A DNA stretch of 42,411 bases from Candidatus Eiseniibacteriota bacterium (lineage in GTDB: Bacteria > Joyebacterota > Joyebacteria > Joyebacterales > Joyebacteraceae): positions 1-42,411 of the forward strand of contig DAOWCM010000002.1 of the NCBI GenBank assembly GCA_030639555.1. The letters run 5' to 3'. Below are positions 1 to 42,411 of this stretch, piece by piece. Numbering within the stretch: position 1 is the stretch's first letter; every line of letters begins with the position of its first letter. Both the position numbers and the translations under genes were made by a program. A model generated the notes under the pieces. The model did not search any database and was not told the DNA's origin. It worked only from the letters and a program-made list of their open reading frames with translations.

Positions 1-141
1 CGGAAGCGCTATGCGAGCGGAGCGGTGCGCTACCACGCCGCCTCGCTCCCGTATGAGACACACGCGAACTGGAGCGGCAAGCTCCGCAAGTCGATCGGAT
101 GGGTCGTCGCCGGGTTCTCGAAGCGCTACTTCGGCTACGGC
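1..141. repeat. Terminal direct repeat, copy 1, identical to 42271..42411 (circular-assembly overlap or terminal redundancy)
   Basis: By direct comparison the first 141 nt (cggaagcgctatgcgagcgg...cttcggctacggc) match the last 141 nt of the window. The repeat lies inside one open reading frame. Confidence 0.95.
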
Positions 142-333
142 GTCTCGCGCGGGAACGAGCCCGAGTACGCGGGCTTCGTCGAGGGCGGCACGTTCGGCCT
201 CGGTCTCGGGCGCTCGGGTGCGCGCGGGGGGCGCATGGCACCTCGGCCCTCGCTGTGGAATGCGATCAAGGCGACACGGAAGGACGCACAGGTGAGCTTC
301 GTCGAGGCGATCAACTGGGAGCTACGGAAATGA
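1..333 (+). CDS. HK97 gp10-like tail-completion/neck protein, 3' portion (the gene starts at 42100 and continues across the junction)
   Basis: Frame 1 is open from nt 1 and is the same frame and sequence as the ORF starting at 42100. The C-terminal part reads EYAGFVEGGT...GGRMAPRPSLWNAI, resembling the conserved end of HK97 gp10-family proteins. Stop TGA at 331-333. Confidence 0.65.
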   Translation, partial: RKRYASGAVRYHAASLPYETHANWSGKLRKSIGWVVAGFSKRYFGYGVSRGNEPEYAGFVEGGTFGLGLGRSGARGGRMAPRPSLWNAIKATRKDAQVSFVEAINWELRK

Positions 334-1436
334 GGGCCGCCGATATCGTCGCGCAGCTGGCGGGCCGCCTACCGCTGCTCACGGATGCATTCACGGAGCA
401 AGTAACTATCTCGGCGATCTCGGCCGCTGGGACTACGGTCTCCGTCACGACCTCGGCCGACCACGGCCTTACGACCGGGAAACTCGTCTACATGCTCGGC
501 GTCGATCACCCGATTCCGATCGCCACGTTTACGCGCTCGGGTACTGTGGGAACGATCACGACGTCCGCGGACCACGATCTCACGCTCCCAATCGCCGCTA
601 CCGTCGTCACGGCCGGGGCGGTCGAGGGGACATTCAACGGCACCCATACGACGATCAACGTCGTGAACCGCCGTACGATCACCGTCGTGATGGCGGACTC
701 CGGGGCTACGGCGGCCACCGGGACGCCGCTCCTGCTCGACGCCGCATCGATCTACCAGCGCTACGGTGGCCTCGTCGAGATTACCGCCGTACCGGCCTCG
801 GACGAGTTCGAGTACGAGCTCGCGGCCGGACTCTCCGAGGATCCGTACCCGGCAGCCGGCAGCGGGATCGTCGTGAAGCGGGGCCCGCGTGTAGCCTCGT
901 CCGTCTCCGTGGGCCGTGCGCAGGAGGGGTATACGAAACAGACGACGGCGACCCGCATGTGGGCATTCGTCGTGCTGGGCGATGCGACAGTCTCTCCGAG
1001 CCGAGGCGCGACGACCGATGCCGCCTACCATGGGCACCGCGGCGGGCAGTCGTGGAATCAGACGGTCGTGCAGCCGTTCAGCGTCTACCTCGCGATCCCC
1101 TGCTCGGAACGCGTGAGCGCCAGTATGGCCCGGGATGCGGCGCAGGAGATGTTCCCGATATTCTGCCGTGCTCTCGTAGGCCACCCACTAGACTCGCAGC
1201 TCGACAACGGCGCCGACTTCCCCGTCTACTTCAAGCGACACGGGTTTGCCGACTACACGGGGCCCGTCTACTGGCATGAGTTCGAGTTTGAGATGATCTC
1301 GCAGCTCACCGACGCCGATACGGTGGGGCCGGACGACGACGTGGCGTTCCGTGACGCCGCACTGACACTTTCCCTGGACCTTGGGGGTACAGGGACCATA
1401 GAGGCGGACGTCGATCTCGACGACGTACCGCTCTAG
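330..1436 (+). CDS. Structural protein of the neck/tail-completion region (368 aa) with nested small beta-domain insertions
   Basis: The ATG at 330 overlaps the upstream stop (ATGA). The 99..1436 ORF upstream of it is Arg-rich junk. The gene sits between the gp10-like and sheath genes. It contains repeated TTSADHGLTTG / TTSADHDLTL ... NGT ... DEFEYEL motifs. Confidence 0.6.
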   Translation: MRAADIVAQLAGRLPLLTDAFTEQVTISAISAAGTTVSVTTSADHGLTTGKLVYMLGVDHPIPIATFTRSGTVGTITTSADHDLTLPIAATVVTAGAVEGTFNGTHTTINVVNRRTITVVMADSGATAATGTPLLLDAASIYQRYGGLVEITAVPASDEFEYELAAGLSEDPYPAAGSGIVVKRGPRVASSVSVGRAQEGYTKQTTATRMWAFVVLGDATVSPSRGATTDAAYHGHRGGQSWNQTVVQPFSVYLAIPCSERVSASMARDAAQEMFPIFCRALVGHPLDSQLDNGADFPVYFKRHGFADYTGPVYWHEFEFEMISQLTDADTVGPDDDVAFRDAALTLSLDLGGTGTIEADVDLDDVPL

Positions 1437-1462
1437 CTACAACCGATCGGAGGTACATCGAA

Positions 1463-3016
1463 ATGACTATGATTCGACAGCCGGACTCGACGTTTAGTCT
1501 GGTCAGCGCCGATCAGGCGATCGCGAACACCGCGCAGAAGGTCCTCCTGATCGGACAAAAGACGGCAGCCGGAGCGGCTACTACCAAGACGCTCCACACG
1601 GAAATCGGAAACGACGGCTACGAGGATCTGCAATTCGGATCCTCATCGCAGCTGGCCGAGATGGTCCGCGCCTTCAAGCGCATCTCGACCCGGTTGCGGG
1701 TGGACGCGATCTGTCTGGACGATGCCGCCGGGACGGCCGCCGACTTCCTGATCACCTTCACGGGTACGGCGACCGAGAACGGGACCTACTACATCGACGT
1801 CGGCTCGAAAGAGCAGCACGCGATCACGGTCCCCGTCGTCTCCGGCGATGCAGCCGCGGACGTAGCGGTCACGGCCGACGCGGCAATCGACCTCGACACG
1901 GATGCTCCATTCACGCCCGCGAATGCGGCTGGTGTCCTCACGCTGACGGCCGAGAACGACGGGACGGTCGCCAATACCCTGCCGGTAGGCATCCGAGGGA
2001 CCGTGGCCGGGCTCACGGCCGTCGTCACTCTCGACTCCGCCGGCGCCACGGATCCGACGATCACGACCGAGGAGATCGTCGCGTTGATCACCACCACCCG
2101 GTATCAGGGCGTCGTGTGGCCCTTCCCGGCCGCTCCCGACGAGCTGACGGACATGCTCGAGGCCCGCTTCAACAGCGACAACGATGTGCTCGACGGTGTA
2201 GCGTTCACGTGCCATGTGGACTCGTACTCGAACCTCGTCGGCGGGAGCTACCTGGGAGGGTTGAACGAGAAGAGCCTCGTGCTGATCTGCTGCAAGGAAG
2301 AGGACGTGGACGCCTACATGGGCCCGTCGCAGCCCGAGGCCGCGTACGTGCAGGCGACCTACTTGGCGGCGATCCGCGCGCTGCGACTCACGACGGGCGC
2401 TTCGATCTCGCAGTACGTTACTACGCGGGCCTCGAAGGATCAGTACGGAGGGACGGCCCTATGCTCGCTGCCGTACTTCAATACGGTCTTGCCCGACATG
2501 CCGGACGTGGCGGTAGGGATGGGCTGGACCAACGACGAGATCGAGAACCTCCTCGCGGCCGGCGGCGCCGTAATGGGGGTGAACCAGAACGGAGACACGG
2601 CGCTGCTCGGCGAGATCGTCACGACGTACCTCACCGATCCGGCGGCGAATGCCGACGTCACCTGGACGTTCCTGAACTATCTCGATACGGCCTCGGCCGG
2701 ACGTGAGTACATTTCGGTGAACGTACGCGGGCGGTTCGCGCAGAGTCGCCTCACGGCAGGGGCGCTGACCGATGGCCGCGACGTGGTCAACGTCGCAATG
2801 ATCGAGCAGTACATGGACAAGCTCTATTTCGACCTGACGCAGTCGGACTACATGGTGGCTGAGGCCGGTGAGGATGCGCTCCGCTATTGGAAGAGGAACC
2901 GCACGGTGGAGCTGGATCTGGCTGCCGGGCTCGTGACGGTCGACGCCTACCTGCCGATCGTCGTTCAGGCACGGCGTTTCCAGGGAACGATTCACATTTC
3001 GTTCGATAACACTTAG
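1463..3016 (+). CDS. Contractile tail sheath protein (517 aa)
   Basis: GGAGGT RBS upstream. Size and position immediately upstream of the tube/chaperone/tape-measure genes fit a sheath. The N-terminal ...LLIGQKTAAG...FGSSSQLAEMVRAF... reads like Mu gpL-type sheaths. Confidence 0.8.
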   Translation: MTMIRQPDSTFSLVSADQAIANTAQKVLLIGQKTAAGAATTKTLHTEIGNDGYEDLQFGSSSQLAEMVRAFKRISTRLRVDAICLDDAAGTAADFLITFTGTATENGTYYIDVGSKEQHAITVPVVSGDAAADVAVTADAAIDLDTDAPFTPANAAGVLTLTAENDGTVANTLPVGIRGTVAGLTAVVTLDSAGATDPTITTEEIVALITTTRYQGVVWPFPAAPDELTDMLEARFNSDNDVLDGVAFTCHVDSYSNLVGGSYLGGLNEKSLVLICCKEEDVDAYMGPSQPEAAYVQATYLAAIRALRLTTGASISQYVTTRASKDQYGGTALCSLPYFNTVLPDMPDVAVGMGWTNDEIENLLAAGGAVMGVNQNGDTALLGEIVTTYLTDPAANADVTWTFLNYLDTASAGREYISVNVRGRFAQSRLTAGALTDGRDVVNVAMIEQYMDKLYFDLTQSDYMVAEAGEDALRYWKRNRTVELDLAAGLVTVDAYLPIVVQARRFQGTIHISFDNT

Positions 3017-3031
3017 GAGGCTAGGGGTACG

Positions 3032-3424
3032 ATGGGGAAGATTCTGAGCGATGCGACGCTGACGGTCAACGATGACGTCATCGCGTACGTACCGGACACG
3101 CTGAAGGTCGCCCCCGGCCTCGGCGAGCGTACGGTCGTGGGGGCGAGCCTCGGCGGGGGGGCCCGGAAGCAGATGTACAGCGAGAACCCCGCGAACGCGT
3201 TCTCTCGCACGACGTTCGACATTCATACCACCACGGAGCATATCGAGAAGATCCGTGAGTGGGCGTTGAATGAGAACCGCAACGTCGTCGGCGTAACCGC
3301 ACCCTCGAGCGAAGGCAACCTACAGCAGACGATGACGCAGTGTACGCTGACGAACGACTACGAGCTGGAGTTTGCGCCCGAAGGGAAGATCACGGCCGAG
3401 TTCATGGGCAATACGGCGGTCTAG
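3032..3424 (+). CDS. Tail tube protein (130 aa)
   Basis: Called from size and its position between sheath and chaperone. RBS TAGGAGG upstream. Confidence 0.65.
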   Translation: MGKILSDATLTVNDDVIAYVPDTLKVAPGLGERTVVGASLGGGARKQMYSENPANAFSRTTFDIHTTTEHIEKIREWALNENRNVVGVTAPSSEGNLQQTMTQCTLTNDYELEFAPEGKITAEFMGNTAV

Positions 3425-3451
3425 CCGTAACAGGGGAGGAACGAGAGAGCC

Positions 3452-3955
3452 ATGTCGGAAGAGCTGGACGGCAGGACGATGATCAAGGAGAGCCGGTACG
3501 TGCTCGAGAAACGCTTCAACTACGCCCGCGGCGGGCAGGAGGTCGAGGCCGAGTTCATCGTCCTCCACGCTCCGTCGTCGCGCCACGCGAAGCCATGCGG
3601 GCGGATCAAGCAAGCGTTCACCCGAGCCAGCATTGAGCATGCAGAGCGGGCGCGGGCAGCCGGCGGCGTCGTCGAGGTCGGAGAGGCCGAGGAGCCTTCG
3701 GGCGCCGAGATGATGATGGGGATCGCCGCCTCCCCGGTCGTCGAGTACGACGAGGTGCTCGAGACCGGGCGCCTGCTGTTCGAGCAGCCGGGCGTGGCGT
3801 TCGTCGAGGGCGAGGTGCCCATGAAGCGGTCCCATATCGATCGCATGACGTTCGCCGACTTCGAGGGCATGCTGGGCCAGTACGTGCGGGATTTTATCCT
3901 TCGATCTTCATCGCTGGAGACGAGGACAACGTCCTCGAAGGAATCGCGAACCTGA
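3452..3955 (+). CDS. Tail assembly chaperone, 0-frame product (167 aa)
   Basis: Lies immediately upstream of the tape measure gene. The last ~19 codons (ILRSSSLETRTTSSKESRT) look non-native, while the -1 frame downstream looks protein-like. Confidence 0.6.
   Translation: MSEELDGRTMIKESRYVLEKRFNYARGGQEVEAEFIVLHAPSSRHAKPCGRIKQAFTRASIEHAERARAAGGVVEVGEAEEPSGAEMMMGIAASPVVEYDEVLETGRLLFEQPGVAFVEGEVPMKRSHIDRMTFADFEGMLGQYVRDFILRSSSLETRTTSSKESRT
3890..3898 (+). promoter_or_regulatory. Candidate -1 ribosomal slippage site (GAT TTT ATC, i.e. a T TTT run)
   Basis: This is the point where the 0-frame translation degenerates and the -1 frame becomes protein-like. tRNA-Phe can re-pair one nt back on TTTT (3892-3895). 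Confidence 0.4.
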
Positions 3956-4080
3956 TGGTCACCTTCGGCGGCGCACTCGGGTACACGGAGGCCCGCGAGA
4001 TGCCGATCCCCGAGCTGATGCTCATGCACCGCGAGGCGAAGCGGATCCAGCAGGCGATTACCGAGCCGGGGGGTAAGTAG
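3892..4080 (+). CDS. -1 frame C-terminal extension of the tail chaperone (frameshift product, analogous to lambda GT or P2 E+E')
   Basis: My hand translation of the -1 frame gives FYPSIFIAGDEDNVLEGIANLMVTFGGALGYTEAREMPIPELMLMHREAKRIQQAITEPGGK*. It ends 3 nt before the tape measure start. I found no start codon in this frame before 3955. Confidence 0.5.
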   Translation, partial: FYPSIFIAGDEDNVLEGIANLMVTFGGALGYTEAREMPIPELMLMHREAKRIQQAITEPGGK

Positions 4081-4083
4081 GCC

Positions 4084-5505
4084 GTGGCCGAGCAAGTCAA
4101 GTATACGTTCGTCGCTCTCGACCGCTTCTCGCGGGTCGCTAGCCGTGTCGATCGCCACGCAGCCGGCCTACAGCGCCGCATGGGGCGTCTGGGGCGCGCC
4201 GGGGCGATCGCCGGGCGGGCCCTCCGCGGCGTCGGCATGGCGGCCGTTACGGGCGTCACCGCGGGCCTCACGGCGGCGATCAGAACGGGCTCGGTCTTTC
4301 AGGACTCGATGGCCGATCTCCAGGCGATCACCGGGCTCTCGGGCGATAAGCTCGGCTATATGGAGCGACAGGCGCGGCGGCTCGGTAAGACGTCCCAGAC
4401 GTCGGCTGCGGAGGTCAGCACAGGGTTCAAGACCGTAGCGTCACGGATGCAGGAGATCGCCCAGCAGCCCGAAGCGATCGCGAACGTCACCGAACAAATC
4501 CTGCTCTTGAAGAACGCGAGCGGGATCGACATGGCCGAGGCTACCGAAGCCGTCACGAAGGGCCTCGCTCAGTTCGGGGAGGAGTCCGACCAGGCGGCGC
4601 GCTTCGTCAACGTGCTGGCGGCCGGCGCGAAGATCGGCGCCTCGGAGGTCGGCGCTACGAGCCGCGCGCTAATCAAGGCGGGGGTCGCCGCACAGCTCTC
4701 GGGGATGTCGTTCGAAGAGACGACGGCCGCGGTCCAGGTGTTGGCGAAGGGCGGCCTCGTAGCCGAGAACGCGGGTACGTTGCTCAGTTCGACGCTCCTC
4801 AAGCTAGAGAAGTCGGGGATCAAGGCCGTTACGCCGTCGATCGTCGGCATGGCGACTGCGTTCGAGAACATCGCGGCGGCCGGGCTCAACTCGAAGCAGA
4901 TGGCGGAATTGTTCGGCGAAGAGGCGATCAAGGCCGGCGGTACGTTGACGAACCTCGCCCCGTTGCTACGGGAGTTCACGCGGCGGATGACCGGCACGTC
5001 GGTCGCGCAGGAACAGGCAGCGATCCGCATGGCGACGTTCAGTGCCAGAGCACGCGCCCTGTGGGTCGTGATCCAAGACAAGCTCATTACCGCATTCCAA
5101 CGAATGGAGAAGCCGCTTACGGGAACGATCACGAAGTTCGGGCAGTGGATCGACTCGATCCAGCCGTCCCAGGTCCAGGAGTTTGCGGATGCGATCGTCA
5201 ACCTGGGGGCCTCGCTCGAGCCGATCGCCAAGCTCTCGGGGCAGATCCTCGGCGTCACGGGCGGGATTGCACGCGGCTTCAATTGGGCCGCGGACGTCTA
5301 TTCCGGCTTCGGCGCGGCTTCGGCCGGCGCGGTGGCGCGAGGGATGAGCCCGCCGCCGTCTGGGAAGTGGCAAGGGCAGCTCGGCATTACCGTCGGGACC
5401 GAGAAGGGCGCGACCGCGGACGTCGGGCCGCTCTACCAGGCGGGCTCCGGATCGATGTTCGAGGACATCGACGTCGGCGTCTCGATGGCTGGGGGGCTGC
5501 CGTGA
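4084..5505 (+). CDS. Tail tape measure protein (473 aa)
   Basis: GTG start after a GGGGGT RBS. The sequence is Ala/Gly-rich and helical, with ...ADLQAITGLSGDKLGYMERQARRLGKTSQTSAAEV... typical of tape-measure core regions. Position follows the chaperone. Confidence 0.85.
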   Translation: MAEQVKYTFVALDRFSRVASRVDRHAAGLQRRMGRLGRAGAIAGRALRGVGMAAVTGVTAGLTAAIRTGSVFQDSMADLQAITGLSGDKLGYMERQARRLGKTSQTSAAEVSTGFKTVASRMQEIAQQPEAIANVTEQILLLKNASGIDMAEATEAVTKGLAQFGEESDQAARFVNVLAAGAKIGASEVGATSRALIKAGVAAQLSGMSFEETTAAVQVLAKGGLVAENAGTLLSSTLLKLEKSGIKAVTPSIVGMATAFENIAAAGLNSKQMAELFGEEAIKAGGTLTNLAPLLREFTRRMTGTSVAQEQAAIRMATFSARARALWVVIQDKLITAFQRMEKPLTGTITKFGQWIDSIQPSQVQEFADAIVNLGASLEPIAKLSGQILGVTGGIARGFNWAADVYSGFGAASAGAVARGMSPPPSGKWQGQLGITVGTEKGATADVGPLYQAGSGSMFEDIDVGVSMAGGLP

Positions 5506-6713
5506 GATTCGAGGATCTGTTCGAGGGCCGGTGGAAGACGGCGCAGTTGTTCGTTCAGGCGGTCCAAGAGGCGGGCGGCCGTAAGGTCGCCTCGAAAGAC
5601 TTCCCGGACTCCGATCTGCGGCTCGTCGAGGATCTCGGGCTTCGGCCATCTACGTTCACGTTCGACTGTGTGCTTGCGACGACGCACGACTCGGAGGGGA
5701 ACGAGGAGACGAGCTACACGACGATGCGCGACGAGTTGCTGCGGGCGATCGACGATCCTGAGCCTGGCGATCTGGTACATCCGTGGCGTGGCACGCTACC
5801 GAACATGAAGATGCTCGACTACTCGTTCGGCGAGACCCTCGTCGCTATCGGGCGCCTCAACGTCACGCTGACCTTCACGGTCACGAACACCGACGGCCGG
5901 CCGATCCCGCGCGAGGCTACACGCGGGGACGTATCGACGGGCGTCGAGGCTATCGATACGCAGGCAGTCGCCGATATGGCGGCGGCAACGATCACCGAGC
6001 GGTTCACGCGTAACTTCACCACGATGAACGAGAAGATCGACGAGGTAGCCGAGAAGTTCCGGGTCGCCATGACCGCGGCGAACGTAAACGAGCTACGTAT
6101 CGATGCGTTCGCCGATCGCCTCGCGCAGTTCTCCGCCGATACGACGCTACTCGTGAGCACGCCCCAAGCGACGGCCGACGGGATCCAAGGGCTCTACGCC
6201 TCGGCGCGTGGCCTCTACCAGACGCAGCGGGGGACGTTCGAGGCCATGCGCGAGTTCTTCGATTTCGGAGACGGGGATACCGAGATCGAGACCACTACGT
6301 CGGGACTCGCCGAGCGTCAAGAGAATCAGTTCGCCATGAACTCGGCCATGCAATCGATGGCGCTGGCGAGTGCGTACGAGGCGGCTGCGACAATCGAGTA
6401 CGCGACGATCGACGAGCTAGACGAGGACGTAGCGATCCTGGAGGCGCAGTACCAGAAGCTCGCCGACTCGGACATGATCAGTGCCGATCTCCTCGAGACG
6501 CTCTCGGACCTACGCGAGCGGGCGCGGAAGTACTTCGACGCCCAGCGCCTCACGGCCCCGCGGATCGTCACCGTGCGAACGTTCGTTACTTCGATCGATC
6601 TGCTCGCGTACCGCTACTACGGCAGCTCGGAGGAAGCGGACGTGATCGGCGACCTGAACGAGATCGTAGACCCGGCCTTCGTCGAGGGCGACGTGGAGGT
6701 ACTGACGGCGTGA
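5502..6713 (+). CDS. Mu gp43-like DNA circulation / baseplate-associated protein (403 aa)
   Basis: GTGA start/stop overlap with the tape measure gene. The N-terminus RFEDLFEGRWKTAQLF...GGRKVASKDFPDSDLRLVEDLGLRPSTFTF matches the pattern I recall for the Mu gp43 N-terminal domain. The upstream part of ORF 5061..6713 is junk. Confidence 0.7.
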   Translation: MRFEDLFEGRWKTAQLFVQAVQEAGGRKVASKDFPDSDLRLVEDLGLRPSTFTFDCVLATTHDSEGNEETSYTTMRDELLRAIDDPEPGDLVHPWRGTLPNMKMLDYSFGETLVAIGRLNVTLTFTVTNTDGRPIPREATRGDVSTGVEAIDTQAVADMAAATITERFTRNFTTMNEKIDEVAEKFRVAMTAANVNELRIDAFADRLAQFSADTTLLVSTPQATADGIQGLYASARGLYQTQRGTFEAMREFFDFGDGDTEIETTTSGLAERQENQFAMNSAMQSMALASAYEAAATIEYATIDELDEDVAILEAQYQKLADSDMISADLLETLSDLRERARKYFDAQRLTAPRIVTVRTFVTSIDLLAYRYYGSSEEADVIGDLNEIVDPAFVEGDVEVLTA

Positions 6714-7828
6714 GCATCACGGTCGAAGTCAACGGCGTCCTCTACGACCGCATCGTCTCTGCGACGGTCACCGAGCGGCTCGACGTGCTGTCGAACAGCT
6801 TCTCGTTCGAGGCCGTGGGTGATGCCGTGTACCCGCTGCCGTTCGCGATCGATGACGAGTGCCGCATGTACGTTGACGACGAGTTGGTATTGACCGGCTA
6901 CATCGAGCTTGTCAACGTGGACGGGAACAAAGACAACCACAGCGTCACGTTCGCGGGGCGCGACCGTACGGCGGATCTCCTCGACTCGGAGCTTGGGGTG
7001 ATCCACGATCTCGACGGTACGCTCTCGCTCAAGCGGATCGCAGAGCTGGTGATCGCGCACCTCGCACCGAACGCGACCGCCGACGAGCGGCTACAGGTCA
7101 TCGACAACGTCTCGCCGCCGTTCTTCAACCCCGCCGAGGACAAGATCACCCCCGAGCCGGGCGTCGGGGCGATGGAGTTCCTCGAGAGGCTCGCGCGGAA
7201 GCGGGCGGTTATGCTCGGATCGGATGAGCGTGGGGACGTCGTGATCCTCGATCCCTCAGGCCAGAACATCGAGGCGTGGGTACACCAGCGCAAGGACTCG
7301 CTCGACAACAACGTGCGCGCGTACGCGATGTCGTACGACGCGACGGGGCTGTTCAACAGGTACCTATCGCAGTCGCAAGGGAATCCGAACGCGATGAACC
7401 TCTCCGGGCTGTTCTCGGTCGAGGCTATGGTCGATCAGTCCGGCGAGGTGCGGGACGTCTCCGTACGCGAGGGCCGGCAGCGCGTACTCGTCTCCGAGTC
7501 GGCGTTCTCGGATCCCCAGAACGCGCAGCGGGCCCGGTGGGAGCGGAACGTACGTCGCGCACGCGGGCGTAGGTTCACAGCCACCGTAGCCGGCTACCAG
7601 AATCAGGCCGGGCAGCGGTGGCGGACGAACACACTGCCGTGGGTCATCAGCGAGGCCGCAGGGATCAATACGCGGATGCTCGTCTCGACCGTCACGGCCG
7701 GCTATGGGCTAGGCGATGGCGAGCAAACGCAACTGACGTTCGTCGAGGCTGACGCCTATACGCTCGATCTCGCCGAGCCTACGGTTGAGGAGAAGGTCAC
7801 AGGGGGGCTCGGTGGGCTCTTTGGCTAA
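6710..7828 (+). CDS. Baseplate hub protein (Mu gp44 / P2 gpD-like, 372 aa)
   Basis: GTGA overlap with the upstream gene. Size and synteny (gp43-like, hub, spike, gp46, J, gp48) support the call. Confidence 0.7.
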   Translation: MSITVEVNGVLYDRIVSATVTERLDVLSNSFSFEAVGDAVYPLPFAIDDECRMYVDDELVLTGYIELVNVDGNKDNHSVTFAGRDRTADLLDSELGVIHDLDGTLSLKRIAELVIAHLAPNATADERLQVIDNVSPPFFNPAEDKITPEPGVGAMEFLERLARKRAVMLGSDERGDVVILDPSGQNIEAWVHQRKDSLDNNVRAYAMSYDATGLFNRYLSQSQGNPNAMNLSGLFSVEAMVDQSGEVRDVSVREGRQRVLVSESAFSDPQNAQRARWERNVRRARGRRFTATVAGYQNQAGQRWRTNTLPWVISEAAGINTRMLVSTVTAGYGLGDGEQTQLTFVEADAYTLDLAEPTVEEKVTGGLGGLFG

Positions 7829-8462
7829 CAAGGTGCGGAGCCTCATCCGCTGGGCCGTCGTCACAGCGGCGGGTCTCGATACGGAGACTTTCCCAGTGCA
7901 GCATTGCGCCTATATGGGGAAAGACGCGACCGGTGTCACGTGGTTCCCGTATGGCTATCACGCGAATATGTTGGCTGGTGCGCCGACCGTGATGGCCGCC
8001 ATCCAGGGTCTACCCGAGGATCGCGTCCTTTTTGGGGGCTCGCCATTTCATCGTGGCGCTACTGTTGGACCTCTCCGGGAAGGCGAGGTCATGATGTACC
8101 AGCCTGGTACCTCGGCTCGTCTCCATTTCCAGGAGGGCGGCGACATAGAGATGCGGACGGATGAAGCGGGAGCCATGATGGCTCTACAATCCCAAGGCGA
8201 CGTAGCGATCGCTGCCAACGACGAGCTTCTCGTTACTGGATTCACGAAGGCGACGCTCTGGGGGTGGCAATCGGTGTTGATTGTGACCGGTGGTACGATC
8301 ACTATGGGTTGTAACGTACTCGATATCAACAACACCGGACTCGCCGATATTCAGGGAGCCGCGACTGTTAACGGCACGCTGACCGCCGCGGCTGTCTTCA
8401 TGGTCAACGGGGACAACTTCATGAACCATACCCATGGTAGCGGCCCCCCGGTGGATCCTTGA
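7812..8462 (+). CDS. Baseplate central spike (Mu gp45 / P2 gpV-like). Start uncertain: 7785 ATG, 7812 GTG or 7821 TTG.
   Basis: Synteny supports the call. The C-terminal apex motif NHTHGSGPP (an HxH) is typical of gpV-type spikes. Confidence 0.65.
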   Translation: MGSLANKVRSLIRWAVVTAAGLDTETFPVQHCAYMGKDATGVTWFPYGYHANMLAGAPTVMAAIQGLPEDRVLFGGSPFHRGATVGPLREGEVMMYQPGTSARLHFQEGGDIEMRTDEAGAMMALQSQGDVAIAANDELLVTGFTKATLWGWQSVLIVTGGTITMGCNVLDINNTGLADIQGAATVNGTLTAAAVFMVNGDNFMNHTHGSGPPVDP

Positions 8463-8463
8463 T

Positions 8464-8925
8464 ATGGCTGGCATTGATATTATCTTGGCGCCCAACGCGG
8501 ACGGTATGCTCGACATGCAGATCGGCGACGACGGGGACTTCGTCAACGGCGATCAGTTCGATACGGCGATCGCGGTACTCCTGTTCACCGACCGTCGTGC
8601 GACGGCTGCGGAGGTGGCGTTGCCGGAACGGCGGCGCGGGTGGGTAGGGAACGAAGAGACGCCCGGCTACGACATGGGATCGCGACTGTGGCTACTCGAC
8701 CAAGAGCGGGCGACGCGAGAGGTGGCGAACTTGGCGAGCGACTATTGCCGCGAAGCGCTGCGCGTGCTCGTCGAGGATGGCTACGCGCTGGCGGTCTCGG
8801 CCGAGGCTCACTATACCGGGACGACGCTCGAATGTGAAGTCGAGATCACCCGGCCCGATGGCGAGGTAGAGAAGCGCCTCGTCGATCTATGGGATAACAC
8901 CGGAGGACGGGACTATGGCGATTGA
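8464..8925 (+). CDS. Mu gp46-like baseplate protein (153 aa)
   Basis: MAGIDIIL...DFVNGDQFDTAIAVLLFTDRRA...RRRGWVGNE...GSRLWLLDQER...ALRVLVEDGYA closely follows the GP46-family pattern I recall. Confidence 0.8.
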   Translation: MAGIDIILAPNADGMLDMQIGDDGDFVNGDQFDTAIAVLLFTDRRATAAEVALPERRRGWVGNEETPGYDMGSRLWLLDQERATREVANLASDYCREALRVLVEDGYALAVSAEAHYTGTTLECEVEITRPDGEVEKRLVDLWDNTGGRDYGD

Positions 8926-10246
8926 GACCCCTACGCGTGCGGAGGTGGTGGCCCGCATGCAGACGGACGTCTCTCGCGAGGTGCCCGGCTCTAATCCCCG
9001 GCTCCGTGGCTCGTGGATCTGGGGCGTCGTCGTGGGATGCGGCCGGCGCGTCTATGCGTTCTACTACTATCTGACGCGCGTCTCGCTGATGTTCTTCCCG
9101 GACACCGCAACCGGCGCGTGGGCTCGACGCTGGGGTGCCATCTGGGGGCAGACACTCAACGCAGCCACCCGGGCCACGGGTATAGTCGTCTTCAACGCCT
9201 CGAACTCTGAGTATCTGGCCGTCACCGACAATCAAGCGTCGACGAGCGATGGCAAGGTCTACCAGCAGTGGGGCGTTGCTGCGCGTACCGGGAACGTAAT
9301 GACCGTGACGATCACGAGCGTCGGCACACTCGCGACCGCCACGACTACGGCCGGCGACCACGGCCTCTCCTCGGACGTCTCGGTTCTGATTGCGAACGCA
9401 AATCAGGGTGCCTACAACGGCACGTTCACGATTACGGTCACCGCGGCCGACGAGTTTCAGTATACGATGGCGAGCGATCCGGTATCTCCGGCGACCGGTA
9501 CGATCACGGCAACGTGGGCAATTCTCACGTTTCCGTGCCGCTCGGTCCTGACCGGCGCCGATCAGAACCAAGTCGCCGATACTCAGCTCACGCTCGGCTC
9601 GCCCGTGCCCGATGTCGACAGCATAGGCCGCGTGACATTGGACGCCTTAGCCGGGGGAGCCGACCAGGAGACGGATCCAGCGCTCAAGGTTCGCTACCTG
9701 TTCGCGATCCGGAACCCGATCTCGCAGTTCAACGTCGCTGCGATCGTGTTGGCCGCGAAGTCCATTACGGGGGTTACACGCGTCTGGGTACGCGAGGCGA
9801 CGCCCGCAACCGGGCAAGTCACGGTCCACTTCATGCGCGATCTCGACGATGACAATGGGATCCCGACCGGCTCGGAGCTGACGGACGTCGATGGTGCAGT
9901 CCAGGCGATCCGCCCGGCCAACACCGACCCGACGGACGTGATCATCGCGGCGCCTGAGGCCGTACCGTCTGTCTACACGTTCGACGCGCTTTCGCCGAAT
10001 ACGGCGACCATGCAGGCGGCGATCGAGGCGAACCTCGAGCAGTTCTATCGCGAGGAGACAGAGGTGGACGACGGCGTCGTAGTCGAGGGCGATATCCCCG
10101 AGGAGGCGTACGTGGCGACCATCTACAACACAATCGACCCGGTGACGGGCGAGACCGTGCAGTCGTTCACGCTCTCGGCCCCGGCGGGAGATATTACGGT
10201 CACCGCCGGTAAGATCGGAACCCTCAGCACGGTGACGTTCCCGTGA
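8915..10246 (+). CDS. Baseplate J-like wedge protein (Mu gp47-like, 443 aa) carrying an inserted small beta-domain
   Basis: Called from synteny and size. The insert ...TTTAGDHGLSSDVSVLIANANQGAYNGTFTITVTAADEFQYTMASDP... (about nt 9300-9500) resembles the repeats in the 330..1436 gene. Confidence 0.75.
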   Translation: MAIETPTRAEVVARMQTDVSREVPGSNPRLRGSWIWGVVVGCGRRVYAFYYYLTRVSLMFFPDTATGAWARRWGAIWGQTLNAATRATGIVVFNASNSEYLAVTDNQASTSDGKVYQQWGVAARTGNVMTVTITSVGTLATATTTAGDHGLSSDVSVLIANANQGAYNGTFTITVTAADEFQYTMASDPVSPATGTITATWAILTFPCRSVLTGADQNQVADTQLTLGSPVPDVDSIGRVTLDALAGGADQETDPALKVRYLFAIRNPISQFNVAAIVLAAKSITGVTRVWVREATPATGQVTVHFMRDLDDDNGIPTGSELTDVDGAVQAIRPANTDPTDVIIAAPEAVPSVYTFDALSPNTATMQAAIEANLEQFYREETEVDDGVVVEGDIPEEAYVATIYNTIDPVTGETVQSFTLSAPAGDITVTAGKIGTLSTVTFP

Positions 10247-10866
10247 CGCGCCCGGTACGGACACACGACGAGCAGACGGCCGCGCTGGCGCGCTACATGC
10301 CGCTCGGGAAGATCTGGCGAGCATTCCGGGCTACCGGGACTACGAGCCGCGCGTTCATCGCGGGACTGGCCCTCGAGATGGTCCGTATCGACGAGACGAT
10401 CCGACGGCTCGAGGCCGAGGTATTGCCAGACCAGACCGAGGCGTACATCGCCGAGTGGGAACGGGCCGTCGGGATCCCGGATGAGTACGGGTGCCTCAAG
10501 GGCCTCGGAAGCGTCGCCAATCGTCGCCGCGACGTGCTGATCAAGCTCGCCTCGATGGGACTCCAGACCGCCGCCGACTTCGTAGCTCTCGCCAAGCAAT
10601 TCGGGATCGTCGTGTCGATTAAGGGCGGCGCCTACTACTCGACGACCCTGCTGGCAAACGAGCCGACGATCGTATTCGCAGACGATCGTACGGCGCGGCA
10701 TACGATCGTGGTCGAGTACGGCACCGACGAAGGGAACGTATTCCCGTTCGTCGATAGGTTCCCGATCCCATTCGGCAGTACTAATCTGGCGCTCTTGCAA
10801 TGCATCTTCGAGCGGACCAAGCCCGCCACGTGTGACGTCATCTTCCGCCGCAACGTGGGCGCGTAA
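10243..10866 (+). CDS. Mu gp48-like / DUF2313-type tail protein (207 aa)
   Basis: GTGA overlap with the upstream gene. YMPLGKIWRAF...LPDQTEAYIAEWERAVGIPDEYGC...RRRDVLIKL fits the gp48/YmfQ-type pattern. Confidence 0.75.
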   Translation: MTRPVRTHDEQTAALARYMPLGKIWRAFRATGTTSRAFIAGLALEMVRIDETIRRLEAEVLPDQTEAYIAEWERAVGIPDEYGCLKGLGSVANRRRDVLIKLASMGLQTAADFVALAKQFGIVVSIKGGAYYSTTLLANEPTIVFADDRTARHTIVVEYGTDEGNVFPFVDRFPIPFGSTNLALLQCIFERTKPATCDVIFRRNVGA

Positions 10867-10878
10867 GGAGGAACGACC

Positions 10879-12135
10879 ATGCTGGACCTCAACGACAAAG
10901 TAGACTCTGTAGACGAGCTCCCGGCGGAAGAGTGGAACAATCAAGAAAGCGAGATGCTCTATGTGATCACGGAGACCGGGCAGACGCCCGCGGCCTCGCC
11001 TCCCGATCCCGACCAGCACCAGCTCGGGAAGGCCATCGCAAACTACGTATCCCGGGCCGTGTACGGCACGGAATCCGGCTCGGATGGTACAGCGTACATC
11101 CTAACCCCGCCCGGCGCGTTCCAGAAGGCGACGGCCTACTGGCTAGGGATGATCGTCGTATTCAAGCCGAACTACTCGAACACGATCGGCAACCCGACGG
11201 TCAACTACAACAGCCTCGGCGCCAAGAATATCCGCCGCATGGAAGGCGGGTTCCTCCAGCCCGGGGACCTTCAGGCGGGCGTGTACCACCGGCTCATCTA
11301 CCAGGGCACGAACTTCCGGCTCCTCGATCCCCGGTTCCATTCGCAGCCGCGGGGCTACATCGATGGCTTTCTTCATTCGAGAGAATCCGCGATCAGCGTC
11401 AACGTCGCCAGCGGCGGGCGTTGCATGGCAAGCGACGGAACGGTGATGATGTATAACGAAGCGGAGATGACGAAGGAGATCGACGCCGCGTGGTCCGCGG
11501 GTGATGATGCTGGGGGCTATCCGTCGACGCTCGACCTCGGCGCAGGCGCGGGCGTCTTGATGCCGAATCTGTGGTACCGCTTCTTCGCGCTCTGGGAGGA
11601 TGACGACGGCGAGGATGTCGATTACGGCTGGGACTCGGTCGCAAACTCAGATGCGTCGGCGCTACTTGCCGATGCGACCGACTACAACCGCTACCGACAG
11701 ATCGGCTGGCACCGGACGGGCGGCGCTACGACTATCCGACACTATCACCAGGACCCGGACAACCCGAACTACATCCTGTGGGATGTGCCGGAGGCCGATC
11801 TCACGAATCAAGCGGCTACGGTCGGGAGTCGAGGTGTACGCACGATCACGGCACCTCCGTACTGTCGCGCCGACATCTCGGTTACTATGAGCGCTTCGGG
11901 TGCGACGTATCAATTCGTCGGACTGATTACGGCGATCGCGCAGACGGCGACGACCCCGGCGGGCGGTGCGCACAACATCAGTATCGCCCGTGATGATTCC
12001 GATCTCTCTGCCTCGGCCACGCGCCTCGTCGTCAACGTCGGCGCAAACTCGACGATTGGCGAGGAGTTCGACGCCGCTGGTGTTGCGATTTGGCTCAATA
12101 CACTCGGCTACTACTACAACCGAGGGAAGGCGTAG
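10879..12135 (+). CDS. Tail fiber protein (418 aa)
   Basis: Position after the baseplate block, with an AGGAGG RBS. The N-terminal ...AYILTPPGAFQKATAYWLGMIVVFKPNYSNTIGNPTVNYNSLGAKNIRR...GDLQAGVYHRLIYQGTNFRLLD resembles common fiber N-terminal domains. Confidence 0.6.
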   Translation: MLDLNDKVDSVDELPAEEWNNQESEMLYVITETGQTPAASPPDPDQHQLGKAIANYVSRAVYGTESGSDGTAYILTPPGAFQKATAYWLGMIVVFKPNYSNTIGNPTVNYNSLGAKNIRRMEGGFLQPGDLQAGVYHRLIYQGTNFRLLDPRFHSQPRGYIDGFLHSRESAISVNVASGGRCMASDGTVMMYNEAEMTKEIDAAWSAGDDAGGYPSTLDLGAGAGVLMPNLWYRFFALWEDDDGEDVDYGWDSVANSDASALLADATDYNRYRQIGWHRTGGATTIRHYHQDPDNPNYILWDVPEADLTNQAATVGSRGVRTITAPPYCRADISVTMSASGATYQFVGLITAIAQTATTPAGGAHNISIARDDSDLSASATRLVVNVGANSTIGEEFDAAGVAIWLNTLGYYYNRGKA

Positions 12136-12145
12136 GAGGCACTAG

Positions 12146-12688
12146 ATGGCCGCCGAGGAAGCGCTACTGACTGCGATCAAGGATTCTGCCACTCGTCAAG
12201 AGGCTGGCACCGATAAGATGCTGATCGCGGTCGGCGAGGTCTCGACGGATGTACGTGGACTGGCAACCGCGATCGCCAAAGGGTTCGCACAACAGCCATC
12301 ACAACAGCGCGCTAACGGCCCCGGAACGTGGCCCCTGCTCTTCGCGGTTGGCACTCTATTCGTCGCCATGCTCTCTCCGGTCTACATCATGGTCTCGGCC
12401 GTCTCCGAACAGGTCGACGCCATGGATGCTCGTATGATTCAGGATGACGTTCGCGAAATCGAAGACAAGGAGGACGCGGCGCGGCGGGGCGAGCGGTTTA
12501 CCGAGGTCGAGACACAATTCGATTGCTCTGGTGCTCGAATCACTCGAGAGCACGAGTTTCAGGATCAGCTGATCGAGTGGGGCCGTATGTGGCGGAACGA
12601 TCACGATCGCGATGCGTTGGTCCGTTCCCGCGCGGCGGTCGACGACCTACGTAGGCAGCTTCATGATCTGGAACACAGAGGGGAATAA
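12146..12688 (+). CDS. Hypothetical membrane protein (180 aa) with one central transmembrane segment
   Basis: AGGAGG RBS. The hydrophobic stretch WPLLFAVGTLFVAMLSPVYIMVSAV is flanked by charged helical regions. Confidence 0.5.
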   Translation: MAAEEALLTAIKDSATRQEAGTDKMLIAVGEVSTDVRGLATAIAKGFAQQPSQQRANGPGTWPLLFAVGTLFVAMLSPVYIMVSAVSEQVDAMDARMIQDDVREIEDKEDAARRGERFTEVETQFDCSGARITREHEFQDQLIEWGRMWRNDHDRDALVRSRAAVDDLRRQLHDLEHRGE

Positions 12689-12689
12689 C

Positions 12690-15600
12690 ATGTACGACGA
12701 CGGCAGACCTACGATTCCGATTGCCGTGATTGCGATCGCTGTGTACCTGATGCTGATGGTTTTGGCGGTAACCTCCGACGCGGTGCCCGACTGCACGGCG
12801 CCGAGCGTCGGAACGGTCGAGTTGGGCCCGGTCGACGAGTTCACGAGCGGCCTCTACGAGTGCGAGGAGGGAGGCGATCCGGCGAGTACAGATTGGATCG
12901 ACGTCCCGAATACCGTCACCGTCCGGCAGGTTCTCGACGTCGACTTCACGGCCGACGGCGCTGCGATTACCGTACGGTACGGCGGCGAGTACTGGATGGA
13001 TGTGCCAACCGACGGCGGCGGGAACGCGTTGAACCTGAAGTTCTGGGCCGGACAAGACGAAGAGCCAGCGGCCGAGGGGGACGTCGCTCTCTATACCGCC
13101 CCCGGCTCGAAGTTCTACGGGCTCGGCGGCTACCTGACCCGCTCTCTCGACCAGCCTCTCGTTCGCACATCCGTCTCCCATGCGCTCGGCAACGTTTGGA
13201 TCGCCGACGGCGTGGCCCCCTGCGGTACCGGCACGGACGACGAGGCCGGGTACATCGGAGGCAATACCGGGGGGTCGTGTGCGGCTGGTAACGAAGAGTA
13301 CAATTGGACGCTCGTCTACACGACGGAGAGGAACAACCCGGGGGCGGCGAACGAGGATACGACCTGGGATTTCCCGGCCGGCACCGATACGACGATCGTC
13401 TGTGCGGTGGCGGGCGGGACTCCGAACACTGCGAATTGTAACAACGTCGTCGGGGGCCTCACCGACGTCGGCTCTTATACGGCTGCCTCGAGCCCGTTCG
13501 GCACGTTCGACCAAGGCGGGAACGTCTGGGAATGGCTCGAGACGATCGACGACGCCAACCGATACACACGCGGCGGCTCGTACTCGGTACCCGCTGGGAA
13601 TGCAGACGAGGTCATCCGCAGCTCGGTTGTCGCCACCTCCGAGGCCGGCATCCGGGGGTTCCGCGTGGCGGCCCCGTACGGGACGGAGGATTACGTAGCG
13701 TGGACTCCGGTTGGCGCCCCGGCGATGTCGGAGAACCCATACGGGGAGGTCGACTACTCGTATCTGATCGGCACCTACGAAGTGACGAATACCGAGTACA
13801 CGGAGCTTCTGAACGCGGTGGCCGCCACCGATACGAACGTGCTCTACAACACCTCGATGGGCTCGGGCGAGGGCGGGATCGACCGTAGCGGGGCCCCCGG
13901 TAGCTACACGTACGCGGTGGCCGGAGGTGAAGGAGATCGCCCGGTCAACTTCGTCTCGTTCTGGGATGCCACGAGATTCGCCAATTGGCTGCACAACGAC
14001 AAGCCGTCGGGCGCGCAGAGTACGGCGACGACCGAGGACGGGGCCTATACACTCGCCGCCGGTTGCGACCTCGACAACACGTGCACGCGTAATGCCGCGG
14101 CGCTCGTCTGGGTCACCAGTGAGGACGAGTGGTATAAGGCGGCCTATTACGAGGCGGGCGACGATAACAACCTCGACGAGAGCCTCTCGGCCGTCGCGAC
14201 GGACTTCTTGGTCGTGTACCGCACGGGCGCCGAGGCGGGACATGCGTACGTCGTCTCGATCGTAGACCACGGGGCCGATCAGTTCGGTCTCACGCTCGAT
14301 ACCCGCCAGCTGGCACCGCTGTACACGAACGACAATGAGGCATTCCCGCTCACGTGGCGTGCGATCGTAGCCGGCTCGAGCTACAACCCCAGCACGTCGG
14401 GCGACGTGTGTGTGGAGTCGAACGAGGACCTGCTCGCTACGCTCGGACACGGCGGCTACGTGGGCGCGTACCTGCGCGGGTGCCCCACGATCGACGGCAC
14501 GGAGTGCGATACGAACGTGCGGAAGATATCGGCCTCGGTCGACGATACAGACTGCTCGGGCGGGGTAGCGACCGGCCGCGCCTCGTTCTGGTTCGAAGAG
14601 CCTCTCGCGGGAGACTATCCGGATAACTGGGATTTCACGATCGAGCCCCTCGGAGTCGAGCCCGGTGACGAGTTTCATCTACTGATCCCGGCGCGAATCT
14701 GGATCGCGAACGAGCGCGTCGATGGCGAAGGGAAGCTCGTATTCAAGGGCGACGTTACGCTGCGCGGCGTCCAGCTATGCGGGATGGGCGAGGTGTGGTT
14801 CGACGGGGCGAATGCGACGATCAGCGACACCCATACCTGCGCGTGTGGCATCGACGGTGCGCCGTGCATGAAGTTCCACAATATGCAGCGGATCGACATG
14901 GCCTCGTCGTCGTTCGTGGGCGGCCCGGAGCTAGAGGATAGCGGGCACGTTGAGATCCAGAACCTACTCGGCCGGGCTCATTTTCAGCGGGTCGTATCGC
15001 GTTACTACGGCGACGATGCGTGGAGCGTAACCGGCACAGCCTCGACCGGACGTGGGTACTTCTACGACATCACGTGCGAGCGGAAGGGGATCGGAGACGG
15101 CATCCGTACGATCGACTGCTTCGAGGTCGACGACGACGCATGGCTCGGCGGCTGGATCTATGATCTCTTCACCACAGACCCGATACAGCAGGAGGTCGGC
15201 CATATCCTGAAATCCGAGACGCACCCGCTGGTCGTGAACGGTCTCTTCATCTTCGGTCTTGCTGGCGTTCTCGGCGGCGGGGGCGAAGGCGGGGGGATTA
15301 CCCGCGAGGGTGTAGGCGATCAGGTCTACACGAGCAACGTATGGGGGCGCCGCGTATATTCCTTGCGGCTCTCGGCCGTGACGAACAGCTTCACCGGCTC
15401 GTATACCTCGGGGTGTGACTTCCGAGACAGCACGTTTGAAGTTGGCAACGGGGCCTCCTGGAACAGCGATGCGACGCCCGTAACCGTCGAGTACTGCTAT
15501 TTCGAGAACACCTCGATCGACGAAGAGAAGTTCATCCACGCCAACGACGCGACCGGGAGCGCGCGAGTGCGCGGGAACGTGTTCGCGAACACCACGACAA

Positions 15601-16169
15601 CGGCCACCGATGCGAATAGCTCGGTCATCATGATCGCGCTCGACGGGGACCCAGCGACTCAGGTCGAGGTTGTCGAGAACGCGATCGTCTGGGACGAGGG
15701 CGAGACCACGGGCTTCGACCATGGTATCGGCAGCGACGAGGGCGCACAGGACGACACGGTAATACTGGGCGGCAATCTCGTCGACGGTCTCGTGACTATC
15801 GACGCGGGCGTGACGGCTGCCCTCTTCGGGGTCCCGGCGCCGGTGCTGGTGTTCACGACCGTACCGGACGGGATGAACAATTGCGCGGGTCGGGGCGATG
15901 CCACGGATGGCGGGGCCACGTTCGAGAGGGTCGAGAACCACGGTGGCTACCCGGTGCGGCCGCTCATGATGGGGCCCATGCGCAGGGCCGATGCGGATGG
16001 GGGGCGGCAGGATGCGCCGCGGGATACTTGGAGCGATGAGTTGAACTGCGGCGCGCGTAGCGGGCACGGCGGGGCGGGGATCGGACCCGGGCACTCGTGG
16101 GGGTGGATGAAGGCGGGCCTCCCTGAGCCGAAACCGAGCTTCAAGGGAACGGCACGGCGGGGGCGCTAA
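12690..16169 (+). CDS. Giant membrane-anchored or exported protein (1159 aa) with FGE/SUMF1-like (C-type-lectin-fold) segments and a beta-helix-like C-terminal half
   Basis: The ATG at 12690 follows the upstream stop and a GAGGGGAA RBS. The N-terminus IPIAVIAIAVYLMLMVLAV is hydrophobic. FGE-like motifs are FGTFDQGGNVWEW...RGGSY, YLIGTYEVTNTEYTELL, RPVNFVSFWDATRFANWLHN, TTEDGAYTL and SEDEWYKAAYY. The later part has repetitive N/T/G-rich strands such as NVFANTTTTATDANSSVIMI. Confidence 0.7.
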   Translation: MYDDGRPTIPIAVIAIAVYLMLMVLAVTSDAVPDCTAPSVGTVELGPVDEFTSGLYECEEGGDPASTDWIDVPNTVTVRQVLDVDFTADGAAITVRYGGEYWMDVPTDGGGNALNLKFWAGQDEEPAAEGDVALYTAPGSKFYGLGGYLTRSLDQPLVRTSVSHALGNVWIADGVAPCGTGTDDEAGYIGGNTGGSCAAGNEEYNWTLVYTTERNNPGAANEDTTWDFPAGTDTTIVCAVAGGTPNTANCNNVVGGLTDVGSYTAASSPFGTFDQGGNVWEWLETIDDANRYTRGGSYSVPAGNADEVIRSSVVATSEAGIRGFRVAAPYGTEDYVAWTPVGAPAMSENPYGEVDYSYLIGTYEVTNTEYTELLNAVAATDTNVLYNTSMGSGEGGIDRSGAPGSYTYAVAGGEGDRPVNFVSFWDATRFANWLHNDKPSGAQSTATTEDGAYTLAAGCDLDNTCTRNAAALVWVTSEDEWYKAAYYEAGDDNNLDESLSAVATDFLVVYRTGAEAGHAYVVSIVDHGADQFGLTLDTRQLAPLYTNDNEAFPLTWRAIVAGSSYNPSTSGDVCVESNEDLLATLGHGGYVGAYLRGCPTIDGTECDTNVRKISASVDDTDCSGGVATGRASFWFEEPLAGDYPDNWDFTIEPLGVEPGDEFHLLIPARIWIANERVDGEGKLVFKGDVTLRGVQLCGMGEVWFDGANATISDTHTCACGIDGAPCMKFHNMQRIDMASSSFVGGPELEDSGHVEIQNLLGRAHFQRVVSRYYGDDAWSVTGTASTGRGYFYDITCERKGIGDGIRTIDCFEVDDDAWLGGWIYDLFTTDPIQQEVGHILKSETHPLVVNGLFIFGLAGVLGGGGEGGGITREGVGDQVYTSNVWGRRVYSLRLSAVTNSFTGSYTSGCDFRDSTFEVGNGASWNSDATPVTVEYCYFENTSIDEEKFIHANDATGSARVRGNVFANTTTTATDANSSVIMIALDGDPATQVEVVENAIVWDEGETTGFDHGIGSDEGAQDDTVILGGNLVDGLVTIDAGVTAALFGVPAPVLVFTTVPDGMNNCAGRGDATDGGATFERVENHGGYPVRPLMMGPMRRADADGGRQDAPRDTWSDELNCGARSGHGGAGIGPGHSWGWMKAGLPEPKPSFKGTARRGR

Positions 16170-17647
16170 TGGGCCGGCATACACAATGGGGGAACGACAC
16201 CGAACGCCAGATAATCGTGATGTGGAAACAGATCGCTGTGATGTGGACAATTATTGGAATCCTCATATTGGTCGGTCTTGCGAAGATCGCGTCAGGAGCC
16301 CCCGGAGAGTGCTTCATTGTTTCGCTCGGAGATCTCCAGAACGCGACGAAGTGCGACAACGCGTCCGGTGCAACTGATGCATGGGATGCTGCAGTCGACT
16401 GGATCATCGCAGCCGACCCCCCGCCAGCGCTGGTGTACGCAGGCGGCGACCTGGTTCACGGCAACGACTTTCATGGCGACGGTGCGGACTGTTACTGTCA
16501 GTCCAGGGTGCCGGATCCGCCAGAGGTGTGCGGCGACTTCACCAGCCCCTATCATGAAGCCGACTGGCCAGATCCGTACGATGACCCGCAGTCGTGCGTG
16601 GTGTGCAATACGGCCCGTGCAGTCGAATGCGAACTCGGCGTCGCCGGCATCTTCTGCGAGTACGAGCGGGCGCGCACCTGGTTCGAGCGCCTTGACGCTG
16701 ACGCTGACGCGTACCCCGTGATCTTTGGCGCCGGGAACCACGACATGAACGGGGCAGCCGGCTCGACAAATCAATGCTGGATGGATTGTGTCGACTTCAA
16801 CACGTATTTCGGCCCTGGCAAGGCGACCGTCAACGCGATCGATCTCAATACGATCACCCCCTCGATAGCGTGTGCCGGGGCCGCCGACGGCATCAGCTCC
16901 CAGTGCATGTCGCAGGCGCTCACGTTCGACTGCGGTGGGATCGCGATGCGGTGGATCGAGGTCGCCTTCAACTCGATCCAGGACGACTACGTGCCGGGTA
17001 CGCCCAGCGGCCAGATCCTCCCCTCCGTGCTCGAGTGGGCGCAGGCGGATCTCGTAGCACACGAGGGGAAGCCGACAATCCTCAGCTCCCACATGTGCAT
17101 TCGCGAGGACTGTACCGATCCGTACGCGGCCGACTACGACGGCTCGTGGTGTACGAACTCGGGTTCGTTCTCTGGCGGCTGGGTAGGGTTCGAGTTCTTC
17201 GACGTACTGGCCGTCAACCCGTGGGTTCTCGTCGCCGGCTGGTGTGGGCACATCCGCAACAACCACCACAAGATAACGACGGTCCCATCCGGTAAGCGTC
17301 AGCTGGGGACGGCCTACGATATGTCTTTCCAGCAGGGCGACGGCTTCGGCCCCAATAGTCCGCTCGTCTGGGCGGTAACCGCGAACGGAGGTGCTGGGAC
17401 GATCCAGGTCGTTCACATTGACGCCGTACGCGGTACGATCTCGAGCCGTGCGTACTCGCCGTACGCGAGGAGCCTCTACCTGGGGACGTCGAACTTCCGG
17501 TACAACGACATGCGCACGTCCCCGGCGATGGCGGTCGACTGGACCGAGTCGATCCCGATGTGCGAGGACCGCGGTCGGTTCACGATCCCGGAGGGCATCT
17601 GCACGGGGCAGGCGCCCGCCGATTGTAACTGCAAGAATCCACGATAG
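16169..17647 (+). CDS. Secreted Cys-rich metallophosphoesterase-like protein (492 aa)
   Basis: Start overlaps the upstream stop (TAATG). Signal-like WTIIGILILVGLAKIASGAP. Calcineurin-type motifs appear in order: GGDLVHGN, GAGNHD, SSH and GHIRNNHH. The first DxH motif appears degenerate (SLGDLQ). Confidence 0.5.
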   Translation: MGRHTQWGNDTERQIIVMWKQIAVMWTIIGILILVGLAKIASGAPGECFIVSLGDLQNATKCDNASGATDAWDAAVDWIIAADPPPALVYAGGDLVHGNDFHGDGADCYCQSRVPDPPEVCGDFTSPYHEADWPDPYDDPQSCVVCNTARAVECELGVAGIFCEYERARTWFERLDADADAYPVIFGAGNHDMNGAAGSTNQCWMDCVDFNTYFGPGKATVNAIDLNTITPSIACAGAADGISSQCMSQALTFDCGGIAMRWIEVAFNSIQDDYVPGTPSGQILPSVLEWAQADLVAHEGKPTILSSHMCIREDCTDPYAADYDGSWCTNSGSFSGGWVGFEFFDVLAVNPWVLVAGWCGHIRNNHHKITTVPSGKRQLGTAYDMSFQQGDGFGPNSPLVWAVTANGGAGTIQVVHIDAVRGTISSRAYSPYARSLYLGTSNFRYNDMRTSPAMAVDWTESIPMCEDRGRFTIPEGICTGQAPADCNCKNPR

Positions 17648-17658
17648 AGGAGCTGGCC

Positions 17659-17844
17659 ATGTTCGAACAGATTCTCGAGATCCTGAGTAACCCGGTGGTC
17701 TTTGTACCGCTCGGGTTGGCGCTGGTCGCCGGCATCGACCGCCTGGTACAGAAGACCGACGCCGAGTGGGATAACAAGGTCTGGTTCAAGTTCGTCCGCA
17801 AACCCCTTGCCGCGTGGCTCGGCAAGAAGAACCCGAAGCCGTGA
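17659..17844 (+). CDS. Candidate holin (61 aa, one transmembrane segment, basic C-terminus)
   Basis: GGAG RBS. VVFVPLGLALVAGI is followed by ...KPLAAWLGKKNPKP. It lies immediately upstream of the spanin-like ORFs. Confidence 0.35.
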   Translation: MFEQILEILSNPVVFVPLGLALVAGIDRLVQKTDAEWDNKVWFKFVRKPLAAWLGKKNPKP

Positions 17845-18101
17845 GCGCCGTCTATGTCGCTCTCGGGTGTATCTCAGCTGTCGCCCTCGTGGTTATTGGA
17901 CTACGAATGTCGCGGCGCGGAGGTGAGAAATATGGGGCAACCCGTGAACGAGCTGACTCGCTTGCCGAGAGTGCCGAGAGGAAGGCCCGCGCCGATCGGA
18001 TTCGAGCGGAGCCGATTCCGGATGATCCTGCTGATGCTTGGGGCCGTCATACTCGCCGCCGCCGTGTGGTCCGGGTGTCCGAAGAGCCCGAGGCCGATTG
18101 A
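17841..18101 (+). CDS. Candidate i-spanin (86 aa from GTG 17841, or 95 aa from ATG 17814)
   Basis: GTGA overlap with the holin candidate. An N-terminal transmembrane segment VYVALGCISAVALVVIGL is followed by a charged helical region ERADSLAESAERKARADRIRAE. Confidence 0.4.
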   Translation: MSAVYVALGCISAVALVVIGLRMSRRGGEKYGATRERADSLAESAERKARADRIRAEPIPDDPADAWGRHTRRRRVVRVSEEPEAD

Positions 18102-18249
18102 TCCGCCGCCACCGTGCCCGGCTCCGTCGCCCGCAGCGCTCGAGGAGTTTGCGACGGCTCAGGTAGATCGTCCTCACTTTAAGGTGTGGATGGGCCGGCT
18201 ATTCCTGTACTGCAAGTCGATGGACGCGCTATCCGGGAACGAGCCCTAG
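18022..18249 (+). CDS. Candidate o-spanin lipoprotein (75 aa), overlapping the i-spanin 3' end in another frame
   Basis: MILLMLGAVILAAAVWSGC has a lipobox-like WSGC. It is followed by a Pro-rich mature part, PKSPRPIDPPPPCPAPSP, with further Cys residues. Confidence 0.45.
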   Translation: MILLMLGAVILAAAVWSGCPKSPRPIDPPPPCPAPSPAALEEFATAQVDRPHFKVWMGRLFLYCKSMDALSGNEP

Positions 18250-18437
18250 CCGGGGCCGAATGTGCCGTCGTGTAGCGCGCGCTGCGACTCTAGGCAGCGT
18301 AGGATCTTATCGAGCGTAGAGCCAATCAAGTCGAGCCGCTCGCAGATCTCGGCGCCGACTTGCCATGGGTGCATATCCGCTACCTGTCCCATTTTGTGGT
18401 ACTCATTCGCGATCCCGTTCATATCTTCAGGCGTCAT
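18246..18437 (-). CDS. Hypothetical protein (63 aa), last gene of the early-left operon
   Basis: The internal ATG at 18437 overlaps the upstream stop (TGATG). Sequence: MTPEDMNGIANEYHKMGQVADMHPWQVGAEICERLDLIGSTLDKILRCLESQ... Confidence 0.4.
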   Translation of the reverse strand: MTPEDMNGIANEYHKMGQVADMHPWQVGAEICERLDLIGSTLDKILRCLESQRALHDGTFGPG

Positions 18438-18910
18438 CACGTGTTCTGCACCTCGATGCGGTGTCGGCTGTCGCTGCCGATCCCGCGGTTTGTGACGATG
18501 ATCACCGCCTCGTCGTACGGATCCATCGCCCGCATGAAGTAGTCGTGTGCGCTGCGGCTGTTTACTACCGCCCACCTCATTAGATTAGTCGTACGGCCTC
18601 GTAGCCACCCGAGGCCCGTACCCGGGGCTATACACCCGAGTAGGTCGTCTATCGTATTGCCGATGTGAATCTTGATCTCGTCGCGCTCTAGTACGCCGCA
18701 GACCTCCCAGGTAGCGTAGTCACCCTGGTTGTAGTGGCAGGGACGGAGGGGGTAGGTTCCGCACGGGATACAGGAGATGAAGCGCTCGTTATCGATCCAC
18801 GGACGCTCGACCGTGTAGCACTCGAATGCTTTATCCCAAGAGACGCCTACCGTGAGATCGCCGAACGTGCCGTGCGGCGTGTGACCCCAACGTCTTAGCG
18901 TAACGATCAT
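18437..18910 (-). CDS. DUF5675-like protein (157 aa) with a YkuD/L,D-peptidase-like H...GC signature; candidate cell-wall hydrolase
   Basis: GTFGDL...CYTVERPW..N...SCIPCGTYPL... and ERDEIKIHIGNTIDDLLGCIAPG match the pattern I recall for DUF5675 phage proteins (HxGN...GCI). Confidence 0.55.
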   Translation of the reverse strand: MIVTLRRWGHTPHGTFGDLTVGVSWDKAFECYTVERPWIDNERFISCIPCGTYPLRPCHYNQGDYATWEVCGVLERDEIKIHIGNTIDDLLGCIAPGTGLGWLRGRTTNLMRWAVVNSRSAHDYFMRAMDPYDEAVIIVTNRGIGSDSRHRIEVQNT

Positions 18911-19284
18911 CGTCGCCCCGTCTTTCGCTCGCGCGCACGGAGCGCGCTCTCGAGCATCGATTCGAGGCCGCGTACGACGGCTCGCGCGTGCCTCCGCGCC
19001 TCCTCAAAATTCTCGGCCACTCGGGCATCGGCCCAACTCTCGAACGCGGGATACTTCGTACACGGCGTCCAGCTACGGTTATAGAGCCGAAGAGACACGG
19101 GACAGTACGAGCACTGCGAACCGCCGCGCTTCTGCTGTCGCTGAGTAGCAGAGCGACAGAGCGGGCAAGGGGCGTCGTTGCCGGCTTGTTTGTGGCGAGC
19201 GGTCGCGTTCCAATCTTTGATGGTGCGACGGATCGCGATCTCCTGCGCCCGCGTGATGATCGGCATCGGTCGTGCGCGCGTCAT
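18907..19284 (-). CDS. Hypothetical Cys-containing protein (125 aa)
   Basis: GGAGGAG RBS and an ATGA overlap with the downstream gene. CPLC and CSYC pairs suggest zinc binding. Confidence 0.5.
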   Translation of the reverse strand: MTRARPMPIITRAQEIAIRRTIKDWNATARHKQAGNDAPCPLCRSATQRQQKRGGSQCSYCPVSLRLYNRSWTPCTKYPAFESWADARVAENFEEARRHARAVVRGLESMLESALRARERKTGRR

Positions 19285-19299
19285 CTACTCCTCCCCCTC

Positions 19300-19340
19300 C
19301 CCGCCGGCTGGGGCGGGTTAGGTCAGCCACGGGGGTGGCT
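19300..19340 (-). terminator. Two short GC-rich hairpins directly after the 19340..20398 gene (possible weak terminator or RNA-stability element)
   Basis: AGCCAC-GGGG-GTGGCT (19325-19340, touching the stop codon) and CCCGCC-N6-GGCGGG (19300-19317). Neither is followed by a U-tract. Confidence 0.25.
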
Positions 19341-20398
19341 CACTCGGTGTCCACTTGAATAAACACATCTCTCGTGTATGTCATCGGCATAAACCACGGA
19401 TCCTCGCTGGTCGAACCGCAGCCGGGACTGAGCAGATCGTCCTCCGGATCGTACATCCCGCACCACCCGACCCAGAGATCCAGTGCCGAGGCATCAGGAG
19501 TCTCGCTCATCTTGATCGGCAGATTGACGAGATCCGCAAATGTGACCGAGAACGTGGCTTCGTCGAGTAGGTCCTCTGACGAAAGACCGTCCAGAATCAC
19601 CATGTAATCCTCCCTGGTAGGGGCGCCGCCTACCCTGTAGGCTTCGCACTCCCAGTCCGCGGGAACATTGGCAGAGATCCAGTCGGAGCAGTCGAAGCGA
19701 TTGTAATAATCGGTATCGTCCAGGGCTGATATCGTTATGCCTAAATCGTGGTTCTCCCCAAGGGCCCTCGTGTAGACCGTCATCCTGATTTTGGCGATGC
19801 CATCCTCAGGCCAGGTACCATGTGGCGGCATCCAGGCTTGTACTGATATGTCCTTCGTGTTACCAGCCGAGATACCATGGCCGTGCTCCAAGGACGTCAT
19901 CAAAAATGCTGCATGGTTGCCTATTTCTACACACTCCTTTGCGTTCCCACAGGCCGCCTTGGATCCATCTGCGCACTGAGCACCTGGGCTTTGTGTTTCA
20001 TTGAACATTCCTTGGAAGATCGAGTAATCGGACGCCTCGACCTTACCAATGCAGTCGTGGTTAGCCTGATCGTCGTAGTCGGCATGTTTCCTGCCAAGGT
20101 TGAATGTGGCCTTGAAGGTAGAGAAGTCGGTCGGACCGACTTTGCCGACGTTATCGAAGTTGGCATCGCAGGCATTGCCGTATCCGTCGCTGTCGCTGTC
20201 CCCCTGTTCCCAGTTGAAGTCGTCGGGACAGTTATCGCTGACGTCATCGTTCGGGTCATCCTCGACCCACGTAATGGTGGCGCTGGGATCATGGAAAGAA
20301 TCCCCGTCTGTGTCGCCCAGATAGAAATCGGCCTGGACTATAGTAACGCCCAGTGCCAGCAGAATGGCGCATGCTAGTGCAATCACGTTATACCTCAT
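19340..20398 (-). CDS. Secreted protein (352 aa) with thrombospondin-type-3/dockerin-like Ca-binding repeats; low-GC moron-like gene
   Basis: Signal peptide MRYNVIALACAILLALGVTIVQA. DNCPDDFNWEQGDSDSDGYGNACD is TSP3-like. DANFDNVGKVGPTDFSTFKATF and NHDCIGKVEASDYSIFQGMF are dockerin/EF-hand-like. AGGAG RBS 9 nt upstream. GC is visibly lower than in the flanks. Confidence 0.7.
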   Translation of the reverse strand: MRYNVIALACAILLALGVTIVQADFYLGDTDGDSFHDPSATITWVEDDPNDDVSDNCPDDFNWEQGDSDSDGYGNACDANFDNVGKVGPTDFSTFKATFNLGRKHADYDDQANHDCIGKVEASDYSIFQGMFNETQSPGAQCADGSKAACGNAKECVEIGNHAAFLMTSLEHGHGISAGNTKDISVQAWMPPHGTWPEDGIAKIRMTVYTRALGENHDLGITISALDDTDYYNRFDCSDWISANVPADWECEAYRVGGAPTREDYMVILDGLSSEDLLDEATFSVTFADLVNLPIKMSETPDASALDLWVGWCGMYDPEDDLLSPGCGSTSEDPWFMPMTYTRDVFIQVDTE

Positions 20399-20404
20399 GG
20401 TGTG

Positions 20405-20656
20405 TTACTCCTTGTTGTTGGTGGTGTCTTCGTCCCCCAGTGCGCAAATCTCTTGGGCCAACGTGATCATGTCGTCCTCGTCGAGCCACTTGGAGTTTGC
20501 AACATAGGCCGCACACCTCTCCTTCATCTCCCGGCGGGCGGTGGCGAGGGCGGCTTGGTGGTCGGTGTATTTGACACAACTACCGTTTCGATGCGGCTCC
20601 ATTCTGGCATAATGATCGCCATCGTATTCCAGTCTGTACCGCTGGATGTCAGCCAT
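20405..20656 (-). CDS. Hypothetical protein (83 aa)
   Basis: ORF with an ATGGCTGA overlap to the upstream gene. No recognisable motif. Confidence 0.5.
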   Translation of the reverse strand: MADIQRYRLEYDGDHYARMEPHRNGSCVKYTDHQAALATARREMKERCAAYVANSKWLDEDDMITLAQEICALGDEDTTNNKE

Positions 20657-21311
20657 CCCTGTTCCCCTCTGCCATGATGGCGTCGATGGCGGTTGTTATC
20701 TCATCGATGCGCATCTTGACTTGGCGGTCGCCCTCTGCCGAGCCGGTGCCGTACATCGTGGGGCATAAACCATCTGGAACCTCGGTAGCCCACGGTGGCA
20801 CGAACTGATGTAGGTAGTGCGCACGGTTGAACCACCGCTCCCCATCCTTCTTGGCCACCGCCAGCTTCTTTTCCAGTTCTGCCGACTGCATCATCGATAG
20901 CACTATTATACCGCTCGCGTAGCGCAGATTGTTTTGCGCCTCTTCACGGTCCATGGCATCGATTCCATCGCTAGTGAGCTCGCAGAGGTTTTTTACTGTG
21001 ACGAGCTTCTGCTGCGCTGTCGCAAGTTCTCCGCTGAGCCGTTCGATCTCGGCGCATCCTTCAGGGTTTCTCGCTTGGCGATAGACGATCTCGGTTTCTC
21101 CCCAGTCGTCTTCGCCAACCGCATCACGGGCGCTTGCCTCCACTTGCTCGTGTGTCTCGAATGGTCCACACCAGCCCTCGTCCGGGTATTCGGAGTACGC
21201 CCACCACCAGGGATCCGATGCACAGCGTTCGCGGAGGCGGGCGTTCTCCTCTAGAACACGTTGGTGTTCCGCAATCCCTACCCACTGGCCGCTTCCAGAG
21301 TGTTCACCCAT
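20649..21311 (-). CDS. Hypothetical protein (220 aa)
   Basis: The internal ATG at 21311 (MGEHSGSGQW...) overlaps the upstream stop (ATGGGTGA). The N-terminal extension of ORF 20649..21734 is Arg/Ser-rich junk that overlaps other genes. Confidence 0.5.
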   Translation of the reverse strand: MGEHSGSGQWVGIAEHQRVLEENARLRERCASDPWWWAYSEYPDEGWCGPFETHEQVEASARDAVGEDDWGETEIVYRQARNPEGCAEIERLSGELATAQQKLVTVKNLCELTSDGIDAMDREEAQNNLRYASGIIVLSMMQSAELEKKLAVAKKDGERWFNRAHYLHQFVPPWATEVPDGLCPTMYGTGSAEGDRQVKMRIDEITTAIDAIMAEGNRDG

Positions 21312-21570
21312 GGCCGCGTTCCTCGTTGTGGTTCTCGACGAACTCCTCGATCGCCCGCGCCGCCTCGTGCCCGTCGACCGGATCGCCGAGGTTGATCTCG
21401 ATCTGATCGCCGTTCGGCAGATCGAGGATCTGCTCGTAGTGGAAGTACGACAGCGCCGTCTCGGCCCGTTCGGCCCGCGCCCGGCATAGGTCAAACTGCA
21501 CCTGAAGACGGCCGAGCCGCCTTTGTAGATCCAGCAGTCGCCCCACTGTGCCATCGGTGTCAATCGGCAT
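21304..21570 (-). CDS. Hypothetical protein (88 aa)
   Basis: Start at MPIDTDGTVGRLLDLQRRLGRLQ..., directly after the upstream gene's stop at 21572. Confidence 0.5.
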   Translation of the reverse strand: MPIDTDGTVGRLLDLQRRLGRLQVQFDLCRARAERAETALSYFHYEQILDLPNGDQIEINLGDPVDGHEAARAIEEFVENHNEERGHG

Positions 21571-21571
21571 C

Positions 21572-21862
21572 TCAGAGCTTCTCCAGATTCTTGAGGCATG
21601 CGCGGGCCTCGGTCTCGAAGGTCTGTAGACGGGCGATCTCCTCGCCCGGGTCCCCAGTGCCGTGTTTGCCGTTCTTGTCGTGGTCGAAGACCAAGGTGCA
21701 GGTGTCGCAGATAATGATCTCGCACACTCGGCACCGAGACGCCTCAAGCCCCCACGGCCTACCGTCTAAAGTGGCGAGGTTCAGTAGTTCTCCTCCACAC
21801 GATCCGCACAGTCCGAACTCGGCCTGGATCATCCGAGGGGCGCTGTCGCTATTCGTCGCCAT
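21572..21862 (-). CDS. Cys-rich zinc-ribbon-like protein (96 aa)
   Basis: CGSCGG...CRVCEIIICDTC gives two CxxC pairs plus extra Cys residues. Confidence 0.5.
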   Translation of the reverse strand: MATNSDSAPRMIQAEFGLCGSCGGELLNLATLDGRPWGLEASRCRVCEIIICDTCTLVFDHDKNGKHGTGDPGEEIARLQTFETEARACLKNLEKL

Positions 21863-23150
21863 CGTTTGTCTCCCCTTTTTCGGCGCCCTGGATCGCGCCG
21901 TCCTCGATGATCACCGAGCACTCGTCGCCGTGTCCTACCCGTTCGATCCACACCTGCCCGCCGGCCTCCTGTGCCATCTCGCAGATCAGCGAGAGGTTCC
22001 CTTCGTCCAGTAGCGAGCCGTCGCGGATCAGCAGGATCTTGAGCTTCGGATTCAGGGCGAATCCCATGGCGACACTCACGCGCATGCGCCCCGACTGTGA
22101 CGCCTGCTCGAGCGGGAAGCCCTCGAACGTGACGCCTACGTCCGAGACGCCGAGCCCCTCGATCGGGAAATCGGCCTCGGATATGGCCGCCGCCTTCTTC
22201 TGATCGATCTCCGCGATGATCTCCGAGGCCCCACTCGCCGCGATAACGGCCGCGTCGAATTGCCCCTCGGTGATCGTCCGCTCGCGGTTGTCGCGCACCT
22301 CCTGGTTCGTCTTCTCGATCCCCCGCATGGTATCGATCAGTGTCTCGGTATCGGGATACGGCAGTGCCCGACGCTCGCGCTGGAGATCGCCTAGTAGGTT
22401 CTTGGCGGTGTGTAGGGTCTCGGTAAGCTTCGTCAGCGCGTCTTGCATGCTCTTGATCTGGTTCTCAAGTTCGGCTTTCTTCAGGCAGAGATCGCCGACA
22501 CGTGCGTCCGTCGCCTGCTCCCGGCTCTCTAGCTTCTGGTAAGCGCGCTCGTGCGCGCGAGCCTCCTCGATCTGCGTCGCCAACGCGCCCACCGATAGCT
22601 CTTCTTCCGGGACCCCATCATGCGTCGGCATCGCTTCGACGACCGCTCGTAGCCGCCTTACCTCGGCGTTGAGCGCGGTGCGGCGCGCGTATACCTCGGC
22701 CCGCTCCGCGTCCAGCGCCGTCGTATCCAGCCCGGCGACCGACTTGAGCGTCTCGAGCTGCTCGGCCGGCTTCATGCGCGCGAACGCCGCCGGGTCGAAC
22801 GTGAGCTCGCCGATCAGGCTATCGAGGAGTGCCTGAGGCGAGCGGTGCGTGAGCCCCTCGGGATTCTCGACGGTCACCGTGCCGCCGCCCGATTCGGTGA
22901 ACGTCCTGGTGACGACGAACTTCCCGAGGTCTACCCGTACCCGGCCCCGCTTGGCGCCTCGCCGTAGCGGCTCCTCGGGCATCAACGCTTTGCCGCCCAG
23001 CGCGTAGGCGATCGAGTCGACCACCGAGCTTTTGCCGGCATCGTTGTCGCCGCCCACCACGATGACACCCGCGCCGTCCGGGCGGATCTTGACGGCCGAC
23101 AGCCGCTTCACGTTCTCGGCCAGTAGCTCTATGACGTGCAGCTCTTCCAT
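21849..23150 (-). CDS. SMC/Rad50/RecN-like ABC ATPase with central coiled coil (433 aa)
   Basis: Walker A GGDNDAGKSS, signature-like ASQSGRMRVS, Walker B KILLIRDGSLLD, and a long heptad-like middle region. AGAGGGAG RBS. Confidence 0.75.
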   Translation of the reverse strand: MEELHVIELLAENVKRLSAVKIRPDGAGVIVVGGDNDAGKSSVVDSIAYALGGKALMPEEPLRRGAKRGRVRVDLGKFVVTRTFTESGGGTVTVENPEGLTHRSPQALLDSLIGELTFDPAAFARMKPAEQLETLKSVAGLDTTALDAERAEVYARRTALNAEVRRLRAVVEAMPTHDGVPEEELSVGALATQIEEARAHERAYQKLESREQATDARVGDLCLKKAELENQIKSMQDALTKLTETLHTAKNLLGDLQRERRALPYPDTETLIDTMRGIEKTNQEVRDNRERTITEGQFDAAVIAASGASEIIAEIDQKKAAAISEADFPIEGLGVSDVGVTFEGFPLEQASQSGRMRVSVAMGFALNPKLKILLIRDGSLLDEGNLSLICEMAQEAGGQVWIERVGHGDECSVIIEDGAIQGAEKGETNDGDE

Positions 23151-23178
23151 GGTCTCGTTCTCCCTCTGGTGCGCGGGG

Positions 23179-23457
23179 TTATGCCCGCGGTAAGCCCGCC
23201 GCCCGCTTCCGCCACTCTGCGAACAGCAAATCGGCGCCCTCGACCGCAGAGATCACGGACTGATCGGCTGCGATGTACGCCGCCATCGATCCCCCGAGCG
23301 CGTTCATCGCAAAGTACGTCCACACCTCAAGCTCGTAGCGCGTCAAGGCTGAGTCCTCGAAATGATCGGGCGGCGGCTCCTCGCCAGCGATCGCGCGGCC
23401 GATCAGATTGGATCCGCCTGCGGGTCCGTGGATACACTCCTCGCACGGCTCAGCCAT
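23179..23457 (-). CDS. Hypothetical protein (92 aa), partial paralog of the upstream 183-aa protein
   Basis: MAEPCEEC...GRAIAGEEPPP shares the MAE..C..C start and the RAIAGEE segment with the 183-aa protein. That segment is a 22-nt perfect DNA repeat (23377-23398 = 23789-23810). Confidence 0.5.
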   Translation of the reverse strand: MAEPCEECIHGPAGGSNLIGRAIAGEEPPPDHFEDSALTRYELEVWTYFAMNALGGSMAAYIAADQSVISAVEGADLLFAEWRKRAAGLPRA

Positions 23458-23562
23458 CCCCATCCCCCTTCGCCGGCTCCCAGTCGTCCGGCGGCTCGTC
23501 GTCCTTGATCGGATCCGGGCCCACCTTTCGCTTCGGTGGCTGCTGGCCCTCCTTGATCTCGT
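23449..23562. repeat. 114-bp direct repeat, copy A (about 90% identical to 23993..24106), spanning a gene junction
   Basis: Hand alignment gives about 11 mismatches in 114 nt. The repeat covers the C-terminal tail codons of one gene, the stop, and the overlapping ATGGCTGA start of the next gene. Confidence 0.85.
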
Positions 23563-24001
23563 AGCTCTCGATGAAATCGGCCGCCGCACGAAGGACGGCC
23601 GCCTGCATCCACCCGTTTGAATCCTCGCCCGGGCCCTCGATCGCAATCGACCACGGGGCCCCCAGATTCGCCGTAGCCGGATCGTCCGAGTAGTACAGCC
23701 GCAGCCGGTACCGCTTTCCCTCGTCGACGTAATCGAATCCGTAGGCCACGTACCGGGGGGCGGTGGTGCGGGCGATGCCGATCGGCTCCTCCTCGCCAGC
23801 GATCGCGCGGGCTTTCTCGAGCCACTCGGCGAGCGGGCAAGCGAGTTTCTTCACATTCCCAAACGGGCCACATGGATCGGCGTTCCCGCATTTCTCGGAG
23901 ATCGCGTCGAGAAGGCGCTCGAGATCGTCGAGCATCGACGCCGAACCGAGTTTGACGAGGAGCTCGTCGCAGTCAGGGCACTTCTGGATCTGCTCAGCCA
24001 T
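23450..24001 (-). CDS. Hypothetical protein (183 aa) with N-terminal CxxC and the shared C-terminal tail IKEGQQPPKRKVGPDPIKDDEPPDDWEPAKGDGDG
   Basis: The internal ATG at 24001 (MAEQIQKCPDCDELL...) overlaps the upstream stop by 8 nt. The upstream part of ORF 23450..24238 is Arg-rich junk. Confidence 0.55.
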   Translation of the reverse strand: MAEQIQKCPDCDELLVKLGSASMLDDLERLLDAISEKCGNADPCGPFGNVKKLACPLAEWLEKARAIAGEEEPIGIARTTAPRYVAYGFDYVDEGKRYRLRLYYSDDPATANLGAPWSIAIEGPGEDSNGWMQAAVLRAAADFIESYEIKEGQQPPKRKVGPDPIKDDEPPDDWEPAKGDGDG

Positions 24002-24106
24002 CGTCCTCCCCCTTCGCCGGCTCCCAGTCGTCCGGCGGCTCGTCGTCGTGGATCGGATCCGGGCCGGCCTTCCGCTTCGGGGGCTGCTGGCCCTCCTTGA
24101 TCTCGT
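23993..24106. repeat. 114-bp direct repeat, copy B
   Basis: See copy A (23449..23562). The offset between copies is 544 bp. Confidence 0.85.
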
Positions 24107-25028
24107 GATTTGGGGGACCGACCGGCTTTTCCGCCCCCTTGAGCGCCTGTGCCGCCGCGTCAGCCGATTTCTGGGCCGCCTCCCTATCCGGGCCGCGAGG
24201 AGGCGGGAACGCCTCTCTGGCGCTGACCTCGCGATCAAGGGCGATGGCGCGGTACTTCAGCCGCAGGGCGACGATATCGTCCACCCCCACCTCGGCGCGG
24301 CCCTCGGCCCCCAGGTACGAGAGGATATTCGCCTCCTCGGCCCCAAGCTTGAGGAGCGCCGCGAACGCCTCGTCGACGCGCTGGGCGAACGGCGTATGGC
24401 CGTCGGCCCCGATCGCTAGGAGCTTCGCCTTGTGCCAGCACGGGTCCCACAGCGGCCTCGGTACGGTGGCGATGATCGCGTTGCGCCGGGCGATCGAGAT
24501 GGCCGCCGCGATCGTCGTCTCGACCATGTGGCTCGGGTACCGCTTCCCGCCCTTCCCGATGATCGGCCGCGTTACCTGGATCCGGTTCGCGTTGTTGTTC
24601 TCGAGGTCCCGACACGTACCGACCGCGATCACGTGGCGCGCGCCCTCTTCGAGAAACCCGGCCTCGACGACGAGGTTCTGGTAGTTGCACTGGATCATCT
24701 CGGCCAGCCGAACCGAGGGGCCGATGATCTTCTGCCCCCCCTTCGGGACCGCGTACGTGCAGTCGTCGGCGATCGCCCGGGTGCGCAGGGCCATGGCCTC
24801 GAGCCCTTTCTCGAACTTGACGATCGAGCGCGGGTAGGCGCGCGCCGTCGCGACCTGCACGTCCAGCGCGGCCGCCTCCGAGGCCCGGTACAGCTGCACG
24901 TCGCCCGGGTCCGTGGTGGCCGGCAGGACCTCGGCCTCGACTACCGTCCCGTTGCCCGCCGCGACCTCGGGTTGCGGTACGTCCATCCACCCGGCCGGCT
25001 CCTGCGGTCTCTGTTCGTTAGTCTGCAT
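23994..25028 (-). CDS. Putative single-strand annealing / recombination protein (344 aa), partner of the RecE-like exonuclease. The family is not securely recognised.
   Basis: Start MQTNEQRPQEP at 25028. It lies directly downstream of the exonuclease. The core ...TYAVPKGGQKIIGPSVRLAEMIQCNYQNL...DLENNNANRIQV...AISIARRNAI resembles phage recombinase-associated families. The C-terminal tail is IKEGQQPPKRKAGPDPIHDDEPPDDWEPAKGEDDG. Confidence 0.45.
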   Translation of the reverse strand: MQTNEQRPQEPAGWMDVPQPEVAAGNGTVVEAEVLPATTDPGDVQLYRASEAAALDVQVATARAYPRSIVKFEKGLEAMALRTRAIADDCTYAVPKGGQKIIGPSVRLAEMIQCNYQNLVVEAGFLEEGARHVIAVGTCRDLENNNANRIQVTRPIIGKGGKRYPSHMVETTIAAAISIARRNAIIATVPRPLWDPCWHKAKLLAIGADGHTPFAQRVDEAFAALLKLGAEEANILSYLGAEGRAEVGVDDIVALRLKYRAIALDREVSAREAFPPPRGPDREAAQKSADAAAQALKGAEKPVGPPNHEIKEGQQPPKRKAGPDPIHDDEPPDDWEPAKGEDDG

Positions 25029-25965
25029 CCTCTTCGGCCTCCTCGCGGAAATAGGCGTACGTCGGCACGCTGGACCACTGGATCTCGAGCGGGTAGCCGG
25101 GCCATACGTTCGCATCGCAGCACGCGCCGTATTCCGTCGCCAGCCGCTCCAGCTCCCGTTCGGCCATGCGCACGGCCGAGTCCTCGATCTCGTAGACGGC
25201 CGCCTCGAAGGGCGGGGTGTTCTCGATCACGAGAAACAGGTAGTGACTGTAGAGATCGCCCCCGTGGTGCTCGTGGATCGCGAGCCCGCCCCGCATGTAC
25301 AACTCCCGCTGACGGTGGTACCCGTAGTCGTAGGTCGCCCGCTCCCAGGCGTCTTTAGAGGCCGAGCGGGCGGTCTTGAGATCCGCCATCACGCCGCCCT
25401 TGCACAGCATATCGGGGCGGATCCGGCACCGAAGCTCTCCCCATGGCCCATCGACCCACAGCCCCGTGACCTCGGTCTCAACGACGCTCGTCGCGATGTC
25501 CCGTGCTACGCCGCCCCGGGCGTGGATCATGTCGCGGATCGTCATGCACGCGAATAGGTCGTCGGGCCGTAGCGGCTCGCGACCGGCAGCGCGCATCTCG
25601 GCGACCCGCCCTTTGTAGTCCTTCGTGTTCCGCCATCCCTGAGGGTGCCCGCCCACGCCCGGCTTCTCGGGGTCCGGGCCGTAGCGGCTTTCGAACGCCT
25701 CGCTCTCGCCGACGGCGCAGTGGATGGCCGATCCGAGCGTCTTGGCCGCCGACGGCTTCTCCTCGTCCGGATGCGTCATCTGCCAGCGGCAGTACGCGGC
25801 CGTCCGTCGCATGTCGCGGGCCCGCGAGTTCGTGAAGCCGGAGAGCTTGTGGTACAACCGCTCGTCGATTCCGCGGTGCCACCCGGCCTCCCACAGAAAC
25901 TCCCACCCGCCACCGGCCGCATCGAGCAGCCCGTCGATCGCCTGTCCCTCCGGTACGTCCGTCAT
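25018..25965 (-). CDS. RecE-like PD-(D/E)XK exonuclease (DUF3799-type, 315 aa)
   Basis: GSAIHCAVGE ... ETEVTG ... RIRPDMLCKGGVMADLKTARSAS ... YDYGYHRQRELY matches the D...(D/E)xK plus Y..Q layout of RecE C-terminal-domain homologs. GGAG RBS. Confidence 0.7.
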   Translation of the reverse strand: MTDVPEGQAIDGLLDAAGGGWEFLWEAGWHRGIDERLYHKLSGFTNSRARDMRRTAAYCRWQMTHPDEEKPSAAKTLGSAIHCAVGESEAFESRYGPDPEKPGVGGHPQGWRNTKDYKGRVAEMRAAGREPLRPDDLFACMTIRDMIHARGGVARDIATSVVETEVTGLWVDGPWGELRCRIRPDMLCKGGVMADLKTARSASKDAWERATYDYGYHRQRELYMRGGLAIHEHHGGDLYSHYLFLVIENTPPFEAAVYEIEDSAVRMAERELERLATEYGACCDANVWPGYPLEIQWSSVPTYAYFREEAEEDAD

Positions 25966-26001
25966 CCCTTATCTCCTCTGGTGTATTGGTTGCCGATCAA
26001 C

Positions 26002-26077
26002 CGTCCCCGAAGCTCCTCAACCCCGGTTCTCGACTGCTCTCTTCCCGGAGTCGATAGCAGTGGGCACTTCGGGGACG
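26002..26077 (-). other. Long-range hairpin in the 5' leader of the exonuclease gene (perfect 11-bp stem)
   Basis: cgtccccgaag (26002-26012) is the exact reverse complement of cttcggggacg (26067-26077). An inner ACTGCT/AGCAGT pairing is also possible. Confidence 0.5.
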
Positions 26078-26098
26078 CTTGATCGATAACCTCCAAGA

Positions 26099-26134
26099 GG
26101 CCGCGCGGCGGAGGACCAGTCCCGCCGCGCGGCC
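26099..26134 (-). other. Perfect 13-bp GC-rich stem-loop (possible attenuator, terminator or processing site)
   Basis: ggccgcgcggcgg (26099-26111), a 10-nt loop, then ccgccgcgcggcc (26122-26134). Neither strand has a clear U-tract. Confidence 0.5.
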
Positions 26135-26303
26135 AGCGTGCGCGCACCGATAGAAATCGGGGAGCACATACGCGCACGCGAAGATCGAAAAGGGGGCGAC
26201 GTCCCGCACACAGATGCGTATCGTATCCCGAGGGCGCCGCCCCCCGGACCGCGACGGACCCAGCTGCCCGTATGCGCGATCCACTTCCCAACACACTACC
26301 CCC

Positions 26304-26519
26304 CTACACTACGTTGACATGCTCCGCCGTCCACCAGCTCTTGACACGGCAACCGTCGCCGCACATATAGTCCACGTACAGTTGCGGAGCTTCGTTGTCG
26401 TAGAACGCGATCCCCCGCACGATCCCGCGCTCATCGGCGCTGATCTGCACGTTGTCGCCGATTCCTATCGGCTTACCGTTCTTGTCTTGGACTGTAACTT
26501 TCTCCTGTGTTGCGTCCAT
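26304..26519 (-). CDS. Hypothetical protein (71 aa)
   Basis: GGAGGAAGG RBS. The composition is not GC-shadow-like (MDATQEKVTVQDKNGKPIGIGDNVQISADERGIVRGIAFYDNEAPQLYVDYM...). Confidence 0.5.
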   Translation of the reverse strand: MDATQEKVTVQDKNGKPIGIGDNVQISADERGIVRGIAFYDNEAPQLYVDYMCGDGCRVKSWWTAEHVNVV

Positions 26520-26537
26520 GCCTTCCTCCGTTGGTTG

Positions 26538-26846
26538 TTATCCCCCCGGTGCCGGATTCGTGTCGAAGTAGATAGTCGGCCACCCGGGCACGCTCACTGA
26601 GCGCACTTGATCGCAGCCGTGATCACCAGGAACAGGCTCCCCCAAGCGATCGTCCCTACCACGAGGACCACTATCGCAAGGCCGATCATGGTCCCTGCGT
26701 CGTGCTGCCTCGGCATTCAACTCCCTCCCTCGCTTGATTGCACACTCGATCTCGCAGTCCGCAGGCTCATACCCGATCACCGCGTGGCTGAGCCCAATGA
26801 CCCATCCGATCCCCACGAGCGCGGCCCCCGTGATCCAGCGCCTCAT
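26538..26846 (-). CDS. Possible membrane protein (102-aa ORF). Only the N-terminal half looks native.
   Basis: MRRWITGAALVGIGWVIGLSHAVIGY looks like a transmembrane segment. The C-terminal half (RGRDDRLGEPVPGDHG...) is junk-like and overlaps a hydrophobic mini-ORF in another frame. Confidence 0.3.
   Translation of the reverse strand: MRRWITGAALVGIGWVIGLSHAVIGYEPADCEIECAIKRGRELNAEAARRRDHDRPCDSGPRGRDDRLGEPVPGDHGCDQVRSVSVPGWPTIYFDTNPAPGG
26594..26689 (-). CDS. Possible 31-aa hydrophobic peptide (MIGLAIVVLVVGTIAWGSLFLVITAAIKCAQ)
   Basis: Found by hand translation; it is too short for the ORF track. An AGGGA lies 4 nt upstream. It is almost entirely a transmembrane helix. Confidence 0.25.
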   Translation of the reverse strand: MIGLAIVVLVVGTIAWGSLFLVITAAIKCAQ

Positions 26847-27373
26847 CGTGATGCCCGCCTACAGTGACCCATCTGGTGATACGCCAAGCACACACCAAGC
26901 AGGGCGCCTTGCCGCTGCGCGTCCGAACACCCATTGCTCGAGAAGCAGCAGCTCGCGCACTGTCCGGCGCTCTCCTTGAATGCGATACACCGCCCCTCGC
27001 CTGCGGCCTCGATACTGTCGTCGGTGCAGTCCTCGTCGATGAACACGCACCGCTGGCACTGCTCTGCGGCCTCAGCCCACGGAGGCTCCGGCGGCTCGCC
27101 CTTGGCCCGAAAGAGCTTCTGTACGGCGCCGTAGAACGCCCGATCGATCACGGCCGCGCAGACCGGGCACACGTAGCGCGGCATCCCCCCCTCCGGCGGA
27201 CGCGCCTCGGAGAGCATCCGCGCCGGGCAGCGGTCCAAGCACAGCCCGCATTCGGCGAACGGCTCGGGCGCCCCCGGCGACTCGCATGCCCGCAAGAGCC
27301 ATCCGCGCGCATCCTCATCCCGCCCCGCCCGTAGGCAGTGGTTAGCCTCGTTCACGCACTCAGCGAACGTCAT
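26843..27373 (-). CDS. Cys-rich protein (176 aa, 18 Cys, four CxxC pairs); probable multi-zinc-binding protein
   Basis: The ATG at 27373 overlaps the upstream stop (ATGA). CxxC pairs: CGLC, CPVC, CQRC, CASC. The remaining N-terminal part of ORF 26843..28144 is junk in another gene's shadow. Confidence 0.55.
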   Translation of the reverse strand: MTFAECVNEANHCLRAGRDEDARGWLLRACESPGAPEPFAECGLCLDRCPARMLSEARPPEGGMPRYVCPVCAAVIDRAFYGAVQKLFRAKGEPPEPPWAEAAEQCQRCVFIDEDCTDDSIEAAGEGRCIAFKESAGQCASCCFSSNGCSDAQRQGALLGVCLAYHQMGHCRRASR

Positions 27374-28008
27374 CACCACGTCTCCCCTCTGGTAGCTTCC
27401 AGACTCGCCGCAAACAGCGCCTCCTCTTTCGCCGCCAGCCGCACCTCGACGCGTCTCTGTGCGAGCATAAACTCGGGCGGCAGTTCGATCCCCTCGCGCC
27501 GGCACCACTCGACCCACCGATCGGCCATGTCCGCCGGCCAGCGCTGGAGGTCCGATCCCGACCAGACGACGCGGCGCCTCCGGAACCGCGCGGCCATCTC
27601 TTGGCGCGCGCCGAACCCGTTCTGCGCCCCAATGAGATGGAGGAACACTTGGACGAACTCCTGCCCGTGGGAGGCGCAGAAGCGCGACCAGCGGCGGCGT
27701 ACCATGATCAGATGCGCGAGCTCGTGGAGTACGATCTGCTCGTGGCGCGCCCAGCGCGGGACGTGGAGGGCGAAGGCGCCTACGGTTCGCGCCCGCCTGG
27801 AGCCACGGCCGTCGTGTACCTCTATCTCCGCCAGATCGAGCAGAGGATGAGGCCGCACGAGCCAGTCCTTCGCCATGACCTCCGTGCAGTACCGCTGGAC
27901 AGCGGCCAGCGACTCGAAGGGACGGCCCTTCTCGCCGTCGTCCTCGGCGTCGTAGACGCGCTCCTTCTGCCAATCGCGTAGGGGCTTGACGCCATTCGGG
28001 AGCGTCAT
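27373..28008 (-). CDS. SprT-like / HExxH zinc metallopeptidase-like protein (211 aa)
   Basis: HEQIVLHELAHLIMV...CASHGQEFVQVF gives HExxH plus a downstream His, as in SprT-type domains. ATGA overlaps at both ends. Confidence 0.55.
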   Translation of the reverse strand: MTLPNGVKPLRDWQKERVYDAEDDGEKGRPFESLAAVQRYCTEVMAKDWLVRPHPLLDLAEIEVHDGRGSRRARTVGAFALHVPRWARHEQIVLHELAHLIMVRRRWSRFCASHGQEFVQVFLHLIGAQNGFGARQEMAARFRRRRVVWSGSDLQRWPADMADRWVEWCRREGIELPPEFMLAQRRVEVRLAAKEEALFAASLEATRGETW

Positions 28009-28355
28009 CGCTGCTTCCTTTCGGCGGCATGCCACGTGTAGTGGCATTTCGGACACAGCCACTCAACATCGAGTAGATGCTCCGGCGTATAGCTGCGGTG
28101 ATGCCCGTGAATCCGGCTCCGGGCCGGCTGTCCGCAGTTTTCACACAGCTCAGGGCGGATCAGCGTACCCGCCCGAACCGCACTGTGAACCGCGTATGCG
28201 GCTCGCGCGCGCTTGGCCCGGCTCGCGAGCACCCGCTGATCGATGCATTCTTGACAGAAACGCGCCTGCGGGGTGTGGGTCCCCCATCGGCCACACGATT
28301 CACAGTGGCGCCCTGCCCAGTTCCCGCTCTCCAATTGTCCGATCTCCGTCGCCAT
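28005..28355 (-). CDS. Zinc-finger / HNH-like protein (116 aa), first gene of the early-left operon
   Basis: The internal ATG at 28355 starts MATEIGQLESGNW. CESCG...CQEC and CENCG...HGHHRSYTPEHLLDVEWLCPKCHYTWH resemble phage HNH-type (CxxC...HH...WLCxxCH) modules. Confidence 0.55.
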   Translation of the reverse strand: MATEIGQLESGNWAGRHCESCGRWGTHTPQARFCQECIDQRVLASRAKRARAAYAVHSAVRAGTLIRPELCENCGQPARSRIHGHHRSYTPEHLLDVEWLCPKCHYTWHAAERKQR

Positions 28356-28362
28356 GTGCGGA

Positions 28363-28390
28363 AATATACCATCACCTTCGGACAGCGCAA
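28363..28390 (-). promoter_or_regulatory. Candidate sigma70-like promoter for the early-left operon (TTGCGC-16 nt-TATATT), with the -10 element 7 nt from the ATG (leaderless)
   Basis: Reverse complement of 28353-28390 reads TTGCGCtgtccgaaggtgatggTATATTtccgcacATG. Confidence 0.5.
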
Positions 28391-28435
28391 GGCAAATCTT
28401 GACCGGATTGTGCGAAATTCTTACGGCGGATCCTG

Positions 28436-28463
28436 TTGCGTGGCTTCTCATCCGGTGTATAAT
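28436..28463 (+). promoter_or_regulatory. Candidate sigma70-like promoter for the early-right operon (TTGCGT-16 nt-TATAAT), with the -10 element 7 nt from the ATG (leaderless)
   Basis: 28436-28473 reads TTGCGTggcttctcatccggtgTATAATcccgcacATG. There is no room for a Shine-Dalgarno leader. Confidence 0.55.
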
Positions 28464-28470
28464 CCCGCAC

Positions 28471-28689
28471 ATGACGTCTCGGGAAGCGGTGAAGCAAATC
28501 AGAGAGGCTGCCGACCTGACGCAAGATGCGTTCGGAGCGAGCATCGATATCAGCGGTCGGCGTGTGTGCCACGTGGAACGTGAGGGCGGCACCTTCCGCC
28601 CGGCGGTACTCGTGAAGCTCTGCGAGAAATACCGAAAGGAAATGGCGTCCCTTGGGATTACTCCGCTCGACTTCTATCGATCAGACTGA
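28471..28689 (+). CDS. Small XRE/Cro-type helix-turn-helix regulator (72 aa)
   Basis: MTSREAVKQIREAADLTQDAFGASIDISGRRVCHVEREGG is a classic HTH_3-like layout (LTQ...G.S...v...E.G). Confidence 0.7.
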   Translation: MTSREAVKQIREAADLTQDAFGASIDISGRRVCHVEREGGTFRPAVLVKLCEKYRKEMASLGITPLDFYRSD

Positions 28690-28821
28690 TATGCGCGAAG
28701 ACGCTGGAGAATCCGAGCAGGGCCTCTCGCTGCGCGACTTCGTGACGGCGCCACGACCGGGCCGCCTATGATCCACGTCATATAGCCGGGTCCGAGGGCC
28801 CAATACTAAGAAGGGGATCAC

Positions 28822-29241
28822 ATGGGGATTTCTTCGTTGGAGGATGTCCGCAAGTTCGAGCAGCCATTGCGCTGTGAGCTCACCGATGGGGAGGTCGCGC
28901 ACCACGCCTCCGAGGCCGCCGAGAAGCGGCAGCAGTGGAAGCGGCACACGCTCAGGGCGAAGGAGGCGGCGAAGAGCGCGAAGATCGAGATCGAAGGACT
29001 CGATCGGGAGATCAGCATCCACCTCCAGCGGGTCCGGGACCGCTGGGAGTACCGCGACGTCCCGTGCGAGGAGTGGTACGACCGCGAGGCCCGCGAGGTT
29101 GTGATCATCCGCACCGATACCGGGGTGGCCACCGACAGTCGCCCGGTGACCGACGAGGAGCGGCAGGGCCGCATCCCGGTCGCCACGGGCCCGCCGGCCC
29201 CGGATCAGGACGCGATCGATCGAAAGCCCGCCGGCTCGTAG
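28822..29241 (+). CDS. Hypothetical protein (139 aa), coiled-coil-like N-terminal half
   Basis: AAGAAGGGGA RBS. No recognised motif. Confidence 0.5.
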   Translation: MGISSLEDVRKFEQPLRCELTDGEVAHHASEAAEKRQQWKRHTLRAKEAAKSAKIEIEGLDREISIHLQRVRDRWEYRDVPCEEWYDREAREVVIIRTDTGVATDSRPVTDEERQGRIPVATGPPAPDQDAIDRKPAGS

Positions 29242-29278
29242 GGCCGGGCCCACCAAAGACGTAGAGGGGGGTGGGCGA

Positions 29279-30184
29279 TTGGCAACGCCCCGGAAGCGCT
29301 ACTACCGCCAGCCCGACTCGCTGCTGCGCGAGCCGTGGCCGCGCGACGTCAAGCTCGTCTCCGTCCTACTCCAGTGCCACATGAACACGCGGCGCGCCCG
29401 CGATGGGATTCCCGACGCCGAGTCCGGCCGGGTCGTCCTCTCGCCGGCCGATCTGAAGGCCATCACGGGCAAGTCCTGGCTCAGTTCGGGTCGAAAGTTG
29501 CTCGAAACTTGGTCGAAACTTGTCACAGTTTCACTCAAGTTTGATCGAGAATTTACCGAAGTTGACTGGCCTAAGTGGCCGGAATACCAGACTTACCATG
29601 CCCGAAACTCGGCCCGAGTTGAGCCCCCCCCGGCTCCGGTCTCCGACTCCGTAAAGAACAAGGGAAAAGCAACCCTGGGGGAGACGAAGAAACGGAGGTC
29701 CCCGAAGCCCCCCACGGCGGACGGCTACGCCGCCGCTGACATGCTGGGAGCGAAGCTCACGGAGCGCCACCCCGGGACTTCAGTGCGCCGCACGGCATGG
29801 GCCCGAGAGGCAGACAAGATCGACGCGCCGCACGTCGAGATCCTCGCGACCATCGAGTGGCTCTTCTCGACCCGGAACACGAACGCCGAGTACCCGTTCG
29901 TCGTCGCCAGTGGCAAGGCGCTCCGCGACAAGTGGCCGAATATCCGCGAGCGCATGGGCAAGGGAAAGAAGCCCCGGAGCCAAGCTACACCAGCCGCGCC
30001 GAGCTTCGAGCAGCCGGAAGGACCGGCCGCTACACCCGCGGAGATCCGCGCGAACCACAAGGCCGAGCTCGCGGGCCTCGATCATTTGGTCGCCAGCGGT
30101 ACGAAGCTGACGCCCTATCAAGTCAACCGACTACGCTCGCTGCGCAAGATGCTCGGCGAGAAACCAGAGGGAGAATCCACATGA
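29279..30184 (+). CDS. Hypothetical protein (301 aa); possibly a replication organizer/initiator-like winged-helix protein. TTG start as given in the ORF track.
   Basis: Its position in the early-right operon and the ...ILATIEWLFSTRNTNAEYPFVVASGKALRDKWPNIRERM segment loosely recall phage replication-organizer C-terminal regions. This is weak. Confidence 0.4.
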   Translation: MATPRKRYYRQPDSLLREPWPRDVKLVSVLLQCHMNTRRARDGIPDAESGRVVLSPADLKAITGKSWLSSGRKLLETWSKLVTVSLKFDREFTEVDWPKWPEYQTYHARNSARVEPPPAPVSDSVKNKGKATLGETKKRRSPKPPTADGYAAADMLGAKLTERHPGTSVRRTAWAREADKIDAPHVEILATIEWLFSTRNTNAEYPFVVASGKALRDKWPNIRERMGKGKKPRSQATPAAPSFEQPEGPAATPAEIRANHKAELAGLDHLVASGTKLTPYQVNRLRSLRKMLGEKPEGEST

Positions 30185-30486
30185 CGGGACAAAGCTCACC
30201 GGGAGCGAAGATCACAGCTACGCGCTTCCGATGCTTTAATTGCGAGGCGCCAACCTACTCCGCACACCCAGATCGACTTCCGCGCTTCATTGGAACCGAC
30301 GAGATCACGCGCACCGACACGGGGGTGCTCCTCATGCACCTCGAAGAGGACGAGCAGACGCTCGGCGAATGGAGCGCGGTCGGTGACGCCGGCCCCGACG
30401 CCCGACCCGACTTCGCTCGGATCCTCGAGCACCTCGAGAAAGCCCGCCAGACGATCCGCACCCTACTCGGAGACGCGCCGCTATGA
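30181..30486 (+). CDS. Hypothetical protein (101 aa)
   Basis: The ATG at 30181 overlaps the upstream stop (ATGA). Sequence: MTGQSSPGAKITATRFRCFNCEAPTY... Confidence 0.45.
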   Translation: MTGQSSPGAKITATRFRCFNCEAPTYSAHPDRLPRFIGTDEITRTDTGVLLMHLEEDEQTLGEWSAVGDAGPDARPDFARILEHLEKARQTIRTLLGDAPL

Positions 30487-30962
30487 CGGCCCCGGCGCCC
30501 GAGATCTGGAACGACAAGCGGGGTTACTTCGAGAGCACGACCGAGCAGTACACGGACCGGACCTGGAAGGGCGGAAAGCCTCCACCCGACCTATCGCGGA
30601 TCCGAAAGCCCACGCGCGGCCACAAGTTCGGCCCGTACCTGATCTGTGAGTGCGGCCGCTCGTGGTTCGATGACCAAGCCGAGCCCGTACGCTGCGGATA
30701 CCAGTGGGGGCAGAACTGCGAGCGGGAGGAATCGATCTCGGCGCTCTGCCGCCAGCAGGGGATCACGCGCGGCCGGATCGCGCAGGCATCGGGTGTCTCG
30801 ACCCGCCTCGTTCAACTCGTGTTCGCAGGCGCCGATTCATCAGCCAACCGCGTCGCGGCCGAGACCGTCGCTCGCGTCCTCGAAACTGCCGTCACGCTAC
30901 TCTACGAGGCGGGCGTAGAGGTGCCCCGCAATGGGAATGCCGAAGTACAAGCGGTCGGTTGA
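30483..30962 (+). CDS. Hypothetical protein (159 aa) with a probable C-terminal HTH
   Basis: ATGA overlap with the upstream gene. ISALCRQQGITRGRIAQASGVSTRLVQLVFAG looks like an HTH. Confidence 0.45.
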   Translation: MTAPAPEIWNDKRGYFESTTEQYTDRTWKGGKPPPDLSRIRKPTRGHKFGPYLICECGRSWFDDQAEPVRCGYQWGQNCEREESISALCRQQGITRGRIAQASGVSTRLVQLVFAGADSSANRVAAETVARVLETAVTLLYEAGVEVPRNGNAEVQAVG

Positions 30963-31224
30963 CAAGAACCAGAAGGAGATCGTCCGGCGGCTGAACCGCG
31001 TGCCGGGTGTCGTGGCGATCGTAATCAGCCAACCCCTCGATCTCCTCGTCGGATGGCGAGGCGTCAACTACCTGATCGAGATCAAGAATCCCGACGAGTA
31101 TTGGGAGTACACGGACGCCCAGATCCACTTCCGGACCCACTGGACCGGGCAGTTCGCGACCTGCACGGACTTCGAACAGATCCTCGAGCTACTCGGGATC
31201 ACACCACCACAGGAGGGAACATGA
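30931..31224 (+). CDS. VRR-NUC-like PD-(D/E)XK nuclease (97 aa)
   Basis: NQKEIVRRL...PLDLLVGWRGVNYLIEIKNP...YTDAQIHF gives the D...ExK core plus a downstream Q, as in VRR-NUC domains. Confidence 0.55.
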   Translation: MGMPKYKRSVDKNQKEIVRRLNRVPGVVAIVISQPLDLLVGWRGVNYLIEIKNPDEYWEYTDAQIHFRTHWTGQFATCTDFEQILELLGITPPQEGT

Positions 31225-31388
31225 TCGAAGACGTGAGAATCTCGAAGCTTCACGACCTCAGCGGGCAGTGGCTCGTGTCGATGTGGCGAGGAAAGCAAAT
31301 CGAAAAGCTCTATTTCCGGACGCGGGCGGCGGCCCTCAAGGTGCTGCGCCAGATCACGCGCGAGATGGGCGACGAGCCCGAGGACTGA
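31221..31388 (+). CDS. Hypothetical protein (55 aa), last gene of the early-right operon
   Basis: ATGA overlap and an AGGAGGG RBS. Sequence: MIEDVRISKLHDLSGQWLVSMWRGKQIEKLYFRTRAAALKVLRQITREMGDEPED. Confidence 0.4.
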   Translation: MIEDVRISKLHDLSGQWLVSMWRGKQIEKLYFRTRAAALKVLRQITREMGDEPED

Positions 31389-31417
31389 TCCCCGGTAATC
31401 CCCCCGACATCTGAGAA

Positions 31418-31517
31418 ATACCGGGGGTCCTTAACGTGTGGATTCTGTGAAGGTTTTTGCTGTCTGTCAGTGAGACCCCCGGTATCTCGAAGGTCAAGTG
31501 GGGAAAATACCGGGGGT
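31418..31517. promoter_or_regulatory. ATACCGGGGGT repeat set (two direct copies, one inverted) in the 297-bp intergenic region before the late/packaging genes
   Basis: ataccgggggtc at 31418-31429, gacccccggtat (inverted) at 31474-31485, ataccgggggt at 31507-31517. A degenerate cccggtaat lies at 31391-31399. The region is locally AT-richer. Confidence 0.6.
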
Positions 31518-31685
31518 TTCGGTCTGATCCCTGCGTATTTATTCCCCCACACTCTGCGTTTCCTGTACAAGTTCGCGAGAATCTGTATCCTCCTCACACG
31601 AGATCCCCTCTGGTAGGCCCCGGGGGAGCGTACCTGACCGCCCTCCGGGGTCATCTGGCGGGGCCACGCACAGGAGGGGGACGCC

Positions 31686-32108
31686 ATGCGCGTACTCGTC
31701 GCGGCTCTCGCCGCTCTCGCCATCCTCGCACTTCCAGTCTCGCTCGGCGCCGCACCTCGCGCGCCCTACTGCAAGACGTTCAAGATGGACGACACCGCCG
31801 ACGACTTCTACTTCGAGACCAACGGGTACCTCAGCTCGTGGGAGTTCGACGCCAGCCGCCTAGACAGCGACATCGGTGCTGTCATGCAGGTCTCGACGTG
31901 CATCCAGGACGATCTCGCGTTCAGCTGCGCGCTCTGGGAGTACGACTCGAACGACGACGGGCAGAAGGATACCTCGTACGTCGACGGGACCGACGGGAAG
32001 CGAGGTACACCCGAGGGAGGCGTCGTGATCCCCGGGGCGTGGTTCTTCGACTGCACGACGGCGCCCACGTCGCCCGATGTGGCTGTCGTACGGGCTTGTC
32101 GCTGGTAG
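31686..32108 (+). CDS. Secreted hypothetical protein (140 aa)
   Basis: AGGAGGGGGA RBS. Signal peptide MRVLVAALAALAILALPVSLGAAP. The mature part is acidic and contains 5 Cys. Confidence 0.55.
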   Translation: MRVLVAALAALAILALPVSLGAAPRAPYCKTFKMDDTADDFYFETNGYLSSWEFDASRLDSDIGAVMQVSTCIQDDLAFSCALWEYDSNDDGQKDTSYVDGTDGKRGTPEGGVVIPGAWFFDCTTAPTSPDVAVVRACRW

Positions 32109-32148
32109 CGTTGTGGACGACACCCCCCAACAGGGTCCCACGTTCCAG

Positions 32149-32649
32149 ATGCCGGCCATCGATGCCGAGATGGAGGCCACGTTCCTCGAGATCCTCGCCA
32201 CCCATGCGAACGTGAGCGAGGCGGCGCGCGCCAGCGGGTACGACCGGACGACTTGGTACCACCGGCGGAACGACCGAGACGAGGACGGCGAGCCCCTGTA
32301 CCCGGACTTTGCGGCCGCGTGGGAGACTGCGCTCGGGGAGGGGCGGGATGCCCTGCGACTTGAGGCACGGCGCCGCGGCGAGCATGGGGTCTCGAAGCCC
32401 GTGTTCTACCAGGGAGTGGTCTGCGGCCACATCCAAGAGTACAGCGACACGCTGCTCTGCCGGCTCCTCGAAGCCCACTGCCCCGAGCACAAGCGGACGG
32501 CCGCGATCGACCTGCGCACACCCCCAGGTGAGCAAGTGCGCCTCGAGATCGCACCCGACATAGACCGGGCCCGGCGCGTAGCCGAGCTTCTCATCGAGCT
32601 GGAACCGCCCGACGAGGGGGAAGATGGCGGCGACGGCACTCCCGAGTAA
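32149..32649 (+). CDS. terS: Terminase small subunit (166 aa from ATG 32149)
   Basis: FLEILATHANVSEAARASGYDRTTWYHRRNDRDEDG...FAAAWETALGEGRDALRLEARRRGEHG...YSDTLLCRLLEAHCPE fits the HTH-type TerS pattern. It lies directly upstream of TerL. Confidence 0.65.
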   Translation: MPAIDAEMEATFLEILATHANVSEAARASGYDRTTWYHRRNDRDEDGEPLYPDFAAAWETALGEGRDALRLEARRRGEHGVSKPVFYQGVVCGHIQEYSDTLLCRLLEAHCPEHKRTAAIDLRTPPGEQVRLEIAPDIDRARRVAELLIELEPPDEGEDGGDGTPE

Positions 32650-33949
32650 GCGCGAGCTTGCAGGGGCTCGGCTGGTCGAGATCACTCGGCCACGGCTAAA
32701 CAAGTACATCCCGCACGTGCCGACCGAGCGGCAGCAGGTAGGGCTCCTGCTCCAGTCCTCGGAGATCCTATACGGCGGTGCAGCTGGCGGCGGGAAGACC
32801 GACTGGCTCGCCATGGGGGCGCTTCAGTACGTCGACGTCCACAAGTACGCGGCCCTCCTACTGCGACGCACGTACCAGCAGGCGTCGAAAGCGGACGCGA
32901 TCATTCCCCGGCTCCACGAGTGGCTACAGCCGACCGATGCGCACTGGGACGGTCTCAACAGCACGTGGAGGTTCCCAAGCAAGGCGACGCTCGAGATCGG
33001 ACACTGTCAGTTCGAGAAGGACAAGTACAACTTCCAGGGCGGGCAGTATCAGTTCGTCGGATTCGACGAGCTTACTCAGTTCACGCTCTCTCAGTACACG
33101 TACCTGTTCTCGCGTACCCGCCGGCTCGAGGGGAACGCGAAGGTCCCGATCCGCCACTGGGCGGGCTCGAACCCGGGCGGCGAGGGCCACGTATGGGTCC
33201 GGGATATGTTCCTCGTCCAGAAGGAGCCGGATCGGGTGTTCCTGCCGGCGCGGCTACACGATAATCCGTACCTCGACGCTGAGGAGTATATCAAGTCGCT
33301 CTCACACTTGGATCCCACCACACGCGCACAGCTGCTCGAGGGCGACTGGGAGGTACGGGACAAGGGGTCGCTATTCGACCGCGATTGGTTCGAGATCGTC
33401 AAGGCGGCCCCCGCGAGCCGGCGGACGATCCGGGCGTGGGACCTCGCGGCGATCAATCCCAGGAAGCAGAAGAAAGCGAAGGCGGCTAGCGTCGACGGCG
33501 ACTACATCTCCGGCTGCCTCATGTCGGAGCACGACGGCGTGTTCTACATCGAAGACATCCGGCGGAAGCGCACCACGCCCTCCGGTATCCGTCAGATGCT
33601 CAAGCAATCGGCCACACTCGACGGCAAGGCGACGACGATCTGGATCGAGCAGGAACCCGGCTCGTCGGGTGTGATCGTGATCGACACCTACGTGCGGCTG
33701 TTGGTCGGGTGGAACGTGCGCGGGCAGCCGCCCAGCGGTGACAAGATCGTACGCGCGGCGCCGCTCTCGGCGCAGGCGGAGGCTGGGAACGTCAAGCTGG
33801 TCGAGGGCCCATGGAACCGGGCCTTCCTGGAAGAGATGGAGCTGATCGGGACCGAGTCGGCAGCCTTTGACGATCAGTGTGACTCGGCGTCGCTGTCGTT
33901 CTCGAAATTGGCCGAGCACATCCAAGTCCGGGGAGGGGTGGCGGCATGA
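32624..33949 (+). CDS. terL: Terminase large subunit (441 aa)
   Basis: Walker A YGGAAGGGKTD, FVGFDELTQF (Walker B-like), and a C-terminal nuclease-like region ...IRAWDLAA...WIEQEPGSSG...FDDQCDS. Confidence 0.85.
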   Translation: MAATALPSKRELAGARLVEITRPRLNKYIPHVPTERQQVGLLLQSSEILYGGAAGGGKTDWLAMGALQYVDVHKYAALLLRRTYQQASKADAIIPRLHEWLQPTDAHWDGLNSTWRFPSKATLEIGHCQFEKDKYNFQGGQYQFVGFDELTQFTLSQYTYLFSRTRRLEGNAKVPIRHWAGSNPGGEGHVWVRDMFLVQKEPDRVFLPARLHDNPYLDAEEYIKSLSHLDPTTRAQLLEGDWEVRDKGSLFDRDWFEIVKAAPASRRTIRAWDLAAINPRKQKKAKAASVDGDYISGCLMSEHDGVFYIEDIRRKRTTPSGIRQMLKQSATLDGKATTIWIEQEPGSSGVIVIDTYVRLLVGWNVRGQPPSGDKIVRAAPLSAQAEAGNVKLVEGPWNRAFLEEMELIGTESAAFDDQCDSASLSFSKLAEHIQVRGGVAA

Positions 33950-34131
33950 TCGTCGGCACTTGCCAAGTCGAGAGCACGTGCGCGGTCTGTAACCGCCTGG
34001 TGATCTCGCTCGTTCCCGACGGTCTCCTTGAGCCCGGTGCGTGGATCGACGTGATGTGCCCGGAGCCATGCGAGCCTGAAACGCCAATCCGGTCATTACC
34101 AGACTGGGGTCAAGAGGTGTGGCCGATATGA
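33946..34131 (+). CDS. Small Cys-containing hypothetical protein (61 aa)
   Basis: ATGA overlaps at both ends, with TerL and the portal gene. Confidence 0.4.
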   Translation: MIVGTCQVESTCAVCNRLVISLVPDGLLEPGAWIDVMCPEPCEPETPIRSLPDWGQEVWPI

Positions 34132-35441
34132 GGTGGCCGTGGAGCAAGCGTGTAGAGCAAGCCGTACAGCCCCGGGGCGCGACGAAGGCCGTGCTCGGCG
34201 AGAACGACGTACTCGCGCGTATGCTCTCGATCCTCGGGCAGTCGGACGTGAACACCCCCAACGCTGCGCTTGAGCTGTACGAGCAGTCGACGGCCGTCTC
34301 GATCCCGATCGACTGGGTCGCGGATCCCATGGCCGACATCGACCCGGTGCTGGAGAAGGATGGCGACTTCGACACCGTGCACCCGGTGCTCGAGCTTCTA
34401 CGCGCACCGTCACCCGACTACACCGGCCGGCTGTTCCGGGATGCGATCGCCCACGACTACCTGATCACGGGCGAGTGCTTCATTGCCGCCATCGGCTCGC
34501 CCGAAGGGCCGCCGCTCGAGATCCAGCCGCTCTCGCCGACCGCAATGGCCCCGTATACGGAGGGCGGGACAGGGCTCGTCTCGCAGTGGGAGGTGACCGG
34601 CGAGACGCTCAAGGGCAAGTACCGGCGTATCATACAGCCGAAGAAACGGGCGCGGTACATCAACAAGGAGCGGTTCCCAGGCGTCGAGGTGCGGCAGATC
34701 CGGCGTTACTCGACGACGAACCACTCGCTCGTACGCGCGCAGTCTCCGCTCATGTCGGCTAGCCGCGAGGCGCGCCAGCATCTACTCGGGCTCATGCACA
34801 ACAGCTCACTTCTCAGTAGTGGCGGCCGGGGGTCTCTGCTCTTCAAGTACCGGCAGCACTTCAGCGACGAGGACTGGAACGAGCTGATGCGCCGGCTGCG
34901 CTCAAACTACGGAGGCGCGGCCAACGCTGGGAAGATCATGGTCGAGACGGCCGACGAGCTGGAGGTCTCCGAGCTGGGTCAGAAGAACAAGGACATGGAT
35001 TTCGCGAACCTACAGGATCAAGCGAAGCGGTCCGTGGCCCTACGCTACAAGGTGCCGCTGCCGTTGGTCACGACCGACGCATCGACGTTCTCGAACTTCG
35101 AGGCCTCAATCCTCGCACTGTACGACTACGCGGTACTGCCCACGTACCGGCGCGTGTTCGATGGCATCTCGGATTTCCTGCTGCCCCGCTATGGCATCGA
35201 CCCATCGCAGTACCGCATCTCGTACGACCCGAACCAGATCACGGCGCTTATGTCGCGGCGCCTGGACGAGATCGTCAAGAAGGCCGGCCTCCACGTGCTG
35301 ACCGGGAACGAGATTCGCGGCGACCTGGGCCGGGACCCCGAGGTCGGGTTCGATGAGATCCTGATCCCCGCGAACCTGATGCCGCTGGGCTCGGAGCTGT
35401 TCGCAGCCCCCGGCACACCGCCTACGGAGGTCGTGCTCTGA
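34128..35441 (+). CDS. Portal protein, HK97-family type (437 aa from ATG 34128; alternative GTG at 34119)
   Basis: ...NYGGAANAGKIMVETADELEVSELGQKNKDMDFANLQDQAKRSVALRYKVPLPLV... is typical of HK97-family portals. Position follows the terminase. Confidence 0.8.
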   Translation: MRWPWSKRVEQAVQPRGATKAVLGENDVLARMLSILGQSDVNTPNAALELYEQSTAVSIPIDWVADPMADIDPVLEKDGDFDTVHPVLELLRAPSPDYTGRLFRDAIAHDYLITGECFIAAIGSPEGPPLEIQPLSPTAMAPYTEGGTGLVSQWEVTGETLKGKYRRIIQPKKRARYINKERFPGVEVRQIRRYSTTNHSLVRAQSPLMSASREARQHLLGLMHNSSLLSSGGRGSLLFKYRQHFSDEDWNELMRRLRSNYGGAANAGKIMVETADELEVSELGQKNKDMDFANLQDQAKRSVALRYKVPLPLVTTDASTFSNFEASILALYDYAVLPTYRRVFDGISDFLLPRYGIDPSQYRISYDPNQITALMSRRLDEIVKKAGLHVLTGNEIRGDLGRDPEVGFDEILIPANLMPLGSELFAAPGTPPTEVVL

Positions 35442-35716
35442 TGGCAGTAATCGCGACGCCGATCGCCGATCAAGTCGACTCCACCCTCGTAGCGAGCTGC
35501 CGACTCGCCGTCGAAGATCTCGCACGCGCGGGCCCGAGCCTTCCGCTCCTCGCGATCGTACGCGCTCACTTCACCGACCCCCGGCCGGTTACCCCGGACG
35601 AGGAGGTCGCACGAGAGGCGGTGATGCGGCTGTTCGGGGCAGCGCGTAAGGTGCCGCGGGATCAACGCCGCCCCTTGGTACGCCAGCTACTCCGGGATGC
35701 GGGGCTGATCGAATGA
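35441..35716 (+). CDS. Hypothetical protein (91 aa)
   Basis: TGATG overlap with the portal gene and an ATGA overlap with the next ORF. Confidence 0.45.
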   Translation: MAVIATPIADQVDSTLVASCRLAVEDLARAGPSLPLLAIVRAHFTDPRPVTPDEEVAREAVMRLFGAARKVPRDQRRPLVRQLLRDAGLIE

Positions 35717-35871
35717 CGATCGTTGTCGCATTCCTACTGGGTGTTCTGTTCGGGGCCGTAGCGTCGGTCTACGTAATACGGGGATTCAAGCCCCATACCT
35801 CGCTAGACGTGATCCTGCACGACAGAATGCTGCGTCGGATACAGGAGCGCGTCGTTCGGGAGGCGAACTAA
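35713..35871 (+). CDS. Possible small membrane protein (52 aa)
   Basis: Hand translation gives MTIVVAFLLGVLFGAVASVYVIRGFKPHTSLDVILHDRMLRRIQERVVREAN*. ATGA-coupled to the upstream gene. Confidence 0.35.
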   Translation: MTIVVAFLLGVLFGAVASVYVIRGFKPHTSLDVILHDRMLRRIQERVVREAN

Positions 35872-35874
35872 CGC

Positions 35875-36915
35875 ATGACGTACGCACTCACAGCCTCAGA
35901 GACTCATGGAGATAACGGCCTGGTACCGCGTTATCTTCGATGCTGGTGTCACACCTGCGACGCACGGTGGGAACTCGATGCCGAGCCGCAATTGCTGGGC
36001 TGTCCAAGGTGTAACGGAGACGTAGTAGAAGTCGCCTACATTCCTAACTTTGGACAATGGAAAGGTCGCGTCTCGGCCGCAGTGCAGGCGGATCTCGCGT
36101 GGAAGCGCCTTCTCGAGCGCGGCTTCGCGCCTACGGTCACGCGCCTGTGGGCCGCGACGTCGGTCCAGTACACCCGCGAGCTGCGAGAGCGCGGCTGGTA
36201 CACGTCGCCACACGAGGCGTGGCAGAAGCCGTGGACGAACGTCCTCTCGGGCCATTACCAGGAAGTCTCGGAAGGGTTCAGCGGGAACATCAGCGGCCGG
36301 CTGCCAGCAGTCGTAAAGCCTACCGGTGCCGAGCGGCAGCTGATCGACGATACGCTCGCGCGGGCCCTTACCGACCGCGCGGCGGCACAGACGCAAATCA
36401 TCAATTCCACAACCGACAAGCTGATGGAGCAGTCTGCTACGGCGGCCCGCCGCGAGACCCAGCGGCTCGCCGTAGAGACCGGGGTAGCCCGCAGCGCGGA
36501 GGAAGAGGCGCTCGAGGCTGGCCGCACCCTCGAGCGCCGCCTTGCGGGCCGGAGTGGCGGGATTACGTCGCTCGAGACGCAGGCGCCGGCCGAGATGTCG
36601 AAGATGGTCGAGGCCGAGGTGCTACTGGGCCACACGCCGCAGGTAGCGGGCGGGGCGTACAGCGAGACGGGCGTAATTAAGACGTGGTGGTCAATGGGCG
36701 ACGACATAGCGCGCGACGATCACCTGATGGCCGACCAGCAGGAGCAACAGATCGACCAGCCGTACACGGTCGGGCCGGATCAACTGATGGTCCCGGGCGA
36801 CTCCTCGCTGGGGGCGCCGATCGGGCAGGTGATCAATTGCCGTTGCGCGAGTGTGATCGACGAAGAGGCGATCGCGCAGGCGCGCGCGGAGCGAGGGCTA
36901 GGCGATGGCGAGTAA
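35875..36915 (+). CDS. Head morphogenesis protein (SPP1 gp7 / Mu F-like, 346 aa) with an N-terminal zinc-ribbon-like segment
   Basis: The C-terminal ...DDHLMADQQEQQIDQPYTVGPDQLMVPGDSSLGAPIGQVINCRCASV matches the MuF-type end (NCRC). The N-terminus has CWCHTC...CPRC. Confidence 0.75.
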   Translation: MTYALTASETHGDNGLVPRYLRCWCHTCDARWELDAEPQLLGCPRCNGDVVEVAYIPNFGQWKGRVSAAVQADLAWKRLLERGFAPTVTRLWAATSVQYTRELRERGWYTSPHEAWQKPWTNVLSGHYQEVSEGFSGNISGRLPAVVKPTGAERQLIDDTLARALTDRAAAQTQIINSTTDKLMEQSATAARRETQRLAVETGVARSAEEEALEAGRTLERRLAGRSGGITSLETQAPAEMSKMVEAEVLLGHTPQVAGGAYSETGVIKTWWSMGDDIARDDHLMADQQEQQIDQPYTVGPDQLMVPGDSSLGAPIGQVINCRCASVIDEEAIAQARAERGLGDGE

Positions 36916-37618
36916 GATTCTCACGAAGTGGATGGGTGGCCGCGTGACAGAGACCAAGGAGGTCCAGCGCAACGGGATCCCGGTCGGCATCATCGCCGGA
37001 CACACGGCTACGTGGGACATCGACCGCGGGGGGTACTGGGAGCCCGATCAGTTCGTGAAGGGCGCGTTCGCCGAGGCGATCCAGCGGCACAAGGACTCGG
37101 GGAACCGGCAGGTGCGGCTGACGTGGATGCACCGGGATCTGGTCGGTGGCATCCCGATCGAGACTGTCTTCGAGGATGACAAGGGGCTATTCGGCGAGGC
37201 CGAGGTGAATCTCGAGACCCGCCTGGGGCGCGAAGCGTACTCGCTCGCGAAGCAGGGCGTCCTCGTCGACTTCTCGATCGGTTTCGAGCCGATCACGTCG
37301 CACATGATTACGGTCGAGGGCCAAGACGTCCGGCAGATCGATAAGTCCGAGTATTGGCACTCCGCGCTCGTCGACGAGCCGATGAACCCGGAGGCGCAGG
37401 TCACGGCGGTCAAGGCGTACACGAAGGACCAACTCGAGGCGCTCAGTACCCGCGAGATTGAGGCGGCACTCGTCGATAGCGGCTGCTGGTCGGAGCGGGC
37501 CGCGAAGATTCTGGCCTCAGGCCACGGGGTGACCCGGCCCGGGGAGGAAGTATCAGAGGAGGATTGGCAGCAAGTCCTGGAAGAGATCCAGGCAACCAAG
37601 GAGGCGATCCGCGCGTGA
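36905..37618 (+). CDS. HK97-family prohead protease (S78-like, 237 aa)
   Basis: GIIAGHTATWDIDRGGYWEPDQFVKGAFAEAI...VRLTWMHRDLVGGIPIETVFEDDKGLFGEAEVNL...AYSLAKQGVLVDFSIGFEP follows the family pattern. Confidence 0.85.
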   Translation: MASKILTKWMGGRVTETKEVQRNGIPVGIIAGHTATWDIDRGGYWEPDQFVKGAFAEAIQRHKDSGNRQVRLTWMHRDLVGGIPIETVFEDDKGLFGEAEVNLETRLGREAYSLAKQGVLVDFSIGFEPITSHMITVEGQDVRQIDKSEYWHSALVDEPMNPEAQVTAVKAYTKDQLEALSTREIEAALVDSGCWSERAAKILASGHGVTRPGEEVSEEDWQQVLEEIQATKEAIRA

Positions 37619-37691
37619 CCGGGACGGGGCGCGCTGGGCACTGACGGGACGTTGGGGCCATAGCCTGAGTAGCAAGCAACACACACAGGAG

Positions 37692-38918
37692 ATGGAGACG
37701 ATGATTGAGATCCACTACAAGGATCCCGAGATCCCGAAGGTGACGCCCGAGAACATCCATGAGGCGCTTCTCGAGACCCGTGGAATGATCGAGGGAAAGA
37801 TCAAGTCCGACGGCGAGAAGTGGGCGCAGCTCGACAAGTTCTGGGAGGCGCAGGAGACGAAGAACCAGGAGCTAACGACCGAGATCCTCGCGCGCAAGAA
37901 GGCCGAGGACGAGGCCGTCGAGCGGGTGGCTGTGATCGAGGCTGAACTGGCGAAGCGGGCCGGGCAGCTCGGAGATCCGGTACGCGACGAGAAGCTCGAG
38001 GCCGAGTACAAGGCGTTCGACTCGTGGTTCAAGGGCGGCGAAAAGCCGATGACGATGGACATGAAGGCGCAGCTGCGCACGGACGACGACACCTCGGCGG
38101 GCTATCTGGTGCCCGAGGCGGTGGACGCGAACCTGCTCAAGAAGATTACGGAGATGGATCCGGTGCGCTCGATCGCCAGCGTCATGACGATCACCAGCAA
38201 GTCGATCGAAATCGTGGTCGAGGATTCGATCCCGACGGCCAATTACGAGGCCGAGCTCGAGCAGAACCAGTACAGCGAGGCCGGGTACTCGAACGTGACG
38301 CTGACGCCCTACCGCCAGTCGTTCACCAGCCGCGTGACCCAAGATCAGCTGATGAACAGCGGTTGGCCCATGGAGCAACAGATGTCGATGGGCGCCGGTA
38401 CCGCGTTCGCGAAGGGCGAGGGCACGGGCTTCGTCACCGGGAGCGGCCACAAGGAGCCGGAAGGCTTCACGGTCAACGCGGTGGTCGCGACCCAGGACAC
38501 GGCCGGGAACGACGCGTTTGCCCCGGCCGACGTGCTGACGCTCTGGGGGCTGCCGAAGGACGGCTACGACCTCACGTTCGTGATGAACCGGCAGATCATG
38601 GTCCTCATCCGCAAGTTCGCGTCGACCACGGGCTCGTATCTGTGGACGCCGGGACTCAACGGGCCGGTCATGAACACGCTCTGTGGCGAGCCCTACGTAC
38701 TGCTGCCCGCCATGGCCTCGGCCGTAGCGGATGGCGCGATCATCATGGGTATCGGGGACTTCCGGGCTGGCTATCGGATCGTCGACCGCACGGGGATGAG
38801 CGTGATCCGCGACGACGTGACCGAGGCGCGGAAGGCGAACGTCCTGATCACCTACAACCGGTGGAACACGGGCCGCGTCGTGCTGCCCGAGGCCATCAAG
38901 CTCCTCACCGTCCAGTAG
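37692..38918 (+). CDS. Major capsid protein, HK97 fold (408 aa)
   Basis: An N-terminal coiled-coil delta-like region is followed by ...TDDDTSAGYLVPEAVDANLLKKITEMDPVRSIASVMTITSKSIEIVV... Position follows the protease. Confidence 0.85.
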   Translation: METMIEIHYKDPEIPKVTPENIHEALLETRGMIEGKIKSDGEKWAQLDKFWEAQETKNQELTTEILARKKAEDEAVERVAVIEAELAKRAGQLGDPVRDEKLEAEYKAFDSWFKGGEKPMTMDMKAQLRTDDDTSAGYLVPEAVDANLLKKITEMDPVRSIASVMTITSKSIEIVVEDSIPTANYEAELEQNQYSEAGYSNVTLTPYRQSFTSRVTQDQLMNSGWPMEQQMSMGAGTAFAKGEGTGFVTGSGHKEPEGFTVNAVVATQDTAGNDAFAPADVLTLWGLPKDGYDLTFVMNRQIMVLIRKFASTTGSYLWTPGLNGPVMNTLCGEPYVLLPAMASAVADGAIIMGIGDFRAGYRIVDRTGMSVIRDDVTEARKANVLITYNRWNTGRVVLPEAIKLLTVQ

Positions 38919-38986
38919 CGGCGGCGATCGGAGGCAAGAACGCCACGTGTAACGACTGAGAGGAACGAAGGAAGGAGAACAGAGCC

Positions 38987-39400
38987 ATGAAGGACTTGCT
39001 GAATAACTGCACGGTCGCGATGGCGATCACCCCCGTGGCCGCCACCGCAATCGCCGACGGTTCCGACATCAACCTGCTCGGGTACGAGAGCGCCACGTTC
39101 GTGATCTTCAGCGGCACTCTCGGCACGGGTACGATCGACTTCACGATGCAGCACGCCGACGACGACGGCTCGGGCTCGCCCGATACGTATGCGGATGTGG
39201 CGGCGACGGATCTCATCGGCTCGACGCCGACAATCCTCGCTACGGAAGACGACTCTGTCTTCCGGTGCGGGTACAAGGGCTCGAAGCAGTGGATCCGGCT
39301 CCAGAACGTGGAAACGGCCTCGTGGACGTCGATGATCCACGGTGCCGTGTGTCTGCTGGGGCACCCGGAGGTGGCACCGACGGCGGCGCAGATCACGTAG
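38987..39400 (+). CDS. Capsid-adjacent paralog 1 (137 aa); possible decoration or auxiliary head protein
   Basis: Shares length, the N-terminal M.DL.NN.TV, the central GYE...F and the C-terminal P(T/A)AAQ.T with the next two genes. Confidence 0.55.
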   Translation: MKDLLNNCTVAMAITPVAATAIADGSDINLLGYESATFVIFSGTLGTGTIDFTMQHADDDGSGSPDTYADVAATDLIGSTPTILATEDDSVFRCGYKGSKQWIRLQNVETASWTSMIHGAVCLLGHPEVAPTAAQIT

Positions 39401-39515
39401 GGAGGCGGCCGGTCGAGTCCAGCTCCTCGGCCGTACGTCAAGCGGGGGCCCCGGTTCATCTGGGGGGTCGGGGCCTCCGCACCTTCGCCGTGTAGGGAGA
39501 ATGGGGGGTAAGGCG

Positions 39516-39920
39516 ATGCTAGACCTGTACAACAACTCGGCGGTCGATCTGGCGAAAGACCTGTCGCTGATCAATACCGAGACGACGACGGTCGGAAACA
39601 TCGTCGACCTCGCCGGATACGAGGGTGTCGTCTTCTGCGGGCTGACGGGCACCGTGACGACCGGCGACGGGTATACGATCATTCAAGAGGGAGACGCAGC
39701 GGACCTCGCAGACGCCGCTACCGCACCGGCCGCCTCGGTACAGGGCGGGATCATCCTCAACGCCGGGGACAACGATATCGTACGCCGTATGGCGTATCGC
39801 GGCGGCAAGCGGTACGTGCGCCCGGCATTCGTGAGCGACGGGACGTTCAACGGACGGCTGATGATCGCCTCGCTCAAGCTCCGGCCGGCAGTCGGCCCGA
39901 CGGCCGCGCAAAGCACATAG
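39516..39920 (+). CDS. Capsid-adjacent paralog 2 (134 aa)
   Basis: Start at the internal ATG 39516 (MLDLYNNSAVDLAK...). By eye it is roughly half identical to paralog 3. Confidence 0.6.
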   Translation: MLDLYNNSAVDLAKDLSLINTETTTVGNIVDLAGYEGVVFCGLTGTVTTGDGYTIIQEGDAADLADAATAPAASVQGGIILNAGDNDIVRRMAYRGGKRYVRPAFVSDGTFNGRLMIASLKLRPAVGPTAAQST

Positions 39921-39935
39921 GGGGAGGGGGTACCC

Positions 39936-40343
39936 ATGCTCGATCTGTACAACAACTCAACCGTCGCGAAGGCATTCGAGTCGCAGGTCGTCAATAGCGA
40001 GACCACGACCGCAGGCGAGATCATCAGCCTTGCGGGCTACGAGGGCGTCGTGTTCGCACTCGGCGCCTCGGCCCTCACAACGGCCGGCGGGTACTGGATC
40101 ATCCAGGAGGGGGACGAAGCCGACCTCTCGGATGCGGCAACGGCTCCCGCGGCCTCGGTGTTGGGCGCTGCGGTGATCGACTCTGACGATGACGATTTCA
40201 GTGCGTACCGCATGGGGTACGTCGGGAGCAAACCTTACGTCCGGGCCGCCTACGTGAGCGATGGCGACCAGGCGGGACAGATGTGGGGGGTGGCATTTCT
40301 ATTGCAGCCGCACGCCGGGGCGACGGCGGCGCAGACGACCTAG
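39936..40343 (+). CDS. Capsid-adjacent paralog 3 (135 aa)
   Basis: MLDLYNNSTVAKAF...LAGYEGVVF...IIQEGDEADLSDAATAPAASV...YVRAAYVSDG...ATAAQTT aligns along its whole length with paralog 2. Confidence 0.6.
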   Translation: MLDLYNNSTVAKAFESQVVNSETTTAGEIISLAGYEGVVFALGASALTTAGGYWIIQEGDEADLSDAATAPAASVLGAAVIDSDDDDFSAYRMGYVGSKPYVRAAYVSDGDQAGQMWGVAFLLQPHAGATAAQTT

Positions 40344-40372
40344 CAGACACAACCTACGAGGAGAGGCGAACG

Positions 40373-40690
40373 ATGGCGAAGTACATTGAACTCACACGAG
40401 GCGGCTCGTGGAGCGACAAGGGCGACAACGGCCGGCGGGTCACCGGGAAGCCCGGTGCGCGGGTCGGCTGCTCGGATCGCCTCGCGAAAGCTCTATTCAA
40501 TTCCGGCGATGCGCGCCCGTCCGCGACCCCCGAGCCCGGCCCGAAAGAGAAGGCCGAGCGGCGCCGCGGGCAGCGGAAGGCAGCGGCGACAAAGAAGCAA
40601 GCCGATGCCACGGAGAAGGCGAATGCGGCGGCCGAGAAGGCAGAGGCCGATGCAGCGAAGGGCGCGGGCACCAACGACTTGGGTGACTGA
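40373..40690 (+). CDS. Hypothetical protein (105 aa) with a Lys/Ala/Glu-rich low-complexity tail
   Basis: GAGGAGAGG RBS. MAKYIELTRGGSW... is followed by ...KEKAERRRGQRKAAATKKQADATEKANAAAEKAEADAAKG. Confidence 0.45.
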   Translation: MAKYIELTRGGSWSDKGDNGRRVTGKPGARVGCSDRLAKALFNSGDARPSATPEPGPKEKAERRRGQRKAAATKKQADATEKANAAAEKAEADAAKGAGTNDLGD

Positions 40691-40692
40691 CG

Positions 40693-41280
40693 ATGGGTAC
40701 GCTGTATACACGCACGGTTGACGGCTCTGCGCCGTTCCTGGTAGCCGAGGCCAAGGTCTTCTTGAAGATCCCGGCCGCGGTTACCAGCGACGACGCGCTG
40801 ATCACGGCCTTGATCAACGTCGTGCTCGAGTGGGGCGAGGCGCATACTGCGCGCGACTTCCGCGCGAATACGTGGGAGAAGCTCCAGACCGGGTTCGACG
40901 ATCCACTCGAGCTGCGCAAGTCCTCGATCGATGCGATTACGAGCGTCGAGCACCTGGTCGATGGATCCGACGTCGAGGTCTCGAGCGACGATTACTACTT
41001 GGTCGAGGGCCGGTGGTGGTCTGAGGTGTATACGGCCGTAGATGCCTCGTGGCCCACGAATACGGACACGATCGAGCAGAACGTAAAGGTGACGTTTACG
41101 ACTGAGGCGTGGCCGGGGGCCGACGAGGTCAAGACGGCGATGAAGATGCACCTGGGATACCTGTACGAGAACCGCGGGGACAACGACGAGATCGGAAATA
41201 CACAGCTCGCGCACGCGGCGCTCAAATCAGGCGCGCTTTACGTGTACGACTCGTTCGCGATCCCGCGCGGGGTGGGATAG
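40693..41280 (+). CDS. Head-tail connector protein (gp6-like / QLRG-type, 195 aa)
   Basis: LVAEAKVFLKIPAAVTSDDALITALINVVLEWGEAHTARDF matches the typical connector N-terminal pattern. Confidence 0.65.
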   Translation: MGTLYTRTVDGSAPFLVAEAKVFLKIPAAVTSDDALITALINVVLEWGEAHTARDFRANTWEKLQTGFDDPLELRKSSIDAITSVEHLVDGSDVEVSSDDYYLVEGRWWSEVYTAVDASWPTNTDTIEQNVKVTFTTEAWPGADEVKTAMKMHLGYLYENRGDNDEIGNTQLAHAALKSGALYVYDSFAIPRGVG

Positions 41281-41282
41281 GG

Positions 41283-41714
41283 ATGCCCGAGACGGGGCGG
41301 AACGTCATCCGTCAGCCGGCCGTCGCGTTCGAGCTAGTCAACGTCTCGGGCGGTGGGCGGATCATCTTGGTTCCGTCAGTGCCAGAAGGAGGAGTGATCG
41401 TGGCAAGCTTGAACATCGCAACCGGGGCGCCGGCCATCTCCGCTCGCGTCAACGTGTCGGGCAACAACGTGGTCGCCTTCATCATCGACGGTCTCGACTC
41501 GACGCTCTTCGCGCTCTACGGGGCCAAGGACAACGCCAGCACGCTACACCCGCTCCAAGACACCAGCGGCTCGCCGATCGAGGTGGCGGTCGAAGCGAAC
41601 GTGTGCGTCGTGCTCGATAACCTGCTCGAGGGCTTCAACTACTTCGCCGTTCTACACGACGAGGTGGAATCGGTAGCCCGCGAGATTACGGTCCTCACGG
41701 TACCCCGGTCATGA
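41283..41714 (+). CDS. Hypothetical structural-module protein (143 aa)
   Basis: Internal ATG at 41283 (MPETGRNVIRQPAVAFELV...). It lies between the connector and head-closure genes. Confidence 0.5.
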   Translation: MPETGRNVIRQPAVAFELVNVSGGGRIILVPSVPEGGVIVASLNIATGAPAISARVNVSGNNVVAFIIDGLDSTLFALYGAKDNASTLHPLQDTSGSPIEVAVEANVCVVLDNLLEGFNYFAVLHDEVESVAREITVLTVPRS

Positions 41715-42103
41715 GCAAGTACCGCAAACAGCGGCGGCGGAAGCGCCAGTACACGATCGGCGATCTCGACACGGAGATCGTCATCCACGGCCGCGCGATC
41801 ACGCCGCCCGAGGCGGGCGAGTCGGAGTTCTCGGAGACGTTCACGCCGGCCTCGACCGTCTGGGCGGCCGTCGACTCGGTCAACGGGAAGGTGTTCTTCG
41901 ATGGGGTGAACGTGGACCGGCAGATCACACACACGATCGGCATCCGGTTCGATGCGACCGTGACCGAGGAGGCGTGGATCGAGCTGACGAACGAGCACCT
42001 GCTCGACATCCTACGGGTCGAGGACATGGACGAGCGATCGGAGTTCATGCGCCTCACCTGTACCGAGCGGGGCGACAAGGATCTGGGGGCAGCGCAGGTA
42101 TGA
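41711..42103 (+). CDS. Head closure / head-tail adaptor protein (SPP1 gp16 / HK97 gp9-like, 130 aa)
   Basis: ...STVWAAVDSVNGKVFFDGVNVDRQITHTIGIRFDATVTEEAWIEL...LLDILRVEDMDERSEFMRLTCTER follows the family pattern. ATGA overlaps at both ends. Confidence 0.75.
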   Translation: MSKYRKQRRRKRQYTIGDLDTEIVIHGRAITPPEAGESEFSETFTPASTVWAAVDSVNGKVFFDGVNVDRQITHTIGIRFDATVTEEAWIELTNEHLLDILRVEDMDERSEFMRLTCTERGDKDLGAAQV

Positions 42104-42411
42104 TCGAGATGCGCGAACATCCGGGGAACCGGGAGGTCTGGATCAAGCTCTCGCGGCTGAACCAGGCTACCCGCGAGGGGATCCGCCACGGGTTCTTCGC
42201 GCTCGGCAAGGCGCTCAAGCGCGAGGCGAACCGGGCGATCCTGAAGCGGCCTCGGCATGGCGAGGTCTACCGGAAGCGCTATGCGAGCGGAGCGGTGCGC
42301 TACCACGCCGCCTCGCTCCCGTATGAGACACACGCGAACTGGAGCGGCAAGCTCCGCAAGTCGATCGGATGGGTCGTCGCCGGGTTCTCGAAGCGCTACT
42401 TCGGCTACGGC
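42100..42411 (+). CDS. HK97 gp10-like tail-completion/neck protein, 5' portion (continues at 142..333 after the 141-bp overlap)
   Basis: The ATG at 42100 overlaps the upstream stop (ATGA). Sequence: MIEMREHPGNREVWIKLSRLNQATREGIRHGFFALGKALKREANRAILK... The frame runs off the window end into the terminal repeat. Confidence 0.65.
   Translation, partial: MIEMREHPGNREVWIKLSRLNQATREGIRHGFFALGKALKREANRAILKRPRHGEVYRKRYASGAVRYHAASLPYETHANWSGKLRKSIGWVVAGFSKRYFGYG
42271..42411. repeat. Terminal direct repeat, copy 2 (identical to 1..141)
   Basis: See copy 1. Confidence 0.95.

Follow-up and report, generated by a model that had tools for sequence, protein, structure and literature searches.

The window, that is the whole stretch of DNA that was analysed, corresponds to the whole of a 42.4-kb myovirus-like phage contig. 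On its minus strand lies a recombination operon in which the gene for a RecE-like exonuclease is followed by those for a candidate annealing protein, for two small proteins of 183 and 92 aa, and for an SbcC-like ATPase (Table 1). The sizes of the three middle genes (344, 183 and 92 aa) and their overlapping stop and start codons are as described in an earlier, sequence-only reading of this DNA. Its assignments of the flanking genes as a RecE-like exonuclease and an SMC-like ATPase were also borne out, a DUF3799 protein being encoded upstream of the annealing protein and an SbcC/Rad50-like ATPase downstream. The exonuclease matched Pfam DUF3799 (PDDEXK; 1.9e-18), phrog_412 exonuclease VIII (5e-49) and, under the curated cut-off, the NCBIfam model for exodeoxyribonuclease VIII (4e-17). 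The NCBIfam matches of the ATPase, to SMC-related, Rad50 and SbcC models, were all under their cut-offs. No promoter or terminator consensus was found inside the recombination module, and no tRNAs were found in the window. The closest counterparts of the phage's TerL are in Methanothermobacter and Gordonia phages, those of the ATPase in Arthrobacter phages. As the best phage matches are thus mixed, no host was assigned.

Table 1. Genes and repeated elements of the recombination operon (positions refer to the window).
Feature	Position	Strand	Remarks
RecE-like 5'-3' exonuclease, 315 aa	25018..25965	-	11-nt overlap between its stop and the annealing-protein start
Candidate single-strand annealing protein, 344 aa	23994..25028	-	Predicted fold Rad52/ERF/Sak3-like; undescribed family
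Repeat copy B	23979..24106	-	Last 37 codons of the annealing-protein gene (…HEIKEGQQPPKRKAGPDPIHDDEPPDDWEPAKGEDDG, stop) and first codons of the 183-aa gene
Junction in copy B		-	Shine-Dalgarno (SD) sequence AAGGGGGA at 24007-24014; ATGGCTGA overlap at 23994-24001
183-aa gene	23450..24001	-	No homologues; duplicated tail is residues 148-183
Short repeat, copy in the 183-aa gene	23783..23810	-	Codes ARAIAGEEE; 26/28 identical to 23371-23398, 22 nt perfect
Repeat copy A	23435..23562	-	Last 37 codons of the 183-aa gene (…YEIKEGQQPPKRKVGPDPIKDDEPPDDWEPAKGDGDG, stop) and first codons of the 92-aa gene
Junction in copy A		-	SD AAGGGGGA at 23463-23470; ATGGCTGA overlap at 23450-23457
92-aa gene (MAEPCEEC…RAIAGEE…)	23179..23457	-	No homologues
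Short repeat, copy in the 92-aa gene	23371..23398	-	Codes GRAIAGEEP
Hairpin (CGCGGG…CCCGCG) and SD	23151..23192	-	Just upstream of the ATPase start; overlaps the last codons of the 92-aa gene
SbcC/Rad50/SMC-like ATPase, 433 aa	21849..23150	-	Pfam AAA_23, 3.7e-11; phrog_1499, 3e-89

The candidate annealing protein and its family

The AF2 model of the 344-aa protein (pLDDT 83) comprises a core of approximately residues 41-300 and a disordered tail at residues 309-344. It contains the elements of the Rad52-superfamily core fold, namely N-terminal helices, a beta-hairpin, a three-stranded sheet and a long helix. When this model was compared with BFVD by Foldseek, it matched ERF, Rad52/59/22, Sak3 and SSAP entries with E-values of 3e-5 to 1e-2 and probabilities of at least 0.9. 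The PDB match of best probability was the N-terminal domain of Red-beta (7ujl; probability 0.85), with an E-value of only 0.08. At the sequence level, no Pfam or NCBIfam model, including those for RecT, ERF and Rad52_Rad22, matched at E ≤ 0.1, and a profile search of PDB sequences found nothing. The sole family match was phrog_3657, annotated as 'unknown function' (8e-33). The protein had been named a putative annealing protein in the sequence-only reading, and this view is supported by the predicted Rad52/ERF/Sak3-like fold and by the flanking exonuclease and ATPase genes. On the basis of the model, we regard it as a candidate annealing protein with such a fold.

The pairing with an exonuclease extends to the relatives. 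In the window, as in 7 of the 8 relatives' loci that were fetched, an exonuclease gene is either the immediate upstream neighbour of the annealing-protein gene or separated from it by one gene. It encodes a DUF3799 protein in L001, L002, L003, L006 and L017 and a YqaJ protein in L004, and is not so placed in L005; L018 is counted among the seven, its upstream gene being partial and unannotated. In L018, the annealing-protein (SSAP) and ATPase genes overlap by 4 nt, and the ATPase is 44% identical to that of the window. The only close homologue of the annealing protein is P0002, with 54% identity, which stems from the Logan run SRR28147576. In viral contigs, the nearest relatives of the annealing protein, the ATPase and the exonuclease showed at most 32% identity, and the same limit applied to the annealing protein in metagenome contigs. 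Arthrobacter phage Sonali gp47, the gene of which lies beside exonuclease and SSB genes, was considered as a family member and rejected as not homologous.

The 183-aa and 92-aa genes

The 183-aa and 92-aa proteins retrieved only themselves when 5.8 billion proteins were searched with a word index. Family searches gave no match for either protein, and no PDB match was obtained for the 183-aa protein. HMMER, run exhaustively with the 183-aa query against 1.84 billion representatives, brought up two giant proteins with PKD repeats and nothing else; many of their repeats aligned weakly, at approximately 25 bits each, with residues 75-144. These proteins were not accepted as homologues, and the matches were taken as a resemblance of beta-strand motifs. 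The 183-aa protein has a helical N-terminal part with cysteines (C8, C11, C38, C44 and C55), a small predicted beta-sheet, and the tail. Its AF2 single-sequence model was poor (pLDDT 53), and Foldseek with this model returned nothing at E < 0.1. The possibility that its core is a detached C-terminal domain of longer family members was dismissed, as outside the tail it is unlike all 62 family proteins. The GC contents at the three codon positions are 0.68/0.46/0.82 for the 183-aa gene, as in its neighbours, and 0.66/0.52/0.77 for the 92-aa gene.

The earlier hint that the two small proteins are paralogues was not substantiated. Their similarity is confined to two short patches, the parts that follow RAIAGEE score z = -1.0 against shuffled sequences, and the likeness of the MAE..C..C segments is not significant by itself. 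In a relative, the genes for the exonuclease, the annealing protein and the ATPase are directly adjacent, so the 183-aa and 92-aa genes appear to be lineage-specific additions. The closest relative, L001, carries the same hairpin and SD sequence as the window, and there they occupy the spacer that immediately follows the annealing-protein gene (L001 2561-2596 compared with window 23188-23153 by tblastx and alignment, and folding).

A direct repeat that spans two gene junctions

A repeat finder detected a 128-nt direct repeat with 89% identity and a spacing of 544 nt. Copies A and B differ at 14 of the 128 positions, without indels, and contain a 41-nt perfect block; a search of the window showed that there are two copies only. 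The repeat of 114 bp and about 90% identity that had been described from the sequence is therefore real, but it is slightly longer than was stated, with a weak similarity that reaches approximately 14 nt into the next gene. In a diagonal plot, the 5' edge in gene orientation is sharp and lies just before …EIKEG, whereas at the 3' edge the similarity decays after ATGGCTGAGC. The encoded tails of the 344-aa and 183-aa proteins are identical in 32 of 38 residues (84%; E = 6e-20 for the pair), and their DDEPPDDWEP and QQPPKRK core is unchanged between the copies. Each copy also includes a gene junction, with a stop/start overlap of 8 nt and an SD sequence that is embedded in the last codons of the upstream gene.

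A 28-nt patch coding for RAIAGEE is shared by the two small genes with 93% identity, at an offset of 412 and not 544. The 22-nt perfect repeat within it was found where it had been reported, at 23377-23398 and 23789-23810. With up to 3 mismatches allowed, this sequence gave 2 matches versus 0.01 expected, and it had no match in viral contigs. The GCGATCGC in the 22-mer was considered as a HIP1-like element and rejected, since CGATCG is over-represented genome-wide (81 copies) and is not specific for this locus. The excess of CGATCG fits codon usage (…NNC GAT CGN… / GCG ATC GCN).

Origin of the second tail copy

Only one genome carries the shared-tail arrangement. No second tail copy was found by tblastn with the tail in L001-L006, and none was obvious from the gene tables of the other two loci. 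Back-translated DDEPPDDWEP gave 0 matches in viral and genome contigs, and back-translated G.DP...DEPP.DW, for which metagenome contigs were scanned in addition to these two sets, likewise gave 0. The repeat is genuine but a curiosity of one genome. The tail of the annealing protein itself has a counterpart in P0002, whose C-terminus, GSDPAKHDEPPGDWKLAGGGDTD, is identical to the window tail in 12 of 23 residues, which is about the same as the identity of the core. P0002 keeps the acidic-aromatic half, G.DP...DEPP.DW, and its gene context downstream of the tail differs from that in the window. Judged from the alignment, the acidic-aromatic half is ancestral to this branch of the annealing-protein family. 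At the K/H codon, AAG is the outgroup state and has been retained by the 183-aa copy.

The 36 tail codons contain 2 synonymous and 4 non-synonymous codon differences and no indels. The resulting estimates are dS ~0.18, dN ~0.07 and dN/dS ~0.4, which on 36 codons have no statistical power. Because dS is only about 0.18, the second tail copy is considered to be recent. It is very probable that the ancestral tail of the annealing protein, together with the adjoining junction, was recently copied within the locus onto the 183-aa gene. The copied stretch of approximately 125 bp comprises the tail, the stop codon, the SD sequence and the overlapping ATG, and it joined the 183-aa gene in frame at its 3' terminus. 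As an outcome, the 183-aa protein has the same 36-residue end as the annealing protein, and the context for translational coupling at the start of the 92-aa gene is exactly that of the 183-aa gene. We propose that the copy was made by an event that was illegitimate on one side and homologous on the other, such as a template switch or a short-patch conversion. Events of this type could be made by the relaxed recombination of Rad52-like phage recombinases, which is the topic of PMC3945230. The 28-nt RAIAGEE patch may represent another short tract with such an origin. The two repeats would also make the 183-aa core, as one 544-bp unit, deletable by single-strand annealing. Since the second copy is recent and resides on a homologue-less protein that is absent from the relatives, the second tail may be a passenger of the recombination event.

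A possible docking function of the tail

The annealing-protein tail, which is basic first and then acidic, is predicted to be disordered, with AF2 pLDDT values between residues 311 and 344 falling from 62 to 37 (means of 10-residue blocks). In the low-confidence model of the 183-aa protein, residues 142-183 show no secondary structure. The core DDEPPDDW resembles the actinobacterial SSB-Ct DDEPPF and, because of this resemblance, the tail would most likely be a short docking motif of the acidic-aromatic kind found at SSB tips. The motif reads DDEPP-DD-W in both copies and HDEPP-G-D-W in P0002 versus DDEPPF, a five-residue identity that was noticed post hoc. W335 lies 9 residues from the end and is trailed by EPAKGEDDG or EPAKGDGDG, and the terminal aromatic residue, the free carboxylate of which is what partners recognise in an SSB-Ct, is absent. 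The idea of a docking tail, as put forward in the sequence-only reading, is thus compatible with the predicted disorder and with the conservation of the acidic-aromatic half in P0002, but the tail does not end in an aromatic residue of the SSB type. Moreover, the downstream SD sequence constrains the last residues (AKGEDDG / AKGDGDG), so that the acidic tail may partly reflect a constraint at the nucleotide level.

We slightly favour the view that the tail serves as a docking motif on the annealing protein. It would then bind a basic/hydrophobic pocket, which could be offered by the exonuclease, the ATPase, the helical C-terminal region that spans residues 166-297 of the annealing protein itself, or a host protein of the SSB network. 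If the tail were functional on the 183-aa protein as well, this protein would be co-recruited with the annealing protein to one site, or would compete against it there. It had been suggested that possession of the same tail points to recruitment of both proteins to one partner. The data do not support this step, as the second copy is a recent DNA duplication, its carrier is absent from the relatives, and in no other relative is the tail seen to be shared. In addition, D342, which is conserved in P0002, is replaced by Gly in the 183-aa copy, and with so few substitutions between the copies, selection on the second tail is not demonstrable. We therefore find it doubtful that the 183-aa copy is functional at the same partner. 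The chances of the account as a whole, that is a recent tail copy, an SSB-tip-like docking motif, and co-recruitment or competition, seem to us evenly balanced. A stronger version would be that the tail plus the stop, SD and start junction form a portable, SSB-tip-mimicking 'plug-in cassette' that wires the newly acquired 183-aa protein into the hub of the annealing protein, be this the exonuclease, the ATPase or the host's network of SSB interactions, where it would be a co-factor of recombination or regulate it by competition; this we consider improbable.

Alternative explanations

A docking role is plausible, but a neutral scar is an equally live alternative. It is quite possible that the duplicate is the footprint of an insertion or re-joining of the 183-aa gene and that it persists by supplying a stop codon, an SD sequence and a start codon, the tail being without function. 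In favour of a scar, the copy is recent and bears no clear sign of purifying selection. The absence of homologues of the two small genes, also from the relatives, the lack of tail sharing in the six relatives' loci searched by tblastn, the position of the SD sequence inside the last codons, and the restriction of the homology to short, sharp-edged patches as at phage mosaic joints all point in the same direction. On the other hand, the fusion is in frame without an indel in 128 nt, and the DDEPPDDWEP and QQPPKRK core has remained fully identical. Furthermore, a 128-nt repeat with a 41-nt perfect block should be easily deleted by the phage's own annealing system, yet 14 substitutions have accrued.

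Three further explanations concern the repeat itself. It could act as nucleic acid and not through the encoded protein, for instance as an RNA structure or as a site for protein binding or recombination. The repeat does hold the ribosome-binding site and start of the downstream gene, so that its conservation acts in part at the RNA level. However, the folding of the copies is no better than that of shuffled sequence (z = +0.84 and +0.37), the genome has no third copy, and the conservation at the protein level reaches P0002, where the downstream context differs, which makes this explanation very improbable. An ancient tandem duplication of the tail plus a small gene, with the 183-aa and 92-aa proteins as diverged paralogues that kept the tail and RAIAGEE by selection, would account for the direct-repeat geometry with its 544-nt spacing and for the fact that both proteins begin with MAE and bear Cys pairs and RAIAGEE. 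It is hard to reconcile with tail synonymous sites that are nearly unchanged while the rest of the unit is dissimilar in DNA and protein, with the different offset of the RAIAGEE patch, and with a 92-aa protein that is shorter than the unit would require. This history is highly unlikely, and duplication of the whole unit was rejected, as only the 128-nt patch (offset 544) and the 28-nt patch (offset 412) are similar. Lastly, only one contig is on record, from one metagenome-type assembly, and two strain variants might have been joined at a shared repeat. The sequence-only reading had likewise cautioned that a collapsed or expanded repeat could be an assembly artefact. The copies are not a collapsed or expanded repeat, and neither is a duplicated read path, as 14 of their 128 positions differ. 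The reading frame is kept at either junction of the 183-aa core, and the codon-position GC is continuous across them. We thus give hardly any credence to an artefact or chimera.

If the tail is a docking peptide, a 128-bp duplication would have moved a short linear motif to a neighbouring protein and thereby rewired a recombination complex in one step. The locus would also provide a handle on an uncharacterised Rad52-fold family (phrog_3657, without a Pfam model), the genes of which are accompanied by those for a RecE-like exonuclease and an SbcC-like ATPase, and this family could serve for recombineering in high-GC hosts. If the plug-in reading were true, the locus would present an observed case in which the relaxed recombination of a phage has spread a short linear motif from one of its genes to the next. 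Should the second tail be no more than a scar, ordinary phage mosaicism would be all that the locus illustrates.

Comparison with known systems

In phage T7, the acidic tails of gp2.5 (SSB) and gp4 (helicase-primase) dock on basic patches of gp5/thioredoxin, and the last residue of each tail is aromatic. The present locus is similar in that two different proteins of one phage DNA-metabolism module bear similar flexible acidic tails with an aromatic residue. Unlike the T7 tails, which are alike in character and not a recent DNA duplicate, the tails described here owe an identity of 84% to a 128-bp duplication and carry the aromatic residue internally. For access to the polymerase, the tails of gp2.5 and gp4 compete with each other (bioRxiv 10.64898/2026.05.20.726333).

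The SSB-Ct of E. coli is DDDIPF, that of the M. smegmatis and M. tuberculosis SSB is DDEPPF (PMC3575820, PMC7847540), and an Arthrobacter phage SSB ends in …SEPPF. A resemblance to the SSB-Ct may be seen in that a linker of predicted disorder ends here in an acidic run with Pro-Pro and an aromatic residue behind it (DDEPP-DD-W, the DDEPPF tip being mycobacterial and possibly not that of the host). In contrast to the SSB-Ct, the motif lies off the extreme C-terminus and has a Trp instead of the terminal Phe, and its carriers are an annealing protein and a homologue-less protein instead of an OB-fold SSB.

The C-terminal regions of annealing proteins bind the exonuclease and the SSB-Ct (PMC6393309, PMC13490951). 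The systems compared here are the contacts of the Red-beta C-terminal domain with lambda Exo and the SSB-Ct, and the compatibility of RecT with the SSB-Ct. Like the genes for lambda Exo and Red-beta, those for the exonuclease and the annealing protein follow each other and overlap. However, Red-beta receives the SSB tail with a folded helical domain, whereas in the present protein a disordered peptide that resembles the SSB tip would be the interacting element, and the annealing protein does not belong to the Red-beta or RecT sequence families (no RecT or Red-beta Pfam match). With the mosaic joints and short-homology exchanges that Rad52-like recombinases drive in phage genomes (PMC3945230), the locus shares short, sharp patches of near-identity at gene boundaries that flank an inserted accessory gene, and a Rad52-fold annealing protein is encoded by the phage. 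It differs from such joints in that the patch was exchanged within one genome, a coding tail was duplicated in frame, and two proteins now share a C-terminus.

The recombination module and its annealing protein

The 42.4-kb whole phage contig has a G+C content of 64% and encodes tail sheath, tape measure, baseplate, small and large terminase, portal and major head proteins. Its recombination module consists of five minus-strand genes, the products of which follow one another in the 5'-3' order 315, 344, 183, 92 and 433 aa, with a 28-nt spacer between the last two genes. Family matches and the predicted fold agree with the earlier annotation of an exonuclease, an annealing protein and an SMC-like ATPase. 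These matches identify a RecE-like PD-(D/E)XK exonuclease in the 315-aa protein and an SbcC/Rad50/SMC-like ATPase in the 433-aa protein; this ATPase shares 37-39% identity with ATPases of Arthrobacter and Gordonia phages. Since no sigma-70 promoter or intrinsic-terminator consensus was found to interrupt the five genes, they probably form one operon.

Features of the window. Positions refer to the forward strand; SD, Shine-Dalgarno sequence.
Feature	Coordinates	Strand	Remarks
RecE-like exonuclease, 315 aa	25018-25965	-	DUF3799, phrog_412 exonuclease VIII
Annealing protein, 344 aa	23994-25028	-	phrog_3657; Rad52/ERF/Sak3-like predicted fold
183-aa gene	23450-24001	-	codon-position G+C like neighbours
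92-aa gene	23179-23457	-	codon-position G+C like neighbours
SbcC/Rad50/SMC-like ATPase, 433 aa	21849-23150	-	AAA_23, phrog_1499
Long direct repeat	23435-23562 / 23979-24106		128 nt, 89% identical, spacing 544 nt (repeat finder)
Short repeat	23371-23398 / 23783-23810		28 nt, 93% identical, spacing 412 nt (repeat finder)
Overlapping stop/start junctions	25018-25028, 23994-24001, 23450-23457		successive; SD within last codons of upstream gene
Hairpin and SD element	23151-23192		spans end of 92-aa gene and region upstream of ATPase gene
SprT-like and HNH-type signatures (listed with both genes)	27373-28062, 28005-28400	-	early region
352-aa protein	19340-20398	-	adjoins DUF5675 protein gene
DUF5675 protein	18437-18910		
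Large terminase	32624-33949		

No SSB, polymerase or clamp genes were recognised among the early-region proteins scanned. In this region there is a SprT-like metalloprotease signature that is weak and stays below the cut-off (E 1e-3); an HNH-type endonuclease (phrog_2340, 3e-15) is encoded there too, upstream of the recombination module. The 352-aa protein has, at its N-terminus, a hydrophobic signal-like segment and carries Asp-rich repeats of the DxDxDG type (calcium-binding, thrombospondin-3-like); it has no family match. The large terminase has its best matches in the archaeal Methanothermobacter/Methanobacterium viruses psiM100 and psiM2 (42-43% identity), followed by Gordonia phages (38%). 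For the recombination ATPase, Arthrobacter and Gordonia phages give the nearest matches.

The 344-aa protein had no match in Pfam, NCBIfam or the PDB sequences, and its sole family match was phrog_3657, annotated as 'unknown function'. Sixty-two homologues were aligned, and the AF2 model of the protein had a mean pLDDT of 83. In a Foldseek search against BFVD the first five matches were unnamed members of the annealing-protein family, followed by ERF, Rad52/59/22, Sak3 and 'single-strand annealing protein' entries (E 3e-5 to 1e-2, probability at least 0.9), while in the PDB the top probability belonged to the Red-beta N-terminal domain 7ujl, with an E-value of only 0.08. A DUF3799 or YqaJ exonuclease gene overlaps the homologue's gene or lies one gene away in 7 of the 8 relatives' loci examined, the locus without a nearby exonuclease gene being L005. 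On the basis of the modelled fold and the gene context, we accept this protein as a Rad52-superfamily annealing protein that falls outside curated sequence families. The phrog_3657 family is sizeable, with 62 homologues (P0002-P0063) of metagenomic and phage origin that are often accompanied by an SbcC-like ATPase besides the exonuclease, in variable gene order. With no Pfam, NCBIfam or PDB relative by sequence but a Rad52/ERF/Sak3-like predicted fold, it appears to be an annealing-protein family not described so far.

A duplicated tail and gene junction

The sequence-only reading had described a C-terminal tail and gene junction duplicated on the annealing-protein gene and the 183-aa gene, and this was recovered by the repeat finder. 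Each copy of the long repeat holds the last 37 codons of its upstream gene, the Shine-Dalgarno sequence AAGGGGGA located 5 nt ahead of the ATG, and the 8-nt stop/start overlap ATGGCTGA. The tails of the two proteins are identical at 32 of 38 residues, and no third copy was found in any frame of the window. The repeat starts abruptly at the codon preceding EIKEG and fades about 14 nt past the ATG of the next gene. Within the short repeat, the 22-nt perfect core, also noted before, occurs exactly twice in the window with up to 3 mismatches allowed (expected 0.01). When identity was plotted along two diagonals, the two units resembled each other in the 128-nt and 28-nt patches only. The earlier concern about a collapsed or expanded assembly repeat can be dismissed because 14 positions differ between the 128-nt copies. 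The repeat RNA was not predicted to fold into more structure than shuffled sequence.

By rough hand estimates from base composition, CGATCG (81 in the window, about 14 expected) and GCGATCGC (13, about 1.5 expected), the latter contained in the 22-nt perfect repeat, are over-represented; this is probably an effect of codon usage (…GCG ATC GC…) rather than a sign of a dedicated element. Four of the module proteins have Gly/Asp/Glu-rich ends (…EEAEEDAD, …KGEDDG and …KGDGDG, and …NDGDE for the ATPase), and Shine-Dalgarno sequences lie inside the last codons at the junctions. Therefore, the acidic C-terminus pattern of this operon may be partly imposed by ribosome-binding sequences.

The L018 locus, with an annealing protein 41% identical, runs from the exonuclease through the annealing protein to the ATPase; there is a 4-nt overlap between the latter two genes, and the ATPase shares 44% identity with that of the window. 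In L003 the exonuclease comes first and the ATPase lies between it and the annealing protein. L001 is the closest relative; there, a 79-nt spacer follows the annealing-protein gene, and its distal part (2555-2596) contains a GC hairpin and Shine-Dalgarno sequence about 85% identical to the window element (23153-23190). Because of these arrangements, the 183-aa and 92-aa genes are lineage-specific additions within an otherwise compact three-gene module. The hairpin element may represent a conserved regulatory or processing site at a module boundary; in L001 it precedes a coiled-coil gene and not the ATPase gene. The suggested survey of relatives yielded no second copy of their own annealing-protein tail in six more distant loci (tail tblastn). 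Back-translated DDEPPDDWEP had no match in viral and genome contigs, nor had G.DP...DEPP.DW in viral, metagenome and genome contigs. No closer phage relative was retrievable, and the duplicated-tail arrangement is known from one contig only.

Origin of the tail and of its copy

The annealing protein is predicted to be disordered over residues 311-344 (10-residue block means of pLDDT falling from 62 to 37). Among the 62 homologues a related C-terminal end was found in the closest one, P0002, alone (54% identity), with GSDPAKHDEPPGDWKLAGGGDTD aligned against GPDPIHDDEPPDDWEPAKGEDDG. Since the P0002 tail matches (12/23) at about the identity of the folded core (130/225), the acidic-aromatic half of the tail is ancestral and conserved in this annealing-protein branch, as a short linear motif would be expected to be. 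P0002 lacks the basic part, EIKEGQQPPKRK. Across the family the C-termini are diverse, the last 15 residues being net acidic in 33 of 63 and an aromatic residue being present within the last 8 in 19 of 63, so the tail motif is branch-specific.

Between the copies, the 36 tail codons show 2 synonymous and 4 non-synonymous codon differences and no indels; the Nei-Gojobori estimates (dS about 0.18, dN about 0.07, ratio about 0.4) stem from about nine substitutions and carry no statistical weight. An old tandem duplication in which selection kept just the tail is excluded because synonymous sites in the tail are far from saturated while the DNA flanking the repeat on both sides is unalignable. One boundary is sharp and non-homologous and the other decays through similar downstream gene starts, and we therefore infer a one-sided illegitimate, one-sided homologous event, such as a template switch or short-patch conversion. 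In this event the 183-aa gene would have lost its own 3' end and junction to a copy of the annealing-protein tail and junction. The separate 28-nt patch resembles another, still shorter tract. An insertion with a long target duplication could conceivably also have produced the repeat. Relaxed exchanges like the one-sided event are reportedly driven by phage Rad52-like recombinases (PMC3945230), and the present phage itself encodes a candidate, the 344-aa protein. Both copies have drifted after copying, because at a K/H codon the 183-aa copy retains the AAG of the outgroup L001, and the annealing-protein copy has changed. As had been proposed, and as follows from its geometry, the repeat allows loss of one 544-bp unit, made up of the 183-aa core and a single repeat copy, since it includes a 41-nt perfect block within 128 nt and the phage has its own annealing system.

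The two small genes

The G+C contents at the three codon positions of the 183-aa gene (0.68/0.46/0.82) and the 92-aa gene (0.66/0.52/0.77) follow the pattern of their neighbours, and both genes are probably expressed through translational coupling. No homologues of either protein were found in 5.8 billion proteins. An exhaustive search with the 183-aa query returned only two giant PKD-repeat proteins (P0066 and P0067) matching residues 75-144, which we rejected as homologues since the match is built from many weak repeats (summed E 1e-8, about 25 bits per repeat). There is a weak likeness between residues 82-119 (PRYVAYGFDYVDEGKRYRLRLYYSDDPATANLGAPWSI) and the first strands of the PKD domains, which may hint at a small beta-sandwich or hairpin. 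Searches for family, PDB or fold matches gave none, the single-sequence model being poor, and the 183-aa core is not a detached C-terminal domain of longer annealing-protein family members. The features said to be shared by the two proteins, namely MAE, the Cys pairs and RAIAGEE, are present, but past RAIAGEE the proteins score z = -1.0 against shuffles and are otherwise unrelated.

Possible function of the tail

The tail is predicted to be disordered, is basic and then acidic, and has a single Trp. Five consecutive residues of its core, DDEPPDDW, recur in the mycobacterial SSB tip, a likeness noticed post hoc. M. smegmatis SSB ends in GADDEPPF and M. tuberculosis SSB in FGGGDDEPPF (PMC3575820, PMC7847540); an Arthrobacter phage SSB ends in …GSEPPF. 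However, the tail lacks the terminal aromatic carboxylate that defines the SSB-Ct. The last residues, AKGEDDG and AKGDGDG, are partly dictated by the Shine-Dalgarno sequence of the next gene. The proposal of a docking tail is reasonable for the annealing protein, but nothing beyond the duplication itself speaks for recruitment of both proteins to one partner. A neutral scar that also supplies a translational-coupling signal accounts for the observations about equally well. [quoted passage not shown] By analogy with these systems, and because of the disorder and the SSB-tip likeness, docking would be the likeliest role of the annealing protein's tail. The locus varies two known themes, the sharing of acidic docking tails and the mosaic joints of phages, and the annealing-protein family concerned is uncharacterised.

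Follow-up and report, generated by a model that had tools for sequence, protein, structure and literature searches.

A divergent promoter pair and a very probably leaderless HTH regulator gene in the sole divergent gap of an uncultured phage genome

Results

Layout of the divergent gap

The window (the whole stretch of DNA analyzed, 42,411 nucleotides) is the complete, circular genome, ~42.27 kb, of an orphan, uncultured phage. Both gene arms diverge from a 115-bp gap between two ATG codons, the sole divergent gap of the circular genome. The first leftward gene encodes an HNH endonuclease and the first rightward gene a small Xre/Cro-type helix-turn-helix (HTH) protein. Between and partly within them lie two promoter modules, here P_L and P_R, and three related repeats, A to C:

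28005..28355, minus strand: gene for a 116-aa zinc-ribbon and HNH endonuclease, first of the leftward arm
28332..28347, minus strand: rival start of the HNH gene, GGAG (28347-28344), 9 nt, then TTG (28334-28332), in frame, codon 8
28353..28362, minus strand: P_L discriminator tccgcac and ATG (28355-28353), 7-nt spacing, predicted transcription start A28355
28355..28365, plus strand: repeat A, TGTGCGGAAAT, overlapping the 3' end of the P_L -10 hexamer through +1
28363..28368, minus strand: P_L -10 hexamer TATATT, after a 16-nt spacer from the -35 hexamer
28385..28390, minus strand: P_L -35 hexamer TTGCGC, as read in the window
28409..28419, plus strand: repeat B, TGTGCGAAATT, at the gap center (the midpoint of the two ATGs is 28413)
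28436..28441, plus strand: P_R -35 hexamer TTGCGT, as read in the window
28458..28463, plus strand: P_R -10 hexamer TATAAT, after a 16-nt spacer from the -35 hexamer; one of only two TATAAT in the window, both strands counted
28461..28471, minus strand: repeat C, TGTGCGGGATT, overlapping the 3' end of the P_R -10 hexamer through +1
28464..28473, plus strand: P_R discriminator cccgcac and ATG (28471-28473), 7-nt spacing, predicted transcription start at, or 1-2 nt before, A28471
28471..28689, plus strand: gene for the 72-aa Xre/Cro-type HTH protein, first of the rightward arm

A first-pass annotation had described the modules as mirror images of each other, and its sequences and coordinates for both were confirmed on reading the window: TTGCGC-16-TATATT-tccgcac-ATG on the minus strand and TTGCGT-16-TATAAT-cccgcac-ATG on the plus strand face apart across the 115 bp, each with 7 nt from the end of the -10 hexamer to the ATG. 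The promoters do not overlap; the two -35 hexamers are 45 bp apart, and the predicted starts are separated by 116 bp. No likeness extends beyond the -35 and -10 hexamers, the discriminator, and the ATG; the two spacers are unrelated in sequence.

Counting from the end of the -10 hexamer, the A of each ATG comes eighth, the usual transcription start being the seventh base. The A two bases upstream of each ATG could also serve as the start, which would yield a 2-nt leader. GGAG-type ribosome-binding motifs are otherwise common in this genome, as the annotation had claimed, occurring at positions -18 to -4 of 43 of the 53 gene starts; the HNH and HTH genes both start at an ATG codon with no such motif upstream.

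Rarity and conservation of the two promoters

The pattern TTGCGY-N16-TATAWT has two matches in the window, both in the divergent gap, against a mean of 0.007 in 300 dinucleotide-preserving shuffles, none of which reached two or more. TATAWT itself occurs only four times in the whole window, both strands included. A relaxed scan for TTGnnn-N16-18-TAnnnT returned seven matches in 42 kb, and P_L and P_R alone are intergenic; among the 53 gene starts, only those of the HNH and HTH genes have TAnnnT 4-10 nt upstream. A generic promoter scan missed both modules because their -35 hexamers match TTGACA at only three of six positions. The optimal -35 of mycobacterial RNA polymerase is TTGCGA (PMC1616969).

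We compared the gap with nine distinct related metagenomic loci, reached via an exhaustive representative search and contig look-ups. The P_R layout, consisting of a TTGnnn-like hexamer, 16-17 nt, TAnnnT, 6-9 nt, and a conserved Met with no Shine-Dalgarno motif, is present in eight of the nine (L010, L011, L012, L013, L014, L015, L016, and L018, with L021 identical to L018). Their -35 equivalents read TTGCGC, TTGCTG, TAGCGC, TTGACG, TTGCAC, or TTGACT, 16-17 nt upstream of a -10 equivalent that reads TAGAAT, TATCCT, TAGACT, TATGGT, TAAGCT, or TACGGT. In the ninth locus, a distant homolog of 51% GC (L017), no promoter could be clearly made out within the 100 nt of sequence at hand. A leftward promoter is found in all seven loci with the left side sequenced, with TTGCGC, TTGCGG, or TTGCAA as its -35 equivalent in the same position and orientation.

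These elements keep their position and spacing in diverged surroundings. The flanking proteins of the relatives show no similarity to proteins of the window, and their first leftward genes are unrelated to each other and to any repressor. P_L and P_R carry the marks of housekeeping-sigma promoters (TTGnnn, 16-18 nt, TAnnnT), lie in non-coding DNA oriented toward a transcription unit, and are conserved in relatives. Because divergent pairs of the same build occur in seven of seven relatives with the left side sequenced, both are very probably real promoters of this class.

The two sides differ in what follows the promoter. Since eight of the nine loci show the P_R layout, a leaderless rightward promoter appears to be a conserved feature of this family of related uncultured phages. 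On the left, the transcript predicted for each of the seven relatives has a 20-33 nt leader with GGAG or AAGGAG, and an ATG at the leftward +1, that of the HNH gene, is seen in this phage only. L012 carries TATATT-TCCGCAC-A at P_L, identical to the window, and TCCGCAC-ATG at P_R; at P_L of both L010 and L012, CGCAC-A after the -10 hexamer is followed by a leader with a Shine-Dalgarno motif. The mirror-image design with both messages leaderless is not conserved in the relatives.

The rightward gene and its start

The first-pass annotation had called the 72-aa product an HTH protein, and family profile, structural model, and fold matches identify it as a genuine member of the Xre/Cro type. As a single sequence it matches HTH_3 and HTH_31 weakly. 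The exhaustive representative search gave 27 homologs, and the family profile matches lambda-repressor-like, C.BclI, HipB, and 434 and P22 repressor chains; C.EcoT38IS is also among the best fold and profile matches. An AlphaFold2 model built with the alignment has a pLDDT of 95.1 and five to six helices, and its best fold matches are C.BclI, P22 c2, C.AhdI, and 434 Cro. A single-sequence AlphaFold2 model (pLDDT 73, a spurious beta-hairpin, no meaningful PDB match) was discarded.

A Met aligned with M1 is conserved in the homologs, also inside over-long gene calls. Those calls start at the TTG of the -35 hexamer, as would be expected if the gene has no ribosome-binding site. In the model, helix 1 spans residues 3-13 with pLDDT above 90. 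The conserved Met and the position of this helix both point to ATG 28471 as the true N-terminus. Given these two observations, the TAnnnT 6-9 nt upstream in eight of nine loci, and the lack of a Shine-Dalgarno motif, the HTH mRNA is very probably leaderless.

The leftward gene and its start

The HNH protein matches the endonuclease family phrog_2340 (E 1.8e-15), and the motif HGHH...CPKCH is visible. One gene caller predicted the 116-aa protein from this ATG, and a second predicted no gene here. In a word-indexed protein search, homologs matched the C-terminal half only, leaving the N-terminus uncovered. The in-frame extension upstream of the ATG has a GC3 of ~48%, a non-coding value, compared with ~80% in genes.

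The claim that both messages are leaderless is carried on the rightward side by the conserved Met, the spacing, and the missing Shine-Dalgarno motif. It does not stand as firmly on the leftward side, where every relative has a leader with GGAG. Because the predicted P_L +1 coincides with an in-frame ATG, the HNH mRNA is probably leaderless too. Within the coding sequence, however, GGAG followed after 9 nt by TTG resembles the Shine-Dalgarno leaders of the relatives, and this downstream start is a real rival (see also Discussion). Neither message is unusually unstructured at its 5' end (z-scores +0.3 and +1.2), a result that is uninformative.

Repeats in the control region

The 9-bp inverted repeat CCGCACATG reported earlier has exact copies only at 28353-28361 (minus strand) and 28465-28473 (plus strand). 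The repeats proposed as a candidate operator were also found as described, TGTGCGGAAAT at 28355-28365 and TGTGCGAAAT at 28409-28418. The unit common to the relatives is not CCGCACATG but TCCGCAC-A, or equivalently TGTGCG. A replication origin or recombination site behind the inverted repeat was considered and rejected, as the likeness is confined to promoter elements that are conserved as promoters in relatives.

Repeats A, B, and C are asymmetric 11-mers, unlike the palindromes typical of dimeric Xre operators, and repeat B, counted from its first T, is 62 nt upstream of the A that opens the HTH gene. Allowing at most one mismatch, AWTYCCGCACA has six matches against two expected, three of them inside the gap. 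Across eight control regions TGTGCG, a motif chosen post hoc, occurs eight times against 0.7 in shuffles, with none of 1000 shuffles reaching eight; it is absent from five of nine distinct control regions. Its positions correspond between loci, being 116/62/5 for the window, 124/62/47 for L010, and 116/5 for L012. L010 thus has TGTGCG at the same 62-nt distance as repeat B, together with a CGCAC-N4-GTGCG palindrome, and L012 has CGCACA at the position of repeat C. Because the motifs recur at matching positions in these two relatives, it is plausible that the TGTGCG elements at both +1 sites and at -62 are operators.

Searches for relatives and host

Similarity searches of the DNA against GenBank phages, in near and distant modes, gave no match. 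IMG/VR yielded no relatives when scanned with the HNH, HTH, 301-aa, and 211-aa proteins, and no match to the HTH family alignment. Word-indexed protein searches with the HTH and 211-aa proteins returned only the queries themselves. A terminase scan yielded relatives only at 34-44% identity, which are useless for the gap, and identical copies on other contigs (L001-L004, of which L003 is an assembly chimera) carry no comparative information. No prophage relative emerged from a genome-collection pattern scan or a tail-sheath scan, both of which came back empty, and tRNA and Rfam searches of the window gave no match.

Scanned against Pfam and PHROG, the non-structural arm genes, among which many ORFs have no match of any kind, showed no integrase, CI-like repressor, or excisionase. 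The same scans of the arm genes in the window detected no methyltransferase or restriction domain, and no gene between the HTH gene and the terminase genes matches a restriction or methyltransferase family.

The best phage matches are scattered over Arthrobacter, Gordonia, Methanothermobacter, Rhizobium, Vibrio, and Salinibacter phages, and homolog distributions point in several host directions. A match to the module over its full 38 nt was found on one bacterial metagenome contig (L009); we rejected this match as host evidence, a chance occurrence being plausible (~0.4 expected by estimate).

Discussion

A proposed bidirectional control region

The explanation that best accounts for the 115-bp gap is that it serves as the bidirectional control region of the phage genome. 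In the model we propose, P_R would start at the A of ATG 28471 or 1-2 nt ahead of it, and a small Xre/Cro-type HTH regulator would be translated from the resulting leaderless mRNA. P_L would use the -10/discriminator/+1 module TATATT-TCCGCAC-A, whose +1 in this phage alone would be the in-frame ATG of the HNH gene, probably making that message leaderless as well. The TGTGCG 11-mers over both start sites and at -62 would be the most likely binding sites of the HTH protein, which would throttle both arms, presumably early in infection, from one region. Assuming a host competent for leaderless translation, we hold this model of two back-to-back promoters, two leaderless messages, and TGTGCG operators, taken as a whole, with moderate confidence.

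The alternatives bear on different parts of this model. That the hexamers are chance matches, with transcription starting elsewhere, would fit the failure of the generic scan to flag them and their 3/6 agreement at -35, but this is extremely unlikely given two matches where 0.007 are expected, their standing as the sole intergenic matches of the relaxed scan, and the conserved position and spacing in relatives with diverged surroundings. The start of the leftward message is less clear-cut. P_L could fire at A28355 and the HNH protein be translated from TTG 28334, with the GGAG at 28347-28344 lying in a 21-nt leader and the 5' AUG being incidental or a minor extra start, so that only the rightward message is leaderless. 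Such an arrangement would match the leadered leftward transcripts of all seven relatives: in the window, ATGGCGACGGAGATCGGACAATTG has GGAG 9 nt from the in-frame TTG, a workable spacing, and resembles the L010 and L013 leaders ATCGACCAAC(C)GGAGGACG, and the seven N-terminal residues of the HNH protein are not covered by homologs. Yet chance would rarely put an ATG that is in frame and stop-free exactly on the predicted +1 (estimated at ~0.015), TTG starts only one of the 53 genes of the window, and the P_L module is identical to that of P_R, including the 7-nt spacing. A host that translates the conserved leaderless HTH message would, moreover, need no more than a 5' AUG for initiation (PMC4633059). 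We consider translation from the TTG rather unlikely.

It is also possible, if doubtful, that the promoters are real and the TCCGCAC-A/TGTGCG elements are not operators, with the HTH protein acting elsewhere or only at other sites. The elements would then stem from a preference for a GC-rich discriminator and start context, or from common descent of the two promoter cores through an inverted duplication. Repeats A and C fall precisely on the 3' end of the -10 hexamer, the discriminator, and +1, all of them sites of RNA polymerase contact; the repeats are not palindromic, more than half of the distinct control regions lack TGTGCG, and a bacterial contig has an identical TATAAT-CCCGCAC-ATG before an unrelated small gene. 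This reading does not readily account for the third copy at the exact gap center, away from any promoter core, for its counterpart at the same distance in L010 with the accompanying palindrome, for the enrichment of the motif, or for the retention of the elements where the promoter spacers have fully diverged. A classical lambda-like lysogeny switch, in which a CI-type repressor opposes a Cro-type protein over shared operators, would draw on the divergent layout with a small Cro-like HTH protein on one side, on the fold matches to 434 Cro and P22 c2, and on the three related sites in the gap. We regard it as very unlikely, since the leftward gene encodes an HNH nuclease rather than a repressor, the scans of the non-structural arm genes revealed none of the lysogeny functions sought, and the first leftward genes of the relatives are unrelated to any repressor.

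Extending our model of a shared control region, one may tentatively picture the 116-bp region and the leaderless Xre gene as a portable bidirectional cassette, a joint reading that in its entirety we think improbable. Such a cassette would head both arms in a clade of uncultured high-GC phages that share almost no other early genes. Its 72-aa protein, acting on TGTGCG at both +1 sites and at -62, would gate the whole genome without a CI-type partner. In the present phage, an HNH gene would have been put at the leftward +1, replacing the ancestral Shine-Dalgarno leader and giving rise to a leaderless arm.

Comparison with known systems

In phage lambda, the -10 hexamer of PRM lies 6 nt before the ATG of cI, and the repressor mRNA is leaderless. 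PRM, like the modules described here, stands back to back with a divergent lytic promoter (see also PMC4488713). Only one side of the lambda switch is leaderless, PRM is weak and activator-dependent, and the OR operators, shared by CI and Cro, are palindromic, whereas in this phage both -10 hexamers are near-consensus and the three related 11-mers, at +1, -62, and +1, are asymmetric. The first leftward gene is not the second DNA-binding regulator of a lambda-type CI/Cro switch, and the scans of the non-structural arm genes gave no linked integrase.

Divergent switches that are leaderless on both sides are already known. In the immB region of the telomere phage PY54, cI and cro both have leaderless, AUG-initial mRNAs by RACE (Hammerl et al. 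2015, PMC4488713), and strong promoters sit directly before both start codons, in a divergent phage control region of the kind proposed here (PMC4488713). PY54 differs in having CI and Cro as a pair of HTH regulators, in its 16-bp operators, which are palindromic, in being temperate, and in infecting Yersinia; the phage described here has an HNH gene on the left, no lysogeny genes that we found, and asymmetric repeats. A compact intergenic region with two divergent promoters is also seen between genes 33 and 34 of mycobacteriophage BPs (P_rep and P_R), where repressor sites extend over one of the promoters and over the other's start site (PMC4557955); its operator is a 12-bp palindrome, and its immunity is integration-dependent.

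The HTH gene itself invites comparison with the C-protein genes of restriction-modification systems, which commonly have leaderless mRNAs and are autoregulated via sites next to their own promoter (PMC2632904). C.PvuII, C.AhdI, C.BclI, and C.Esp1396I are likewise all-helical Xre-type HTH proteins of ~70-80 aa that head an operon, and C.BclI and C.AhdI rank among the best matches of the HTH protein in sequence and fold. C-boxes come as palindromic pairs that end 17-18 nt upstream of the start codon, and a good -10 is missing from the promoters of C genes (PMC2632904). Here, by contrast, the P_R -10 is consensus, and the C-box position is occupied by an unremarkable promoter spacer, GGCTTCTCATCCGGTG, in which no inverted repeat was found. 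The locus shares with C genes a small Xre HTH protein heading an operon; no C-boxes were found at that position, and the family scans gave no linked endonuclease or methyltransferase between the HTH gene and the terminase genes.

Leaderless host genes of Actinobacteria and Deinococcus resemble the layout predicted for both modules: TAnnnT shortly precedes an ATG or GTG that doubles as +1, and there is no Shine-Dalgarno motif, although these are not phage genes. In mycobacteria, a 5' ATG or GTG is necessary and sufficient, and about a quarter of transcripts are leaderless (PMC4633059); for Deinococcus deserti, the figure is ~60% (PMC4007540).

Implications

Our current understanding of leaderless expression and of phage switches would be unchanged by this locus, because divergent switches with both sides leaderless have already been documented. 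If confirmed, it would represent a compact and fully specified regulatory unit, made up of 116 bp and a 72-aa protein, from a phage lineage without cultured relatives. It would also supply a simple rule for correcting start codons in this lineage, a useful one since gene callers missed the HNH gene or began HTH homologs at the -35 TTG. A conserved leaderless regulator gene would imply a host that translates 5'-AUG messages well, which narrows the host candidates. Finally, a leaderless leftward arm in this phage, set against the leadered arms of its relatives, would offer a natural experiment on how a gene becomes leaderless.

Predicted divergent promoters between the two gene arms

The HTH gene, which encodes a 72-aa Xre/Cro-type helix-turn-helix protein, and the HNH gene, which encodes a 116-aa zinc-ribbon and HNH endonuclease protein, diverge from a gap whose sequence strongly supports a rightward promoter, P_R, and a leftward promoter, P_L. 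The sequences and coordinates of both in the first-pass annotation are all correct on reading the window, and its observation as a whole is confirmed by that reading and by pattern statistics; its interpretation is supported in part.

Elements of the control region (115 bp between the two ATGs)
28390-28385, - strand: P_L -35, TTGCGC, 16-nt spacer to the -10
28368-28363, - strand: P_L -10, TATATT, followed by tccgcac and the HNH ATG at 28355-28353
28436-28441, + strand: P_R -35, TTGCGT, 16-nt spacer to the -10
28458-28463, + strand: P_R -10, TATAAT, followed by cccgcac and the HTH ATG at 28471-28473

The pattern TTGCGY-N16-TATAWT has two exact matches in the window, both in the gap, against a mean of 0.007 in 300 dinucleotide-preserving shuffles. 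Both strands of the whole window together hold just four copies of TATAWT, and a relaxed TTGnnn-N16-18-TAnnnT scan yields seven matches in 42 kb, with P_L and P_R as the only intergenic ones. A generic promoter scan of the window flagged neither, because TTGCGY agrees with TTGACA at only three positions. Almost every other gene had been said to carry a GGAG-type ribosome-binding site or to be start/stop coupled, and 43 of 53 gene starts have a GGAG-type motif; the two gap genes do not, and they alone among the 53 have TAnnnT 4-10 nt upstream. The two modules, described as near-identical, are alike in their functional elements, but their 16-nt spacers have no similarity at all. The proposed 9-bp inverted repeat, CCGCACATG, matches exactly at 28353-28361 and 28465-28473 and nowhere else, and can be lengthened to 20 nt if 85% complementarity is accepted. 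Elsewhere, one of only two TATAAT in the window lies at 20910 (- strand), inside an ORF of the lower-GC patch at 19000-21000.

The rightward promoter and the HTH start codon

Homologues of the HTH protein were absent from a word-indexed search, and an exhaustive representative search returned 27. Contig look-ups of ten of these provided the DNA of nine distinct metagenomic loci, with one more giving gene calls alone.

Rightward promoters at loci carrying HTH homologues (-35, spacer, -10, distance to ATG)
L010: TTGCGC, 16 nt, TAGAAT, 8 nt
L011: TTGCGC, 16 nt, TATCCT, 8 nt
L012: TTGCTG, 17 nt, TAGACT, 7 nt (tccgcac)
L013: TTGCGC, 17 nt, TAGAAT, 7 nt
L014: TAGCGC, 16 nt, TAGAAT, 9 nt
L015: TTGACG, 16 nt, TATGGT, 6 nt
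L016: TTGCAC, 17 nt, TAAGCT, 6 nt
L018: TTGACT, 17 nt, TACGGT, 7 nt

The P_R region of L021 is identical to that of L018, and none of L010-L016, L018 and L021 has a Shine-Dalgarno sequence upstream of the conserved Met. L017, a distant homologue (51% GC), shows no clear promoter in 100 nt of upstream sequence. The chance of a P_R-like arrangement is estimated at ~0.0025 per locus in random 62% GC sequence. Since the spacers are no longer alike, eight of nine loci are decisive even once common descent is allowed for. We conclude that this phage group conserves P_R and a predicted HTH message that is leaderless or has a leader of at most 1-3 nt. By tblastn, neither the first leftward nor the first downstream genes of the relatives resemble their counterparts in the window. 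The HTH gene and its control region therefore move together, as a control cassette that an uncultured phage group has kept although its early regions are otherwise unrelated.

Searched singly, the 72-aa protein matches HTH_3 and HTH_31 only below threshold; a profile of its family hits lambda-repressor-like, C.BclI, HipB, 434, and P22 repressor chains. AlphaFold2 with the alignment predicts a canonical Xre helical bundle (pLDDT 95.1), with C.BclI, a Deinococcus Xre regulator, P22 c2, C.AhdI, and 434 Cro as top fold matches; a single-sequence model proved wrong and was set aside. With helix 1 covering residues 3-13, a start at GTG codon 7 would truncate the fold. The Met aligned with M1 is conserved among the homologues, and four longer gene calls contain it in their interior. 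Two 84-aa calls, P0013 and P0015, take the in-frame TTG within the -35 as their start, an artefact to be expected where a gene has no ribosome-binding site. Starting the HTH gene at that TTG, as was done at L011 (428-466) and L012 (241-279), adds 12 false codons, and the error recurs systematically in the annotation of this probably leaderless family.

Positions 1-10216 of L018 (ERZ27250004 k141_2373997, 38.9 kb) represent a more distant relative with the two-arm layout of the window, in which a probably leaderless HTH gene stands opposite a leadered leftward operon, 102 bp apart, with a DUF3799 exonuclease leftward and RusA rightward. It is the best entry to genome-level comparison.

A leadered or leaderless leftward message

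Each of the seven relatives with a sequenced left side has exactly one P_L-type site, built from TTGCGC, TTGCGG or TTGCAA, 16-17 nt, and TAnnnT. In all seven, the ATG follows the -10 at a distance of 23-40 nt, with GGAG, GGAGG or AAGGAG inside the leader. The P_L of L012, TTGCGG-16-TATATT-TCCGCAC-A, is identical to that of the window from -10 to +1 and continues into a 30-nt leader, and that of L010 reads TAATGT-AACGCAC-A, then ATCGACCAACCGGAGGACGAC-ATG. These likenesses support P_L and a likely start at the A after CGCAC. An ATG coinciding with the predicted P_L +1 is peculiar to this phage, whose genome would show a leadered-to-leaderless change on one arm. Eight of nine P_L regions share a conserved [TG]CCGA[TAC] motif, 2-10 nt past the -35, in a spacer that has otherwise diverged; they include the window (28374-28383, in the P_L spacer), L010, L012, L013, L015, L016, and L018.

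Whether the HNH gene is translated from this ATG or from an in-frame TTG at codon 8 (28334-28332) is finely balanced, and we lean slightly toward the leaderless message. The ATG at P_L +1 is in frame and stop-free with the HNH ORF (chance estimated at ~0.015), GC3 in the in-frame extension upstream of it is near 48% versus ~80% in genes, and a 5' AUG is enough for initiation in leaderless-competent hosts, where a leaderless TTG does not work (PMC4633059). The TTG, however, lies 9 nt downstream of a GGAG (28347-28344), and the 5' end of the leftward message looks like the leaders of the relatives. The HNH N-terminus falls outside the coverage of every homologue, and the gene is missed by one gene caller and called in its 116-aa ATG form by another. 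The proposal that both mRNAs are leaderless is hence strongly supported for the HTH gene (eight of nine loci, no Shine-Dalgarno) and only moderately for the HNH gene.

The HNH gene is absent from the gene calls of the window's ENA record. L003, a 732-bp contig, fuses unrelated low-GC DNA (1-250) to the phage within the HNH gene, near window position 28277, and represents a chimeric assembly rather than a true variant.

Candidate operators

The 11-mer AWT-YY-CGCAC-A, which reads TGTGCGRRAWT on the opposite strand and was defined post hoc, occurs three times in the genome against ~0.08 expected, always in the gap.

TGTGCG-containing repeats in the gap
28355-28365: repeat A, 3' end of the P_L -10 to +1
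28409-28419: repeat B, centre of the gap
28461-28471: repeat C, 3' end of the P_R -10 to +1

With one mismatch allowed, the A/C consensus has six matches versus two expected, three of them within the gap. Across eight control regions TGTGCG occurs eight times, versus 0.7 in shuffles (0 of 1000 reach eight), with every copy in one of three places, the window, L010, or L012. The distances between the motif's first T and the A that opens the HTH start codon agree across these three: the window has 116, 62, and 5, L010 has 124, 62, and 47, and L012 has 116 and 5. L010 carries a CGCAC-N4-GTGCG palindrome at the central site as well. This enrichment and the matching positions support binding by a protein, the simplest candidate being the neighbouring HTH protein, and make operator control by that protein plausible. 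However, the sites are asymmetric, TGTGCG is missing from five of nine distinct control regions, and repeats A and C fall on bases that are also recognised by RNA polymerase. We therefore name them candidate operators only tentatively, and on balance doubt the role somewhat.

Comparison with known systems

Lambda cI expressed from PRM is the classic one-sided leaderless case. Divergent control regions leaderless on both sides are already documented: in the telomere phage PY54, RACE gave a single leaderless mRNA starting at the AUG for both cI and cro (PMC4488713). The mechanism as such is thus of a known kind, of which the present example is well delineated, and our overall explanation of the region is, we believe, fairly probable. 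A CI/Cro switch was rejected: the gene facing the HTH gene encodes a nuclease, and Pfam and PHROG scans of the non-structural arm genes showed no lysogeny genes. The controller proteins of restriction-modification systems, small and of Xre type, are commonly leaderless and autoregulatory (PMC2632904), and are among the best structural matches of the HTH protein; a controller role was nevertheless rejected, since the window shows neither palindromic C-boxes at 17-18 nt nor a weak -10, and Pfam and PHROG scans of its arm genes gave no linked restriction-modification genes.

Mycobacteria (PMC4633059) and Deinococcus (PMC4007540) have many leaderless genes that carry TAnnnT directly upstream. The optimal -35 of the mycobacterial polymerase is TTGCGA (PMC1616969), a likeness that is a weak hint to the phage's host and no evidence for it. 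An identical TTGCGC-16-TATAAT-CCCGCAC-ATG module occurs at 1012-1170 of L009 (Ga0335085_10000074, a 342-kb bacterial contig), heading a 41-aa ORF with a signal peptide, a histidine-rich tail, and no Shine-Dalgarno, adjoining ftsK. This is probably a host-type leaderless gene; because a chance match is plausible, we draw no phage-host link from it.

Genome setting

A 141-bp exact terminal direct repeat (window 1-141 and 42271-42411) shows a circular assembly and therefore a complete genome of ~42,270 bp, derived from a metagenome (ENA ERZ23498405). GC3-based ORF mapping and independent gene calls place two arms that diverge at the gap and converge near 18.25 kb.

Gene arms
Rightward, first part: HTH gene (28471), small genes, terminator-like region 31389-31685
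Rightward, rest: small and large terminase, portal, protease, capsid, sheath, tape measure, Mu-like baseplate
Leftward: HNH gene (28355), Rv0185/SprT-like metalloprotein, DUF3799 exonuclease, SbcC-like ATPase, DUF5675 protein

Pfam and PHROG scans of the non-structural arm genes, many of whose ORFs have no match, gave no integrase or CI-type repressor. No tRNA or Rfam family was found in the window, and no DNA-level relative among GenBank phages; protein relatives are spread over various hosts.

Between the small rightward genes and the terminase and structural genes, 31387-31545 holds four TACCGGGGG(T) copies in alternating orientation (31389-97 inverted, 31419-28, 31475-84 inverted, 31508-17) and exactly two occurrences of AAATACCGGGGGT. 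The repeats allow alternative hairpins to fold, and the last hairpin, which has a T-rich tail behind it, looks like a terminator (z-score -3.0). Given its position, the element may act in attenuation or antitermination, offer several sites to a regulator, or serve in packaging. The 340-bp gap from a 71-aa gene (26519-26304) to the exonuclease gene (25965) contains, on the - strand, a perfect 14-bp, GC-only hairpin stem (26098-26133; -36.6 kcal/mol within a 66-nt fold), which may be a terminator or processing site dividing the leftward arm. The region 19000-21000, with 55-58% GC versus ~64% and ORFs without a Pfam or PHROG match, may be recently acquired DNA.
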